From contig NC_045696.1 of the NCBI RefSeq assembly GCF_009834535.1, forward strand, positions 17,424,001 through 17,488,000: a DNA stretch of 64,000 nucleotides, written 5' to 3'. Origin of the DNA: Camelus ferus (lineage: Eukaryota). This document shows positions 1 through 64,000 of the stretch, piece by piece (position 1 is the first letter of the stretch; the number at the start of each line of letters is the position of its first letter). The notes under the pieces were generated by a model that was given only the letters and a program-made list of their open reading frames with translations, had not been told where the DNA came from and ran no database searches. The position numbers and the translations under genes were made by a program.

Positions 1-1659
1 TTTTTAATGTAAATACACACATACACACACAGAAAATAACCTAAATCGAACAACAAAAAATAACAGTACCTCGCCTGAGTTGAAATCTCTCTTGTTTTTT
101 CAACTCCAAATCCCAATTATTTCATATAATGATTTTATCTATTTTTAAAAATAAATCTTAAATCAAGGAAGAAGATAATCTAAACTTATACAGTTGGGAA
201 ACTTTGTAAAGGACGACTTGCTATCTTTTTTCCCTCCCAAGTCTGAGGAACATGTATAGAAATGAACTTGAACACCATTGCACAATGTCTTATTAAAATG
301 AATTCCAAAATCTCATTTACTTCATAGTACTTTGTTAACTTATTTTAAAAGTTACTTTAGAGTTTATTTGCTGATAAACCATGAAGAATTTTAATAAATT
401 ACTGATGTTGCCCTTCAGGATTTTTTTTTTAAGTCAGAAATATGCATCTGCAGCTTTTGGATAAAATAGGAATACTTTCCAGTGTAGATAAAGAACAGTA
501 GTCACGTAGGTAATGTCTGAACCACAGTGTGATATATAGCAAAGCAGCATAATATATCACAAGTACAAAACTGAGTACAAAGGACAGCAGTGCTATCAAC
601 TTTGCATTCTGTAATTGATGTCTTGGCAATGCCAGCATGAGTGTCCATTAACATTTCATGTCAGCAGTGTTTCTTGAGGCATTTTAACTATGGGATTTTT
701 TTTTTAAATTATTGGTCAAATCGAGGTATATGAAATGCGTATAAACATATCAACTATGATAAATGTTTTAGTGACTTCCAAAATGCTTTTTCAAGAACAA
801 GTTATTTTATTTGTTTTGCAGAAATAGAGTTAGCTATTTTATCTCGTCTGGTGCACATTATATTTGTATGTAATGTGTTTTCATAGTGTTATAATTACTT
901 ACACTATATTCAGATCTTCGTGCTTAAAATAGATATTTCAAAAATTTATCTGACTTAATCAAAGAAAACATGGTAAGGTTCTTGGCAATTTATATGAGAT
1001 GATCATGTGATATAAGTGTCCAGCACAGTGTCTGATGCTCATTAGATAAGTCTTTTCAATCTCTGTATTGCTAGTTCTTAACTTTTTGGTTCAGGTTCTA
1101 TGGTATTCTAGGAAAAAAACGTTAGTATGACAATATTGTCCCTTTTGCCTTGTATTTAAGACTATCAATTCCCTGGTTCTCAGTAATTTCATTTATACCT
1201 AGGATTTTAGCTGCCATCTTGAGGCTGTTTACAACTTTTAATAAAACTACAGTTTTTCCCTCTTGTATTTACTTATCATTTAAATATTAACTATATGCGT
1301 ATTTTGAGCTTTGCACAATGCTGAACAGATAATACAGTGGGTCAACAAGGCAAATGCATTTCCTATTTTTATGGACATTACATTCATTTGGGCATATCAG
1401 AAAATAAACAAGCATAATCAGGATTTCAACTTTGAACATGGTGTGATGGAAATGTCTGTCAGATATCTAAATGGAAGTGTCAGGAAGATTATTTGATATA
1501 ACTAACCTGAATTCCACTTGTCTGGTCCATTGCCACCACAGGTAGAACATGACCAAACCTAAAGTTGTTATTGCTGACTCAATCTGATAATTTTTACTTA
1601 CAGCCTTTGAGAAAAGTAGCCTTCTTTATTCAGTCAACTAAGAAAATTAGGTATTATTC

Positions 1660-2160
1660 CAGACTCTCTCTACTCCCTACATCTAATTACCGAGACTTCC
1701 AATCCTAACTTCTTAAGGTGTTTGCAGTCTGTTCTTGCCATATTTATGTGTAACCTGGAGTACCATAACAGATTGCAAACTGACCTACCTGGTTTCTTTA
1801 TTAGGTTCTTCAAAGGGTCTTCCTCCAATGCAGATTTAGGCAGATCACTTGCCTGATTAAAACATGAATAATCACCACTTTATGTACCAAATACAAATGC
1901 CATAGAATGGACCAAAACCCCTTCCATTATCTGGGCCTGTTTTTACCTCCAACTATGTCTCTTACTTGTCTTTATCTAGAACTTCTTGCTTCAGCCACAG
2001 TAAAGTTATTTTAGGTCCCTAAACTTCTGAATGTCATATTAATTCACTTAGGATATTATCTTTGCCTTGAATTTCCTTTTTACAGTCTTCACTTTTCCAG
2101 CTCATCTCATGTATCACTCCTTCACTGGTTTCTTTCCTACTTCCTGCTGATCATATTATC
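1660..2160 (+). mobile_element. Degraded L2 LINE fragment
   Basis: Pyrimidine-rich L2-like motifs (acctggagtaccataacag, gcagatcacttgcctgattaaa, cttcagccaca); boundaries approximate. Confidence 0.5.
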
Positions 2161-5100
2161 GGTTATTAACCTACTGTCTTAGAATATATGGAGTAGTGAC
2201 TAATGGGTTGTATTATTATGATTGTGCAATGGATAGCACATCTGACTCTACTGGGTTCTGTGCACTGGGAGAATTCTTCTATGAGACAACATTTCTCCAT
2301 AGCATCCTCCTTATAGCTGGCACTGGCATTCTTTATTCTGAGCCCTTAAGTTGGCATAATGAGAAATTGGTCAGTTTGGTTTGACTTTGGCATTGACTAA
2401 TGATCACCAAATTAACTAGATTTGACTATATACATTCTTCATAGACTTTGAGCATTTTTACCACGATTACAGTCTACCTGGGCACCAATCATTTCACAAA
2501 TCATACCTGAAAACCTTTTCTTGGTGTGTAGCTATCTTGTCCAATCCACCCCCAATTATCCATTCCTGACCACTCAGGATCCTAACAGAAAGTAAAGTAG
2601 TCTCCCAACATTTAGTAACATGTGTCCTGTAATTGTCTCACTCATCCTAACTTACGGCCTTTCAGAAGCTTCTTTGCCACTGGTAGGCAAATTCTTCATG
2701 TTTTTGTTTTGGTTTTTTTTTTCAGATTTATTTTTTACTGAGGTAACATTGATTTATAACATAAGTTGTATATATTCTTAGTGCAAATTCCTGAGTAAAG
2801 AAATCTACATTGGTGATATTTTTTATCCAAGCATGATGACATAGTCACTATTCCTATGGATCACACATCCTTCTCAGCTGATCACTGTGATTATGAAGGT
2901 GAAGTTCTGGGTTAAGTGATATAAAATGTGGCAAACTGAAGAAATAGGGCATGTAGAAGTATAGAGTGGAAAAGAGGCAAAACATCAATGGTTTTCCTTA
3001 GAAGGTGATATGATAAAAAATAATTCCTGTTTGGTTTTATAAAGTTTATATTTAAAATATGCTGTTCTGTTCTCATTTTTTCAAGATCCTGGTTCATGTC
3101 TGATTCACAACTCTGTAGTGTTCAATATAGGAATCATAAAGAAGGGAAGAAAACTATAATGTAGTCTTCATAATGACTATCATAATATTAGGAAATGATC
3201 AGCATTAATACAAAAATGGAAAACTACCTTTGCAAGTTTATCACAAGTATTTACAAGCATATTTTCAAGTGTATTTCCTTGAAGTTTTCAAATACTGAAT
3301 TCAGACATTACTTATACAAAGGAAAAAAGTTGTAAAGCAGAATTTAATTAAGTAGTTAAATCTCTCCTATTACATATTTGATCAAATGACTTTTGTTCTG
3401 ATCTACCTATTAAACGTTAAGACAATAATTTTAAAAACGAAGTAATTAGGATCTAATCACAGCATGCTTCACTTTGTATAAAATGTGAATACTGTTTTAA
3501 AAATAGTGACATTGACAAGAAATTGATCATAATTTTGGAACACTTCTGGTCAATTCTTACCCCACTTTCAGCATCTTGTTTATATTATTTGCGTGTTAGT
3601 TCTCTTAGAATGAGGATACAAAAATGTGAGATGGGCAGGTTGAGAGATGATTGATTCAAATATTATAGGCAGATAAGAACATTTACTTAGTATATATACA
3701 TATATTGCAAATGAAAAATAATGAGATCAGAAATAAGAAACATATACATTTTCCTAATTAAATCCACAAAATTTCACGTATTCTTTTTGCCTTCCTTGCT
3801 TTCAACACATGGTTTCTTTACTTGGATTACAATAGAGCAATGGAATATGAACCATAGTAGCAAAGGAAAAAAATTCACATTAATTATTTTCATAAAGAAT
3901 TGAAATCTGTTCACAGTTAACATTTATATAACTAGAATGGGTGGACATGGGATTGGAATCCTGGCACACAACATAGAAATTATAAAGAAGATTTAAAGGA
4001 TACACTTCTAAGACAGGGTGTGAACAGCTTTGACTTGCTGGTTATAGTTATTGCATACATTGGTCTTCCAGTGAGAGTTAGTATTAAATATTTTTTTCTG
4101 ATGCAGAACACTTTAACATCTGAAGATCATCTAATTGTGGTAACAACCACTGACTATCCTGAAGCCTGGCAGGGCCATTTGTCATCACCTGAGCTACTGC
4201 ATTGCTCAGTGTGCAACCAGATGTGAATGTGGTCATACTACTGAGATTCAACCATTCTTAGGAAGATGTAGAAGCGTGGAAACACTTGCCCTCCTATAGG
4301 GAGTTTGAGATTGATCCAATAAACATATTACTTGTAGCAAAAATGCAGTATTTTAGATTATTATGTATCTTATTTTGCATTTTCTTATGCTTAATGCCAT
4401 CTGTGGTAATTTACAATTCAATATAAAAAAGATGAGTCTGCAGATAACATAAGGTTTGTATTTCAGTACCTTCAGGCATTGGGAAAACCATGCACATGAC
4501 ACATATTTTTTAAATCAAGCTATGAAAGAGATCATATATATATGAAATCTCTAGAGAAAAATCTAGATAGGATTCATAAAGATTATTTTAAATTGATTAA
4601 TAGTAGAATTTCTCTAGTGCTTATTAACTCCAGTAAACCTAATTTTTAATAGAATGATTCTTTTTCATATTTTCTTAACATTTTGATGAATATACTTTCC
4701 AATTAAAAAAAAACCTTTCAGTTAATTTCTACTATAATTTACCCTGGGAATGCTTCTTATATTTTACTCCAAAATGCTATAAGAATGATATGTCTAAATA
4801 ATTTAGACATGACTTGCTTTTAAATTCTATATATTAATTAATATGTACATCAACTTAAGTAGCTGAGCCTTATGTAGTATTTCCCCACTTTAAAAATGAT
4901 ATTTAGGTTCATGTGATAAAATACAATTTTATGGAGAAAAGTTAATAGGGAAGTTATTTCACTTCTATATATTATACCCTAACCTACAATATTTATCAGC
5001 AAACTAGAAAAAGAAAAGGAAAAAATGCCTCTTATCTGTAAAAAGAAAGTAAAATAAAGTGTTACAAAAGACAAGGAGGCCATATGGAAATATTCTTACC

Positions 5101-6104
5101 TCTCTTTCTTAGCATTTGGACTCTATGATATTTTAAATCACATTTATCCCCTTGGGATAGAACAAGTAAGAACTGACCAGGGGATCAATTCTCTAGCCTT
5201 TTAGATTAGTATAAGGATAAACCTAAGTTACTGAAGTGAAGAATATATATATGTATTTCAGACCAGGAAAATGATGGAAAAGCCATTTGTAAGGAGTGAG
5301 GAAACATATTAGATATTGAGAGAAATCTGATTTTTGTTGGGCAAGCCATGCCTAGAAATTTTCTACGGTGAAATAGTTTCTCAGGTTTCACTAGCTATGG
5401 ATAACAGAATTCCAAAGCACTCCTTCCCTTAAATGGAGGTGGCCAGCTCACCAAATTACTTAGTTCTTGAATATAAACTTCAAAATGTCATTAATCACAG
5501 GCTGTGAATCTTTGTCTTTTCCCTTTCAATACTTAGGACAAGCACTGTAATCTACACTTCTATATTATTCCCTGTGTTGTCTGGCTTGGTATGAATCAAA
5601 TGAATGCTCAGTCGAGTGATTCTTGTTGACTTAAGAGTCTAGATTTCACTAAATGAACAATGTAGTTGAATATATAATAACTGTAGTTGTTTTGGGAATC
5701 CACATTCTCCTCTTCTGAATAAATTAGTAATTCTCTTTCATAATTTGTAGTGAACACACACACACTCAAACACACACATCTGATTTTGTAACAGAAATGA
5801 GGTCTCCTAAAAATGCCAATTTCTAATTGATTATTTCCAAGTTAGATTAACTTTTGCACAATTAATTGTTCAGCTGCCCATATCAGAAATTTAAAGTTAC
5901 TTTAAATAAGGACTCTGACACATTCCTGACATTTAAAGAAACATATGTTCTATATTATTTCTATAAGCCTCCTTAATTTGTAACTCCAGCTCCCAGGCTT
6001 TGGTTAATGTCTATCACTTTTTGCCTGGTCAGTTAAAATAGCCTCTTATTTGATCTTTTGGCCTCTAATTTTGATTTCCCCCACAACTCACTGTGGCTAT
6101 AAAT

Positions 6105-6318
6105 ACCAAAGAGCTCCCTTTCCTTTCTGCCATGTGAAGACATAGCAAGAAGATGTCCACTTATGAACTAGGAAGCAAGTTCTCACAAGACGTTGAATCT
6201 GCTTGTACCTTGATCTTGGATTTCCCAGAATCTAGAACTATGAGAAATAAATTTCTACTGATTACAAGCCACCCCATCCATGATACTTTGTTATAGCAGC
6301 CTGAAGACAGACTAAGAT
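6105..6318 (+). mobile_element. MaLR LTR (MLT1A/MST-like), 3' half
   Basis: gccatgtgaagacatagcaagaag...accttgatcttggatttcccag...agaaataaatttct...tttgttatagcagcc...gactaaga, typical MaLR LTR end. Confidence 0.8.
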
Positions 6319-7520
6319 CATGAACCATCCTTACAGTTGACAATTTGAAGGAAAAAAAATGAGAGGTTGCATTTTGACATTATGTCTTGCATATGCTGTA
6401 CCATTGGAGGCCATTGTAAGAATTTTTTTTTCTATTTAATCACGTAAATCTTACCTGAAATATACAAATTTAATAAGTTAGCTGACAGGAGAGAACGCTT
6501 CCTCTCATGAGTTGTAGTTGTCCACTACCATGGCAGTGTGGTCATACCTCAAAGGGCTTAGTTTTTGGTTGTTACAGCAAAGAATCCGCCTCTTTTCCCA
6601 TGAAATGGTCTTGAGGTCAGAGCTCTAATAAAGTGTATATGGGGAATGGGCCATCTATGTGGCATTGTCTGAGGAAAGCTAAAATGCTTGCTGATTTTTT
6701 TAATAATATTCAAGAGACTGAAATTCTTGTCATTGGTGTTACTAATGCAGATTTGTAGTGGCATTGACTCCAAAAAGCTGCAGAGACAATGCAATAAGTT
6801 AAATGCTGGCTTCTGAAGTGAATAATAGATTTGTTTCAGTTGATTTAAAATTTTAGGTAATTTTTATATTGAGCTCTAAGAGAATTAAATCAAGGATGAT
6901 CAATTTTCCAAAAAATAAGTGCATAGGAACAAGATAGACTATTGGAGTGTGAATTATGAGCTTCTCAGTCAATATGAAAAATGATGAATTTTCTAATGTC
7001 CCTGGACAGAGACAAATGAGAAAAGGAAAGCTAAAAATGAAATGAGAATAAGGATTTTTGTCAGTATTAGTCAGGAGGTAGTGAGTATCAAACTGGATAA
7101 GGAAAGAAAAAAAAATTGAACAGATAAAAGAGAAGATCTACAACAAGAACTTTTATAAATAATGAAAGCACTTAAATGAGTATTAGAAAATAAAGCAAAA
7201 CATTTTTATTTCCCTCTTGGTAATTTTTAAGTATTTTGATGGAATTTCATTCTAGCAATATTTTTAAATGTATATTTTCTGACTAATCTTTGCTTCAATC
7301 TTAAAGGATTTGAGAGTTCATTAGTTTGTGATCAGGTAGTAACCACGTGTTCTTTGAAGTAAATTATGCTTCAGCTTTATATTCATTGAAGTTACTGAAT
7401 GCCCAAATGTTTCTATACTAAATGCTTTTTTTGTTCCTTGGTTGGAGAGCTGTTTAGTCTAAAAGTTTATTCCTTTGTCTTCTCCAAAAACAACATGAAA
7501 TTCCTTAGGCCAGTAACCAC

Positions 7521-7920
7521 TGTCAAATGACAAAACTAAAATAATTTAGTAACAAATTTGATGTCCTTTAATCAAAAGAAAACAATCCATGGATTGGGTG
7601 AAATCAATGCCTTACAAGCAGTGGAGAGATTTTGAATAAGATCAAATTTTATAAAGTATTAAGTGAGGCAACACAGAAACAGAGCATGACTGGTTAGGAT
7701 GTAAGAAAATTTTTTTTTTATAAAGCTAGTCGGTCCTAATTTTTAGGGCAAAGTAAGGAAGCTAAAGCTGCAGTTGGAGGATTGTGACTGGTATATGTTA
7801 GCTTTCCTTGGCAATGTTTCCCATAAATGCAAGTTAACTTAGGTTTGGATTTGTGACGACGGCCTGGTCACCAGAGTGGCCTCCATTGTGCAGGCTCTGA
7901 CTTACAAATTAACTTTATCA
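7521..7920 (-). mobile_element. Probable old ERV1-type solo LTR
   Basis: 400 bp bounded by TG...CA with LTR-like composition; family not identified, TSD not clear. Confidence 0.4.
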
Positions 7921-8749
7921 CCCTCAGTCTCTGCTCCTTGGAGGTTCCCACGGTGGACGAGAAAGGTATGGAGAAATTGAAGCACTAACTACCCCTTCAG
8001 CACTACAGCCAGAGGCATTGCAGACTATTCTATTGTTAGGCTTCCTCACAGTATTTGTGACCACAATTTTCCATGCTGCATAAATTTAAAAATCAATACT
8101 ATAAGTTTGAAAGTCAATATTCTAAGGCAGAGAAGGTAAAATGGCATGGAAAATCAAGATGCAAACTGCAGACAAGGTGTTTTGGTTTATTATTATTTTT
8201 TTTGTCTTGTACAGTGTTTTTAATATTGCCAATTTAGACACAAAGAGGTTGCATTCTCAGCTTCTTAAACAAAAGAAAAGAAAGAAAAGAAAGAAATATC
8301 TGGCCATACATGTGTTGCATTCTCCTAATGCAATAACTAGCTGAATCAAAGCACCCACTGCCCACATTAGAAAGAATTTGCATTCTGACTCCCCCTCCTC
8401 CCATAAGCATTGCTATCACTTAAAACTCTTTGTGGCCTGCCAGCCTTACTTATTTTTGTTATTTATAAAGTTCCAGTGTACAGTTGGATTTGGTAATTGC
8501 TAGGTTATTATCTTTTAAATGAATTGTGAATCAGCAAGTAAAATATACTGCATCTAAAATTTGGGAATGAGAACAAGGTTGATAATTGAGAATCGTTTTC
8601 TTTTTTCTTTTTCTTTTGCAGTGGATAAAAAAAAAACTAGATATAAACTTAAGTACTTAAGCAAAATCTTAATAACCAAATTATAATTTGAGCTGCCATT
8701 CTTCTAGGGTTATGGAAGATTAATCTCACTCAAGTTGGGTTCCCTTTCT

Positions 8750-9199
8750 ATTATTTATTTAATTGAAATATAGTCAGTTTACAATGTTGTGTCAATTTCT
8801 GCTGTACGCAACATGTTTCAGTCATACATGTACATACATATATTCTTTTTCATTATAGGTTTCTAAAACATATTGAATATAGTTCCCTGTGATATACAAT
8901 AAAACTTGTTGTTAATCTATTTTATATATAGTAGTTAGCACCTGCAAATGTCGAGTTCCCCAACTTACCCTTCTAACCGCCTTCCCCCCACCATTAACCA
9001 TAAATTTGTTTCTATGTCTGAGTCTGTTTCTGTTTTGTAAATAAGTTCATTTGCACCTTTTTTTTGTTTGTCTGATTCACATATGAGTGATATCATATGG
9101 TATTTTTCATTCTCTTTCTGGCTTACTTCACTTAGAATGACGATCTGTACATTCATCCATGTTGTTGCAAATAGCATTATTTTATTCTTTTTATGGCCA
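8750..9199 (-). mobile_element. 5'-truncated lineage-specific L1 3' end with 13-bp TSD
   Basis: L1 3'UTR and ORF2 tail (minus-strand ORF FATTWMNVQIVILSEVSQKENEKYHMISLIC); TSD GGGTTCCCTTTCT at 8737-8749 and 9200-9212. Confidence 0.92.
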
Positions 9200-10367
9200 G
9201 GGTTCCCTTTCTTTACCTCTAAGTTTTTAATAGTCTGAGTAATAATTAGGGTGTCCTAATTAGGGCTCATTTTTCTTTCAAATAATCCATCTATATGGGA
9301 ATCATCTGAGACTTATGTCACTCATCTGTACAGGTCACCACTGATCTGATCCTTTTTCATGCCTGCTGTTCCTTTGAGGAGTGACCTTCCATGCCAGGCT
9401 TTAGGGCATCAGCAACATTGGCTAGATTCTTGGTCAGTCCAGGGCATTGGTAAGTGGTGAGGCTACTGATTACCCTATCTGCTTTCTTCTGTGTCACACT
9501 CATTCTCAGAAGCAGTGAACACAGTCTGAGTGCTTTAATGGAACAGAGAGAGAACTACTGAGAAAAGGATAAAAAAAAAAATCCAGTTTCCCCTACAAAC
9601 AGAACTCAAAATTCATAAAATTGCACTGATTAAATCGCATCATTCCTAACTTCCTTTAGGTAACGTCCCTCTGTGCCAGGAGCCCAAATATAGTTACCAA
9701 AGCTCCACAATACAAAGGGATAAGGAAACTAATCAGCATGTAATTTGAATGGAATATGACATGTTGGCTATTATCTGTGTGATTACTATTTCCATTATAT
9801 AGTTATTCCTGTTCTTGGGTCTCAATCCCCATCATGAAGCTCAGGAGGATTGACTGGTCTATCTTCCTTCTTGGAACTTGTTACTCTTCACAATCTCTCA
9901 TCCACTCTCTGATGTCTTGTTTTAAATACACTGGATCCACTGGGCACATACTGCTTACTCCCTGTACCTGATGATAAATGCACTATAATTTAGGAACTTT
10001 TGCTGATGCTGTCATTCCCTTGAAAATTCTGGGCTTCTGTCTACCAGGAGGTGTCAAGCCACTTATCCTATTGGTTAGTTGCCTCCCCCTAGTAAGTAAT
10101 GGAGGCCCCGGGGCTATGCAGCAGTCGTTCTAGGATTCCTTAAGTCTCTCTCCCATTCGTTGTTGCAGCTTTCTCAGACCTTCTCCTACCAGTTCAATAT
10201 CCACATCCATCTCTGCCCTTACCTCCTTTTTACAGATGTGTTCATTAATTTCGTCAATAGAATAAAAGCCGTTAGGAAGAAAATAATTTCCTACTGTTGA
10301 ATCTTCTAAACTACTTGTATTCATCCCACTTTTTTTTTTAATTCTCTCCTCTTATAAAGACAAAGAT

Positions 10368-10523
10368 ACATTACAAGAATGTAATATACAATGCAGGGGA
10401 TATAGGCAATAGTTTATAATAACTGTGTATAAAGTATGGTCTATAAAAATATCAAGTTACTATGTTGTACACCTGAAACTAATATAATACTGTAAGTCAA
10501 CTATACTTCAATTAAAAAAAAAA
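10368..10523 (+). mobile_element. Short L1 3' end with polyA, inserted in L2-like sequence
   Basis: actatgttgtacacctgaaactaatataatactgtaagtcaactatacttcaattaaaaaaaaaa. Confidence 0.8.
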
Positions 10524-10584
10524 GGATGGAGAAATATCTTGACCTCTCTAGAGTTAATACTTCTACATACCTCTGTATTCCATT

Positions 10585-10840
10585 GTATCTTAGACTTATC
10601 TGGCTACGGCAACAAAATATAATAGACTGGGTAGGTTTATCACAACAGAAATTTACTTCACACAGTTCTAGAGGCTGGGAGGCCATTGTCAGGGCGCCAG
10701 CGCGATCAGGTCACGGTGAAAGCCCTCTTTCAGATTGCAGATATGCTTAAAAGATAGTTTGGCCCTCTGGCCTCTCCTTCATGAGGATTCATCTTTGTGA
10801 GCTAAATTTCCTCCTAAAAGCCCCACTTCCATATACCAAC
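10585..10840 (-). mobile_element. MaLR LTR (MLT1A-like) fragment
   Basis: caacagaaatttacttcacacagttctagaggctggga...ggtgaaagccctctttcagattgcaga...cctcctaaaagccccacttcc. Confidence 0.75.
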
Positions 10841-12404
10841 CTAACCACCCCCTCCACACTTGTCTGCAATAGAAATCATTTCTGTGGACTGCATCTGAAT
10901 GAATCTCCCTTATCAGTGAATATACTACACTTTTATTTCATTGCATTTCTAATTATCTCCAAACTGTGATTTTATAACATAACCATATATTCCATGGTGT
11001 TTATTAGCGACTCTTCAGCTTATAGAACAACATATTAATGAAACTGAAAGAATAAAAGGACAAATAATATAACATAATCTCTTTCTGCTTATATCAGTTT
11101 TCTCCCAGATCCCAGCATACCACAGTTGAGTCTTCATTCTTATAACTAACCTTTATAGGCCACAAAAATGGTGCATGATAGATCTCAAAAGACATTAAAA
11201 ATCAAGTAGTAGATGGTGTCGAATATTAGGACATGCAATTTGTTAGTAAATGGAGAGTGAATGGGAAGTTTTAAGTAGTCATCATTAAAAAGATGCCAAA
11301 ACCATGAGCTTAGATTCTAAGCTCAGTCTAGTCAATCTGAAATGACCACTGCATTAATGACATTCTTAGTAGAAATGTGTGAGTAGTCTAATCCTTGAAT
11401 TAGTTAACAGAGGACACTATGAAATCAGGATGTTGGAATATTCTCTGCACTTATTAACTTGGCAGATGACATTAAATAAGAGGGGAGCCTCGGTAGCTAA
11501 ATGTGTGGAAGATAAAAAATCGCCACACAAAGTGACCTTGTTGAATGGAAAAACACATGGAAAAAAATGCAGTCACGATAAGATGAGGGGAGTATATCTG
11601 AAGAGAAAAATAATTTTTCATTGCAAAAATACAAGAAATGCAAGGGTGGCAGAAAAATAGCTAAGTGTCATAAGAGACAATAAACTAAACACGATCAGGG
11701 ATGCAGCCCTGGGGAAAGCAAACACAGTGCTGAATTCTTAAACAGGAGCCCTGCTCTGAGACACCATGAGGTAATTCTCATATTATTTTCAGCAGTGACT
11801 TGTTTTTGTAATCAAAATTAATGCTGTGTGGGAAATGCAGGGAGAGTTCAGAAGAAGGCAATGGAGACAGTTTAAGGTTTAAAATTTATTATAAAGAAAA
11901 GGCAAAGAAAAGGATTACTCTGAGGGTGACAACACTGAGAGAAGACACATGGGAATATATAGCACATAACAGCTCCCCTGTGAAGGATGGTGCCCAGGTG
12001 ATCTCCACCAAACCCAATCCCACAGAAAGAGTGTAAAGACCAACATACAAACATAGGCAAAATATAGTGAGAATTTACCCTAGACTAGCAGGAGAAGCTA
12101 CAAAGATAAAAATTAAAATTGATTTTTCTTTGAATGACTTAAATAAAATCCTATCCAAAGAGAGACTAAATTGCCTTCAATTTACTCCTATCTTCTTAGA
12201 AATGTGGATGCTATTATTTTAATATTGATTCTGACAAGCTGTTAAAAAAGCAATAATCTCCAGGATAGAGCTTTATAAAAAGTACAAATAATAACAGTGA
12301 GTACAAAGCCAGATAGTGTGTTACACTGAGTCAGATATAGCCCAGGGCAATAAGCACCAGCTTTAGAGACCTTAGACATGGAGATAACAATTTGCAGTGA
12401 TGAC

Positions 12405-12615
12405 ACTTACTTTGCCAGGTGCCAGGCTGAGCGCACTGATGGCACTGCTGTTGTTAATTTTCTTAGTGACTCCTTGTGTAGATACCATTACCATCTCCAG
12501 TTTACAATGTGGAAATTGAGGTTTATTAGATGAAGCACCAGGCCCACAGCCACGTAACGAAGTCCTGTTATTCCAACTTGTATTTATCTGACACTGAAAC
12601 CCATGATCTCAACCA
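12405..12615 (-). mobile_element. MIR SINE
   Basis: MIR core: gtagataccattaccatctccagtttacaatgtggaaattgaggttt...tctgacactgaaaccc. Confidence 0.65.
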
Positions 12616-13347
12616 GAAACAATATTAAGGCTTAAGTAAAGATTTAATTCATTTTATTTTTTTCTATTTTCCCCACTGTTGCTCCAGAACCAGGCCCATG
12701 GTAGTTGTGTGATGAATATTGGTTAAAAGACTATTAAAAATAATGTATTTTTGGAAATATAAGGAGACAATTCAGAAAATGCAAAGAAATCTATGTAAAC
12801 AGAGGAATACAATTTTAAAGGATGTTAAATTTGGTGGTTAGACTGATACTCTTCATATCAAATACTTTAGTGTTAAATTATGTTTTCTGTGTCCTAATAA
12901 TCTTCACTTTTACAATTTATAAAACATACATATTTTTTATAATATGGCAGCATGTGAATGGTAAAGGAAGGGGGACAAGCATTTGTTAATTCTATGAATT
13001 CAATTAATTTCATCCAAATAATAAAGAGAAAAGTTACTTAAAGCTGAGAAGCAACATATAATTTATAATAAATTATGTCCACACTTTTAAAATAATTAAA
13101 ATATAAATCTGTTAAATCTAAAAATACATTATATTCAAAAAATGCAAAGATGCTTGGGAAAACATTACTTTTGACATAACATTGTTCATAAATGTCTGGA
13201 TTTGTTTGTTTTTCTCTCTCTTTTTTTTTTAAACTTAAAAGGACTGCACTAAAAATAATAGTTTTACCCTTTACAGTCTTGGATACATGACATGAGAAAT
13301 AAGGGACAGACTTCACCCTTGAAAATAAGTGAAAAAATTTTGAGAAC

Positions 13348-13937
13348 TGTATGAGTCAAGGTTCTCCAGAGAAACAGAACAAATAGGAGATAAATAGATA
13401 CACAAACACACACACACACGCATATATATACACACTCTTTATATACATATTTTATATAGATTATCTAGATTTAGATCTATCTATCTATTTTTCCATCTAT
13501 ATCTATTTATCTAGAGAGAGAGAGAGAGATTGATTTAAGAAATTGGCTCATGTGATCATTGTGGAAGCTTGGTGGTGAATCCAAAATCTGATAAAAGAGG
13601 TTGTGAGGCTGGAGACTCAGAAAAAGTTGTAGCTTATGTCTGAAGGCAGTCTTCTGATCAATCTGGAAGAACCAATACTGCAGATAAACCCAAGTGCAGT
13701 CTGCTGGCTGAATCCCCTCATGCTCAGGTGAGGTCAGCCTTTGGATTTATTTTGGCCTTTAACATATTGGAGGCCTAACCTACAAGTTGTGGAGGACAAT
13801 CTACTTTTCTCAAAGTCCACCAATTTAAATATAAATCTCATCCAAAACCAGTCTCATGGAAAGATCTAGAATGATGTTTGATTAAATATCTAGGCACTAT
13901 GGCTCAGCCAAATTAATATATAAAATTCACCACCACA
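13348..13937 (-). mobile_element. ERVL solo LTR (MLT2 family) with internal microsatellites
   Basis: Starts tgtatgagtcaaggttctccagagaaacagaac, ends agccaaattaatatataaaattcaccaccaca; flanks agaac/agagc resemble a 5-bp TSD; (CA)n,(TCTA)n,(GA)n inside. Confidence 0.85.
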
Positions 13938-14281
13938 AGAGCACTATTTGCTTTTGAAAGAAACACAACTCTCCTATGTCGTTGCATCCTTAATTATTCA
14001 CTTTTAGAAAAATGCATAGGGCAGATTTATTTATTTGTTTATCATCTGAGACAGGCATACATTTTCTGCATCATCTCGGTTTTGATATTATATCTTTAAC
14101 GTCAGCTGATATTAAGCTGGTTTCTCTAATATTTCTGTAATATTTGCCATATCTGCACATTGACTGAAGAGATAAAAGTCTTAGTTACACCAGGGGCTGA
14201 GAAAGCTAATAAGCACAACTTCTCAGCAAGTTCTCTGTGTCCACTCATGGTTCTCTTGTTCTTTTTCTTTCCTCTGTGTTC

Positions 14282-14782
14282 TTTTTTTCTCAGTTTTTAT
14301 TTGAAGTATAGTCAGTTTACAATGTTGTGTCAGTTTCCGGTGTACAGCATAATGTTTCAGTCATACATATACATATATATATATACATACATATATACAT
14401 ATACATACATATATTCCTTCTTATAGTCTTTTTTATTATAGATTACTAACAGTTATTGAATATAGTTCTCTGTGCTATACAGTAGAAACTTGTTTATCTA
14501 TTTTATTTATAGTAGTTAGTATCTGGAGATTTTTAACTCCCAACTTATCCTTTCTTATCCCTCTTCTCCCCTGGTAACCATGAGTTTCTTCTCTGTATTT
14601 GGGAGTCTGTTTCCTTGTAAATAAGTTAATTTGTGTCTTTTTTTTTTTTAATATTTCATATATAAGCGATACCATATGGTATTTCTCTTTTTCTTTATGG
14701 CTTATTTCACTTATAATGACAATCTCCATGTTCATCCATTGTTGCTGCAAATGGCATTATTTTATTATTTTTATTTTTATGG
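14282..14782 (-). mobile_element. 5'-truncated lineage-specific L1 3' end
   Basis: Same family as 8750-9199; minus ORF WMNMEIVIISEISHKEKEKYHMVSLI = ORF2 tail; internal (TA/TACA) microsatellite. Confidence 0.9.
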
Positions 14783-15979
14783 AGATTCCAGTGTCCACAG
14801 TAGAGTGAAGACCACACCAGATCCAGGTCCAGTAGAGAACTGTATTTTCTTGACAAATCCATGAAGTTAGTTCCATCTGTAAAACGGAGATTTAGATATC
14901 CTGCTCACCAGCTCAAGGAATCATCTTATGAGTTAGCCATCTATTTAAGGTGGTGGGTAGAAAAGGAATTATCCATTAAAATTCAAGCCCTACTCCTATG
15001 TCCTAAGTGTGTAACACTTAAAGTAACAAATTATTGTTACCTGTGAGGTTTATCAACTCTGAGCTGAGAAGTTAACATACTTCTCTATAAGCAAAATACA
15101 AAATACAGAAGTATAAATTTTTATAGCTAAACAATTATTTATTATAAAAACAGTGATGATTATGAAGTTGATGATATGATGTAAATAACTAATTTGGAGG
15201 CTAAGATGAGATAGGAAAACTGTAAAATAAATAAAACGGAAGATAGAAGGCTTTTTCTCTGCATTTAGTATACTTATATTACTTCTATTTTCAAGGAGTG
15301 GGATAAAGATGTGCATATTTTAGAGATGTGCATATTTTTGATCTTGTTAAGTAAAAAATCAAAAGTAGTTTTAAAAGTTATATTCACAGGAAAATTAAAG
15401 TTAGTGTAATTTCCAAACTAGCAGAAAATGAAAAGAATAAATAATAAAAACTTAATAAATTATGCAAAAGTAATTAAAGATGAAAATAAACAAAGAAAAA
15501 AGTATGATAAGAAAACATGAAATAAGACCATAACAAGAAAAGGAAAAAATCTTCACATATATGTAAATATGAAGTTAAATGGATAAAGAGCAAAATTTAT
15601 GTAAGTTTATGTGAGCCTTAAAATCCACATAGAAGCACTCGGTCTTTTGTTTATGATTATGTGTGTTTATGTGTATATAAAAATAATACATAGTATATAA
15701 TATGTATTATATATATTCTGTATTAACACATATGTATTATAAACAAACAAATATTAGAAGCAAAATACACATTAAATTCTAAGGTAGAAGAGAATAAAAG
15801 AAAAAGATTGTGGAGGAGTTAAGGAAAGCATTAATTTTATCTGTTGTTTGTAAGATTATTTTAAAAATTTATAGCAATAAAAAATAAAATTGAAAGGGCT
15901 GGATTAAAGAATTTCTAATTCTCACAATGATCTGATCCTTTTTCAAAGGATCAGTGTCTAAACTCTGATTTTACTGAAG

Positions 15980-16190
15980 ACTGATTAACACTTATGCATT
16001 GTGTGCAGTCACTGGTCTATATAGTTTTATATGTATTAATTGATTTAATCCTCAAAAGTGCTAGAAGAGAAAGTTACTATTATTAAAGTCATTATAGGCT
16101 CATGAGTTTAAATAATTTAACTAAGGTGACATAGCAAATAAGTGACAAAACTCTAATTCTGTCAATCGAGCACCAGAGCCAATGTCCTCA
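15980..16190 (-). mobile_element. MIR SINE
   Basis: atttaatcctcaaaa...actattatt...aataatttaactaaggtgacatagcaaataagtgaca. Confidence 0.6.
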
Positions 16191-17729
16191 TCTATGGTTC
16201 TGTTGTGTATTTTAAATTTTTTAAAACTATATTCCAGTATATACAGAAATTAGTTTTCTCCTTAAAGTTATTGCATCTGGGTATAAAACTATTTCCAATT
16301 TTAAGAGCACATACATAAATATGTGTCTATTTTGTTACTTGAGAGGAAAACTAGAATTCAATATAGTGGTTAAAGAGAATGAGAAAAGAAAAAACATATA
16401 AAATAAGAGTTTGTTAATAATAAAAGAGCTTCCATACAAAAAGGGCTTACAATTCCCATAGAAAAATAGGTATTGAGAAAATGAGCCAACTGTTTAAACC
16501 AAGAGTATTGTGGCTAAAATGCACATTTTAAAAATAGTACACCAAGTAATAATTACAATAGTTTCCTAAATCTTTACACCCTAAGAACTGAAGCTAGCAG
16601 ATCTTTAACATATTTTTAAAAAACAGAAAACTTAAGAAAATAATGAAGCATGTTATCTGTATTTCAAGTTAAATTTTTATTCTTTATTATTTTTATTTTA
16701 TTTTAAGTCTGTTCTCATATATAATTCTTCTAAGTCATTTTATACAATATTAATGTCTTTTTTGATAGTATTGATTATATCTTCCTACTTTTCTAAATTT
16801 TAAAACTAAACGTGTTTGATAAGTGAAGTTGTTATTAAATCTGCAATTCAGGATTTCAGACAGAAGTAAAATTTGTAACAAATTTTCACTTTTGAAATAT
16901 ATAATAGATACCTAATAGAACTAACAGTTGAATTTCACTCTAGTTTTTGAACCACTGCATTGTATTATTTGAGTCTTTATCATTTTTCAAACAGATTTTT
17001 GCTGCTTGGGTAACACTTCAGCAGTATTAATGAATACTTTTTTTTACAACATAACTTGGAAATTCAGTTCTACCCATTAGAATAGATGGGCTTTTTAGCA
17101 TCATTTTGAGGAAAAACTGCATCAGCTTTTATCAAGCAGGTGTAAATTGAGATTATATGGGACAGAGCCCATATAAACTCATATGCACAATGTTTATATA
17201 CTCAGGCAAGCTGTTGTAAAAGAACTTTGAGAGGAAAAAAGTTAGATATAAAGGAAGAGGAAGTGAGAAAAACTCAAAGCCATACGTGGTAAATCTGAAT
17301 AGAACCAAGATGTGTAGAAATAAATATTGAAGGATTCTACTTGCAACCACTGTCCAAAAAACTTGAACATAAATACAATAGTTATGAGTCAAACATGAGT
17401 AGGTATGCCTGAACTTTCTTGATAATATGTATCTTTGTAATATTCAGTGTTGCCCTTTCTCTCAGTTATTTATATGGTTACAGAGAACATCAGACCCTCA
17501 CTATGAGAAAGTTTTCTCTTTAAAAAGGTAAAGCTATGGAAAATATCTTAAATCTACATTAGAAGACTGAAATAAGTCTGCTTATAGTTCAAGTTTTATA
17601 GGAAAATAACATCTTTGGTTTTTTTTCTTTTTAAAACATTGTCTTATACCAAAACAAAGACAAATAATATTTGTTAAATGTTTTCAGTTATCATTAACTC
17701 ACTGTAAGTAATCTATTAAGAATAAAAAG

Positions 17730-20700
17730 AAAGATTTTTCAGCAGAAACTCTGCAGGCAATAAGGGAGTGGCACAATATATTTAAAGTGATAAAAGGGAA
17801 AAACCTACAACCAGGAACACTCTACTCATCAAGGCTCTTGTTAAAATTTGATGGAGAAATCAAAAGCTTCACAGATAAGCAGAAGCTAAAAGAATTCATC
17901 ACCACCAAACTAGCTTTACAACAACCGTTAAAGGAACTTCTCTAGGTAGCAAAGAAAAGGCCACAACTAGAAATAAGGAAATTACAAAATGGGAAAACTC
18001 ATCAGTAAAGGCAAACATATAGTAAAGGTAGAAAATCACCTACACACAAACTAATAGGGAAGTTGAAAGACAAAGGTAGTAAAATCACCTGTGTCTACAA
18101 TAAGCAGTTAAAGGATACACAAAACAATTAGATGTAAAATATGATATCAAAACCAGCAATCATGAGAGGAGGAGGGTACGAATGCACAGTATCTAAAATG
18201 AACTTGAAATTAAGAGATCAGCAACTTGAAACAGTCATGTATGTATATAGACTTCTATACCAAAACCTCATGGTAACCTCAAACCAAAAATATATAATAA
18301 ATATATACACTAAAACAGAAGAGGAATCCAAAGGTAACTCTATAGTCATCAAACCACAAGAGAACAAAAAGAAGAAAGAGAGAGGAAAAAACAGAGGCCC
18401 ACAAAAATAAATCCAGAACAATTAACAAGATGGCAATAAGAACATATGTAGTAATAATTACCTTAAATGTAAAATAAAGACTGTTACAAGAGACAAAGAA
18501 GGACGCTACATAATGCTCAAAGGATCAATCCAAGAATAAGAGGTAACAATTGTAAATATGTATGCACCCAACATAGGAGCACCTTATATATAAGGCAACT
18601 GTTAACAGACATAAAAGGAGAAATTGGCAGTAACACAGTAATAGTGCAGGACCTTAACACCCCACTTACATCAAAGGACAGATCAATTAGACAGAAAATC
18701 AATAAGGAAATACAGGCCTTAAATGACATATTAGACCAGATGAATTTAATTGATACTTACACAGCATTCCATCCAAAAGCAGCAAAATGCACATCCTTCT
18801 TAAGTACACATGGAAAATTCTTCAGAATAGACTACATGCTGGCCCACTAAGTAAGCCTCAATAAATTTAAGAAAATTGTATTCATATCATGTGGTTGGAA
18901 AATCCTATCTTTTCCAACCACAGTCCAGTGAGATTTGAAATCAACTACAAGGAAAACACTGCAAAAACTGCACAAACATGCAGAGGCTATATAATATGCA
19001 AATGGATCACTGAAGAAATCAAAGAGGAATCAAAAAATACTTAGAGACAAATGAAAATGAAAACACGGTGATCCAAAACCTCTGGGACATAGCAAAGGCA
19101 GTTCTAAGCGGGAAGTTTATAATAATATAAGCTTACCTCAGGAAATAAGAAAAATCTCAAATAATCAACTTTACCTTACACCTAAAGCAACTGAGAAAGA
19201 AGAACAAACAAAATCCAAAATTAGTAGAAGGAAAGAAATTATAAATATTAGAGAAAAGATAAATGAAATAAAGACTAAAAAACAATAGAAAATATCAATG
19301 AGACTAAAAGCTGGTCCTTTGGAAAGATACAAAAAAAATTGATAAACTTTTAGTCAGACTCATAAAAAAAAAGAGAGGGCTCAAATTAAATAAAATTAGT
19401 AATGTAAAAGAGAAGTTAAAACTGACACCACAGGAATACAAGCGCTCTTAAGAGGCTACTATGAGCAACTGTACACCAACAAGGAGGACAACCTAGAAGA
19501 AACAGACAGATTCTTAGAAAAGTACAATTTGCCAAGGATGAACCAGGAAGAAATAGACAATATGAATAGACCAATTAGTAGTACTGAAATTGAGTCAGTA
19601 ATTTAAAAACTCTTAACAAACAAAAGTCCAGGGCTAGAAGACTTCACATGCAAATTCTACCAAACATTTAAAGCTGTTAACGCCTATCCTTCTGAAACTA
19701 TTCCAAAACATTACAGAGGAAGGAACACTTCCTAACTCACTCTATGAGGCCACCATTACCCTGATACAAAATAAGACAAAGATATTACAAAAGAGAAAAT
19801 CATAGGCCACTATCACTTACGAATATAGGTACAAAAATCCTTTACAAAATACTAGCAAATGGACATGCATTAAAAGGATCATACACTATAATGAAGTGGG
19901 ATTTATCGCAGGAGTGTGAGGATTTTTAATATCTGCAAATCAGTGGATGTGACATACCACATTAACAAACTGAAGAATAAAAACCATATGGTCATCTCAA
20001 TAGATGCAGAAAAAGCTTTTGATAAAATTAAACATCCATTTATGATAAAAATTCTCCAGAAGGTGGGCATAGAGGGAACATACTTCAACATAACGAAGGC
20101 CATATATGACAAACCCACAACTAACATCATACTTAATGGAGAAAAGCTGAAAGCATTTCCTCTAAGATCAGGAATAAGACAAGGATTCCCACTCTCACCA
20201 CTTTTATTCAATGTTGTTTTGGAAGTCCTAGCCAAAGAAATCAGAGAAGAAAAAGAAATAGAAGGAATCCAATTTGGAAAAGAAGTAAAACTGTCATTGT
20301 TTTCAGATGACCATGATACTATACATAGAAAATCCTAAAGACACCACCAGAAAACTACCAGAACTCATCAATGAATTTGATGAAGTTGCAGGATACAAAA
20401 TTAATGTATAGAAATCAGTTGTATTTCTATGCAGTAACAATGAAATATCAGAAAAATAAATTAAGGAAATAATCCCATTTACCATCACACCAAAAAGAGT
20501 AAAATACCTAGGGATAAATCTACCTAAGGAGGCAAAGGACCTGTACTCTGAAAACTATAAGACTAATGAAAGAAATTAAAAACAACACAAACAGATGGAA
20601 AGATATACTGTGTTATTGAATTGGAAGACTCAATATTGTTAAAATGGCCATGCTATCCAAGGCAATATACAGATGCGATCCTTATCAAGTTATCAGTAAC

Positions 20701-21001
20701 AGTTTTCACAAAACTGGAATGAAAAATGTTAATATTTTTATGTAAACACAAAATATCCTGAATAGCCAAAACAATCTTTAGAAAGAAGAATGGAGCTGGG
20801 GGAATCAAGCTCCCTGGCTTCAGACTGTACTACAAAGCTACAGTAATCAGAACAGGGTGGTACTGGCACAAAAGCAGACACATAGATCAAGGGAACAGGA
20901 TTGAAAGTCCAGAAATAAGCACACATACTTATGGTCAGTTAATCTGTGACAAAGGAGGCAAGATTATACAATGGAGAAAAGGCAGTCTCTTCAATAAGTG
21001 G
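17730..21001 (+). mobile_element. Disrupted L1: ORF1 C-terminus, spacer, ORF2 endonuclease and reverse transcriptase; lacks 5' and 3' ends
   Basis: ORF1 DFSAETLQA-like start; ORF2 ATG near 18430 (ITLNV) followed by an internal deletion near 18472; [34 protein letters not shown] motifs; many stops and frameshifts. Confidence 0.95.
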
Positions 21002-21190
21002 ATTTCTTTTATTTCTCTTCTTGTCTGATTGCTATAACTAGGGCTTCCAGTATTGTGTTAATAATGTGGTGAGAGTGGTCATCCTTGCTTTGTTCCAGGT
21101 TTTAGAGGGAATGCTTTCAAACTTTCACCACTGAGTATGATGTTAGCTGTGGGCTTGTCCTATATGACTTTTATTATATTGAGGTATTTT
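21002..21190 (-). mobile_element. Inverted L1 RT fragment from a different L1 copy
   Basis: Reverse complement aligns to about 20075-20265 with many substitutions (roughly 75-80% by eye). Confidence 0.85.
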
Positions 21191-22039
21191 AAAAAGTTAT
21201 TTCATGTTAAAATAAATATATATTGGCAAAAACTAAGATAGAGCATGCTGATAAAATACAGATCCACAATCCATTATGTACACTTCTAAAATACAGAAAG
21301 CATTTTCTCTATATTGGAAGCCAATACTTGGTCTAGTTAAATTAATTTATTAGAAAATCTAGTATAAAGTTGTGTGAGTTTATTTAACAAATTGCTCTAT
21401 CCTATCTCTATATTAGTGTTAATATCCATGTGTTTTACTGCAGGTATATAAATTAGATTTGATTACTTAGGCTGTTCTTTAAAATTCCAGAATCTGCCAG
21501 TAGTGCTACATATTATTACATATGTTACATATTGTTCTTTTAAAATGAAATTTGAAAAAACTGAATTCTAAAATTCATATAGTTAGAGTTTTAGATAAGA
21601 CTGTAAATAAGTTTAAAAAAAAGATTTTTAAAAAACATCTTTAGAACAAGAAAATATAAAGAGCTTGATTTTCTTTCTTTGTGGCTTTTGTATTTGAGCT
21701 CTTACATATTTTGTACCTAAGGGATCTTAAATCTTTGCCCTACATCTCCTGCCTTTCACAGTAGAAACCATAATAAAGGCCTCTGGTATTCTTCATTGTA
21801 CCCTTTAGAGCCTCAGTCACAACTTTAAGAACTGTGCTTTCTTTCAGAGCCCCTACCCCTAACCCCAGTGGACTGAAGCCATGTGAAAACCTGAGTTATT
21901 ACTGTAGTTGTGAAAGTGAGTGCTTTTCACAATCATTGCACAGCCAGAAAAGTGTGATCTTGCATTCTTAGTCAGAATTGTGAAAGCATTTTGCCAGATA
22001 ATGCCATCATCCTTGTCTGAGACTTGTTATAATTGTTTA

Positions 22040-23140
22040 TAGCAATAGCCACCAGCTCCTCCTTTTTACAACCTTGTCCCCTACCAATACAACACAATAT
22101 AATACAATACAAATCTGTTTTCATACAGCAGCAGATTGTTTTTTAAAATGTGAGTTGAAGCATATAATCTACTTGGCAATGGAAATAATCAATAAACAAT
22201 CTATGAAAGGGGTAGAAAAAAGTATTATTTGAGTTAGAAGGGGGAGATCTTGAGACCACGAAATTGCTGCTGTCAACTTCTAGCAGATACTGTTTTGAGA
22301 CCAACAGACGATATCTTTGAGTTTAATAGAGTTTGTAACATTTGAACGCTCAGTAATGTAGGAACATGTCTGAAACCACATCCACAATGGTCACCAAGCT
22401 CCATTTTGGATACTGGAAATTGATTTTGATTTTGATTCCATTATTTTCTTTAATAGTGAAAGCAAATGTACAATGCATGTTTGACAGGCCATAATATAGG
22501 TTGTTTTAATCAGCATAAAATTCAAACCAAATCATGTATAAACCAGAATGACATCTCCATACCTCAATATGGGAAAATTTCTTCCATTATACTCAACCAT
22601 CTTACAGTGGTGTTCCATATTTTTCAGAGTAAAATGTAAAGCCCTTACATCATACAAAGTGCCCTTTATGGACTGGTTCACAAATTACTCCTCAGAATTC
22701 ATCTCCTACTACTTGCATTGACCTTCATATTGGTGTTCGTCTCCCATAGCTCAGGGCTTTTGCACATATTGTCCCCTCTGCTTGGAATGTTCTTCCCCAA
22801 TATATCCACCTGGATATTACTATTAAACTTTCAATCCTTTCTCAAATGTCTTTTATGATAAAGTCTATCCTGACCACCTATTTCAAGTTGCAACAACCTC
22901 TCTGACTCCATCTGCTGCTCCTCACCATCTTCATATCAAGTTCTCCTTATCGTGATGTCTTTCTTTACTTGATAGCATTTAGAATATTTTAAATTACCAT
23001 ATAATGTATTTATTTACTATGCTTAATGGACATAAAGGCAGGAATTCTAGCCTGTTTTGTTCACTGTTATATGCCAAATTCTTAGAACAGATCTTACGTA
23101 GTAGGTATACAGATCTATTTCTTGTATGAGTAAATAAGTA
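22040..23140 (+). mobile_element. L2a 3' region, interrupted at about 22175-22597 by an LTR-like insert
   Basis: tcagggcttttgcacatattgtcccctctgcttggaatgttcttcccca, tgttttgttcactgttatatgcca...tgagtaaataa are L2a hallmarks; insert is non-L2. Confidence 0.7.
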
Positions 23141-25994
23141 ATTAATTACTTAGCATGATGATATAGGTGTTGGCAAAAATTATATCTTATGATCATTGAG
23201 ATATAAGATTATTAGAAAACAATGGATAATAAGAAGATCTGATTTTGTCCCTTGTTCTTTCATTTCTTGGCTGTCCTCACTAACCTTGGACAAGTCACTT
23301 AGCATAGGTCTCAATAGCACATAATATTAGTTAAAAATGATAATAATAAAAGAGGACCTTGGGTTAGATTATTTCCAGTTTCTTTGGGTTTCACATTATA
23401 TCACCCATGATAATGCTATGGTTTTCTCTTAACAAACAACTAGAAATATTCTAAATGTTAAAACAACCATTATGTAAGAAACACTTTGAATGTATAACAA
23501 ATGGTAGGAACTGAAAGAATTATAGTCTTAATTTTATTATTTTAAATATTCGGATGGTAAGTTTATGACTGAATTACAGAAAAGAATTCTTGGAGTAAAA
23601 AGAGAAGTGAATTCCACTACCATCTTTTCCATAGAGGAAATACAACAAGGGCAGCGAAAAAAACAAGAAATCCATTAATGGGTCACACTGTGCTAAGTGC
23701 AATGAGGAATGATTCTCTTGGGATTGTGGAAAGGACACATTTGGAAGTAGGCCATGCAAGTGAAATTAATTCTTACTCTTGTTAGTTTGACAAATGAATC
23801 TACAGTTGGCAATGAATATTGACTTTCAGAGCATAATGGATGACCTAAACATTCACAAGAATTTTCTGAAAAGAATAAGATATTAATCCAATAATAAGGC
23901 TGTCAACAGTTAGTAGATTTGTAGTATTTATGAAAATGCTGCCTTCTCTGTCTGCATGGTAATTTGAAGAGGGTACAGTTTTACATTAATTTATATTTTC
24001 ACTAAAAAGTTTTTAAAAATCCATGCCATCAATTCAGAAAGCCCTTGAAAACTGAAAGAAAGATTATATTAGTCATATTGGCTGGCTTTCCACATTAATT
24101 AAGCATTAGTGACTTTGATTTAATGTCAAAATTCAAGTACAGCTAAAGAAAATCAACATGCTAAATAAATGTGTATAAAGGAGAATGTAAGATTCACTGA
24201 AAAGGATTTGTGTAAGTGACATGTAGTATAAAGTTTTTCAAAAAGACTTTTTTTAACTCAGTTTTCTCATCCGTATATTAAGTGGTTGTCAGTACCTATC
24301 TACCAATGTTTTTCCTTTGTATCAGGATAAAGCAGGAGAAAGCTTTATCCACAGCACACCCTTATGTTAGGAGTGTCCTGGGTGTTTAAATCAAAAGCAT
24401 AGAAAGGAGGGAACCTGGACAATGAGAAATCATAGAGCAGTTCTAGGTGAAGAGACAGAATTAAAGGCAAGGTGATCATACATGGATGTGGGGACATTGG
24501 AGCCAGAGTAAGAGTTGAGCAAGCATCCCTGTTACATGTGTTTCAGGTGGGACTTGGTAAATGTGCACGGCCTGGCACACAGCTATGCTGGACGTGTAGT
24601 TGGGGTAAGAGGACATGAGTCACACACACACATATAATACCACAGTAGGCAAATTCACAATATCGCATTTGTAAAACAGATATGTTACAACTCATTTTAA
24701 ATAAAATATAATCTTAGTAAATTCAGCATTCTAATAGCATTTTATGAAATACAAATGTACCATATTTATAAAAGACAATGTTTTTAAAAATGGCTTTTCT
24801 ATCTAAAAATGTCCATCACTAAGTTAATGAGATTCTCAGTAGATTTATTCATTCAGTAATACAACAGATATCTATTCAGGGTTCACAACGTGTAGCTTAG
24901 CATTCCTTTACCATGAAGAAATACTGATGAATGAGGGAAATAAGTAGAGAGCTTTCATGGAGCATGCATTTTAGTAGGGAAGACTAAGGGCTTATATTGT
25001 GCAAGGACTAGTAAAAGTTGAGCTCTTAGCATGAAAATAATTTGGTTAATATTCATAGACTTGTAAATCTTTGAGAAACTTAGATTTTCTAAATCACTAC
25101 CAATGCATCTTATGTTACAATTACCTATTATTACCTATAAATAAACTTGACTGAGTTATTGATTTATATATGTATGTGTGTGTGTATGTGTGTGTATATA
25201 TATATATTGAAACATATATATTAATAAAACATATTAAACTCAATTTGAGTTTTAACCCTTCACAGAGGTTCATACAAATAAAGATAAAGACTTGGCTAAA
25301 ACACATACTATTCCACTAACATTTATACAATTGTTTGAGTGCTCTTTGAGCAATGCTTGAGAATTAGCTGAGTTGGTACAAAACCAAGGCTGGGGAAATC
25401 TCAACAAGGTCTTGATTTTTAGACAAATCTTCTTGAGAAACTTTATAATAGGTCAACATTTGGTTTTTAAGTTATTCAGGATATTCTATTTGAATATTCA
25501 CCTAGGACAGTAAGTTTTCATTTTAAAATGGCTTGCATATATTTTAAAATTGAAGATATTACTCAGATATTTCTTATTATTTAAGAGTACTCATCAAACA
25601 TTAGAGAAGGGCAGGGTCAGAAAATCTTTTTAATGCATATACAGGAACTAGTCAGTGTGGCTTCTAATAAAATATATTCATCTCTTGAGAATATAGGTCC
25701 ATATATTTTTAACTTGAATGATAGATGATCAAACAACAGTATTCACTCATTAGAACACCTTATTTAATATTTGCATGAAGGAACTGTTAATAGTCATGAC
25801 AAAAGATGAAGCATATGCAGTTCATATGCAGTCTATCATGACAAATAAAATATGTTTAGAAGATTGTTGTTCATGATTTCCTTTTTTCTGAAGCTTTCCT
25901 ATTTCTTTTCTCTGAAGGAAAAGTTGTAGCTGTTATTTTCCATAACAAGTTGTCATGCATCCATGTTTGAACCATCAAAATATAATCAAAGAAT

Positions 25995-26560
25995 GTGACT
26001 ATCTTTCAGCTATAAATCTATGCATCTTTATTCTGGGCTGTTGGGATGGAACTTGGATCCTGCATATTACACTTCTCCATTAACAGGGGATCCCTAGAAG
26101 GTACCGCATAGGGAACACTAGAGGGGAATTAAAAAGTAGGAGGCAGAAAAATGTACTTCTTTCTGCATGTAAAAACCTTCTATTAGCTTTGTCCTAGCAA
26201 TGCCTTTCATTTTAGCAACAACAAAGAAGCAGTTGGTATCATTATCCAAATTTTTGGTGTTTACAAGATTAGCTTAATCCCATCTAATCAAAAATACCAG
26301 TGACAACCAGGCAGAACTCCCTCCCGAGAAATCTGAGTCCAAAATCCATGGCCTCTTACATAATTTTAGATTTTGATAACCCCAAACTCCTCCTCTTGTT
26401 AATCCAGTCCTAGTGATGGAAGAAGCTTTGTTCATTTAATGTGTTTCCAACACTTCAATTTTCTCTTTTTGTTTGCAGCCAGGCAAAATCCTTATAACCA
26501 ATTCCCTCTGTTGAAGTAACTTGTGTGGTTTCTGTTTTCTTGGTAGCACTAGGAATGACA
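25995..26560 (+). mobile_element. Old ERVL LTR (LTR33-like)
   Basis: cactagagggga 5' motif and 3' end attccctctgttgaagtaacttgtgtggtttctgttttct. Confidence 0.55.
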
Positions 26561-26639
26561 AAAAAATATATTTTTATTAGTAGGCTAACTATAACCCTGA
26601 ATATAATGCAGTAGGAAGCCAAAAAAAAAAAAAAAAAAC

Positions 26640-28910
26640 CAAACAAAACAAAAAACCTCTGAAAGAAGGAAAGAAAAAGGTGAACATGTTAGGAACCTCG
26701 GGATGGGGGTAAAATGTGGTGTCAGGGCATTCTACCCTCTCAACAGAAGATCAAGCTTGAGGTTTCCTGAAATCTAACATAGTAGCAGAAGTGGCCCGGG
26801 CAGGACTACTTCTATCACAGATTGAATGATATTCTACTGCAGTGAGTTAGCCAGCCAAGAAGGTGCTCTTCAACCCCACAGGATAGAAAAATCTCTTTTA
26901 CCACCTAGAGACACCTGAGAACACTCTTTCTGTTCCCTCATGTATCACCAGTACAGTTTAATGGGAGTCCCAGTAGTAGTAGATAAACCAAATAGAACAA
27001 AACAAAATTCTGAAAATTAAATTGTCATGTGAACCGTAGCCAAAAATATTAGGCAAAAGCCTGTGTGTTAAGCCTAGGCAGAATGACTGCCTGGTAAAAG
27101 AAAATATTTAATAGGATTCAGAGTATCCTCATATAATATACAAAATTTTGAATGTGTAATTGGAAATCATAGACCATACCAAGAATAAGAAAAATTACAA
27201 TTAGATTGAGAAAGGAAAATCAATTGATATAAATTATGAAACAAATCAGACACCGGAATTAACTGACAGGATTTTAAAACAGCTGTTATTAAAGTTCTTA
27301 AATAAGAAATTATCTTGAAACAAATGAAAATAGAAAATACGAGCAAAGAAGTAGAAGTTATAAGAAATAAGCAAACAAAAATTATGGAAGAGACAAAAAT
27401 AACAGGAAAAATAATGTGCTATATGGGCATAGTCATACATAAGATTTGAAAAAGATATAATCAATGAACTTGAAGACTGATCGATAGAGTTTGCCCAATC
27501 TGAGTAACAGACAGAAAACATGCACAGGAAAAAAAAAAAAATGGACAGAACCTCATAAACCTGCAGGACAATAGCAAAAGATTCAGTATCTGTGTCACTG
27601 GAGTCCCAAAAGAAAAGGAGAAAAAAAGTGGGATTAAAAAAAATATTAAAAAAATATTGGCTGAACACTTCCCAAATTTAACAAAGACATAAACCTACAG
27701 ATTAAAGAAGCTGAGTATTAAACTCTTAAAAACTAAAGATAAAATAAAAATAAAACTTGGAAGCAACCAAAGAGAAACAAATGTATTACCTAAGGGTACC
27801 ACCAATTTGAATGACAATGTATGTTTTTTTTTTTTTTTGAAATCATGGAGGCAAGAGAAAAATGGCATAATATTTTACAAATGCTGAAAAAAGGGTACTA
27901 TCAAAAACAAATTCCATATCCAGCAAAAAGTATCCTTCATGAATAAGGAAAAAAATGAAGACAAAAAATAATTATCACTAACAGAGCTACTCTTCAAGAT
28001 TCACTAAAGGAAATTCATCAAACAAAAAAGCAAGTGATAAATCTTAGAATATCAGGAAGGAAGAACGAACAGAAATATGGACATATTCAATAGACTAGTC
28101 TACTCATAACTTTTAAAAATCATGTTTGAAAACTGAAACAAATTATAATATCATTTTATATTCAACATAACAATATTTAAAAATAGGGAATGTGAAGGGG
28201 CCTAAGGGAAGTGCTAAAGTTTTGATACCAATAGACTGTAATAAGTCACATATGTATATAATAATGCCCAAAGCAGTGTCTACAAAATTTTTACAAAGAG
28301 ATACACTCAAAAACACTATAAATAAATCATGATTGAATCCTAGAGAAATGTTTAAGTAAATGAGAGAGAGGCAACAAAAGTCACAAGAAATATAATACAT
28401 AAACAGAAAACGAATAATAAAGGACAGAGTTAAGCTCTGACGTAACAATTACGTTAAATGTAAATGGTCTAAGGACAACAATTAAAAGGCTGTGATTGGC
28501 AGTGTAGATTAATACACACACACAAACCTACTATACCATGTTATAAGAAATCCCAAATTCATTGACATAGCTGGTTTGAAAGTAAAATAAATAAATAATA
28601 AAACAAGATATATCATGCAAACATTAGTGAAAAATTAAGAGTAACTGTTTTTAATATCAGAGAAAGAACTCAGGACACAAAATAAAAAGGAACATGACTT
28701 ACTGATAAAAATGAACAATCAACAAGGATCCTAATGTGTAACAATTCTAATGTAGTCACTATAAAACAGAGCTCTAAAATACATGAAGCAAAAGCTAATG
28801 GAGACATAAGGAGTAGACAAACTCAAAAATTATAGTTGGGAACTTCAACACTCCATTCTCAGCAACTGGCAGAAGAACTAGACAGAAAATTAGCAAGTAT
28901 ATGAATGCTT
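26640..28910 (+). mobile_element. Ancient L1M 5' portion (5'UTR, ORF1, start of ORF2 endonuclease)
   Basis: ORF1-like atcaatgaacttgaagac, ggagtcccaaaagaa, cttcccaaattta; ORF2 start attacgttaaatgtaaatggtcta (ITLNVNGL); atagttgggaacttcaacactcca (IVGNFNTP). Confidence 0.8.
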
Positions 28911-29080
28911 TATATGTGGGGGCATCATATGAGAAATAGAAAGCAATATCTCAATAACAACTAGAAATAGACATCAGAGAATATGTAGGATCATTTTAAG
29001 ATAACTATAGAACATTGTTTGCCAAGGGAATGTAAAATGAATACTGCAAGGGCTTAATCAGAGTAGACTTCTTAGAAAAC

Positions 29081-29166
29081 TTAAGAAATCTTTTTTGTTT
29101 TTCCAAATATGCATCCATGCTTGTTAAGAAATCTTTTTTGTTTTTCCAAATATGCATCCGTGCTTG
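29081..29166. repeat. 43-bp tandem duplication (2 copies, 1 mismatch)
   Basis: ttaagaaatcttttttgtttttccaaatatgcatcc[a/g]tgcttg at 29081-29123 and 29124-29166. Confidence 0.95.
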
Positions 29167-32100
29167 TGTGTGTGCGAGTGTGTGTGAATGTGTTTGTGCT
29201 GTCGGGCAGGAAGTGTCATTCTAGCAACTGGGAATGATACATAGAGGCATATAATTCAAAGTTGAAAACTAGAAGAAAAAATAATGTAAGCTATTAGAAA
29301 ATTCTTTCCTTTTCATTCTCATTTTCTTGACCTACTATTCAAAATAATAAGAGTCCATCTAAAATTTTTTATCAAGTAAATAATGTGCTTTTGGTTTTGG
29401 AGGGTTGTCTTGAATGCATTTATGAACTGAGCTCCAAAAGTTCAAATATATCATGCAAGCAGCATAAGTATCACCTATAATTAATTCAGACATTCCTCTT
29501 TCTATAAAAAGTCTATTTAAAATGATTGATGTGTTCATCAAACATGTGTATTTAAAAGCAATGCTTTTCCTGCACCATTTTTACATTGTTGAATGGTTGA
29601 ATTTTAGGCAGTTTATTTCATGGTGTCAACAGTGAACTGATCATTGTGTCATGTTCATGTTATTTTCATTCAATTCATTTAATTAGGTGAATGTCTTGAG
29701 TGTTATATATTAGATACTGGATAATGTGATCTTTTGAATAAAAATAATGCCAACAGAATTTCTGGCAAAAGGCAAAAAAGAAAGAAAGGAATAATGTTAA
29801 CTTTGTTTTTTTTTCCCTCATATTTAATAGAATTAATCTCTTCTAATAGTAGAAAGCTTGAAGACTAAAAGGGAAAAATGGGGCCAGGAGGAAAAGGAAG
29901 AGAATTGAGAAGAGAAAATTTAATATCATCATTTCTATTATACATATTTTTCCCAGTTTTAAAATATTTCCTCCCATTCTTTCAAAATGTTGTGTCTCTC
30001 AATTAAAATAGGAAGAAAGAGAAAGACTGATGCATATGTCAAAAACACTCATAGTTGGAGTTTAAAGTGCTGTCCATCTGATACTTTCTCTTTAAATAAG
30101 TGAGACTGGTTTGTAAGTAGAGGATGAGGTGGGAGAGAAAGGTACAAGCAGTGATCAGAGGCTTGAAGAGAATAGAGATTATGTGAATACACTGTAGAGG
30201 AAAGCACTGGAATGAGCTAATTAGAGAAATCACTGGGTATGCAAATCAGTACTGAGTGCCCAAGTGAGATGGATACCTTAAATTATGTTGGTGTTTACGC
30301 ATGCAGCTGAATGACTTATTCCAGCAAGAGTTATCATCTAAATGTGAATACTGAGAAAAAAGGCAAAGCGTTGGCTTCATCCAAGGTTAGAATTAAGCAA
30401 AAGTAGGTAAATCAAATGAAAATAAATCGAAGGAGTATAAGATAATCAAATATGTGATTGACATTATCATTTCAAGTGAAAATGAGTGCTTTATTACAGT
30501 TTTTAAATCATTTTTAACCATCATTATCTAAAAAACAGGTATACTTTCAATGCTGCTGCGTCTAATTACAGTTTCCCTCCATTAAAAACAGTAGATGGAA
30601 AGCACACACACTTCTTGGGCTACTGTGTATGGTCCCTAATCATTCTCAAAATTGACATTACAGAGTATCATTCTTGTTAGGAAATGCATTTTCAACTGTC
30701 TGATTTTAGCACTGAACTTCTACTTATTCCTCTTCAAATTCATTTAAAATCTAGAAAATAATGTTGTATCTTAAAGTAGCAGGCAGACTCTTCTCACAAA
30801 AATCTGAGTAGTTTTGTTTTTAAAGATACATTCTTAATATGAAACTAGTTAGGGTTAAACCTGAAACTTTCATCAGAGATTATAGGAATGCAGCAAATAG
30901 AAACAGATGCATTAATTCTGAACAAGAGAGACATTTTTCCCTGAAGTTCTTTTGAAAGCTGTCTTTGAATGTGTGATCTTGATAATCCCAATCAAGCAAA
31001 TTTACAAAGATGTGTTGTTCCACATAGATTTTTACCACTTCCCTGAACTGTGAGTCCAAGTTACAACTGCTAAGATCTGGGACAGAAAAATAATCCTTTA
31101 ACTTTTAATGACTGATTTATTATGTTCTGCGTTTCGTGAGTCGCCAGAGAGGAATTTATAGTTTTCTTCCATTAGAGAAACAGAGGCTTATTTATACTAA
31201 TTGTGCCAAGGAAGAATAAACTCAAAGCTTATACAAATAAAATTGAAGTAGTCTTTCTAGTTTTATTTATCTTTTTTTTTTAGGAAATAGAGTTTTTAAA
31301 ATTAGATCTGCAGCAGAATCTCATAATTATAGATCATTTCTTAAATTAATTTAGAAGTTGACTTTTGTTTTGTTTTTAACTCTGAGAAATTGCTTCAAAA
31401 CTACTTCTGTTTGCCAATATTGCATAAAAATAAGTATTCTAGAGAAATATTTTCAGCATAGCTTTTAAAAGACAAGAAAAGATCATTTAGACATTTGTGG
31501 AATGATGCACTACTACTAATCAGACAAATGTTTACTTAAAGCAAATTTTATAGCCAGCTTGTTTATGTGGCTATGATTAAACACTTTCTATATAGTAATC
31601 AGTGTTGTCACGAGTTTGTAGTTCTCTCAGCCCATTAGACTGTCATGTCCAAGAAAGTATAATAATAACCTTCAGTTATTTGTAGTTTGACCAATGGAAT
31701 TTCTCTCCTCTAATTTACAACAAAGTCACAAGAAACATACAAATTTATTGTGTTAAAGCATTAATGGGGTCAGAAAAGAACATAATTATATTCTCAATCC
31801 TTTTAAAAAAATAACTTATTTAGTTGTCTGGCATTCCAGCATATTTTTTAAATAAAATAAAATGTGATATATTATTGCTGTATGATTTCAACATCACCCT
31901 CAATCCTAAAATACAAGGGCATTTGTCTAGAGATAGGGAACAAAGCGTGTCATAGCTATGCTGTTGATCATCCAGAGTTCTCTGCTATTCCACTAATTGC
32001 TCCGTGATGACCTGTTAGGAAGTAATATGCACATCTGCTGGTGTTAGTGTCCTTGTTCCTAGCTGACATGATGCTGGCCAAAGTTTTCACTTTAGGAAGG

Positions 32101-33217
32101 CGAGTTTATATCAGCTGCATTAGAATACTGAACACTTCTTCATAGACTTTGTACTTAAGATTTTAAAAAATTTTTCACAATTAGGACAGTTAAAATTCAG
32201 AATTTAGATGACCCCTCCTGGGTCAACTATAGTTGTTTCCACCCTTCCATTCAAATATATATAGCAACTAAGTGTAAGCAAATCACTGAAGAGTTTCTGT
32301 TTGGCTGTTTAAAATCACTTCTCTGTGACTCACTGTAAAACTGATCTTTGAGGATCCTGTCTTTCCTTCTTTGTATATGGTCATTTTAGCGTCATGTTGA
32401 GTGAGAGCAGTTTAAATGCTGGCAGTCATGCTGCATACTTGGACTCTGAGACCACACCTACTACTGAAGGACAGCAATCAGAGTTAATGCTAGTGAAACT
32501 GACCAAAATGTCATGGCCTCAAATTCTAGCTTTTTGTTACATAGTAACATGAACTTGCAGAACCCTGTTTGGTCTGGGGGTCTATCAAAATATTTGATCT
32601 GTCATAGTCTCATAATCCCAATAAACCCTGGTAGATGATAGTATCTTAATGCTTTATAGTTGCTCAGAAACAGACCTCAGAGGATTTGGGCAATTGACAG
32701 AGCCAAAATTCAAACACATTTATGATGGTATCCAGAGAGGTATCCATGAGCAGAGAATCAAAAAAATAAAAAAGAGAGAAAAGAAGTAATAAGTTGGATT
32801 TTGTATTTTTAAAAATAAAGATACAAGAATTAGCTTTAAAATGTACTCATATATATAATAAAATATGAGGAAGTAAGTATTGATCTAGAAAAAAATTTTA
32901 ATTATCCGTACTAATAGTTCTAGAATGTTTATCTTCTTGAATCATGAAAGTTCATATAACCAAAATTGTGTCCTTTAAATTAAAAGCTTCATCTAATTCT
33001 TTTACAAAATGGCCTGGGACTTTTGTCTGTGCATGAGAATAAAATCAGCAAATTCATATCTCAGATGACTCACTACTGTACAATAATATTTGTGAGAAAA
33101 TGTTAAACCATATAAAGTGGATTTTAATGAATACAGTAAATATTTAAATAGGAGACTGTAGCATTTGGATTTTATAAAATTTTTTTGCTATAAAATATAC
33201 TATGGACTATAAAATAC

Positions 33218-33596
33218 TATGATGCTTAGTCTATGTGTCAACTTGGCTAGGCTATGACAACCAGTTATTTAATCAAATGCTAATTTAAATGTTAGATTTA
33301 GATGTAAAGTTTTTTTTTTTTAATACCATTCATATTTACAATCAGATGACTTTAAGCAAAGGATATTACCTTCTGTAATGTAGGCGGGCCTTATCCAATA
33401 GTTTACTACATCAAGACTATAACATAAAAGTCCTACCTGTGTTTCCAGCCTGCTGGCATGCCTACACTTTTCAGACTTTTCAGCCCCAACAATCATGTAA
33501 CTAATTCCTTAATATCTCTCTTCCCACCTCCCCCAACCCCCTCCTCTTTCATGCGCACTCTATTTTCTTTTCCTGTAGAGAACACTAACTAATAAA
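33218..33596 (+). mobile_element. ERVL solo LTR (MLT2 family)
   Basis: tatgtgtcaacttggctaggct start, taatgtaggcgggccttatccaat, end gtagagaacactaactaata. Confidence 0.8.
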
Positions 33597-33819
33597 AATA
33601 AAATAGAATTTTTGAGATTCACAGGGTGGGAATGAATAGTAACCTTAAACCACCACCTGAATAATGCAGATAGAAGAGTCTCACCAAACAGAAGTCACCA
33701 TTGCCATTACTTACAGATTTTCCTCCTGTTGGAGGGACTATCCTCAAAGAGAGAATGTTGGGCCTAACTGCCAGAACTGGAGCCTGGAGCTAAGGTAAGG
33801 TGGGGTGGGACAATGGGGC

Positions 33820-34432
33820 TAGTAGAGAATGGGTCAGTCAACAGTAGAAAAGAACAGCTTACTGTTACACACATCAACATGGATGGATGTCAAAAGCATT
33901 GTCCTTAGTGAAAGAAGTAGATACAAGAAGAGAACATAGTATGATTCCATTTGTGGAGCTGTAGAACAGACAAAACATTTGTGGTGATAGAAATGAGAAC
34001 AGGGATTTTTTTTCCTGGAATAGTGGGAATTGATCAGTTAGAAGCATAGAAGAAACTTTCTAGAGTGATAGAAATACAGGTTATATAAATGTATATATTT
34101 GTAAATGATGATCAAACTGGACACCTAAGATGTATGCCTTTCACCCTGTGTAAATCAAACCTCAACTTCCTAAAAACCAAGAAATAAATACTGGTGTCAC
34201 TATTATAGAGTGTGGTAAAATATTATGTAGCCATTAAAAACATGTTTTTGAAGCCTTTTTATGAATATGGGAAAATATTCATAATATAATGTTATGTATT
34301 AAAAATCTACGTAGTTATATATACCATGATTCTTCTTTTACTGAGAAAAAATTGTATCTGTGCTTAAAAAATATTAGGAAGAAAAGCAGGAAAATGTTGT
34401 AAGCAATGATTTCTGGTTGGTGGGATTTCAAG
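33820..34432 (+). mobile_element. Two abutting ancient L1ME 3' fragments, paralogous to 57700-58320
   Basis: L1ME-type 3' end followed by L1ME4-like aatattatgtagccattaaaaa...atttctggttggtgggatt; the same junction occurs near 58090. Confidence 0.75.
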
Positions 34433-34444
34433 CACTATTAGAAC

Positions 34445-36178
34445 ATGATGCCGGAAATGATCATACATGACATATTCACTGCCATTTCCAGTTCATGAAT
34501 CTTCCTCTTCCACTGGCTGTGTGCTTTTGCAGGGGCCAGGGAAGGACTAAACTTAATATTCATCCTGGTATCACAGTCTAATAGCATTATCATATCAGCT
34601 CAATATAGGGAGTAAATGCATTATACTTGGGAATCTTCACTGCTCGCTCTTGTCCTGGCTTTGAAGTCCTTGTGTGGGAGCACCTGACAGGTAAGACAAC
34701 CTGGACATCAGGACCTTCACGTATTGTACAAACCAAATTGAAGTCCAAGATAGCCTTACAGCACATTCTATTCTATAGAAAAGCAGCCTTTTCTTGGGGT
34801 GCAATACATCTATGTCTTACTGACATTTTTCAGGGCCCTTTGGTGGAGATTTTATTAAGGTGTCTTTGAAGTAGTGCCAAATAATAGAAAGGATTATTTT
34901 AATAAAATCTGAGTAGTCCTTTATTCTTCTCTGACCCCTGCCACCTCTAACACACAGCCCAAACCTGTCCTTGCTTCCCTATGTTAGTGGTGAGCACCCC
35001 AGTGCCAGCCCGCAGTGCTCTGTTGTAGACAACAGTAAGGTCCTGCAGAGCCAAAGAGATCTATGTAGAATACACAGCAGATCATACCTTTCCCCCTCAC
35101 CTCTCTTCACCCCACTTTCCAGTAGGGCTTAAAACCCTCCCCTGGTGTTACCATACTGCACTTAACATCTGAGCTGTCAGCCCTGCTCACTCTCCACCTA
35201 CCCTACTACTTTGCTGTTTTCCCTGGCCCCAGAAGCTGACTTCTCAGGACGTTTTCTTTCTACCTTGGAATGTTCTTCCCCATGAACTTCCTGGGCTGCT
35301 TCCTTTTTACCCTTTGGAACACAACTTAAATTCCACATCCTTGATCGACCGCAGGGCACATATTACCATCTGTTTATTTGTTCATTGTTCACTGAGCCTT
35401 CCCCTCACTAGAATGTAACCTCTGTGGGTCCACAGGCCTCCTTGGGTTATTTTTACCATCATTGCATCCCAAGAATCTAGAACAGTGCTGAAGACATCAA
35501 TAGGTATCAGTAAAGGCTCAATATACATATTTTGAAATTAATTGATATTAATGGATGCAATAGCACACACGCACTCACACTTTCAGTTGAATAAGCTCTG
35601 CTATGCTGGTCATTTCCCAAATCACATGCCCCTTTCTGGCCTGCACTACCCAGCCCCTCTGGGTGACTGCCATTTGTGCCAACAGTAAATGGGAGGACAG
35701 GAGGGCAGGGAGTGGGGCAGTATCCCTGTTCCCTCCTCTCTTTGCCTTCCATGATGATAGCTCCTCACTGAGGCACCACTTCCTCGGGGCCTAGGGGTGG
35801 AGATAGCTTCCCATCATGTCCAGCTTCTAAGTGCCTGCCTATCCCTTGTCAATTTCCTTATCCCTGCTCACAGCTCTGGAAACTCTGCCTTCTTCACGGT
35901 CTCATTTGCTCAATTTTGGATGAAATGTTCCTTGTTGAAATTTTATCTAGATACAGAAGGCAACTCTTTTAGTATGTGTATAATTTATGTATCTTCTGTG
36001 TGTACACAAATTGTGCACATTTTTTTCTTCTTTTATTTATTTATTAATTTCTGGCTTTCTGTATTTTTATATTTTCCTCAGCTACTGACATAACAGCTAA
36101 AAGAGGCTTGTATATATTGTGGTATGTGTGTGTGTTGAGGGGGACAGGGAGAGGATGGTATTTGTCATCGAAACTCTT
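34445..36178. repeat. Old segmental duplication, inverted paralog of about 49742-51550
   Basis: Collinear shared blocks across unique, L2 and LTR-like sequence, e.g. agtaaatgcatYaYacttgggaatcttca, tgtgggagcacctgaSaggtRagac, ctgcactacccag...ctgggtgactgcc, tttgYcatcRaaact. Confidence 0.85.
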
Positions 36179-38190
36179 GGTATGGATCCCAGGCATACAT
36201 AACGCATAGTTTCTTCTTCTTTACCCTAAGCTTGAGAAAATGGTATAAAAGATTAGTGCTGATTTCAGCACATCTGATTTTGTTTTTTACCACACTCAGC
36301 AAGAAACACAGATCCTACATTTGATTCCAAATACTCAGAGTCAGAGTTGATAAACCTTATAACAGTGCATTAAATGCAGAAAGAATAACTGGGGAGGCGT
36401 CTGAGGAATAAATGACAATAGCTTTCCTGAGAGAATATAGAGCTGGATATTTCTGAGTGATTTCATTTCAATGAAACTGAAAAAGGCCTTATGCAATCTG
36501 AAAACCTCCCCTGCAGCCAGATGAAAAACTCCCCAGACCACTGCAATCCACTGATTAGTCGGGCAATTACATCTGCCGTGGGGAGGGTTGTGTGGCTACC
36601 CCAGCACATTCTGAATGTGACATGTTGTCTTTAATTTTTATCTGTCAAGAGAGAATATGTGGGTAACCACCTAAAATTCATGCAAATTTAAATGAAATAA
36701 AGATTTAAACAAATAGTTACGGTCATTTGATAAAAGATTACTTAAGACTCAAATGACCACTCCATCTATTTTCTAGTAACTTGTCAGACCTGAGGGGAGT
36801 CATGTCGTTGTCGTAGGTATTAATATGCTGATACTGAAACTGTTTTTTAAGCTATTTTAAATGTAACCAAGCATAAACTCAAAAGTCTAAGATATCTTAC
36901 TCCTCTCTAACGTTAAGGACAAATCTCTGACAGGCTAAGTGCTGTAAATCTATAACAGGTGCTGACATGAGTGCCTTGAAATGCCACTCGATGTCCCCCA
37001 AGTGTTTTGTTAACAAAGATCAACCATAGTTGAAAAGAACATGGCAAGAAAAGAAAATATAATTATAAAAAAATCTTGATCTAAATGTCATAAAATGTTA
37101 ATCAAAATTATCAAAGGTAGAATGGGTGAGGACTGATGAATTCAATAATAAGCACTAAAGTTTGGTCAGCAAAGTATTTTTAATACTATAAAGTAAAATA
37201 TATATAAAATTTAAGCTCCATTAATTCAATGTAAAACTATAACATAAACGAGAATAATACTAATTTATTTAGCATATAATTTATGTGCCAAATACTTTTA
37301 CATTATGTCCAATTATCACAAAATTTTACAAGATCACATTTTCATATTTTTCAGAAGACAAAATTAAGGAGCAGTGAATGTAAGTCTCAGGCTTGGGTAA
37401 AAAAGTACAGAGATTCAAAGCCATGTCTCTCTGAAGTGGTCCTTTTATAAACAATCAAGATTTAAAAATTATCCAGATTATGGTATGATTGGATTTAAAT
37501 AAACTACTTGGTTTTAGTTACTTCTTTTACTTGTTTATAAAATTAGGGGAAAAAAAGGACCTTCAAAATTATATTGATTGAGAATAGAAATTCCTATTTA
37601 TTTTAACTTAGAAAAAAATTATTTAATATCAGTAAAAATCATATTTTATAAACAGTGACTCTTAATCTTTAGCCAAGTGTTCAAAGCATTATCTAATTCT
37701 CAAAGTAATTTTGTTAGAAATCCAGAATATTGTTTTTCTCACCACACAAGAAAGTTGTATAAATCTATTTTTATACTGTGTGTAGCATTCCTATAGAAAC
37801 ATATTCAGGTAGAAACATGCTTAATCATTTTAGAATTGAATAATCTGATTATGACTGCCATTCTACATAATGCAAACAAGGTCTTTTTTTGAACTTATAG
37901 CCTGGACTCACAGTCAGCATGCAATAGACCACAATGGGCAAAATTCTTGAAAGTGGAGAAGAATGCTCTCCAGCCATGTTATAGTGGCAAACAGAGAAAA
38001 TATTTTCATGATTTTAAAAAAATTAAGAATTTTTAAATTATTTTCTGATATAACCTGCTATCTTCTGGTTTAACTTAGTATAAATCATTTATAGCATTTC
38101 ATCTCAATATTGTAGGATCAAGTAAGCATGTTTTTTGATATAATATCGTAATATTGAATGTTCTAAATGGAAGTAGATGCTTTTGATGAG

Positions 38191-38594
38191 TGTATCATTC
38201 AGGAGTCAACCAAAGAAACAGAACAAGTAAGAGATATGTATTAAGAGATTAATTACAAGGAATGGGTTTACACTACCATGGGATATTGCTGGCCACATTG
38301 AAATCTATAGATCCGGTTGTCAGAAGGGCAGGCTGAAACACTTAGGTACAAGATGAAACTGCTCTCCATATGCAGAATTGCTGCTTCTTCAGGTATGTCT
38401 CAGCCCTCATCTTAAAGCTTTGCAACTGAATGAATTGGGCCCACTCAGATTGTCTAGGATAAGCTCCCTTACTTGAAGTCAGCTGATTATGGCTGAATAA
38501 CATCTACAAAATTCATTCACAGCACTAATACCTAGATCAGTGTTTGACTGATACTGAAACCCAGCCAAACTGACACATCAAACTGAACATCACA
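38191..38594 (-). mobile_element. ERVL solo LTR (MLT2 family)
   Basis: tgtatc...agaaacagaac start, ccagccaaactgacacatcaaactgaacatcaca end; flanks atgag/atgaa. Confidence 0.8.
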
Positions 38595-38759
38595 ATGAAG
38601 AGAGAGCTGGAGGAATATTTTTCTGATCATGTTTCAGTGTTAGGATGTTTTTGTTAGTCTTTTCCTTTTTTATTACCTTATACAACTTATGTGTTAAAAG
38701 CTTTTAACAATCTCTTGACTGTGTCTCAAGCACCTCTTTTGTGCATATGCATCCTTCAC

Positions 38760-39311
38760 TGTGTCAGATAGCTTTTTCAAAAGACAGCCCAAGTGTATAT
38801 CTTTTTCCACATATTCTTCTTACTAAGTGATATTGAAATTCTTCCAAGGAGAGACAGGATCTACATTTCCTCTCCTTGAACCTGACCGGACCACTGTAAC
38901 TGCCTCAGCCAGTATAGTGTGGCAGACATGATGCTGCATGACTTCTGAGTCTAGGTCAAAAAAGGAGTTAAGTTCTTCTTCTGCCTCTAATTTCTTCTTG
39001 GAACACTTGCCTTTGAACTCAGACAGCATGTTGAAAGGGAGTCTAGACAACATGGAGACGTCACATGTAAGTGTTCCACTGGACAGCCAGCATTAACTAG
39101 CAGACATGGTAAGTGAGCTGTCTGTAAGTCCAGCACCCAGTCTTGAAATCTTCCAGCCAAGGCGAAAAGGCAAGTTGGGGCACAGGAAATCCATCCCTAC
39201 CATGCTCTGCCTGAATTTCTGATGCCAAGAGTCCTAGTGTAACATAAGTTGCTGTTATATTATGCCAGTAACTTTTGGAGTAATTTGTTTTCTAATACTA
39301 GTAACTAGAAT
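38760..39311 (+). mobile_element. MaLR LTR (MLT1G/H-like)
   Basis: ggcagacatgatgctgcatgacttctgagtctaggtca, ttttggagtaatttgtt...taactagaa. Confidence 0.75.
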
Positions 39312-39471
39312 TTCTACTCTGCAGTCCTTATGATTCTATAAGACTCTGAAACCTCATTACAAAACTGTAAGAAGTGGCCACTTGAATACAAGAGAAACTG
39401 CCCAGAGTACCCCAAGCCAACCAGGTGGATTAATTTTGTGATCATCGACCTTCATAAAATACACATAAGTG

Positions 39472-39852
39472 TTCTATGTCTGTGAGTCTATTTCTGTTTT
39501 GTATTTATGCTTTTTTTTTTTTTTAGATTCCACATATGAGCAATCTCATATGGTATTTTTCTTTCTCTTTCTGGCTTACTTCACTTAGAATGACATTCTT
39601 GTGGTTGCCAAGGGGGCGGGGGGTGGGAAGGGATAGACTGGGATTTCAAAACTGTAGAATAGATAAACAAGATTATACTGTATAGCACAGGGAAATATAT
39701 ACAAGATCTTATGGTAGCTCTCAGAGAAAAAAATATGACAATGAATATATATATATGTTCATGTATAACTGAAAAATTGTGCTCTACACTGGAATTTGAC
39801 ACAACATTGTAAAATGATTATAAATCAATAAAAAAATGTTAAAAAAAAACCC
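39472..39852 (+). mobile_element. Young 5'-inverted (twin-primed) L1 insertion with polyA and TSD
   Basis: 39472 to about 39597 is L1 3' sequence on the - strand, about 39598-39849 is L1 3'UTR plus polyA on the + strand; TSD ACACATAAGTG at 39461-39471 and 39853-39863. Confidence 0.9.
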
Positions 39853-40632
39853 ACACATAAGTGAATAGATAAAGAGACCATTTACTCTCTGTTGTCATTT
39901 TGCTTACAAATATACAAATGTTTGTTTAAATCTTTCAGCAGAGCATGGCTAAACATTCTAAATATGTGTCACCTTATCGTTTCTACTTCATCACTTAATT
40001 GGTAAGTCCAGCCACACTAGCAACTCGCAAGAAATTTCTGTCTTTGAAAAGTCATAGGAAGGAAAAGTAATGTAACTGAACTCCTTTTAATTACCTCTGC
40101 AGTTTCCCTCCACCTTTTCCTCCTCTAGACAAGCATACTATACAGAATAGAAATTAGGCTTCTACAGTCAGAAAAAGAGCAGTTTAAACTTATAAGCATC
40201 AAACTTACTGTTACATAGGCCAGACTTTTAGTCTGGATTTTTATGTAACTTTTTATGTACCTTCCTGGCCTTGGTTTTCTTCAGTGCTATTAAAAATTCA
40301 TACCTCCTTAGTGAAGCAAAGTAAGTAAAGCACTTGGCACAGAGCCTGGTACAAACTAAATTTTTAATTTAAAAAAAGGTGAAAATTGAAAAATGAAGTT
40401 ATACAAATTAGCACAATGATGGACATTGTATTTATGTAGAGCATATTATATATCTTCCGATTTTGAATAAAAGAAAATGTATAATTGCAATTGGAATATT
40501 TTAAAAGTAATGCCTGGGTAAAGGTTCAGAAACCAGAGTACCAGTCAATCAGTAAGATACACACTTTATTTTCAGAGAAGGTGTTGGCTCCACAATAATT
40601 CAGTAACAAGCTCTTTCTTTTGGGTAAGGATA

Positions 40633-41640
40633 TGTTATTAGTTTTCTGCTGTTGCTGTAACATATTACCTCAAATTTAGCAGCTTAAAACAATACCTATT
40701 TATTACCTCTTAGCTCTGCAAGTCAAAAACCCTGGTATAATATAGCTTAATTGGGTCCTCTGCTTAGAATCCTGCAAGGCCAATATCAAGGTGTTAACAA
40801 GACTTCATTTCTCCTCATAGGTTTTAGGAGTCAATTAACCTTCAAGGTCATTCATGTTAATGATCAAATTCAGTTCCTGATGGTTAGAGGACTGAGGTTC
40901 CTGTTTTCCATCCCTGGGCCGGTCTTTCCTCCTGGACTACCTATGTTTCTTTCTTGTCTTAATCAGTTCAGGCTGCTGCAACAAAAATGTCATAGGTTAG
41001 GTAGCTTAAACAATACTTACCTCTCACAGTTCTGGAGAAGCTGGGGAGTCCAAGATGAAAATGAAAGGAAATTCAGTGTCTGGTGAGGTCTGCTTCCCCG
41101 TTCATAGATCATCTTCTCACTATGCTGTCATGAGGTGGAAAGAAGGCTATGGAGCTCTCTGGGGATTCTTTTATAAGTGTATTAATCACATTTATGCTCT
41201 GCTCTCACGACCTAATCACCTTCCAAAGCACTCACCCACTCCTAATACCAACACATTGGGGTCAGGATTTCAAAACGTGAATTCTGAGGGGACACACACT
41301 TAACACTTTTATACTTCCACGTGGCTCTCTCCAGCAATGATGGTTGAGCTATTCTCACTTCGAATATCTTTGACTTCACCTTTTGCTACCTCTCTCCTGA
41401 CTGAAACTGGAGAAAGTACTCTGAATCTAAAGGCTCATGTGATTAGATTGCACCCACTCTGAGAATCCAGGAAAATCTCCTTATTGTAATGCCATAGCCA
41501 TAGTTATATTTGCCAAGTCTCTTCTTTTTTCCCATCTAATGTCACATATTCACAAATTTCAGAGATGAGGGCACGGACAGTGTCGGGCAGGGGCTGGGTG
41601 GGATGACTCTGAGGGTAAGGGGATATGTTTTGTTCTCTGT
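40633..41640 (-). mobile_element. MLT1 (D/E-like) LTR with a nested MLT1A-like LTR at about 40955-41313
   Basis: Two MaLR termini (gttgctgtaacatattacctcaaatttagcagcttaaaacaa; tcagttcaggctgctgcaacaaaa); outer element resumes with aaaggctcatgtgattagattgcacccact. Confidence 0.8.
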
Positions 41641-44080
41641 ATACCAAACACCCAGGAATAGTACTTACATTGATCACAATTTGATCAAGTTTATTCTTCA
41701 ATCATTTCCCTGATCTTTTAAATCTTTTCTTAATATTTTTAATTATAAATTATATTTTTAACTTTAATTATCTATAGTCATGCACATGTTATTTACCTCC
41801 ATTGCAGTTTTTGATTATTTTTCATTCCACGTTTTATTTAATGATTCTTGTCCCTCATGTTACTTTTCCATCCCCTAGATCCTCCTGATTCTGTCTCAGT
41901 GGGAAAAGTGGATCACTATTTTATCCCTCTCTACTCTTTAACCAGAGAAGCTCAATATTTAACTTTTTCAAAGATGGAGCTTTTGCATAATATTTCAAAA
42001 ATTTTGAAAACCATTATTCTTAGAATTCAGTGCTTCTCCAGCTATCTATGGTGAAGAATCAATGTTTTTCTGAATCTATCCCAAACCTAAACTTCAGTAA
42101 ATTTAATAAAAAATGAACTACTATCAAAAATAAATGAAAATAAGAGAGGGGAAATATAAATTGGGAATCCAAAATGTTAATCATGAGATTTATTAGACAT
42201 ACAATTAATCTGCCAAATTGGTATAAAGTATTATAAACACTTAATCTCAATTTTTATACTTATCTTGTCTCTTACTAGTAATAGTAATTTCACACATCAT
42301 TACTGTTTCACACAGCATACTTTGAACTGATCAAATAATCTATACTGGTCATTCAGGGATTTTTTCAGATTGGAAATAAAGAATTGTGTCTAATAAACTC
42401 CAATTTATCACTTTGATGAGCTTAAAATTCTTGCCTCATTTTAAATTATCAAAGCACAGAAAAAAGTGATAGTCACTATTCTAAATTATAAATATTTTGA
42501 AATGTTTACAGCAGTGTTTTCCTACTTGGGTGAATTATAAAAGGAACAATCTTTAGGAAACAAATAAAATCAGCCATTCAAGCACAATTCTTTATTTTGA
42601 ATCATGCCCCTGAAGGCCATGCAGAAAGATTGAACCACATCATGCATCTTGGAGTGCCAGCACAGCATCGTGTTGACAATAAACTTGAAGGAGAATGAGG
42701 TCATTTTTCAGCCAGCTTCCAGAAATTGCCTCTTTAAAATTCTGAGTTCCTTAACTGCAATAAATATCCATTTTTCTAATCTCTAGACTTGAAAAAAGTG
42801 CTCTATATCCCACAGGAAGTGATTTCTGTGTCAAAGGTAGGGTAATGAGTACACAGCCTTGCATGGAGGAAAACCTAAGCGTTAAAGTAACTTCAGTGAC
42901 AGCTGATTTTTTTTATCAGGTTCATTCACTGTAATGAAAACAATGATGCCAGTGTGGACTTTAATTAACCTAAAGGTTTTTCTGAATGGAAGGAGGATGG
43001 AAAGTTGATATTACAGGAAGACTTTGAATGTGTTTTGTATGGAGGATAATGCTGTTTCAGGAGGAATGAGAAGACATATTTTTTTCTTTTGCAGAGATAA
43101 TTTCAATATATATATTTTATTTGCTTTTGTAGTTAAGTAGTGATTAAAATAAGTGATAAATTATATAAAACATAGGTGCTTTATGACATTACCAACATAA
43201 GATAACTTTTTTTTTCTCTCTTAACTTTCTTTTTTTTTAATCTCAAGGGTAACAGCAACTTATACAACTTGGTTGAACCCAGACTGTAAAAGTATATCTG
43301 AAACTCTAGATATAGGTCAGTCTCTTAGAGCATTAAACTATTATTCTGTGGCATTAAACTAATATTGTGAAGTATAGAAGTAATTTCACATAACTGTTAT
43401 ATTCAAGGCATTGTGCTATTTGAAAGGAAATAATATAAATCTGAAGAAACTATATGCCCTGTTTTAAGGATCTCACATATTAGTGGAAAGATGTAAGGGA
43501 TTTCAGTGGGATTAGTGTGTGTGTATAACAAAATTTATATTATATATATTTTATTGTATTCTATTTTAAAATTAATAAATAAAACAGTTACAAATAAAGT
43601 ATTGTGAAAACACAAATAAGGAAATAATAAATTATTGTGTTTAGGTAAGTTATCAGGAAAGGTTCCAAAAAGTATGTGGCATATAAATTAGATATCAAGA
43701 CATAAGCTCAATTTAGACAGAGAAATGGAAGATTTTCATATAGAGAAACTTAAGCAAAAGGTACAGCCTCATAGATACATGTCTATTATGTTGAAAAACA
43801 TACCCAATATTTACAAAGGCCCTAAAGTTTCATAATCATCATGTTATTCATTAAATGGTCTAATGATTAAAATAATTAAATCATGAAGTAAATGCTTTGG
43901 GATAAGTATATGATTTCTAAATTAGTTGATGTTATTTAAAGTTTAATGTCTCCTTTCCAGAAGCCCAAGGACAGAGGTCATTTATACTGCAGCAATTACC
44001 TACAACTGGGGGATTTTAAATTCTTTATTAATCAAACCATTTGAGATGCTTTAAAAAATGTATCTTGGCAGTGATAGTGG

Positions 44081-44440
44081 TGTCGTAAATGTTCTTTCTC
44101 TTTATTGACCTAAAACAACTCTACTGCTAGATATTTTTCCAGCAAAGGTGGGTTTATTTGGAATCAGTATAAAATTGTAATTCAGAGTCTACAACCATGG
44201 TGAGCCACATGCAAGGTCCCGCACAGGAAGGGAAAGAGAAGATTTGATAGAGAAGAAAAGGAAATTAGGAGGGAAGGCTGTAGTAAACAAAGAGTCCGTG
44301 GCTTTTCACTGGCTGAGTCCTTGCCAGGAAAGGAGAGAAGTCTTTCTTCCTGAAGGGCTCTATCATTGCAGGGCACGAAAACTCCCCTTTCTGGTCTCCT
44401 GACTCTATTTAATTGAGGTTTCTGTTTATTAATTTTTACA
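44081..44440 (-). mobile_element. ERV1-type solo LTR
   Basis: TG...CA bounded 360 bp; gggtttatttgg (minus-strand AATAAA), ttttcactggctgagtcc, tttattaatttttaca end. Confidence 0.7.
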
Positions 44441-47400
44441 TCTTAAAAAATTTTATTATTTCCAATTTTATTTAATTTTCAAATTTCTGTACCTTAAATT
44501 ATGAGACTTCTGACAGATTTTTAAAGCACTGATCAAAAGTTCAAACAGTAGTTTTGCTGTTGCAGCTTTTTGTTTGTACTTAGCCATCCTCAGATATACT
44601 ATTAAAACTTCCAAATCAATGCTCCAAAATATATAAAAGTCCTAATTAGTTCCTCAAACATTTAGTCAGCTTCTAACTATCCAAGTGTAAATTTTGAATA
44701 TAGAATTCTCAATAACATACTCAATAACACATTCATGATTCAGCTTGTTTCTGAATTGTTAATTTAAAGTTAGTTGTTGGTATTTGTTAATAAAAGTATT
44801 TACTATAGCTATTAAAACATAGTCATTACTTAATTACAGCTTTTTTAGCTATTAAAGACAGAGAATAATGAAATTTCCAAAGTGAAAACTTGAGTGATGT
44901 CTGTATTGATTGGATTTAAGATGTGAGGAAAGGGAAGAAATCCAGAAAAACAGTAAGCATAAATGGAAGATATCACTGAGATAAATAAAGGGGGGTGGAA
45001 TTAGAAGTAAAGAAAATGAGGTCAATATAAAACAAAATGAATTTATGGTTCTTGGGGCACTTCTAAGTGGAAATGTTGAAGATCTATATAGTTGAAGAGA
45101 TACTTGATGTTTATTGGTTATTATTGCTACATTTTACTATCTTCTATCTTTGACTTTCAAAATTTGGAAAATCTTGGTACCTTCTTGACTCATTTTCCAG
45201 CTAGACACTTAAGATCATTTTATCTCTTTTTATACATTTACAACAGAATGAGAAGCAAATTGTGTTTTTGTACCATGTTCTTCAATATTGGATCCATTTT
45301 AAGAGCTGCTAGAAAATACTCATTTTTCTGAATTAATTAAATTCATAGTGCAGTATCAGTATAGCTCATGGGTTAAAGTGTTTCAAATTTTGAAATGATC
45401 CAAAGAAATGCTTAAGCTTTAACCTAAGAGAAACATTTTTCCTTTGAGTGAAATGATTAGGTGGAATATAAGCAAGATCTTAATGCAACTGATATGCAAC
45501 ATTTAATTGTTAAACTAAATTGTTTTTGGTGCTTTAATATGAGGAATTTTTAATTAACTTCACTTTTCAATTTGAAATCAAATATAGATAATTTGAAATA
45601 AAAATGTTTTAACTACATGGAATTTAAAAAGGAAGTTGATCAAAAATTATATTAAACCAAAAAGATAGGAAAAAAGAAAGAAGGAAGGAAGCTTATAATT
45701 TTAAGTGTTCACATTACACCTGTCCCAAACAATCAAAGAAAAATCTGTGAACCAAAATTAGTCTCTCAAGAAATTTTACTAAATTTCCACTAAAATTTGC
45801 TTTTTTTAGCTTAGTTATCAAAATGAAGCAACACACTCAAAACTAAGAACATGGAAATATGTATATATTAAATTTCAAATATAAATAGTAATGAGGAAAA
45901 CAAATATATTTTACAGATAAACAATGTTAATAGGTGAATTTTAAATATTCATTAATTAGATTATTTAATATGTAAGTGTTCATTAAACAATAAAATACCA
46001 GCAGAGACATATTTTTCCATATGCGTTTATTTTACCTGAAGAACAGTGAGTGGTTTCAGCACTAAATCCACATAGATAAGACATTGTATTAAATTCAGTG
46101 TCATTCCAACATAGCACATAAAGAAAATTTTTGTTTTCACTTGAGAATGCCAAACAATTAACTAATGTGTATATGTGAATGTATGTATGTGTACATATAC
46201 TCATATGTACAAATATGTGTACACATATAAACACATGTATAAATGTCTTTACATATGCATTTATCTATCTAGAACTGTATCTTAGATAAGACTGGTAACA
46301 GAATGTAGAGGTCATGAAATAGGACTTTAAAGGCTTTGGTATTGAGTCCCATTTACTTGTCAGCATTGCAGGTGGCACTGGTTTGCTTTGCATTCATTTG
46401 TGAAGATAGGAACTAAACCCATCACATGTTGTTCATATATATGTCAACTAGGCTAAAGAAAGGTTTTATTTTGGATGTGCAGTTGCCAAAGAATTCTGTG
46501 TTTTCTACTAGTTCTAGTTACTTCCTGGACATAGTGATATTTTTGTGACTTTCCTAAACTAGAGACTACCTGAAACACATACTGAAAACCCCTTTAGGAC
46601 CCCACTGAGCTACAACACTGAGTTTGGAGGGTAATTGCACATCCCAGCTCTTCACAATTCTCATGGTTAAGATCTAAACAAGATCCTCTTTGTTGCTTTG
46701 GCAGGAGGCAAGGAAGAAAAATCATTGTGAAATAAGCCCACAGAAATCTCCATAACAAAAGTCTACTCCCCAGAGGAAGATTGACTGGATCCTTATCCAA
46801 CCAGGGGAATGGCATCTCTCATATTCCAGTCTCCTCCATCAGTATATCTTACTTGAATTTGTATCTTTGAGTGTATATTCTTTAGCCATACATAGTATGC
46901 TTCTGCCTTATTTCAGATTAATACACAAATACTATCCTCCTGACCTGGTCTTATACAAATTTTATCATTGTACTTTTGAGATGTATACATATTTTAATAT
47001 AACTCTCATTAGCCTCTGTAATTATATTGTAGGAATTATGTATCTGTTCTATTGAGAGATATTAGAATATCTCTCTAGCAATGAAAAAATGTAAATTAAA
47101 CCAATAATGAGAACTCATTCACATATTTTATAAAATGCTAAAAAATATAGCAGTTTAAAATGAAAAAAAAAATCTAGCAAGATCAAGTTTTAGGTGTTGG
47201 ATTATGAAAAAACAGGGAGTGAGTTTCTGGCCATGACTTACTTTTGTGCACAGAAAGGAATTTGGCCTAACAATGCTTTGACCCACTAGGATTGTTTAAG
47301 GGAAAGATGGGGCCTACTGTGGACAAGCTTCAGGCTGCACCCAGTCCCTTCCACCTCCTCTACCACCTATATAAGTGAGATCAATTTCTATTTTAAAAGC

Positions 47401-47716
47401 AAAGTTAGGGAGAAATGTTTTCTAGAACATAGCTGGCCACCCCTCCCCCAGCCTAACTGCCCATCCAGGATGTCTGCCACTTGTTTACCTTAGAGATGGA
47501 ACACTTTGCAGGATTCTGAGGGGTGGTCAGTTAAGGCTTACAGGACACTCACTGGTCCTCAGAGGCAGAGCTGTGGAGCCCAACACAACCATGGAGGGCC
47601 AGCTGTTCGCCACTGGATCCTCTTTCCAGCTGATTCTGGAACACCTATGGGGTGCTCTGCTGGTGATTGCTGAAAGCTTGAGGCACATCCCAGGTCTCCC
47701 TGCATTGTTCTGAGAG

Positions 47717-48712
47717 ATGCTGGTATGCACTGTGATGGTGGTTGTGATAGTAAAGAGACTAAACACTTTAAGATGTATGAAGTTGCTAGCCAAAAGGTGT
47801 TCTGCCCACAGTGAAGTCTATGGAAAAGGTGGTGAGAATACTGAACCAATGACACAAGGTGAAGAAGCCCTCAGGCCACCTGGGTTGGAGGCCAGTCCTC
47901 CCATGTTACAAACCTTGTGCCTGTTGGCAATGAATACAAACCTAAGTAAGTCATCCCATCCTACCACTGTGGACTTTCTGGAAAAGGCACAGAAGACCCA
48001 GCCTCCTCAACTTTCCCAGGTGACCAGTGGAAAACCCATCTTAAAAGCATCAGAGAAAAATGGAGAACAACTTCAGAAGAAAATAATGAATAATGTGAAT
48101 GAAAATACTCATTTTCCAGAAAGTCCAGAACTACTTGCTCAAGAAATAGCCAGATGGAAGCAGAGTGTCCAGGAAATGGAGGAGGAGAAAGAAAGGCTGG
48201 TGCAGTCAAACACACTGATGGAGCAAGTCCTGAATGATAATGTCCGCCAACTAACATCAATGGCTGAATGCCTTCTGAAGGCCATCCCGTTGCCTAACTT
48301 TCTTGGAGATCACTTGCTATATGGGAACCTGAAAGGCCAGTGGAAGAGGGAAGCAGAAAATGGTGATCAGTCCATTCATCAGTCAGAAGCTGATCTGCAG
48401 GGTGTCATTGATGATGTTGATTTCAACGTATCCCTTCAGAGTCCTGAACAGGGCCATCAGGAAATATCCCAAAGATTGCGGGAAGAAAAGCAAATGAATG
48501 AAGAGCTTGCAGGGCAAATATCAAGTCTCCAAATGGAAGAAGGGTCTCTGCACTGTGAGAATTCACAGCTGGAAAGGGAGACTCAGCAGCTGAAGCTGAA
48601 TCTTCAAATTCTGCCTGAAGTACATGAAGATTATTTAATGCAACTTCAGAAAAAAATTGAGGAGGAAGTGCGCTGCTTAGAATTGGAGAAAAAACTTCCC
48701 AGTCTGTGCTAA
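47717..48712 (+). CDS. 331-aa truncated cTAGE-like ORF (N-terminal hydrophobic anchor plus coiled coils); translation unproven
   Basis: Longest ORF in window; MLVCTVMVVVIVKR anchor then coiled-coil region resembling cTAGE5 CC1/CC2. Confidence 0.5.
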   Translation: MLVCTVMVVVIVKRLNTLRCMKLLAKRCSAHSEVYGKGGENTEPMTQGEEALRPPGLEASPPMLQTLCLLAMNTNLSKSSHPTTVDFLEKAQKTQPPQLSQVTSGKPILKASEKNGEQLQKKIMNNVNENTHFPESPELLAQEIARWKQSVQEMEEEKERLVQSNTLMEQVLNDNVRQLTSMAECLLKAIPLPNFLGDHLLYGNLKGQWKREAENGDQSIHQSEADLQGVIDDVDFNVSLQSPEQGHQEISQRLREEKQMNEELAGQISSLQMEEGSLHCENSQLERETQQLKLNLQILPEVHEDYLMQLQKKIEEEVRCLELEKKLPSLC

Positions 48713-49478
48713 AATGTGAAGTCCACATATCAGAATCACAGCTTCTATAGGAAGATGGCAGAAGATGTGGGCAAACAGTTAAAGGGCAACACTTCCTACC
48801 ACTGAAAGGAGATCCTCTTCCATGAGAAAAGAGCTCAAGAATGCTGGATGTTGGCTGTATCCACTGAGAGAAAGCTCAAGAAGCTAAAGAAAAGAAAATG
48901 ACCACAGAAGGCAAATGCTGGCCAAGGTTGATTCGAAGTTCCAGCCTTTCCCAAAGAGCCCCTGTGTCCCTGCTGCTCCACCTGCAGCCCACAGAGGCCT
49001 TGAAGTGTCAGGAGATCACCTTTGCCATGCTCCCTAGGGTGGGGGATGTTTATGCCATGAGATCTCAGGGATCTGGGGTCTTCTGCATGTTTGACTCATC
49101 TTCCCTAGAATTCAAGTCCTGAACACCCAGAACCAGGGATAAACACCTGTATGTATTTCTGTTAAATTAATTTTGACTAACCTCTTTAGCTAAGCTACAA
49201 TTGGTAAATTGATGTCACAGTTACTCTTACCAGTATAGAATTACAACTTATTGTAGTAATATTTAAAAATTGATTTTCAGAGATATATGGTTTTCCCAAA
49301 AGATTTTTTGGAATTAAGTACTGTAAGTATTGTATCTTGATTTAAATTAAACACCACTCATGACTTAGATCACCCTCTAAGTTTGACATGAGTAAGATAA
49401 ATTTGAAATGATAAAAATAATTATCTGTAAGCTATGGCTAATATTGTAAATCTATGTAATTAACCTAATACTCATCTG

Positions 49479-49517
49479 AATAAATTTTGGCTGGTTTTTA
49501 AAAAAACCCAAAAAAAG
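49479..49517 (+). terminator. PolyA signal and retroposed polyA-tail remnant of copy 1
   Basis: AATAAA 49479-49484 followed about 15 nt later by aaaaaaacccaaaaaaa. Confidence 0.65.
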
Positions 49518-50389
49518 TTAAACAAGACGAGACCTCATTCAAATTATATTTTTAATAGTTTAGTTCTAAACTTGTAGTTTAGTGCTAAATTCGTAAAATT
49601 AGTTTTGTAGTTCATAGATTAGAAACCAGAATTTGGAAGTATCTATTTCTTGTTTTATAATTGTTTCTTATCCTGTGTAGTTTTGCTTAAGGGTCCATTT
49701 TTTCCTTAACAATTCTAAAGTTTATCAGTCAAAATGAAAAAAGTTTTGATGGCAAAACACACATATAAACACACATACACACACAAACCACAAGGCAGAT
49801 ACTAATCCCTCTTAGTGGCTTTGTGAATACCTGAAAAATGTAAAAAGGGAGTTACAAATTTAAGAAATTTTTTAAATAAAAAAGTAAACTAAAAAATATG
49901 TGTGTATTAATTATATTTAGACAATAGATTTTAAATCATGTGCACATAAAAGTGGCATTTCCTGATCATTCAGACCAAATTCCAACCAAAAACTTCATAC
50001 AAAAGGTGCAGACAAAAGAGACTATGAAGATGGTGGTTCAGAGCTGTGGCAAGGATGAGGGAAGGACCAAGGATGTGGGGCTCCAGGTGCTAGCACTTAA
50101 AAGACTGTTTCAACTTTTGGGCCTGGAGAGAGGGGAGGGAAGTGATGTCACCTAAGCGCAGTGAGGGACTGTCAAGGGAACAGGAAAACTGCCCCCACCC
50201 TCTGTTCTCCTGTCCTCTCATTTCCTGCAGTAGTAATGGGCAGTCACCCAGGGGGCCTGGGTAGTGCAGATGGGGGAGTCAGCCTTGGACTAGAGCAGGC
50301 CAAGAGAAAAAAAGTAATTGGAGAATGACTAGCACACTTGACTCTCTTTGATCCAACGTATATGTGTGTATTTTATTGTCATCATTCAC

Positions 50390-51080
50390 ATCCATGTATT
50401 TAATAAATGTCTGTGGCGTTTCTATGATGTCTGCAGCAATGTTGTAGATGTTTGGTAGGAAGCAATGAAAACATCTCCTGATCTGATGAGACACGTGGGC
50501 CTCAGAGACAATCCAGTGAGGGGCAAGGTCAGATAATAAAGATCAATGAAACAAATGATGATATCTACTCTGAGGACAATTTCAATAGGATGATGGATGA
50601 TTAGGGTGACAGGGTAACACTCAGGAGGTGACATTTATGTGATATCAAACCACAAGAAGAGTATCCTGGGAGGCCAGGGGACATAAAATTATAAGCAGAG
50701 AGAAGAGGAAGAATAAATTGCCAGAGAACTGGGTTTCTGGGGCAGAGAAAGCTGGGCTAAGGTGAAGGGAGAGCAGGGGAGGTGGCCAGGGAGCAGGGAC
50801 CATTGCAAAGGCTTGTCTTTAGTGCAGCTTAGGGACACCAGACTTTAGACCTGGAGGCTGAAGGTTGATAGCTGCGGACATGGTGTGATGTATGTTCTAC
50901 GGAGATCTGCGTGGCTGTGGAGAGGGTGGAATGTGGGGAGGGGGAGTAAGTGTGGGATTTTGGTGAGGTTCCTCACGGGTCTGCACTGGGTTGGTTGTCA
51001 CAGAAATCCAGCAGAAAGACAGATGGGGCTGAGTTTGAGCAGTTGTGGGATCAGAAAAGATGAATGAAGAATGACTCTTA
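50390..51080 (-). mobile_element. Degraded L2 fragment within the duplicated segment
   Basis: Purine-rich L2 antisense motifs; paralogous to about 34910-35520. Confidence 0.6.
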
Positions 51081-52364
51081 GCACTGTTCTAATAACTCTG
51101 TATGGCATTGGGTACTAAGTAAATCATAGTAAATTTAGTGCAGGAGAACCCTAAGAAAAGTCAACAAGGCATAGATGCATTACACCCAGTGAAATCCTGA
51201 TTTCTGAGGAAAGTGTGTGGAGCAGCCATGTCCATTTGGACTCCAGGTAGTGTCTGCCATACTTGTTGAAGGCTCTGGTGATCAGGTGGTCTCACCTCTC
51301 AGGTGCTCCCACAATGGGGAGTCCAAGGGCAGGGAGAGGGGCTTATTGCAGGATGAAGATTCCCAAGTGTGATGCATTTACTATCTGAGTTGAGCCCATT
51401 TAATGCTACTTTTGGAGATACCAAGATGATACCAAGTTTACCACAAGCAAACCACAAGTCTCGCTTCCTGGATCACTGTCCCTCTAGTGACTGTCCCTCC
51501 TACTGGGCCCCACTTCATCATGCTTCTTCCTGTTCATTTCCTGCCAGCAGTCAGAAGAGACTCTTTATTCCATAAGATAATCAAGGCTAGAATGAAGCCA
51601 GACACTGATATGTGTGAGGTGAAGGTGCAATCAAACCCTGACCTAGACATCATGTCTCCTAGCTCTGGTTCACAAAGAACAAGGGTGAGAATCATGCCAA
51701 TGTGTTCTGGACAGTTGTTGGGCTGTGGGCTTCTTATTGATAGCTCACCTTTTCATTCATAAAACTGCTCATGTTATAACAATAAATTAAATGGTCACAA
51801 AATTAATGCCTCACTTGAGTTCAAACTTTTCCAGAGAGAGCTATGACATTTTGAGAAACATGTATATCCTAATGAGAAAGTTAGACAACATGGTTTAATT
51901 GAAACTTAAATTCAGCCACGGATGGTCAAAGAAACACCACAGTTTTGCCAACTTAACCAATATAAAAACATCGTATTTTTGTTAAGATGATCCCTCATTC
52001 ATGAACTCCAAATATAAGCCATGGTAGTTTTGAAAACGTCCCCAAAAAACCAAGTGACACGTGGGATAAACATAACACCAAGTATGCTTGGGTTAAAGTC
52101 AAGGCCCCTCCAGTGTACTGTGGAAGCAAAAAAGGATGTTTTTGAAAATCTTTCATAAGAGCCCATCTAGTGCAAATGGTCTTTATGTGATGCAATGGTC
52201 ACTTGAATTACAAACAAATAATTTGTCTGTTTAATTCAATTTCAAAGGTATTTGGAATGAAGTAAGACACTGAGTCTCAAGATATAGTGGAAAGATAAGA
52301 ATTTGCTGTGCCCAAAAAATACTCCTAGAAAGACAAGACAACTAGGAACACAATGCTGTAGTAA

Positions 52365-52492
52365 ATACCTCCTCTCTGGGACCACTCCCTGGGAGGCTCT
52401 GATTCAGTTGCTCTTAGGTGGGTCCTGAATGTCTGTATTTTTCCAAGTTCTGCTCATGATTCTGATGCACAGCAAAGATGGAACCACTACAG
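52365..52492. mobile_element. MER5-like hAT DNA transposon fragment
   Basis: ctctgattcagt...aggtgggtcctgaatgtctgtattttt...gattctgatgcacagcaaag...gaaccact. Confidence 0.7.
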
Positions 52493-52589
52493 TGGGGCAT
52501 CAACACGCCACCTATGTTGAAGGTACAGATGCAGCAATCTGGTTTCCTTTCCTTTCACAGTTATTGTTTCCATGGTTTACAATGTTTTT

Positions 52590-52843
52590 AATTATTAAAC
52601 TTTGCTTCTAGAGCTCTTCTGAGTACAAAGCAAAACTGAAAAGTACAGCGAGTTTCCATATACCCCTTCACATTCAAAACTTCCCAAGCAACATCTCCTA
52701 CCAGAGTGGTGCATTTGTTACAACTGATGGACCTACGTTGACATATTACCATTGTTTACATTAAAGTTCACTCTCCGTGTTGGACAGTCTATGATTTTGA
52801 GAAAAGTATAACCACATGTATCTATCAATATAATATCATACAA
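52590..52843 (-). mobile_element. L1MC-type 3' end, truncated at the ERV junction
   Basis: aaagtacagcgagtttccatatacccc, accagagtggtgcatttgttacaactgatggacctacgttgaca, ends atcataca. Confidence 0.8.
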
Positions 52844-54478
52844 GACTTTATGGTGTCCTAAGTTTCCCAAAATACAAAGCTAACTGCCAACTGGGAGGAT
52901 TTCTCTAGCTAGTAGGTTATTGCCAAAACTAAATTCCAAATTTGTCCCTTATGTCTAATCCTCTGTGTGTTTTACTCAACAATAACAACCCAGACCCAAT
53001 TCCATGAGAACTGGAGGACATAGCCTGGAGGATAGTTTGATCAACCCAGCTGCCCTTCGGTATCCCAACTGTCAGATTTCTTATTCCTTTATTGTACATG
53101 AAAAGGAAAGAAAGGAGTACCCATGGGGTGCTCCCCCCAAAACACAGGGATCACCATTGATCCATAGGGTATTACAGCTGGCAAATGGGCCCTGTGTCAT
53201 GGGGATAGACCCCTGTCTTAGAGCCATTATGGCCATTATGGCCACTGCCTTTTTGGTTACGGCACTAAGAAAATCATTGTGGGATCTCCCTTTAGCCATT
53301 TTTTACCTCATTTACCAGAAGCTCTGCTGAAATCTCATCACACTCCACATTTCACAGCCCACTACCTCGCCTCCTGTGAAGTCCTTTAGTTAACTACTCC
53401 TCAAATAACTCTTTTATGTTGTAATAACTATAATCTGGTTCCTTTTATCTACTGTGTTGCTGACTACTTCTCTCTGATGGCCACCTCCTGAATCCTTGTG
53501 ATGATCTACAGGAAATTCAGTTGGGTAGCACTGATGTCTCATGGTTCACTGATGGTTCTTACTTAAACGTTACAATGGCAAGTATCATGCTGGGTATGCG
53601 AATGCAACTCCTTTTGATGTTGTTGAGGCAGCATGTTTAACCTATGGCTACTTCAGCCCAATACACTGAATTATATGCTCTTCTATGAGATTGTACGTTA
53701 ACCGAGGACAAAACTGCCAACATTTATGCTGATAGTAGATGTACTTTCGGAGTAGCTCATTTTTTGGAATACTGTGGAAGTAGCATGGCTTCCTTAATTC
53801 TATTGGAAATAAAACTAAAAGTTGCCCAATGTTTAGAAATTATTGGATGAAATAATTTTACCTGCCACTTTAACCATTATTAAGAATCCAGGGCATTCTG
53901 AACTTGAATTTCTGGAAGCTCAAGGAAATCATTTTGCTGATACTTCTGCAAGGAATGCTGCCTTTAAAGGGATGGACAGCAGCCAAACCTGTGTCAAAGG
54001 GATATTTCCCCAAATGATAATTCAGAAAAACTGGCTAGAAAAGCCCAAAAACTGGCCTTAGAAAAGGAAAAACAAGAATGGAAATTCAAACATTTTTGGC
54101 TTGATAAAAAGAGGCAGCTCTGGTTTGGACCAAATGACAAACCAGTGTTATGGAGACTAAAATTCCCGCTCCTCACTACCAATCATGCATTAGACCATAG
54201 GTCTACTGACAAAATTACAGTCTTCATGAATCAGTATTGGTGGGGAAACATTAACATGACCACAAAAAGCACCTACCTCACTTGTTCCATTATCCAAGTT
54301 CAATGTAGAGGAGCCTGTTCATACTGCTTCTGGACATTTTAAACTCCCTAATAGACCATTCAAGTTCTGGCAAATGAATGTCATACAACTTCCTCCTTCT
54401 AACTGGTATAAATATGCTTTTCTCATGGTCTGTATGTTTTCACACTGAACTGAAGCCTTCCCTTGCAGATAAGCTACA
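52844..54478 (+). mobile_element. Class I ERV pol fragment (RT thumb/connection, RNase H, integrase N-terminus), no LTRs
   Basis: LVGYC-like RT thumb, WFTDGSY (53542), IYADSR, PGHS...GNHFAD RNase H motifs, integrase zinc-finger remnants and WQMNVIQLP...TEAFPCR; many stops. Confidence 0.9.
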
Positions 54479-55418
54479 ATTTTCTCTGAAGTTGCATTAA
54501 ATAATCTTCATGTACTTCAGGCAGAATTTGAAGATTCAGCTTCAGCTGCTGAGTCTCCCTTTCCAGCTGTGAATTCTCACAGTGCAGAGACCCTTCTTCC
54601 ATTTGGAGACTTGATATTTGCCCTGCAAGCTCTTCATTCATTTGCTTTTCTTCCCGCAATCTTTGGGATATTTCCTGATGGCCCTGTTCAGGACTCTGAA
54701 GGGATACGTTGAAATCAACATCATCAATGACACCCTGCAGATCAGCTTCTGACTGATGAATGGACTGATCACCATTTTCTGCTTCCCTCTTCCACTGGCC
54801 TTTCAGGTTCCCATATAGCAAGTGATCTCCAAGAAAGTTAGGCAACGGGATGGCCTTCAGAAGGCATTCAGCCATTGATGTTAGTTGGCGGACATTATCA
54901 TTCAGGACTTGCTCCATCAGTGTGTTTGACTGCACCAGCCTTTCTTTCTCCTCCTCCATTTCCTGGACACTCTGCTTCCATCTGGCTATTTCTTGAGCAA
55001 GTAGTTCTGGACTTTCTGGAAAATGAGTATTTTCATTCACATTATTCATTATTTTCTTCTGAAGTTGTTCTCCATTTTTCTCTGATGCTTTTAAGATGGG
55101 TTTTCCACTGGTCACCTGGGAAAGTTGAGGAGGCTGGGTCTTCTGTGCCTTTTCCAGAAAGTCCACAGTGGTAGGATGGGATGACTTACTTAGGTTTGTA
55201 TTCATTGCCAACAGGCACAAGGTTTGTAACATGGGAGGACTGGCCTCCAACCCAGGTGGCCTGAGGGCTTCTTCACCTTGTGTCATTGGTTCAGTATTCT
55301 CACCACCTTTTCCATAGACTTCACTGTGGGCAGAACACCTTTTGGCTAGCAACTTCATACATCTTAAAGTGTTTAGTCTCTTTACTATCACAACCACCAT
55401 CACAGTGCATACCAGCAT
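54474..55418 (-). CDS. 314-aa truncated cTAGE-like ORF; translation unproven
   Basis: Identical to the copy 1 ORF for the first 311 aa, ends MQLQRKL then TAG at the ERV junction. Confidence 0.45.
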   Translation of the reverse strand: MLVCTVMVVVIVKRLNTLRCMKLLAKRCSAHSEVYGKGGENTEPMTQGEEALRPPGLEASPPMLQTLCLLAMNTNLSKSSHPTTVDFLEKAQKTQPPQLSQVTSGKPILKASEKNGEQLQKKIMNNVNENTHFPESPELLAQEIARWKQSVQEMEEEKERLVQSNTLMEQVLNDNVRQLTSMAECLLKAIPLPNFLGDHLLYGNLKGQWKREAENGDQSIHQSEADLQGVIDDVDFNVSLQSPEQGHQEISQRLREEKQMNEELAGQISSLQMEEGSLHCENSQLERETQQLKLNLQILPEVHEDYLMQLQRKL

Positions 55419-55544
55419 CTCTCAGAACAATGCAGGGAGACCTGGGATGTGCCTCAAGCTTTCAGCAATCACCAGCAGAGCACCCCATAGGTGTTCCAGA
55501 ATCAGCTGGAAAGAGGATCCAGTGGTGAACAGCTGGCCCTCCAT
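54474..55544 (-). pseudogene. cTAGE5/MIA2-family retrocopy, copy 2 (3'-truncated)
   Basis: ATG at 55544, same codon-41 TGA as copy 1, near-identical to copy 1 up to 54485, then fused to ERV integrase. Confidence 0.9.
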
Positions 55545-56956
55545 GGTTGTGTTGGGCTCCACAGCTCTGCATCTGTGGACCAGTGTCCTGTGAGCCTTAA
55601 TTGACCACCAGTCAGAACTCTGTAGAGTGTTCCATCTCTAAGGTAAACAAGTGGCAGACATCCTGGATGGGCAGTTAGGCTGGGGGAGGGGTGGCCAGCT
55701 ATGTTCTAGAAAACATTTCTCCCTAACTTTGCTTTTAAAATAGAAAGTTATCTCACTTACATAGGTGGTGGTGGAGATAGAAAGGTCTGTTAGCAGCTTG
55801 GATCTTGGCCACTCTAGGCCATGCCTGGCCCTATAGCAAACCTATGGGTTTAAGGCAGGAATAAGCTACACTTTGTTCTGTGCTCAAGAGCAAGTCAGGA
55901 CAGAGTGGTGGGGCCCTTCCCATTCTCCTTATTTAACTTATTTTTCTTTTTCCTTCTCCAGGATGTCTAATGATGCCCCCAAATTCTAAAGATCTGCCTT
56001 TTATAAGGCTCCCTCTTTCCTTGATTTTGATCATTATGAGCAGGCACAGGTCCAGGCTGAAGTTTAAGATATTTAATGTCTAAAAATGTACAATGTGGTG
56101 GCTGGCACAAAAAGTGTGCTTAATAAATGACAGCTAACTTCATGTAATAAAACTACCAAAAAAATCTAGAAGGAATTTTGGGTTAGTATCTATATCAGTA
56201 TGATATTGGAAGGAATAAAAACAGTAAACAACAACATAGAGAAAAAAATGCTTGATTTGACCACATAAAAATTCAGAGAATATAGGACATATCAAAAAAT
56301 TGTATACAAAATTTAAATGAAAATACTATCTATCTATCCACCTTTATCTCTAGTTACCATACAAAATATATTTAGAATAAAATGAAAAATGCATTTAAAT
56401 TCAAAATTTTAAAGTTCAAAAAATCAGAAATGTCACTGTACAGAGAAAAAATTAAGCAAAAATAAAAATTTTTACTCATGAAACTACTAATATTTTGAAA
56501 GATATTTTTACTAATTTTTGGCTGTGTTCTTCTAAACTGAGCATTCTAGTCCTGCTGGTGTGAGAGTTAACTGGTATAAATGCTCTGGAATACCTCTGCT
56601 GAAACATACCAAGACTCTTAAAAGGTCTTAACTTTGACATATTTGAGCATAGGATACATCCTCTGTTATAAGAGTACATCCCAAGTACATAATTAGTATC
56701 TGGACCAAATATGCTGCCTCTTTGCTGAAAATATTTATTATAGAATAGATTGTAATAGAAGATATCTGGAAACATCACTCAAAGTTTGAATACAAAGAAA
56801 GATTAATTAAACTCAGTTCAATTCATGATGATACCTGGGTATGTGAAACTAATAAGAGGATTTAGGGAGCGGGCATATGACTTGATGGTTTATTGTTAGT
56901 GAAACTTTTGTTTTGGGAGTTGGATTAAAGGGTGTTTATTACTATATATGTATTGG

Positions 56957-57240
56957 GTGGTTGCCAGCGAGGAGGAAGTCCAGAGGTTTGGGCAAAATAG
57001 GTGAAGAGGATTAAGAGATAAAAACTTACAGTTATGATATGAATAAATCACAGGGATATAATATACAGCATAAGGAATACAGTGAATCATAGTGTAATAA
57101 ATTGTATGGTAACAGGTGGTTACTAGAGTTATCATGGTCTTCATTTTTTAATGTATTTAAATGTCAAATCATGTTGTACACCTAAACTAACAAAATATGG
57201 CTTATCAACTATACTTCAACTTAAACAAAATGAAACAAAT
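56957..57240 (+). mobile_element. L1 3' end (laurasiatherian-type)
   Basis: gtggttgccag...aataggtgaagaggattaagag...tgttgtacacctaaact...tcaactatacttcaa plus A-rich tail. Confidence 0.8.
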
Positions 57241-58350
57241 AAAAATGGGCGAAATACTTGAACAGACTCTTTGTCAGTTAAGACATATGACCAATAAGGT
57301 CCTGAAAAGATGTTCAACATCATTATTCATCAGGAAAATGCAGATTAGAACCACTCCTATATCTACACATCTCCTTGAATGACTAATTTGAAAAAAAAAA
57401 CAATGCCAATCAAGTCTTGCAGAGAATGTAGAGCACCTGAAAATGTCATGAATTTTTGGGAGGAGTATAAAATGACACAACCACTTTGGAAAACTGATTG
57501 GAGTTTTCTTGAAAATGTAATTATACATCAATCCTATGGCATACAAGTCATTAACCAGGAAACTGGAAACACATGTCTACAAAAAGCATTGAAGAAAAAA
57601 GATGTTGATAAGAGCTTTATCCATACTAAGTCTAAAGTAGAAACAATCCAAATGTCCTTGAAGACGTGAGTAAATAACCAAATTGTAGTATATCCATATA
57701 AAGGAACTCTGCTCAATAACAAGACTGAATCACTGAACATGTGACAATGATGAATAAATCTGACAAACATCAGTCTAAGTAAGAGAAGCAGACAGAAAAA
57801 GAAAACATAGTGTATGCATAAATGTATGAAATTGTAGATTGGGAAAAATAATTTATGATGACAGAAATGAGAACAGGTTGTTTCTGGGATTGTGGGAATT
57901 GATCAGGAAGGGGCACAGAAGGAACCTTCTAAATTAGGGACAACATCTATGTAGAAATGATGTGTGAGTTACATAGCTATATACGTTTCTCAGATGAGAT
58001 CAGGGAGATTACTTAAGATCTGTGCGTTTCACCATACACACATGAAACTTCACATTTTAAAAAATGAAACAAAATAAAGGTCTTGCCATCTTAGAGTGTG
58101 AAAAATACTATGTAGCCCAAAAAAAAACACAGGTTTTTGAAATACTTTCGTTGGCATTGGGGAAGGTTCATGATGGAATATAAGTTATTTAAAGGCTGTT
58201 TGCAACTCTATATATGACAAGATCTCACTTTCACTGAAAAAAAATTTTACATGTGCATAAATAATACGAAGAAATACAATAAAATGTCATCAGTAATGGT
58301 CTCTGGTCAGGATTGCAAGTAATTTAAATTTTATTCTTTACACTTTGTTA
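57240..58350 (+). mobile_element. Ancient L1ME 3' region plus L1ME4-like fragment
   Basis: ORF2 tail (KRCSTSLFIRKMQIRTT, QPLWKT), 3'UTR, then aatactatgtagcc...gtaatggtctctgg. Confidence 0.8.
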
Positions 58351-59499
58351 TGCTATTCAGGGACTGAACAGTTACAAGCAACAGACTTAATTCTCTCTAG
58401 TTGATACAAAAAATAATTTATTAACAGTGTTCGAAAACATACCCAATCATTGGAAAAACCAGATATATAGACTGAGACTCAGATTCCAGAAAAAATAGTC
58501 AAAAACGCCAAAAGAACAGCCTGATGAGAAAAATGCCACTACTTTATGTAACAGTTATGGGATAACTCCATGTGCTGAAATCAAGATCACCACTAATACA
58601 CAGCCTTATAACCGCCATGTCTCCAAATAACAGCCAAAGAAAGTCTCACTCAGCTCTTAGGTCATGTGGTTGAATTCTAACTTCCAGAAAGCCTAGAAAT
58701 TTGAGTTCTTTTAAGTAAGAGGGCAGGACTAACCATACCTATTATATCTGTCAAACCATTTCTGCACCTATTACATGCAGGGCATCACACTAGCCCTGGA
58801 AGTGGAGACATTCCCTACACTTGAGCGCAATTTCCATTCAATTCAATAATCACAAACATGTTTAATGCTGCCAGCATGCTGCTCAAGTTTTTGAATACTT
58901 TATTTTCATATCTGAATATATATGGAGTTGATGCATTTGGATAATCACAAGAAGTTCTCCAAAATTTTAATTAACTTTAGGAGATAAATTTAAGGCCCAT
59001 ACTGACCTACACAGATAAGCTCTTTCTTATCACATGGTAATATTTTTCAAAGGCAAAAATAAAACTAAGAAGGATTGACAATAACATTTTATTGCTAGAA
59101 TGAAGTTATTGGTATGAAAATGAGAGTCAGATGAAATTTATTTAAAATGAATGAAAGTATAATTCCAAATCTTAATAAGGACAAGAAAATGCCTAGAAAT
59201 TCCATAAACAGGCCATTCAAAATATTCATAGAACCTTTCTGAATATAACTTAAAATGAAACTACAGCAAAAATGGACAATTATTTGCATTCTAATTCTAT
59301 TTTCAGTTCAGATACATAAATACATTATACATACATTTATACAGAAGATCTTTTTGAGTATCCTTGCCAGTTTTCATAAATTCATTTAAGTAAGAACTAT
59401 TGCTGAGTCAAATATTTTTCATGTGATATCTGTTCACCTTTTCCTTAGTGTCAAGAAAATATCTAAATTACACACTTTATTATCAAGACAGATTATTGG

Positions 59500-60190
59500 G
59501 ACTCATTTTTGACATTGACTTATTTCTGAACTCCCACATTAATTCATCACCTTGGCACCTTCATTCCATTTAAAATATTTTTAATATTCCATTTCTACTC
59601 ATATTCACTGGCAAAGTCATTCTATTAAAATAACGTTCTGTCTTTTTTCCCATTTGCACTCTCCCAAATGTAATCTCCCTCTAGTAATAGGACATTATGA
59701 AATTATTTAAGTCTTCTGCTTAAATACTTCTAGATTCTTCAAAGAGATGTAATTGAACTTTTTACTTTGGCCTGTAGGGCTCCTATCCTCCTGCCTTCAT
59801 CCTTTACCACATCTCCTCCACTCAACCCACTTCAGTTGTGCTGACATTTATTCAGGTCCTCAGATGCTGAAGTCCTTTCCCAATGTACAGCCTTTGCCCA
59901 TGCAGTCCAGTTTGAAATTTTTGACTCCACATCTTATCCCTCAGAGAAGTATCACACCTTCTCACAGCTAAATTAATAGTCCTCACCACTTTGTTTTCTC
60001 TCAGAGTCTCTGGTTCTTTTCAGTCATTATTTATCATCATTTCTAATTTTCTGTTTGCATGTTGATTTGTTAACTATCTGTGTCTCTCATTAAATTGTAA
60101 ACTCCATGAGGTGAGAGACCATGTACACTCTGCTGTGGCCAATGTATAACTCATTGCCTAGCAAAAGAAGTATCAATTAAACAAATGGAA
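59500..60190 (+). mobile_element. Degraded L2 3' region
   Basis: cagcctttgcccatgcagt, ttgtaaactccatgaggtgagagaccatgt. Confidence 0.6.
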
Positions 60191-60629
60191 GAAAGAATAA
60201 TGTTATATTAAAAAGTTGGAACAATGATATTATAACACATGTGAGTAACAGTAAATGAATAAATTAAATACTTATTGAGAAGTCAATAGTCGATGCATTT
60301 CTCAAGCTTCTTCATTTCACGCTCATGAGAAATGGACGTATATGCCATTCATTATTCTTGCCTGCATGTTATTTGTAGTCATGAGTCCAAGTAGATGCTC
60401 AGTACTAGAAATAAGCAAAAAATAAAAGAGATAATACAAAGTAAAAATACACACAAAAAAACCAAGAGCAAACAAGTGTACTTCTGCTGAAGTATGTTGT
60501 GTATTATAATGAAAAATGAGTGATTCTGAAATAAAAAGAATTGGATTCTGTTCTTAGAGTTAACATCTTACATAAACATAGTTCAGCTAAGAAAATCAAG
60601 AAATTAGTGTTTGCCCAATTTGGTTTTCT

Positions 60630-61330
60630 TTTTCAAATTTCATTTGGAAGGACTTCAAACTCATGGAATCATTGTAAAAACAATCCAAACTTACACATAC
60701 TATTTTTACCTGGATTCAACTCTAATTGATATTTAGTATAATTTGCTTTATCATTTGTGCTCTTTATTTGTGAGTGTAAACATGCACACATATCCTCAAA
60801 TGGTTAAGAAAGTTATTGTATTATATATATACAAAATATGCAAATATAGGTAAATATATATTGTATATATGTCTTCCTGAACATCTATATATCTATCTCT
60901 CCATATATTTTTCCCAAACCACTTAAAAATTGTTTACTTACATAATAATCTTTTAGGTCTAAATATATCAAGGTATATATTTTTAAAAATAAGGGTGATA
61001 TTGTAAATAATCACAGTAGTCTAAACACGCTAAATGACTTTAATCTTTATACAGTGCTTTTATCTAATTTACTGTTTGTATCCAAATATTTTCAATTGAT
61101 ATCATAAAATTGCTTGGCGTTTTGCTTTTATTTCTTAATACAGTATTCAGTCTATGATAACAAGATACATTTAGTTGTCAGGTTTTTAAAGTTTCCTCTA
61201 ATCTGGAACAATTCTTATCCTTTTCTTTAATTTATGACATTGATTTTTTTTTGAAGAATGTGTTCATTTTTATTTTAATGAACCATTCTGCATTTTGAGT
61301 TTATCTGATAATCTCTCAAATACAATCCAG
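60630..61330 (-). mobile_element. L1MC4/5-like 3' end
   Basis: atttgctttatcatttg, aataatcacagta, catttagttgtcagg...tctaatctggaacaattc. Confidence 0.55.
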
Positions 61331-62399
61331 ATATAATAGGACACTATTCCTTTAAAAATTCTTGATTCTTCTATTGTACTCCTTAACAGATTCAATTCTA
61401 AAAGGTATATGAAAAAGCAAGGTTTGGCTGGCGCTCTACAAAAGTTCAGTTCTTATGTGCTAGAGTTCCAAAAATGTTGGATCACTGTACAACTCCAGAG
61501 GAAAGTAAGGAAAAAATTCAGGTGGGAAAAATGTGGTTGCCTTCATTATTTCCAAGCTTAAAAAATTGGAATGAAATGATGCCAATGGAAGCATTCTCAA
61601 ACCCTTTGACTGTCAAGACTTGTGCCTTTCTGGCTCTACCAGAGACAACAAAGAAGAAATTTTCACCAGTCCTAGTTAACATTCTTTAACCAAGTCATTG
61701 AAATCTTTCCTAAGACTATAGAAAAATATAAGTATATATAAAAAAAAAAAAAACTGGGGAGAGGGAAATGTAAGTAAGTGGGAAGCATAAAGTTCTTAAG
61801 AAAATATTTATCTATCTAAAATAACAAATCTTATTACGGTATAGTCACTAAAAAGAAAGAAATATAATTTGGGGAAACAATTAGAGTTAATTAGATGTGA
61901 CCATTTACTTTAAATATTGATATGAAATACATGTCACAAAGGAACATTTAGTAATACAGGAAATGACTATTAAGATAACTGCTCTTACTTTTATTGTCTT
62001 TTATACGAATAATTTGCCTCAGTTGTTGTCTCTGGTGGAGTTTGCACCAGATGTGAACTATATATGAGGATTCCTAGGGGTTAATTTCTGCTTCCATGGA
62101 AACTACCTTGGTGTGCTTTGGTTTTAAATGACTTCCTGCAGGCTGACACTTAGAAGCACCTGCTCAAAGAAACAGCTTTCTTAGCAATGAAGCTCCACAC
62201 TGGGAGGAGGAAAGTCTTTCATATTTAACTTCCTCTGCAGTAAATCTACCAGTTAATATTTCCAATATTTAGAAAACTGCATTTTGAGAATACACTTAAC
62301 TGTGATAAAAATGCGTCCATTTAAATGAACAGTGATGCTGAATGTTTAAGAACAACTCTTCACATGGCAGAGTTTAAGATATTAAAGATGCTTGTTGTT

Positions 62400-63200
62400 C
62401 TGATATCCTTTGATACCAGAATGTGATAATTAGAAATGAGATAATTAAGGCATAGTTTCTGGCCTCAAGGAGCTATCAATGTGGTTATAAAGCATATCAC
62501 AAAAAGATAATTCTAAGGCAATTCCAACTGCAGTAAGCAATAATATGTGTCCAAAACATTATGGAAATCATTAGAAAGGGTAAGTTACCCTGGTTGGGAA
62601 ACAAATCATGAAGGGCTACGTGAAGTAGGGAACACTTGAACTGAATATTCAGTCAAGTGAGAAACCTAAGGAAAGGAATAAGGAGAATGCCACAGCAGAG
62701 TGGGAGTTGGGGGCAGCTTTAACAAAGGCACGGAGAAGGGAGAAGTACGTTGCCTAGATATAGTCAGGCAATAGCCAGTCATTTGAGGTTTTTGAAGCAT
62801 GAAATACAGGAAACAAGTGGCCAAAAAAGGGGAGAATCCTATGATATGGATAATATGGAGGGTTCAGGAGTGTGGCAAATGCTCTTTGTATCCTGGTACT
62901 TAGACTTTGTATTCTAGAAGATGAGGAGCCAGAGAAAGATTTGAAGCACAGAAAACCCATGGTTCAATATGATTTTTAGGTAGGTGACTCTGGGGGCCGC
63001 AGCACAAATGGATTTGAGGCCAAGAAGCAGTTGGAGACTTCCCTGGTGGAAGAAGCAAGAAGTGATGAAGACCTAACAGAAAACAAAGAGGAAGGCTGTA
63101 AAGCAATGTACACTTCAACATATACCATATGTCATGTCTACAGGATTAGGAGTTGTACTGCTTCCTCAGACTTTGGGGATGAGAGGAGGTAGACAGTTGG
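62400..63200 (-). mobile_element. Degraded L2 fragment
   Basis: ctggcctcaaggagct, aacaaaggcacggag, gactttgtattctagaagatgaggagcca. Confidence 0.55.
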
Positions 63201-63589
63201 GCTCAGCTGATATGCAAAATATAAGCTTTTATGTTTCTATTGGTGATCAAAAATTCCATATGGTTAAAGAATAAGTACCGTAAGTTGACCAACATACCTT
63301 ATTTCTGTGTATTTTCTGCATCACTTGACTTAAATGTCTCACTCTTTCTTAACTGTGTTACCTGTATTTCTCACTTTGAAATAAATGTTAAAATGGTATT
63401 AAAATTTGACAGGATTATGTTCTTTTCACATAGATTGGCCATCCAGGTTAATGCTCTGTTTTAAATTTGACATTAACTAACTATGAAGAGGTTATGTCTT
63501 TCCTTTATAACCTTATTCATCATTTACATTAAGTACCTTGACAGTTTCTGGAGGTGTAGAGAAAGCCTAGGACTCTTGATTAAATGCCG

Positions 63590-63650
63590 AGATATATATA
63601 TATATATACACGTGTGTGTGTATATATGTGTGTGTATATGTATATCTGTA
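63590..63650. repeat. (TA)n/(TG)n microsatellite
   Basis: gatatatatatatatatacacgtgtgtgtgtatatatgtgtgtgtatatgtata. Confidence 0.85.
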
Positions 63651-64000
63651 AACAAAACATACATATTTGAAGTATAATATTAAGCTAAAAACTTCCACTG
63701 AACATTTACAACATTCATTTTAAAGAAATCAATGTTCACTCTCTTATGAAATTGTTTTCTTCCTTGCTTTGCTGTGAGTAAACACAGGTTTCAAGAAGCT
63801 ATTTCAATCTTTAAATCTTATACTCTCTCTCTCTCTCCCCCCCATATATATATAATTTACACATATATGTGATATGTAATATATATATGTCTCCTTCAAA
63901 TTACACACTACTTCATATTTAATTTTAATTGTGAGTTAAACAAAAATATTTCCTAATGATACTTAAGAGGAGCACGAAAATGATAATACTAATAAGTTTT

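What the first reader, a model, noticed from the sequence alone, without database searches (positions are those of the whole stretch)
47226..55905. Old inverted cTAGE retrogene pair kept near-identical by arm-to-arm gene conversion (mini-palindrome)
Seen: identity between the two copies is a stepwise mosaic. Outer flank 47231-47380 vs 55751-55900 has 103/150 matches (about 69%, gapless, hand count). Block 47385-47505 vs 55626-55746 is 121/121. Patch 47506-47564 vs 55571-55625 has 10 substitutions plus a 4-nt indel. Arm 47565-48650 vs 54485-55570 is 1085/1086, and the sole mismatch is a CpG transition. A single recent duplication cannot give 69% and 100% blocks side by side. Inference: an ancient duplication with recent or ongoing conversion tracts. 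Established: arm-to-arm conversion maintains large sex-chromosome palindromes. Here it appears in a compact 8.7-kb form around a retrogene.
Basis: partly seen in the sequence, partly recalled or inferred. Interest (0 to 1): 0.85.

Follow-up and report, generated by a model that had tools for sequence, protein, structure and literature searches.

The report
Gene-converted inverted cTAGE-like gene pair
In this camel genome two mirror-image copies of a damaged cTAGE-like gene are 99.9% identical over 1.2 kb but only 69-82% alike in adjoining patches, likely because gene conversion has repeatedly copied one old duplicate onto the other, a real example of a well-known process.

Summary
The copies are convergent, intronless, cTAGE5/MIA2-related genes of a Laurasiatherian family; the genus is Camelus. 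Both copies carry their own derived changes in the patch, so the pair is old. Assembly collapse could hide a few percent of difference but cannot make the step from 69-82% to 99.9%. Non-allelic gene conversion between old inverted duplicates is the best explanation (0.8).
Corrections: the arms are 1.3 kb, and unchecked scan notes place the locus on an autosome, so it resembles SIGLEC11/16 more than a sex-chromosome palindrome. The right copy is cut at a decayed retroviral pol fragment. Both copies share a stop at codon 41.
Extra: frame-breaking lesions are rarer in the paired part (1 of 353 codons against 4 of 148, p=0.03, post hoc), so a shortened protein may have stayed under selection.
No reads or orthologous DNA could be examined. 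The scan holds no look-alike of this locus elsewhere, but 55 notes in at least 15 genomes match the same search words.

The parts
47226..47384 (+). Left outer block, putative promoter, about 69% identical to 55747-55904; TATA-like TATATAA at 47368-47374
   Evidence: (47 of 151 differ); promoter role inferred from position and motif only
47385..47505 (+). Identical block of 121 bp (putative start of the 5' UTR), partner 55626-55746
47506..47564 (+). Diverged patch in the putative 5' UTR: 10 substitutions in 55 columns and a 4-nt tandem repeat present only in the left copy; partner 55571-55625
47565..48650 (+). Left arm, 1085 of 1086 identical to 54485-55570
47591..49094 (+). Left cTAGE-like gene copy, full length but damaged: family ATG 47591, stop 47711-47713 shared with the right copy, new ATG 47717, open frame of 331 codons to the stop at 48710-48712, further stops at 48803 and 49035, frameshift near 48887
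48656..49094 (+). Unpaired 3' coding part, present only in the left copy; holds 4 of the 5 frame-breaking lesions
48656..54479 (.). Spacer of 5824 bp without arm homology
52900..54479 (+). Decayed gammaretrovirus-like pol fragment that abuts the cut end of the right copy; RNase H matched at about 53503-53766 and 53828-53986; the outer limits are estimated by eye
   Evidence: MLV/XMRV RNase H, best E 8e-8; no Pfam hit in 6 of 6 frames tried; integrase-like end recognised from recalled motifs
54474..55544 (-). Right cTAGE-like gene copy, 3'-truncated: family ATG 55544, shared stop 55424-55422, new ATG 55418, open frame of 314 codons ending at the junction (stop 54476-54474)
54485..55570 (-). Right arm
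55571..55625 (-). Right version of the diverged patch
55626..55746 (-). Right copy of the identical 121-bp block
55747..55904 (-). Right outer block, putative promoter; TATGTAA at the place of the left TATA-like motif

Best explanation
Two inverted, convergent copies of an intronless cTAGE5/MIA2-related gene lie 5.8 kb apart and are identical at 1206 of 1207 bases in two blocks but only 69-82% alike beside them, most likely because an old DNA duplication has been homogenised by repeated non-allelic gene conversion. Shown: the mosaic, the family, the damage to both copies, and copy-specific derived changes on both sides in the patch. Inferred history: (1) a promoter-plus-gene unit was duplicated and inverted tens of millions of years ago, probably near the base of Cetartiodactyla; (2) the close inverted copies kept pairing during repair or meiosis, within a chromatid or between sisters or homologues, so new mutations were erased or copied across, which would explain the stop at codon 41 and the new ATG being shared; (3) the promoter edge and a 59-bp patch around a 4-nt insertion escaped and diverged; (4) a deletion joined the right copy to a decayed retroviral pol fragment, and the left 3' end, now without a partner, decayed alone. 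The last exchange was probably within about a million years. The direction of conversion is unresolved.
For: Step mosaic with p=1e-13 and 5e-47. Corrected distances 0.40 (outer), 0.21 (patch), 0.0008 (blocks). In the 3' half of the patch, polarised with N-terminal peptides of P0002, P0069 and P0003, the left copy has 2 derived changes (the 4-nt repeat, H>Y) and the right has 3 (V>I, L>H, G>C). At the inner end the right copy reads QRKL like 2 of 6 homologues shown (RKL) while the left reads QKKI with one codon fewer, so the right end is not a plain copy of the left. The sole arm mismatch is a CpG transition. P0001 differs from both arms at 4 of 224 residues while the arms differ at 0 of 672 bases there. 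Closest relatives are lineages C (Ovis record P0022 and 4 unnamed rows) and E (Cervus and Rangifer records and 2 unnamed rows); ruminant-type C and E rows are only 46-57% identical. The arm groups with C (94/97; 29 rows, 250 columns) and the unpaired left tail with E (90/92; 24 rows, 120 columns). Copies 18% or 31% apart would share about 2 and 0.01 of 1056 31-mers, too few to collapse.
Against: No reads and no orthologous DNA were examined, so neither the 99.9% figure nor species-wise clustering is shown. Patch and outer block do not differ significantly (p=0.08), so several age strata are not shown. The 121-bp block stays identical though cut off by an 18% diverged patch, and modelling on human duplicates finds that pairs usually escape conversion early (10.1101/135152, passages). 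C and E are not shown to be neighbours or inverted in any one genome; C has no sequence beyond residue 250, so the tail tree cannot compare C with E; camel+E is not rejected for residues 1-250 (p-AU 0.18), rare residues split 5 C-only, 5 E-only, 3 both among 46, and for residues 251-353 the camel row is unplaced. The near-identical hippo and reindeer pairs belong to another lineage (camel+D rejected, p-AU 0.002) and do not support this locus. The origin of P0001 is unnamed and the C. ferus models may not be independent of the window's assembly.
Confidence: 0.8

Rival explanations
1. One recent event, not long-term exchange: an old, diverged paralog was overwritten once by a long, discontinuous template switch or conversion from its neighbour, leaving the promoter edge and the 59-bp patch.
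For: One mismatch in 1207 bases fits a single event about 0.1-0.35 My ago. Patch and outer block are compatible with one age (p=0.08).
Against: It would need strand exchange between copies 18-31% apart; conversion depends on high similarity (10.1101/135152, passages). Two separate blocks are identical. The patch holds shared derived changes as well as copy-specific ones (A>V, G>R), and the 23 bases next to the 121-bp block are less diverged (3 of 23 vs 44 of 128, p=0.05), which suggests a retreating edge.
Confidence: 0.1
2. Partly an assembly effect: the arms are truly similar (say 95-99%) but were collapsed, gap-filled or polished into one version.
For: 1.1-kb near-identical repeats are prone to this; 1116 31-mers are shared; no read test was possible.
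Against: It cannot produce the step from 69-82%: copies that far apart share almost no 31-mers. The remaining mismatch is a CpG transition, and the window has no N. Even if true, old duplication plus homogenisation would still be needed.
Confidence: 0.07
3. Recent inverted duplication of the gene body that landed by chance beside an unrelated or repeat-derived look-alike promoter.
For: The 69% block is only 159 bp, and no repeat library could be searched here.
Against: The block is gapless and in register with the gene in both copies, has no third copy in the window, and the internal patch matches family 5' sequence in both copies with changes on both sides.
Confidence: 0.03

Closest known systems
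SIGLEC11 / SIGLEC16(P) in primates (PMC5701461, passages)
   Same: Inverted gene pair about 9 kb apart; a stretch of about 2 kb with upstream DNA and 5' exons is 97-99% identical within each species through repeated conversion, beside a less similar stretch; a non-functional copy takes part.
   Different: Head-to-head, multi-exon, with known paired-receptor function and a multi-species tree. Here the copies converge, are intronless, both are damaged, the less similar parts are far more diverged (69-82%), and no orthologous DNA was seen.
Non-allelic (interlocus) gene conversion between mammalian duplicates (10.1101/135152 and PMC10172114, passages)
   Same: Tracts of near-identity inside older divergence; escape once differences build up.
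   Different: Average human rate 2.5e-7 per base per generation and mean tract 250 bp. A steady-state reading here (c=2u/d, u assumed 1.2e-8) gives 3e-5, range 5e-6 to 1e-3, so this pair would be far above average or recently swept.
Large X and Y palindromes (PMC8327919, passages; 10.1101/800185, first half of the text)
   Same: Inverted arms above 99% identity around a spacer, holding a gene family; damage at the inner arm and spacer edge.
   Different: Arms there are 8-140 kb (human X) and 10-65 kb (mouse X); here 1.3 kb, limited to the gene, and probably autosomal. Testis expression is untested here.
cTAGE / MIA2-derived intronless genes (NCBI names 'cTAGE family member 15-like', 'MIA2-like'; primate CTAGE expansion as summarised in PMC4949931, passages)
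   Same: Homology to MIA2/cTAGE5 (E 8e-62); retroposition followed by DNA-level duplication is reported for the primate family.
   Different: The primate family is said to start in the Haplorhini ancestor; all named close relatives here are Laurasiatherian, about 500 residues and 36-63% identical to the camel frame, so this is likely a separate, little-studied set.

Membership tests
Non-allelic gene conversion / concerted evolution of a gene pair | Blocks of near-identity inside significantly older divergence | tested here: met
Non-allelic gene conversion / concerted evolution of a gene pair | Unconverted parts show independent change in both copies | tested here: met
   2 left-derived and 3 right-derived changes in the 3' half of the patch, polarised with three homologous peptides
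Non-allelic gene conversion / concerted evolution of a gene pair | Converted part clusters by species, flanks cluster by copy | tested here: inconclusive
   Proteins only: P0001, lineages C and E; no orthologous DNA
Non-allelic gene conversion / concerted evolution of a gene pair | Identity confirmed in raw reads | not testable with these tools
   one search listed no run; collapse bounded only by simulation
Large sex-chromosome palindrome | Arms of 8 kb or more | tested here: not met
   1.27-1.43 kb against 8-140 kb
Large sex-chromosome palindrome | Arm identity above 99% | tested here: met
   1206 of 1207 in the two blocks; 95.5% over the whole 1430 columns
Large sex-chromosome palindrome | Lies on X or Y | tested here: inconclusive
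   Unchecked scan notes place CCT8, PCNT, GSK3B, KPNA1 and LAMP3 on the same piece; that these are autosomal is recalled. Points against, not verified by me.
Large sex-chromosome palindrome | Testis-biased expression of the arm gene | not testable with these tools
   no RNA data obtained
cTAGE5/MIA2-derived retrogene | Homology to MIA2/cTAGE5 | tested here: met
   profile hit P0123, named MIA2 isoform X4, E 8e-62; NCBI names of relatives
cTAGE5/MIA2-derived retrogene | No introns | tested here: met
   intact 480-540-residue relatives align colinearly over 47591-49091; that the parent has many exons is recalled
cTAGE5/MIA2-derived retrogene | Poly(A) remnant at the 3' end | tested here: not met
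   no A run of 12 or more near 49100-50200; candidate signals at 49346 and 49479; loss is expected in an old copy
cTAGE5/MIA2-derived retrogene | Target-site duplications | not tested
   insertion ends unknown
Primate CTAGE family | Descent from the Haplorhini retroposition | not tested
   no named primate member was retrieved; named close relatives are all Laurasiatherian

The most novel reading that the evidence does not exclude
A broken copy redefined the gene: after the right copy was cut at the retroviral fragment, conversion plus selection kept only the paired part alive, so camels make, or made until recently, a shortened 314-331-residue cTAGE-like protein from a new ATG three bases after a shared stop, while the unpaired tail decayed. 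More widely, this Laurasiatherian family would sit as converting pairs at several loci (96-98% pairs in hippo, reindeer and Phyllostomus), giving a natural series in which the same kind of pair kept converting in some lineages and escaped in others.
Probability: 0.2. Interest if true: 0.55.

Novelty: new member of a known kind. Interest (0 to 1): 0.3.

Why it matters
The mechanism is textbook, and the gene has no known function, so a specialist would not be very surprised. The locus is still an unusually sharp small case: 99.9% and 69% side by side within 8.7 kb, an isolated 121-bp block that stayed identical behind an 18% diverged patch, and a built-in control, the unpaired 3' tail. With camelid and ruminant genomes it could test how short a block can keep converting, whether an indel seeds a divergence island, and whether pairing helps to keep a reading frame. 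It also points to an understudied Laurasiatherian cTAGE-like family with repeated near-identical pairs.

Tried and rejected
Whole genome: none is held for this window. Sequencing runs: one search of 47100-49300, DNA, library word PACBIO; none was listed, which is no evidence either way; no reads were laid. Mammalian DNA in metagenome contigs: two scans found no relative (594 and 104 pattern matches, none confirmed). Diverged 3' part of the right copy or a third copy in the window: none. Pfam: 4 weak matches below cut-off for the left frame, none for two spacer frames, none for 6 retroviral frames. No tRNA or Rfam match in the window. Solved structures: only a designed coiled-coil peptide for the family profile. 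Atlas search of the hippo protein gave TANGO1/MIA2-like cluster names and no usable structure match. Rejected: my first use of the hippo and Phyllostomus pairs as orthologous support; the hippo pair groups with reindeer and another C. ferus protein, not with this locus, and the bat pair groups with bats. Rejected: right copy as a recent retrocopy of the left (it keeps upstream DNA, lacks the 3' end and has no tail). Rejected as unshown: a direction of conversion, and GC-biased conversion (arm 45.9% GC vs unpaired coding part 47.8%). Faster protein decay in the unpaired tail was not seen (53.5% vs 53.5-54.5% identity to 10 relatives). A fold-back RNA across the 5.8-kb spacer was considered; no expression data bear on it. 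Literature: 10 searches; cTAGE + camel + X chromosome gave 0 papers, CTAGE + retrotransposition + gene family + mammals gave 3, none on this locus by listing; the library lacks most subscription papers, and no supplements were read.
Full report
Observation. A self-comparison of the window gives one dominant match, 47226-48655 against the minus strand of 54480-55904, 1430 columns at 95.5%. The 69% block scores 120 against at most 30 in 30 shuffles; DNA further out and the spacer score at shuffle level. Differences are 47 of 151 in the outer block, 10 of 55 plus a 4-nt indel in the patch, and 1 of 1207 in the two identical blocks; patch vs blocks p=1e-13, outer vs blocks p=5e-47, patch vs outer p=0.08.

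What the copies are. The left frame found 35 relatives among 1649 candidates; the named ones are from hippo, deer, reindeer, sheep, fox, horse, donkey and bats, called cTAGE-like or MIA2-like. A family profile hit an 806-residue protein at E 8e-62 that is named MIA2 isoform X4. Intact relatives of about 500 residues align colinearly on 47591-49091, so the gene is intronless; a retroposed origin is inferred, and no poly(A) remnant is left. A Camelus ferus model matches at 99%; its 166 first residues occur in both arms and its last six are encoded at 50665-50648 on the minus strand, so it is a model of the right copy, and P0066 equals the left frame. Whether that assembly is independent of the window I cannot tell. 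Unchecked scan notes place PCNT 17 Mb and CCT8 4.6 Mb before the window and GSK3B, KPNA1 and LAMP3 39-54 Mb after it; from recall these are human chromosome 21 and 3 genes, so the locus is probably autosomal.

Anatomy. The copies converge. Homology starts 365 bp upstream of the family ATG and includes a TATA-like motif, which points to a DNA-level duplication. Both copies have a stop at codon 41, where relatives mostly have W, followed after one codon by an ATG where most have I. The left frame then runs 331 codons and the right 314. The right copy ends at 54480 against a decayed pol fragment whose RNase H matches MLV and XMRV structures (best E 8e-8); its 3' part is nowhere in the window.

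The pair is old. In the 3' half of the patch, three homologous N-terminal peptides polarise the differences: the left copy has the 4-nt repeat and H>Y, the right has V>I, L>H and G>C, and both share A>V and G>R. Corrected distances are 0.40 (0.29-0.55) for the outer block and 0.21 (0.10-0.40) for the patch. At a recalled rate of 2.2e-9 per year that is 65-126 and 22-91 My, and 0.19 My (up to 1.05) for the identical blocks. At the rate used in PMC8605555 (2.5e-8 per 5-year generation; passages) my arithmetic gives about 40, 21 and 0.08 My. Dates are therefore rough by a factor of two or more; the contrast is not.

Relatives. In a tree of 29 rows chosen from 282 proteins held, first 250 residues, the camel arm groups with lineage C (94/97), which holds an Ovis record; grouping with lineage D (hippo pair, reindeer pair, another C. 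ferus protein) is rejected (p-AU 0.002), grouping with lineage E (Cervus, Rangifer) is not (0.18). The unpaired left tail groups with E (90/92; 24 rows), but C has no sequence there; for residues 251-353 the camel row is unplaced; of 46 rare camel residues in 1-250, 5 are shared with C only, 5 with E only, 3 with both. Ruminant-type C and E rows are 46-57% identical. The simplest reading, inferred and not shown, is that C and E are the two copies of this locus, which diverged in ruminants and stayed in exchange in camels. P0001, an unnamed close relative, differs from both arms at 4 of 224 residues where the arms have no difference in 672 bases.

Artefact. Copies 18% or 31% apart would share about 2 and 0.01 of 1056 31-mers, those 2% or 5% apart about 560 and 216. 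Collapse or polishing could therefore hide a few percent, but could not create the step. No read test was possible: the one run search listed nothing.

Mechanism. The best reading is repeated non-allelic conversion between close inverted copies, with escape of the promoter edge and of a patch around an indel, and loss of pairing for the left tail after the right copy was cut. A steady-state estimate, c=2u/d as in 10.1101/800185 (first half of the text) with an assumed u of 1.2e-8, gives 3e-5 per base per generation (5e-6 to 1e-3), above 2.2e-6 for mouse X palindromes and 2.5e-7 for average human duplicates (10.1101/135152, passages). One recent long event would give the same identity, and the data cannot exclude it. 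The survival of the isolated 121-bp block is the least expected feature and is not explained by any test here.

Reading frame. A scan note flagged that frame integrity follows the paired region. I count 1 lesion in 353 paired codons and 4 in 148 unpaired ones (p=0.03); the boundary was chosen after seeing the pattern, the counts are small, one lesion lies in the poorly conserved end, and a one-codon in-frame loss at the boundary was not counted. Neutral conversion alone should not lower the lesion rate (population-genetic reasoning, recalled), so selection on the paired part, now or in the past, is possible. Against it: identity to 10 relatives is the same inside and outside the arm, P0001 has four replacements, and nothing shows expression.

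Comparison. The closest case is SIGLEC11/SIGLEC16, inverted, about 9 kb apart, with a 2-kb stretch at 97-99% in each primate (PMC5701461, passages). It is not a large sex-chromosome palindrome by arm size (8-140 kb in PMC8327919, passages). Other papers seen: PMC10172114 (passages), PMC4949931 (passages), PMC12447643 (abstract and outline); the rest only as search listings. Ten searches found no paper on this locus by listing; no supplements were read. The scan has no look-alike of this DNA elsewhere and 55 notes in at least 15 genomes under the words inverted pair, conversion, palindrome.

Verdict. Real, correctly counted, and most likely gene conversion between old inverted duplicates. A new member of a known kind; interest 0.3.

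Noticed in passing
Hippo and reindeer pairs share a lineage but are 61% alike between species, a possible second locus under long concerted evolution. Orientation and flanks unseen.
   Followed up: partly
window 47711-47719 and 55416-55424: A new ATG (I in most relatives) stands one codon after the shared stop, and both frames then end within 17 codons of each other (331 and 314 residues).
   Followed up: partly
window 47470-47519 and 55612-55661: Short upstream frames in the putative 5' UTR; one starts in the identical block (ATG 47496) and ends at the same TGA inside the diverged patch in both copies.
   Followed up: no
window 47540-47553; proteins P0052, P0093: Lineage E rows read the 5' UTR shifted by one base at about the place where the left copy has its 4-nt repeat; this may mean a shared old insertion. 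Not tested.
   Followed up: partly
proteins P0016, P0020, P0022, P0040, P0227: Lineage C rows end at about the same codon near residue 250, where the camel arms read on.
   Followed up: partly
window 52900-54479: Decayed gammaretrovirus-like pol fragment with no LTR seen by eye at either side; cut in the integrase-like part at the right copy's end.
   Followed up: partly
window 20077-20283 and 20986-21190: An L1-like stretch repeated in inverted orientation about 700 bp apart at 76%; L1 identity is by recall.
   Followed up: no
window 39500-39864, with 8726-9194 and 14282-14774: L1 3'-end-like copies; the one at 39500-39864 joins two pieces in opposite orientation, as in 5'-inverted L1 insertions; the camelid L1 label is recalled.
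   Followed up: no
window 1-64000: 34% GC, CpG-poor, with only 3 stop-free frames of 150 codons or more, all in the two arms: a gene-poor region.
   Followed up: no

Follow-up and report, generated by a model that had tools for sequence, protein, structure and literature searches.

A cTAGE/MIA2-family gene pair of Camelus ferus probably decaying in concert within a short inverted repeat

We propose that the locus described here is a dying pair of cTAGE/MIA2-family genes under concerted evolution and that the lesions in its reading frame follow a pattern of ordinary decay, a reading to which we assign a probability of roughly 0.65. The pair lies in a window of 64,000 nucleotides of C. ferus DNA, the whole stretch that was analysed. 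Alignment indicates that copy 1 is a full-length intronless member of the family, with the following layout:

47226..49517, plus strand: copy 1, full-length intronless cTAGE/MIA2-family unit from the 5′ leader to the poly(A) signal and a remnant of the A-rich tail (paralog homology)
47591..49094, plus strand: copy 1, coding frame in its ancestral form (501 codons with stop), carrying W41*, K374*, R405*, a +1 frameshift and Q482* (paralog alignment)

The segment 47226-49267 is colinear with in-genome paralogs at ~73% identity, and the alignment of copy 1 to the paralogs L003 and L004 is single and unbroken (47226/47326 to 48990/49014). An AATAAA signal at 49479-84 precedes an A-rich run (49500-17); the assignment of copy 1 as intronless and processed is drawn from this tail and the alignment to paralogs, independently of a parent gene or target-site duplications. 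The frame opens at the family start ATG at 47591 and closes with the ancestral stop TGA at 49092-94 (codon 501). A protein search returned 18 proteins at E≤0.001, with cTAGE family member 15-like, MIA2 and CTAGE5 among their names. Over the entire query, cTAGE family member 15-like was 55% identical (E 1.2e-94), MIA2 of Vulpes matched the locus product at E 1.5e-87, and related database proteins displayed 52-56% identity over 432 residues. The in-genome paralogs keep intact ORFs of 492-526 aa. For the 331-aa ORF of copy 1, no Pfam family scored above threshold, the sub-threshold hits being of coiled-coil type only (DUF4200, 19.3 bits with a cut-off of 29.7; KASH_CCD; Filament), and a PDB sequence search found no solved relative. 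A hydrophobic stretch in the ORF product, MLVCTVMVVVIV, was spotted by eye only.

The cTAGE family comprises intronless copies related to MIA2/cTAGE5, and several of its human members are pseudogenes. The camel locus resembles this family in its strong similarity, its lack of introns, its colinearity with paralogs and the retained poly(A) signal and A-rich tail remnant; its lineage is likewise multi-copy, with intact and broken members in one genome. In contrast to the family, the locus consists of two head-to-head copies that exchange sequence, and its lineage encodes ~500 aa with a protein identity to the in-genome paralogs of only 47-51%.

The second copy and the inverted repeat that joins it to the first are arranged as follows, X3 being one of the public runs, a DNA run, that were compared with the window:

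47385..48650, plus strand: arm 1 of the near-identical inverted repeat, with an unconverted patch at 47506-47565 (self-alignment; X3 depth)
54485..55746, minus strand: arm 2 of the near-identical inverted repeat
54477..55897, minus strand: copy 2, 5′ fragment of a cTAGE/MIA2-type gene, cut after codon ~356
54474..55418, minus strand: 314-aa ORF of copy 2, ending 3 codons beyond the arm edge in repeat-derived sequence
52843..54477, plus strand: old interspersed repeat adjoining the broken end of copy 2 (>40 genomic copies, 69-81% identity)

The arms measure ~1.27 kb and are separated by a spacer of ~5.8 kb. They had been taken to be 100% identical, which they are not, since in-register differences occur at 47559, 47564, 47609 and 48651. 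The paired extent given in the initial annotation likewise holds with a correction: near-identity spans 47385-48650 and is broken at the patch 47506-47565, where arm-to-arm identity drops to 82% with a 4-nt indel. There is one mismatch between the arms in 47566-48650 and none in 47385-47505. Arm identity is thus far above that of the adjoining homologous sequence, as the outer flank of copy 1 (47234-47384) is only 69% identical to copy 2, and the split of the two copies is old. Among 149 sites of the outer flank, 19 are specific to copy 1, 19 are specific to copy 2 and 13 are shared-derived; here the divergence between the copies equals that of either copy from the other paralogs. The 3′ part of the gene is present only once in the window. 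Copy 2 is inverted and consists of a 5′ fragment whose broken end abuts an old retrovirus-like repeat, one frame of which resembles gammaretroviral RNase H. This frame (53837-54058) matched the XMRV/MoMLV RNase H domain in a PDB sequence search (E=1.3e-5); one of two PDB searches was empty, as was a Pfam search with five frames of the spacer repeat.

The ~1.27 kb have stayed near-identical because gene conversion from arm to arm is still running. Its tract edges shift between individuals, and three patch configurations are found among window/X3, X15 and X17. In the RNA run X17, a contig covering 47134-47573 joins the copy 1 flank to a copy-2-type patch, in which 8/8 variant letters and the 4-nt deletion agree with copy 2, and in X15 a single contig spans 47385-48650 with copy-1 letters all along. 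X3 displays double depth over 47385-47505 and 47565-48650. Moreover, 48544 G>A reaches the full double depth in both of the runs X3 and X15 and is thus fixed in both arms of these samples.

CYP21A2 and CYP21A1P are a gene and a defective copy that exchange sequence by conversion. As in that pair, a full-length copy and its defective neighbour share lesions through conversion at the camel locus, where W41* is present in both arms. Unlike that pair, the two copies are inverted and neither is intact any longer. A further comparison is offered by sex-chromosome palindromes, as they are described in excerpts of PMC8327919, PMC8600007 and PMC8981503. The locus shares with the palindromes of these excerpts an arm identity of >99.6% despite an old duplication, ongoing conversion, substitutions fixed in both arms and possibly a GC bias. 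Whereas their arms exceed 8-10 kb, those of the locus reach ~1.27 kb and fall outside the classical large-arm sex-chromosome class; also unlike them, the contig that carries the locus (122 Mb) shows no evidence of being a sex chromosome, one arm of the locus is part of a truncated copy of the gene, and a premature stop is present in both copies.

The lesions of copy 1 and the shortened frame that they leave are these:

47711..47713, plus strand: TGA, codon 41, common to both arms (TGG in 6/6 aligned in-genome paralogs)
47717..48712, plus strand: 331-aa ORF of copy 1, opening at a lineage-specific ATG two codons past the stop (ATC in paralogs)
48449..48449, plus strand: C>T that segregates with a variant haplotype of the arm and changes codon 287 from CAG into TAG (X17)
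48710..48712, plus strand: TAA, codon 374, first stop beyond the arm edge (common to X15, X17 and X3)
48803..48805, plus strand: TGA, codon 405 (alignment to paralogs)
48886..48888, plus strand: A-run longer by one A, giving a +1 frameshift after codon 432, polymorphic (paralog alignment and runs)
49035..49037, plus strand: TAG, codon 482 (CAG in paralogs L003, L006 and L007)

The ancestral K at 374 and R at 405 were taken from the related protein P0030. Alignment bears out the initial description of the window copy, in which 353 paired codons hold one stop only, the TGA of codon 41 (47711-13), and 147 unpaired codons hold the TAA at 48710, the TGA at 48803, the TAG at 49035 and the +1 frameshift at 48886-88. 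The arm edge itself is marked by a 3-nt deletion and one mismatch. No differing letter was found at 47711-47713 in any of the 4 public runs compared. X17 holds a haplotype with an additional arm stop at codon 287, and the frameshift is missing from it, one base being absent at 48886-88 (7.79/7.79), whereas X3 and X15 keep the extra A. The variant arm haplotype has a depth of 5 of 13.9 in X17 and is also changed at 48426, 48427 and 48430; the database protein P0001 ends at codon 287 and has an N-to-I change matching it. The closest relatives of the lineage in other species are fragmentary ORFs, 65-236 aa long, and six of these stop at codon 250. This cross-species lesion map is made of database protein fragments and not of orthologous DNA.

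The initial annotation had raised the possibility that an intact donor at another place in the genome refreshes the arms. The four changes of the X17 haplotype fall within 24 nt in a patch-like manner, and 2/4 of their letters equal paralog states, as a donor might leave them. However, a genome-wide search for a third near-identical intact copy was negative in the 2.09-Gb source assembly: the arm DNA gave 33 matches, only the two arms were near-identical, and the next-best copies had 73% and 72% identity. In X3, the arm contig has a depth of 23.7 and the single-copy flanks have 10.4-11.7 (~2.1 times), which indicates two copies and not three, and the arms carry W41*, found in 0/6 aligned paralogs. 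We therefore reject refreshment from elsewhere, the chance of which we regard as negligible.

The contrast in lesions between paired and unpaired codons goes only weakly beyond chance. With an arm share of stop-target sites of 0.70, the 1/5 lesions in the arm yield P=0.029 at face value, and counting the edge deletion (1/6) lowers this to P=0.010. Stops only (1/4 in the arm) give P=0.08, addition of the variant stop at codon 287 (2/6) gives P=0.066, handling of the polymorphic lesions gives P 0.07-0.16, and a 70% GC bias assumed in the arms gives P=0.13-0.27. The premise of the initial annotation that conversion cannot lower the lesion rate proved only roughly right. G/C-to-A/T changes account for 70% of the stop-creating single-base changes in the arm, and the excerpted text of PMC8981503 gives a 70% GC bias in conversion for primate X palindromes; such a bias would by computation reduce the arm stop-creating rate to ~0.73 of the unpaired rate. 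GC-favouring, perhaps ancestral-favouring, conversion could in principle have erased most one-arm stop mutations with no need for protein selection, which we consider improbable, as a reduction to 0.73 is set against a ~7-fold density gap. Total substitutions per site are equal in the paired and unpaired parts (0.265 vs 0.270, Fisher P 0.90), and the stop within the arm itself arose by a G-to-A change (TGG to TGA) that reached fixation. A relative A/T-to-G/C richness of lineage changes in the arm (134:60, against 78:15 in the 3′ part, Fisher P 0.009) was counted in favour of such a bias, but the polarity of this test is unrooted and confounded, copy 1 being the outgroup to GC-rich paralogs.

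The other proposal of the initial annotation was selection on the 314/331-aa product. Branch dN/dS of this lineage is 0.64 (0.46-0.87) in the paired and 0.69 (0.39-1.24) in the unpaired part; the bootstrap of the difference spans zero, pairwise dN/dS against the paralogs did not separate the two parts, and the suggested dN/dS check, applied to this lineage and not across species, thus reveals no difference. W41* is fixed and Q287* segregates in the arm, and the arm polymorphisms (3 synonymous vs at least 4 replacement and 1 nonsense) indicate that amino-acid changes are not depleted. With a weak contrast, equal omega and a segregating stop, such selection, past or present, is no more than possible.

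RNA-library contigs from reproductive-system samples of two studies cover copy 1 from 47134 to ~49514 and the copy 2 junction, as contigs from which strand and level are not readable. The depth of X15 is flat across non-genic flanks (17.6 / 35.3 / 19.5 / 15.9), so that DNA or a long primary transcript may be present in this run. Cover of X17 is absent from 46800-47033 and past 49608, which is at most a weak hint of a discrete transcript. Cover of the locus in X19 is sparse. If the truncated product were a working gene now, the ATG at 47717 would open a membrane-anchored coiled-coil protein of 331 aa in copy 1 and 314 aa in copy 2, with codons 43-373 selected open in both arms. This would suit the long ORFs in both copies, the I43M change that creates the new ATG, the RNA-library contigs, the paired omega and the face-value lesion contrast. 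Yet the RNA-covered leader places 11 ATGs ahead of the 331-aa ORF, among them the family start, which has a strong context and opens a 40-codon ORF, and the paired omega does not fall below that of the broken 3′ part; the segregating codon-287 stop, the arm polymorphisms and the flat X15 cover also count against it, so that we judge a working gene unlikely. Equally doubtful is the fuller scenario of an old autosomal mini-palindrome that kept a shortened cTAGE-like protein alive, in which, once the first 42 residues and the C-terminal quarter had gone, a new start rescued the 314/331-aa membrane-anchored coiled-coil protein in reproductive tissue, and conversion and selection hold the frame.

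A role as RNA would instead have a transcript through both arms fold into a double-stranded hairpin of ~1.1-1.3 kb. The two arms are almost perfect complements of each other, RNA-library contigs include each arm and each junction, and X15 covers the flanks as well. A hairpin accounts for the identity of the arms but not for an open reading frame, and conversion alone explains that identity; no contig is shown to bridge both arms, strand is not given by contigs, and at ~73% identity to the arms the paralogs would be poor small-RNA targets. We consider this role very unlikely.

Decay in concert accommodates these observations as follows. Because omega is ~0.65 in both parts and lesions are few relative to ~0.27 substitutions per site, the full-length gene of copy 1 was presumably functional over most of its history. 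Its decay would be recent, with the 3′ end as the most likely place of onset. K374* sits 17 codons beyond the arm edge and the other three 3′ lesions are all downstream of it; owing to this position they would have cost nothing once K374* existed. The 373 codons upstream may have remained open until W41* arose, and this part would now be gathering more damage, with Q287* segregating. Three factors might then make the open frame match the arm: the copy 2 breakpoint sets the arm end, C-terminal truncations are tolerated first, and chance acts together with modest GC-biased conversion that removes some stop-creating G/C-to-A/T changes. We infer this order of lesions rather than observe it. Within the decay reading, staged 3′-first loss, during which a shortened protein was for some time tolerated or useful, receives slightly better than even odds, and pure chance slightly worse. 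Several findings sit uneasily with decay: the nominal significance of the 1/5 and 1/6 lesion counts, the 0/4 later fixed or window lesions in the arm if W41* came first, an ORF of 331 aa that is long for a dead gene and opens two codons past a stop, a paired omega below 1 even at its upper bound of 0.87, and reproductive-system RNA-library contigs over both copies.

The locus is a small and tidy case of concerted evolution, in which a 1.3-kb inverted pair is near-identical long after its flanks fell to 69%, and the edges of its conversion tracts still differ between individuals. It calls for no new mechanism, no hidden donor and no special protective mechanism. If selection held codons 43-373 open in related species, the locus would represent a truncated testis-type gene maintained inside a short autosomal palindrome.

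By its shape, copy 1, the full-length plus-strand unit, would be a processed, intronless copy, since it is uninterrupted and colinear with its paralogs from 47226 to ~49267 and then runs into an AATAAA signal (49479-84) and an A-rich run (49500-17). cTAGE genes are retrocopies of MIA2/cTAGE5. The 331-aa ORF matches 18 database proteins at E<=0.001, including 'cTAGE family member 15-like' of Hippopotamus (E 1.2e-94, 55% identity), 'Melanoma inhibitory activity protein 2' of Vulpes and 'CTAGE5' of Cervus. Pfam returned only coiled-coil hits for this ORF, all sub-threshold, and a search of PDB sequences gave zero matches. A 172-aa 'hypothetical protein' of Camelus ferus was 99% identical to a query from this locus in a separate database search. 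Of 94 literature matches on cTAGE, retrogenes and MIA2, the best 10 all concerned secretory function, none of them retrocopy evolution or camelids.

Copy 1 was aligned with copy 2, the inverted 5' fragment, and six paralogs, with codons counted from the family ATG at 47591.

Reading frames in the ORF listing, and stops and frameshift of copy 1
47711-13, plus strand: TGA at codon 41 (W41*); TGG in 6/6 paralogs
47717-48712, plus strand: 331-aa ORF
48710, plus strand: TAA at codon 374 (K374*), the first stop past the arm edge
48803, plus strand: TGA at codon 405, past the arm edge
48886-88, plus strand: one extra A, frameshift after codon 432, past the arm edge
49035-37, plus strand: TAG at codon 482; CAG in paralogs L003, L006 and L007
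49092-94, plus strand: ancestral stop TGA, codon 501
55418-54474, minus strand: 314-aa ORF

Two codons beyond the codon-41 TGA, a new ATG has arisen at 47717 from ATC. The alignment with the six paralogs revealed no frameshift within codons 1-353, the part paired with copy 2, and two in-frame 3-nt deletions, at the arm edge and near 49028. A related 186-aa database protein (P0030) carries K and R at the first two 3' stops. The stops, frameshift and arm-edge indel listed in the initial annotation are thus correct.

A repeat scan detected a single strong inverted pair in the window, with arms at 47550-48655 and 54480-55585 scored as 100% complementary and an outer extension (47234-47549 / 55582-55897) at 83%. 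Complete complementarity is not borne out, as the arms differ at 47559, 47564, 47609 and 48651, but their near-identity holds; the true near-identical region is 47385-48650, interrupted by a patch (47506-47565) with 82% identity and a 4-nt indel. Gapped blastn traced the homology over 47311-48659 / 55820-54477 with no match further inward, and a sensitive self-search of the window gave no further copy of 48660-50500. Over the outer flank, which is unconverted (47234-47384), the two copies are 69% identical, no closer to each other than either is to paralogs L003, L009 and L004 (69-74%); among 149 comparable sites, 19 are copy-1-specific, 19 copy-2-specific, 13 shared-derived and 7 three-way different. 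Because these flanks are as divergent as those of paralogs, the split of the copies is old. A typical mammalian neutral rate of ~2e-9 per site per year would put it tens of millions of years back, and conversion has kept the core together since. In the same flank, 47369-47376 reads TATATAAG in copy 1, TATGTAAG in copy 2 and TAAGTAAG or TGTGTAAG in paralogs; an RNA contig (run X17) begins further upstream, at 47134, so the promoter in use probably lies elsewhere.

Copy 2 stops at 54477, abutting an interspersed repeat (52843-54477, plus strand) that occurs >40 times in the genome at 69-81% identity. One repeat frame (53837-54058, plus strand) aligns with gammaretroviral RNase H over the C-terminal part of that enzyme (E 1.3e-5); the repeat's frames gave no match in Pfam. 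The two fragments join tail to tail, each truncated, and we read the junction as a probable old deletion or rearrangement.

Conversion between the arms was visible in public runs. A run search returned 24 runs, 20 of them containing the stretch, with 5 recorded as RNA; two RNA runs (X15, X17), one DNA run (X3) and one guessed to be RNA (X19) were compared over 46800-50300. In X3 and X15 alike, the arm contigs carry the synonymous 48544 G>A at full depth, a concerted change, and the tract edges in X3 resemble those of the window. A single 1266-nt X15 contig spans 47385-48650 with copy-1 letters across the patch, and an X17 contig (47134-47573) joins the outer flank of copy 1 to a copy-2-type patch, with 8/8 variant letters of copy 2 plus the 4-nt deletion. 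Arm-to-arm conversion is real and ongoing. It had also been suggested that an intact donor elsewhere refreshes the arms. The arm matches 33 places in its own 2.09-Gb, 2043-contig genome assembly, of which only the two arms are near-identical; the next best reach 73% (C1:28.3 Mb, on the same 122-Mb contig as the window) and 72% (C13), with a cluster at C1:6.04-6.75 Mb at 69-70%. There are two arm copies and no third, since depth in X3 is 23.7 over the arm contig (47565-48650) against 10.4 for the flank, 11.3 for the copy-1-type patch and 11.7 for the 3' part. An external donor is therefore out.

The arm holds 0.706 of the codons and 0.70 of the single-base routes to a stop, and the strength of the lesion contrast depends on what is counted.

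Lesions of copy 1 in the arm, by set counted
Four stops and frameshift: 1/5, P 0.029
The same with the in-frame edge deletion: 1/6, P 0.010
Stops only (same count with the polymorphic frameshift dropped and fixed lesions kept): 1/4, P 0.08
Four stops, frameshift and segregating codon-287 stop (Q287*): 2/6, P 0.066
Stops only, with Q287*: 2/5, P 0.16

In one account of primate X palindromes, conversion has a GC bias of ~70% (PMC8981503); such palindromes are also treated in PMC8327919, PMC8600007 and 10.1101/800185. In the arm, 70% of stop-creating changes are G/C-to-A/T, and a 70% bias, if applied here, lowers the computed arm stop rate to 0.73 of the unpaired rate and raises P to 0.13-0.27. 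The premise that conversion does not itself lower the rate of disabling mutations needs this qualification. Protection by conversion alone is at most modest. Along the lineage, A/T-to-G/C change is relatively commoner in the arm (134:60 versus 78:15, P 0.009), a polarity confounded by copy 1 being the outgroup to GC-rich paralogs.

No compared run with cover there differs at W41*, TAA 48710, TGA 48803 or TAG 49035. In X17 the A-run at 48886 is shorter by one base (7.79 of 7.79), which restores the frame; X3 and X15 carry the extra A. A minor X17 arm haplotype (depth 5 of 13.9) has 48426 A>T, 48427 C>T, 48430 A>G and 48449 C>T, the last making codon 287 TAG. A 224-aa database protein (P0001, from a 1102-nt contig) shows the matching N-to-I change, terminates exactly at codon 287 and has three further replacements.

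Selection on the truncated product, past or present, could also have kept the paired part open. Copy 1 lineage substitutions per polarisable site are 0.265 (262/988) in the paired and 0.270 (114/423) in the unpaired part (Fisher P 0.90). Branch dN/dS is likewise no different, at 0.64 (bootstrap 0.46-0.87; 284 codons) and 0.69 (0.39-1.24; 117 codons), the difference spanning zero. Pairwise values against intact paralogs are 0.58-0.64 and 0.38-0.57; paralog L004 gives 0.32-0.44 with L006 and L008, and the near-identical L006/L008 pair higher values (0.86 and 0.74). Both parts look like a fast-evolving gene, constrained over most of a long branch, whose function was lost only recently. A neutral history at ~0.27 substitutions per site would have left many more lesions in either part. 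Three paralogs retain intact ORFs (526, 503 and 492 aa). The latter two, L006 (C1:6.04 Mb) and L008 (6.47 Mb), differ by a dS of only 0.02-0.03 and reflect a recent duplication or conversion inside the C1:6.04-6.75 Mb cluster; their neighbours L005 and L007 are frameshifted.

Copy 1 is 47-51% identical in protein to its in-genome paralogs. Closer proteins comprise intact ones of 479-538 aa (52-56%; fox, deer and others) and ORF fragments of 65-236 aa (60-79%); the hippopotamus protein (55% to copy 1) is slightly closer to the paralogs (58-59%). As six fragments (P0010, P0013, P0014, P0021, P0025, P0031) terminate at codon 250 of copy 1, the lineage's closest relatives seem to be broken within the region paired here.

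Within the 3.5 kb compared, X17 cover is limited to 47134-49514. The X15 and X17 contigs end at 49518 and 49514, ~30 nt beyond AATAAA, where a DNA contig continues, which hints weakly at a poly(A) site. Strand and level are not readable from RNA-run contigs, both RNA runs contain the junction of copy 2 into the repeat, and the flat depth of X15 across non-genic flanks could mean that it contains DNA or a long primary transcript. RNA-run depth spikes at 47864-47908 and 48578-48618 (X15 contigs at 100 and 244; X17 bin total 122); loose ends at the former carry letters of the paralog cluster (L005-L008), and the sole one shown for an RNA-type run (X19) at the latter resembles L003. In the same libraries, this locus seems to be covered far less well than its more intact paralogs. 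An X19 contig (47289-48083) terminates, after an internal AAAA, in 12 A's absent from the genome, which could reflect internal priming, premature polyadenylation or an assembly artefact. The RNA-covered leader has 11 ATGs upstream of 47717, including the family start at 47591 (strong context, 40-codon ORF), so scanning rules would disfavour efficient translation of the 331-aa ORF. A functional 314/331-aa protein today is improbable; selection on the truncated product, past or present, is at most a possibility, given dN/dS no different between the parts, a contrast of P 0.010-0.16 and Q287* segregating in the arm.

Ordinary decay is the simplest account of the lesion pattern, and we put the probability that nothing beyond it is involved at about 65%. 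K374* lies 17 codons past the arm edge, which is set by the copy 2 breakpoint. Once K374* had arisen, the other three 3' lesions, all downstream of it, would therefore have been free of cost. Within ordinary decay, selection on a C-terminally truncated protein is marginally favoured over mere chance for the interval from K374* to W41*. The upstream part would have stayed open until W41* and would now be gaining further lesions.
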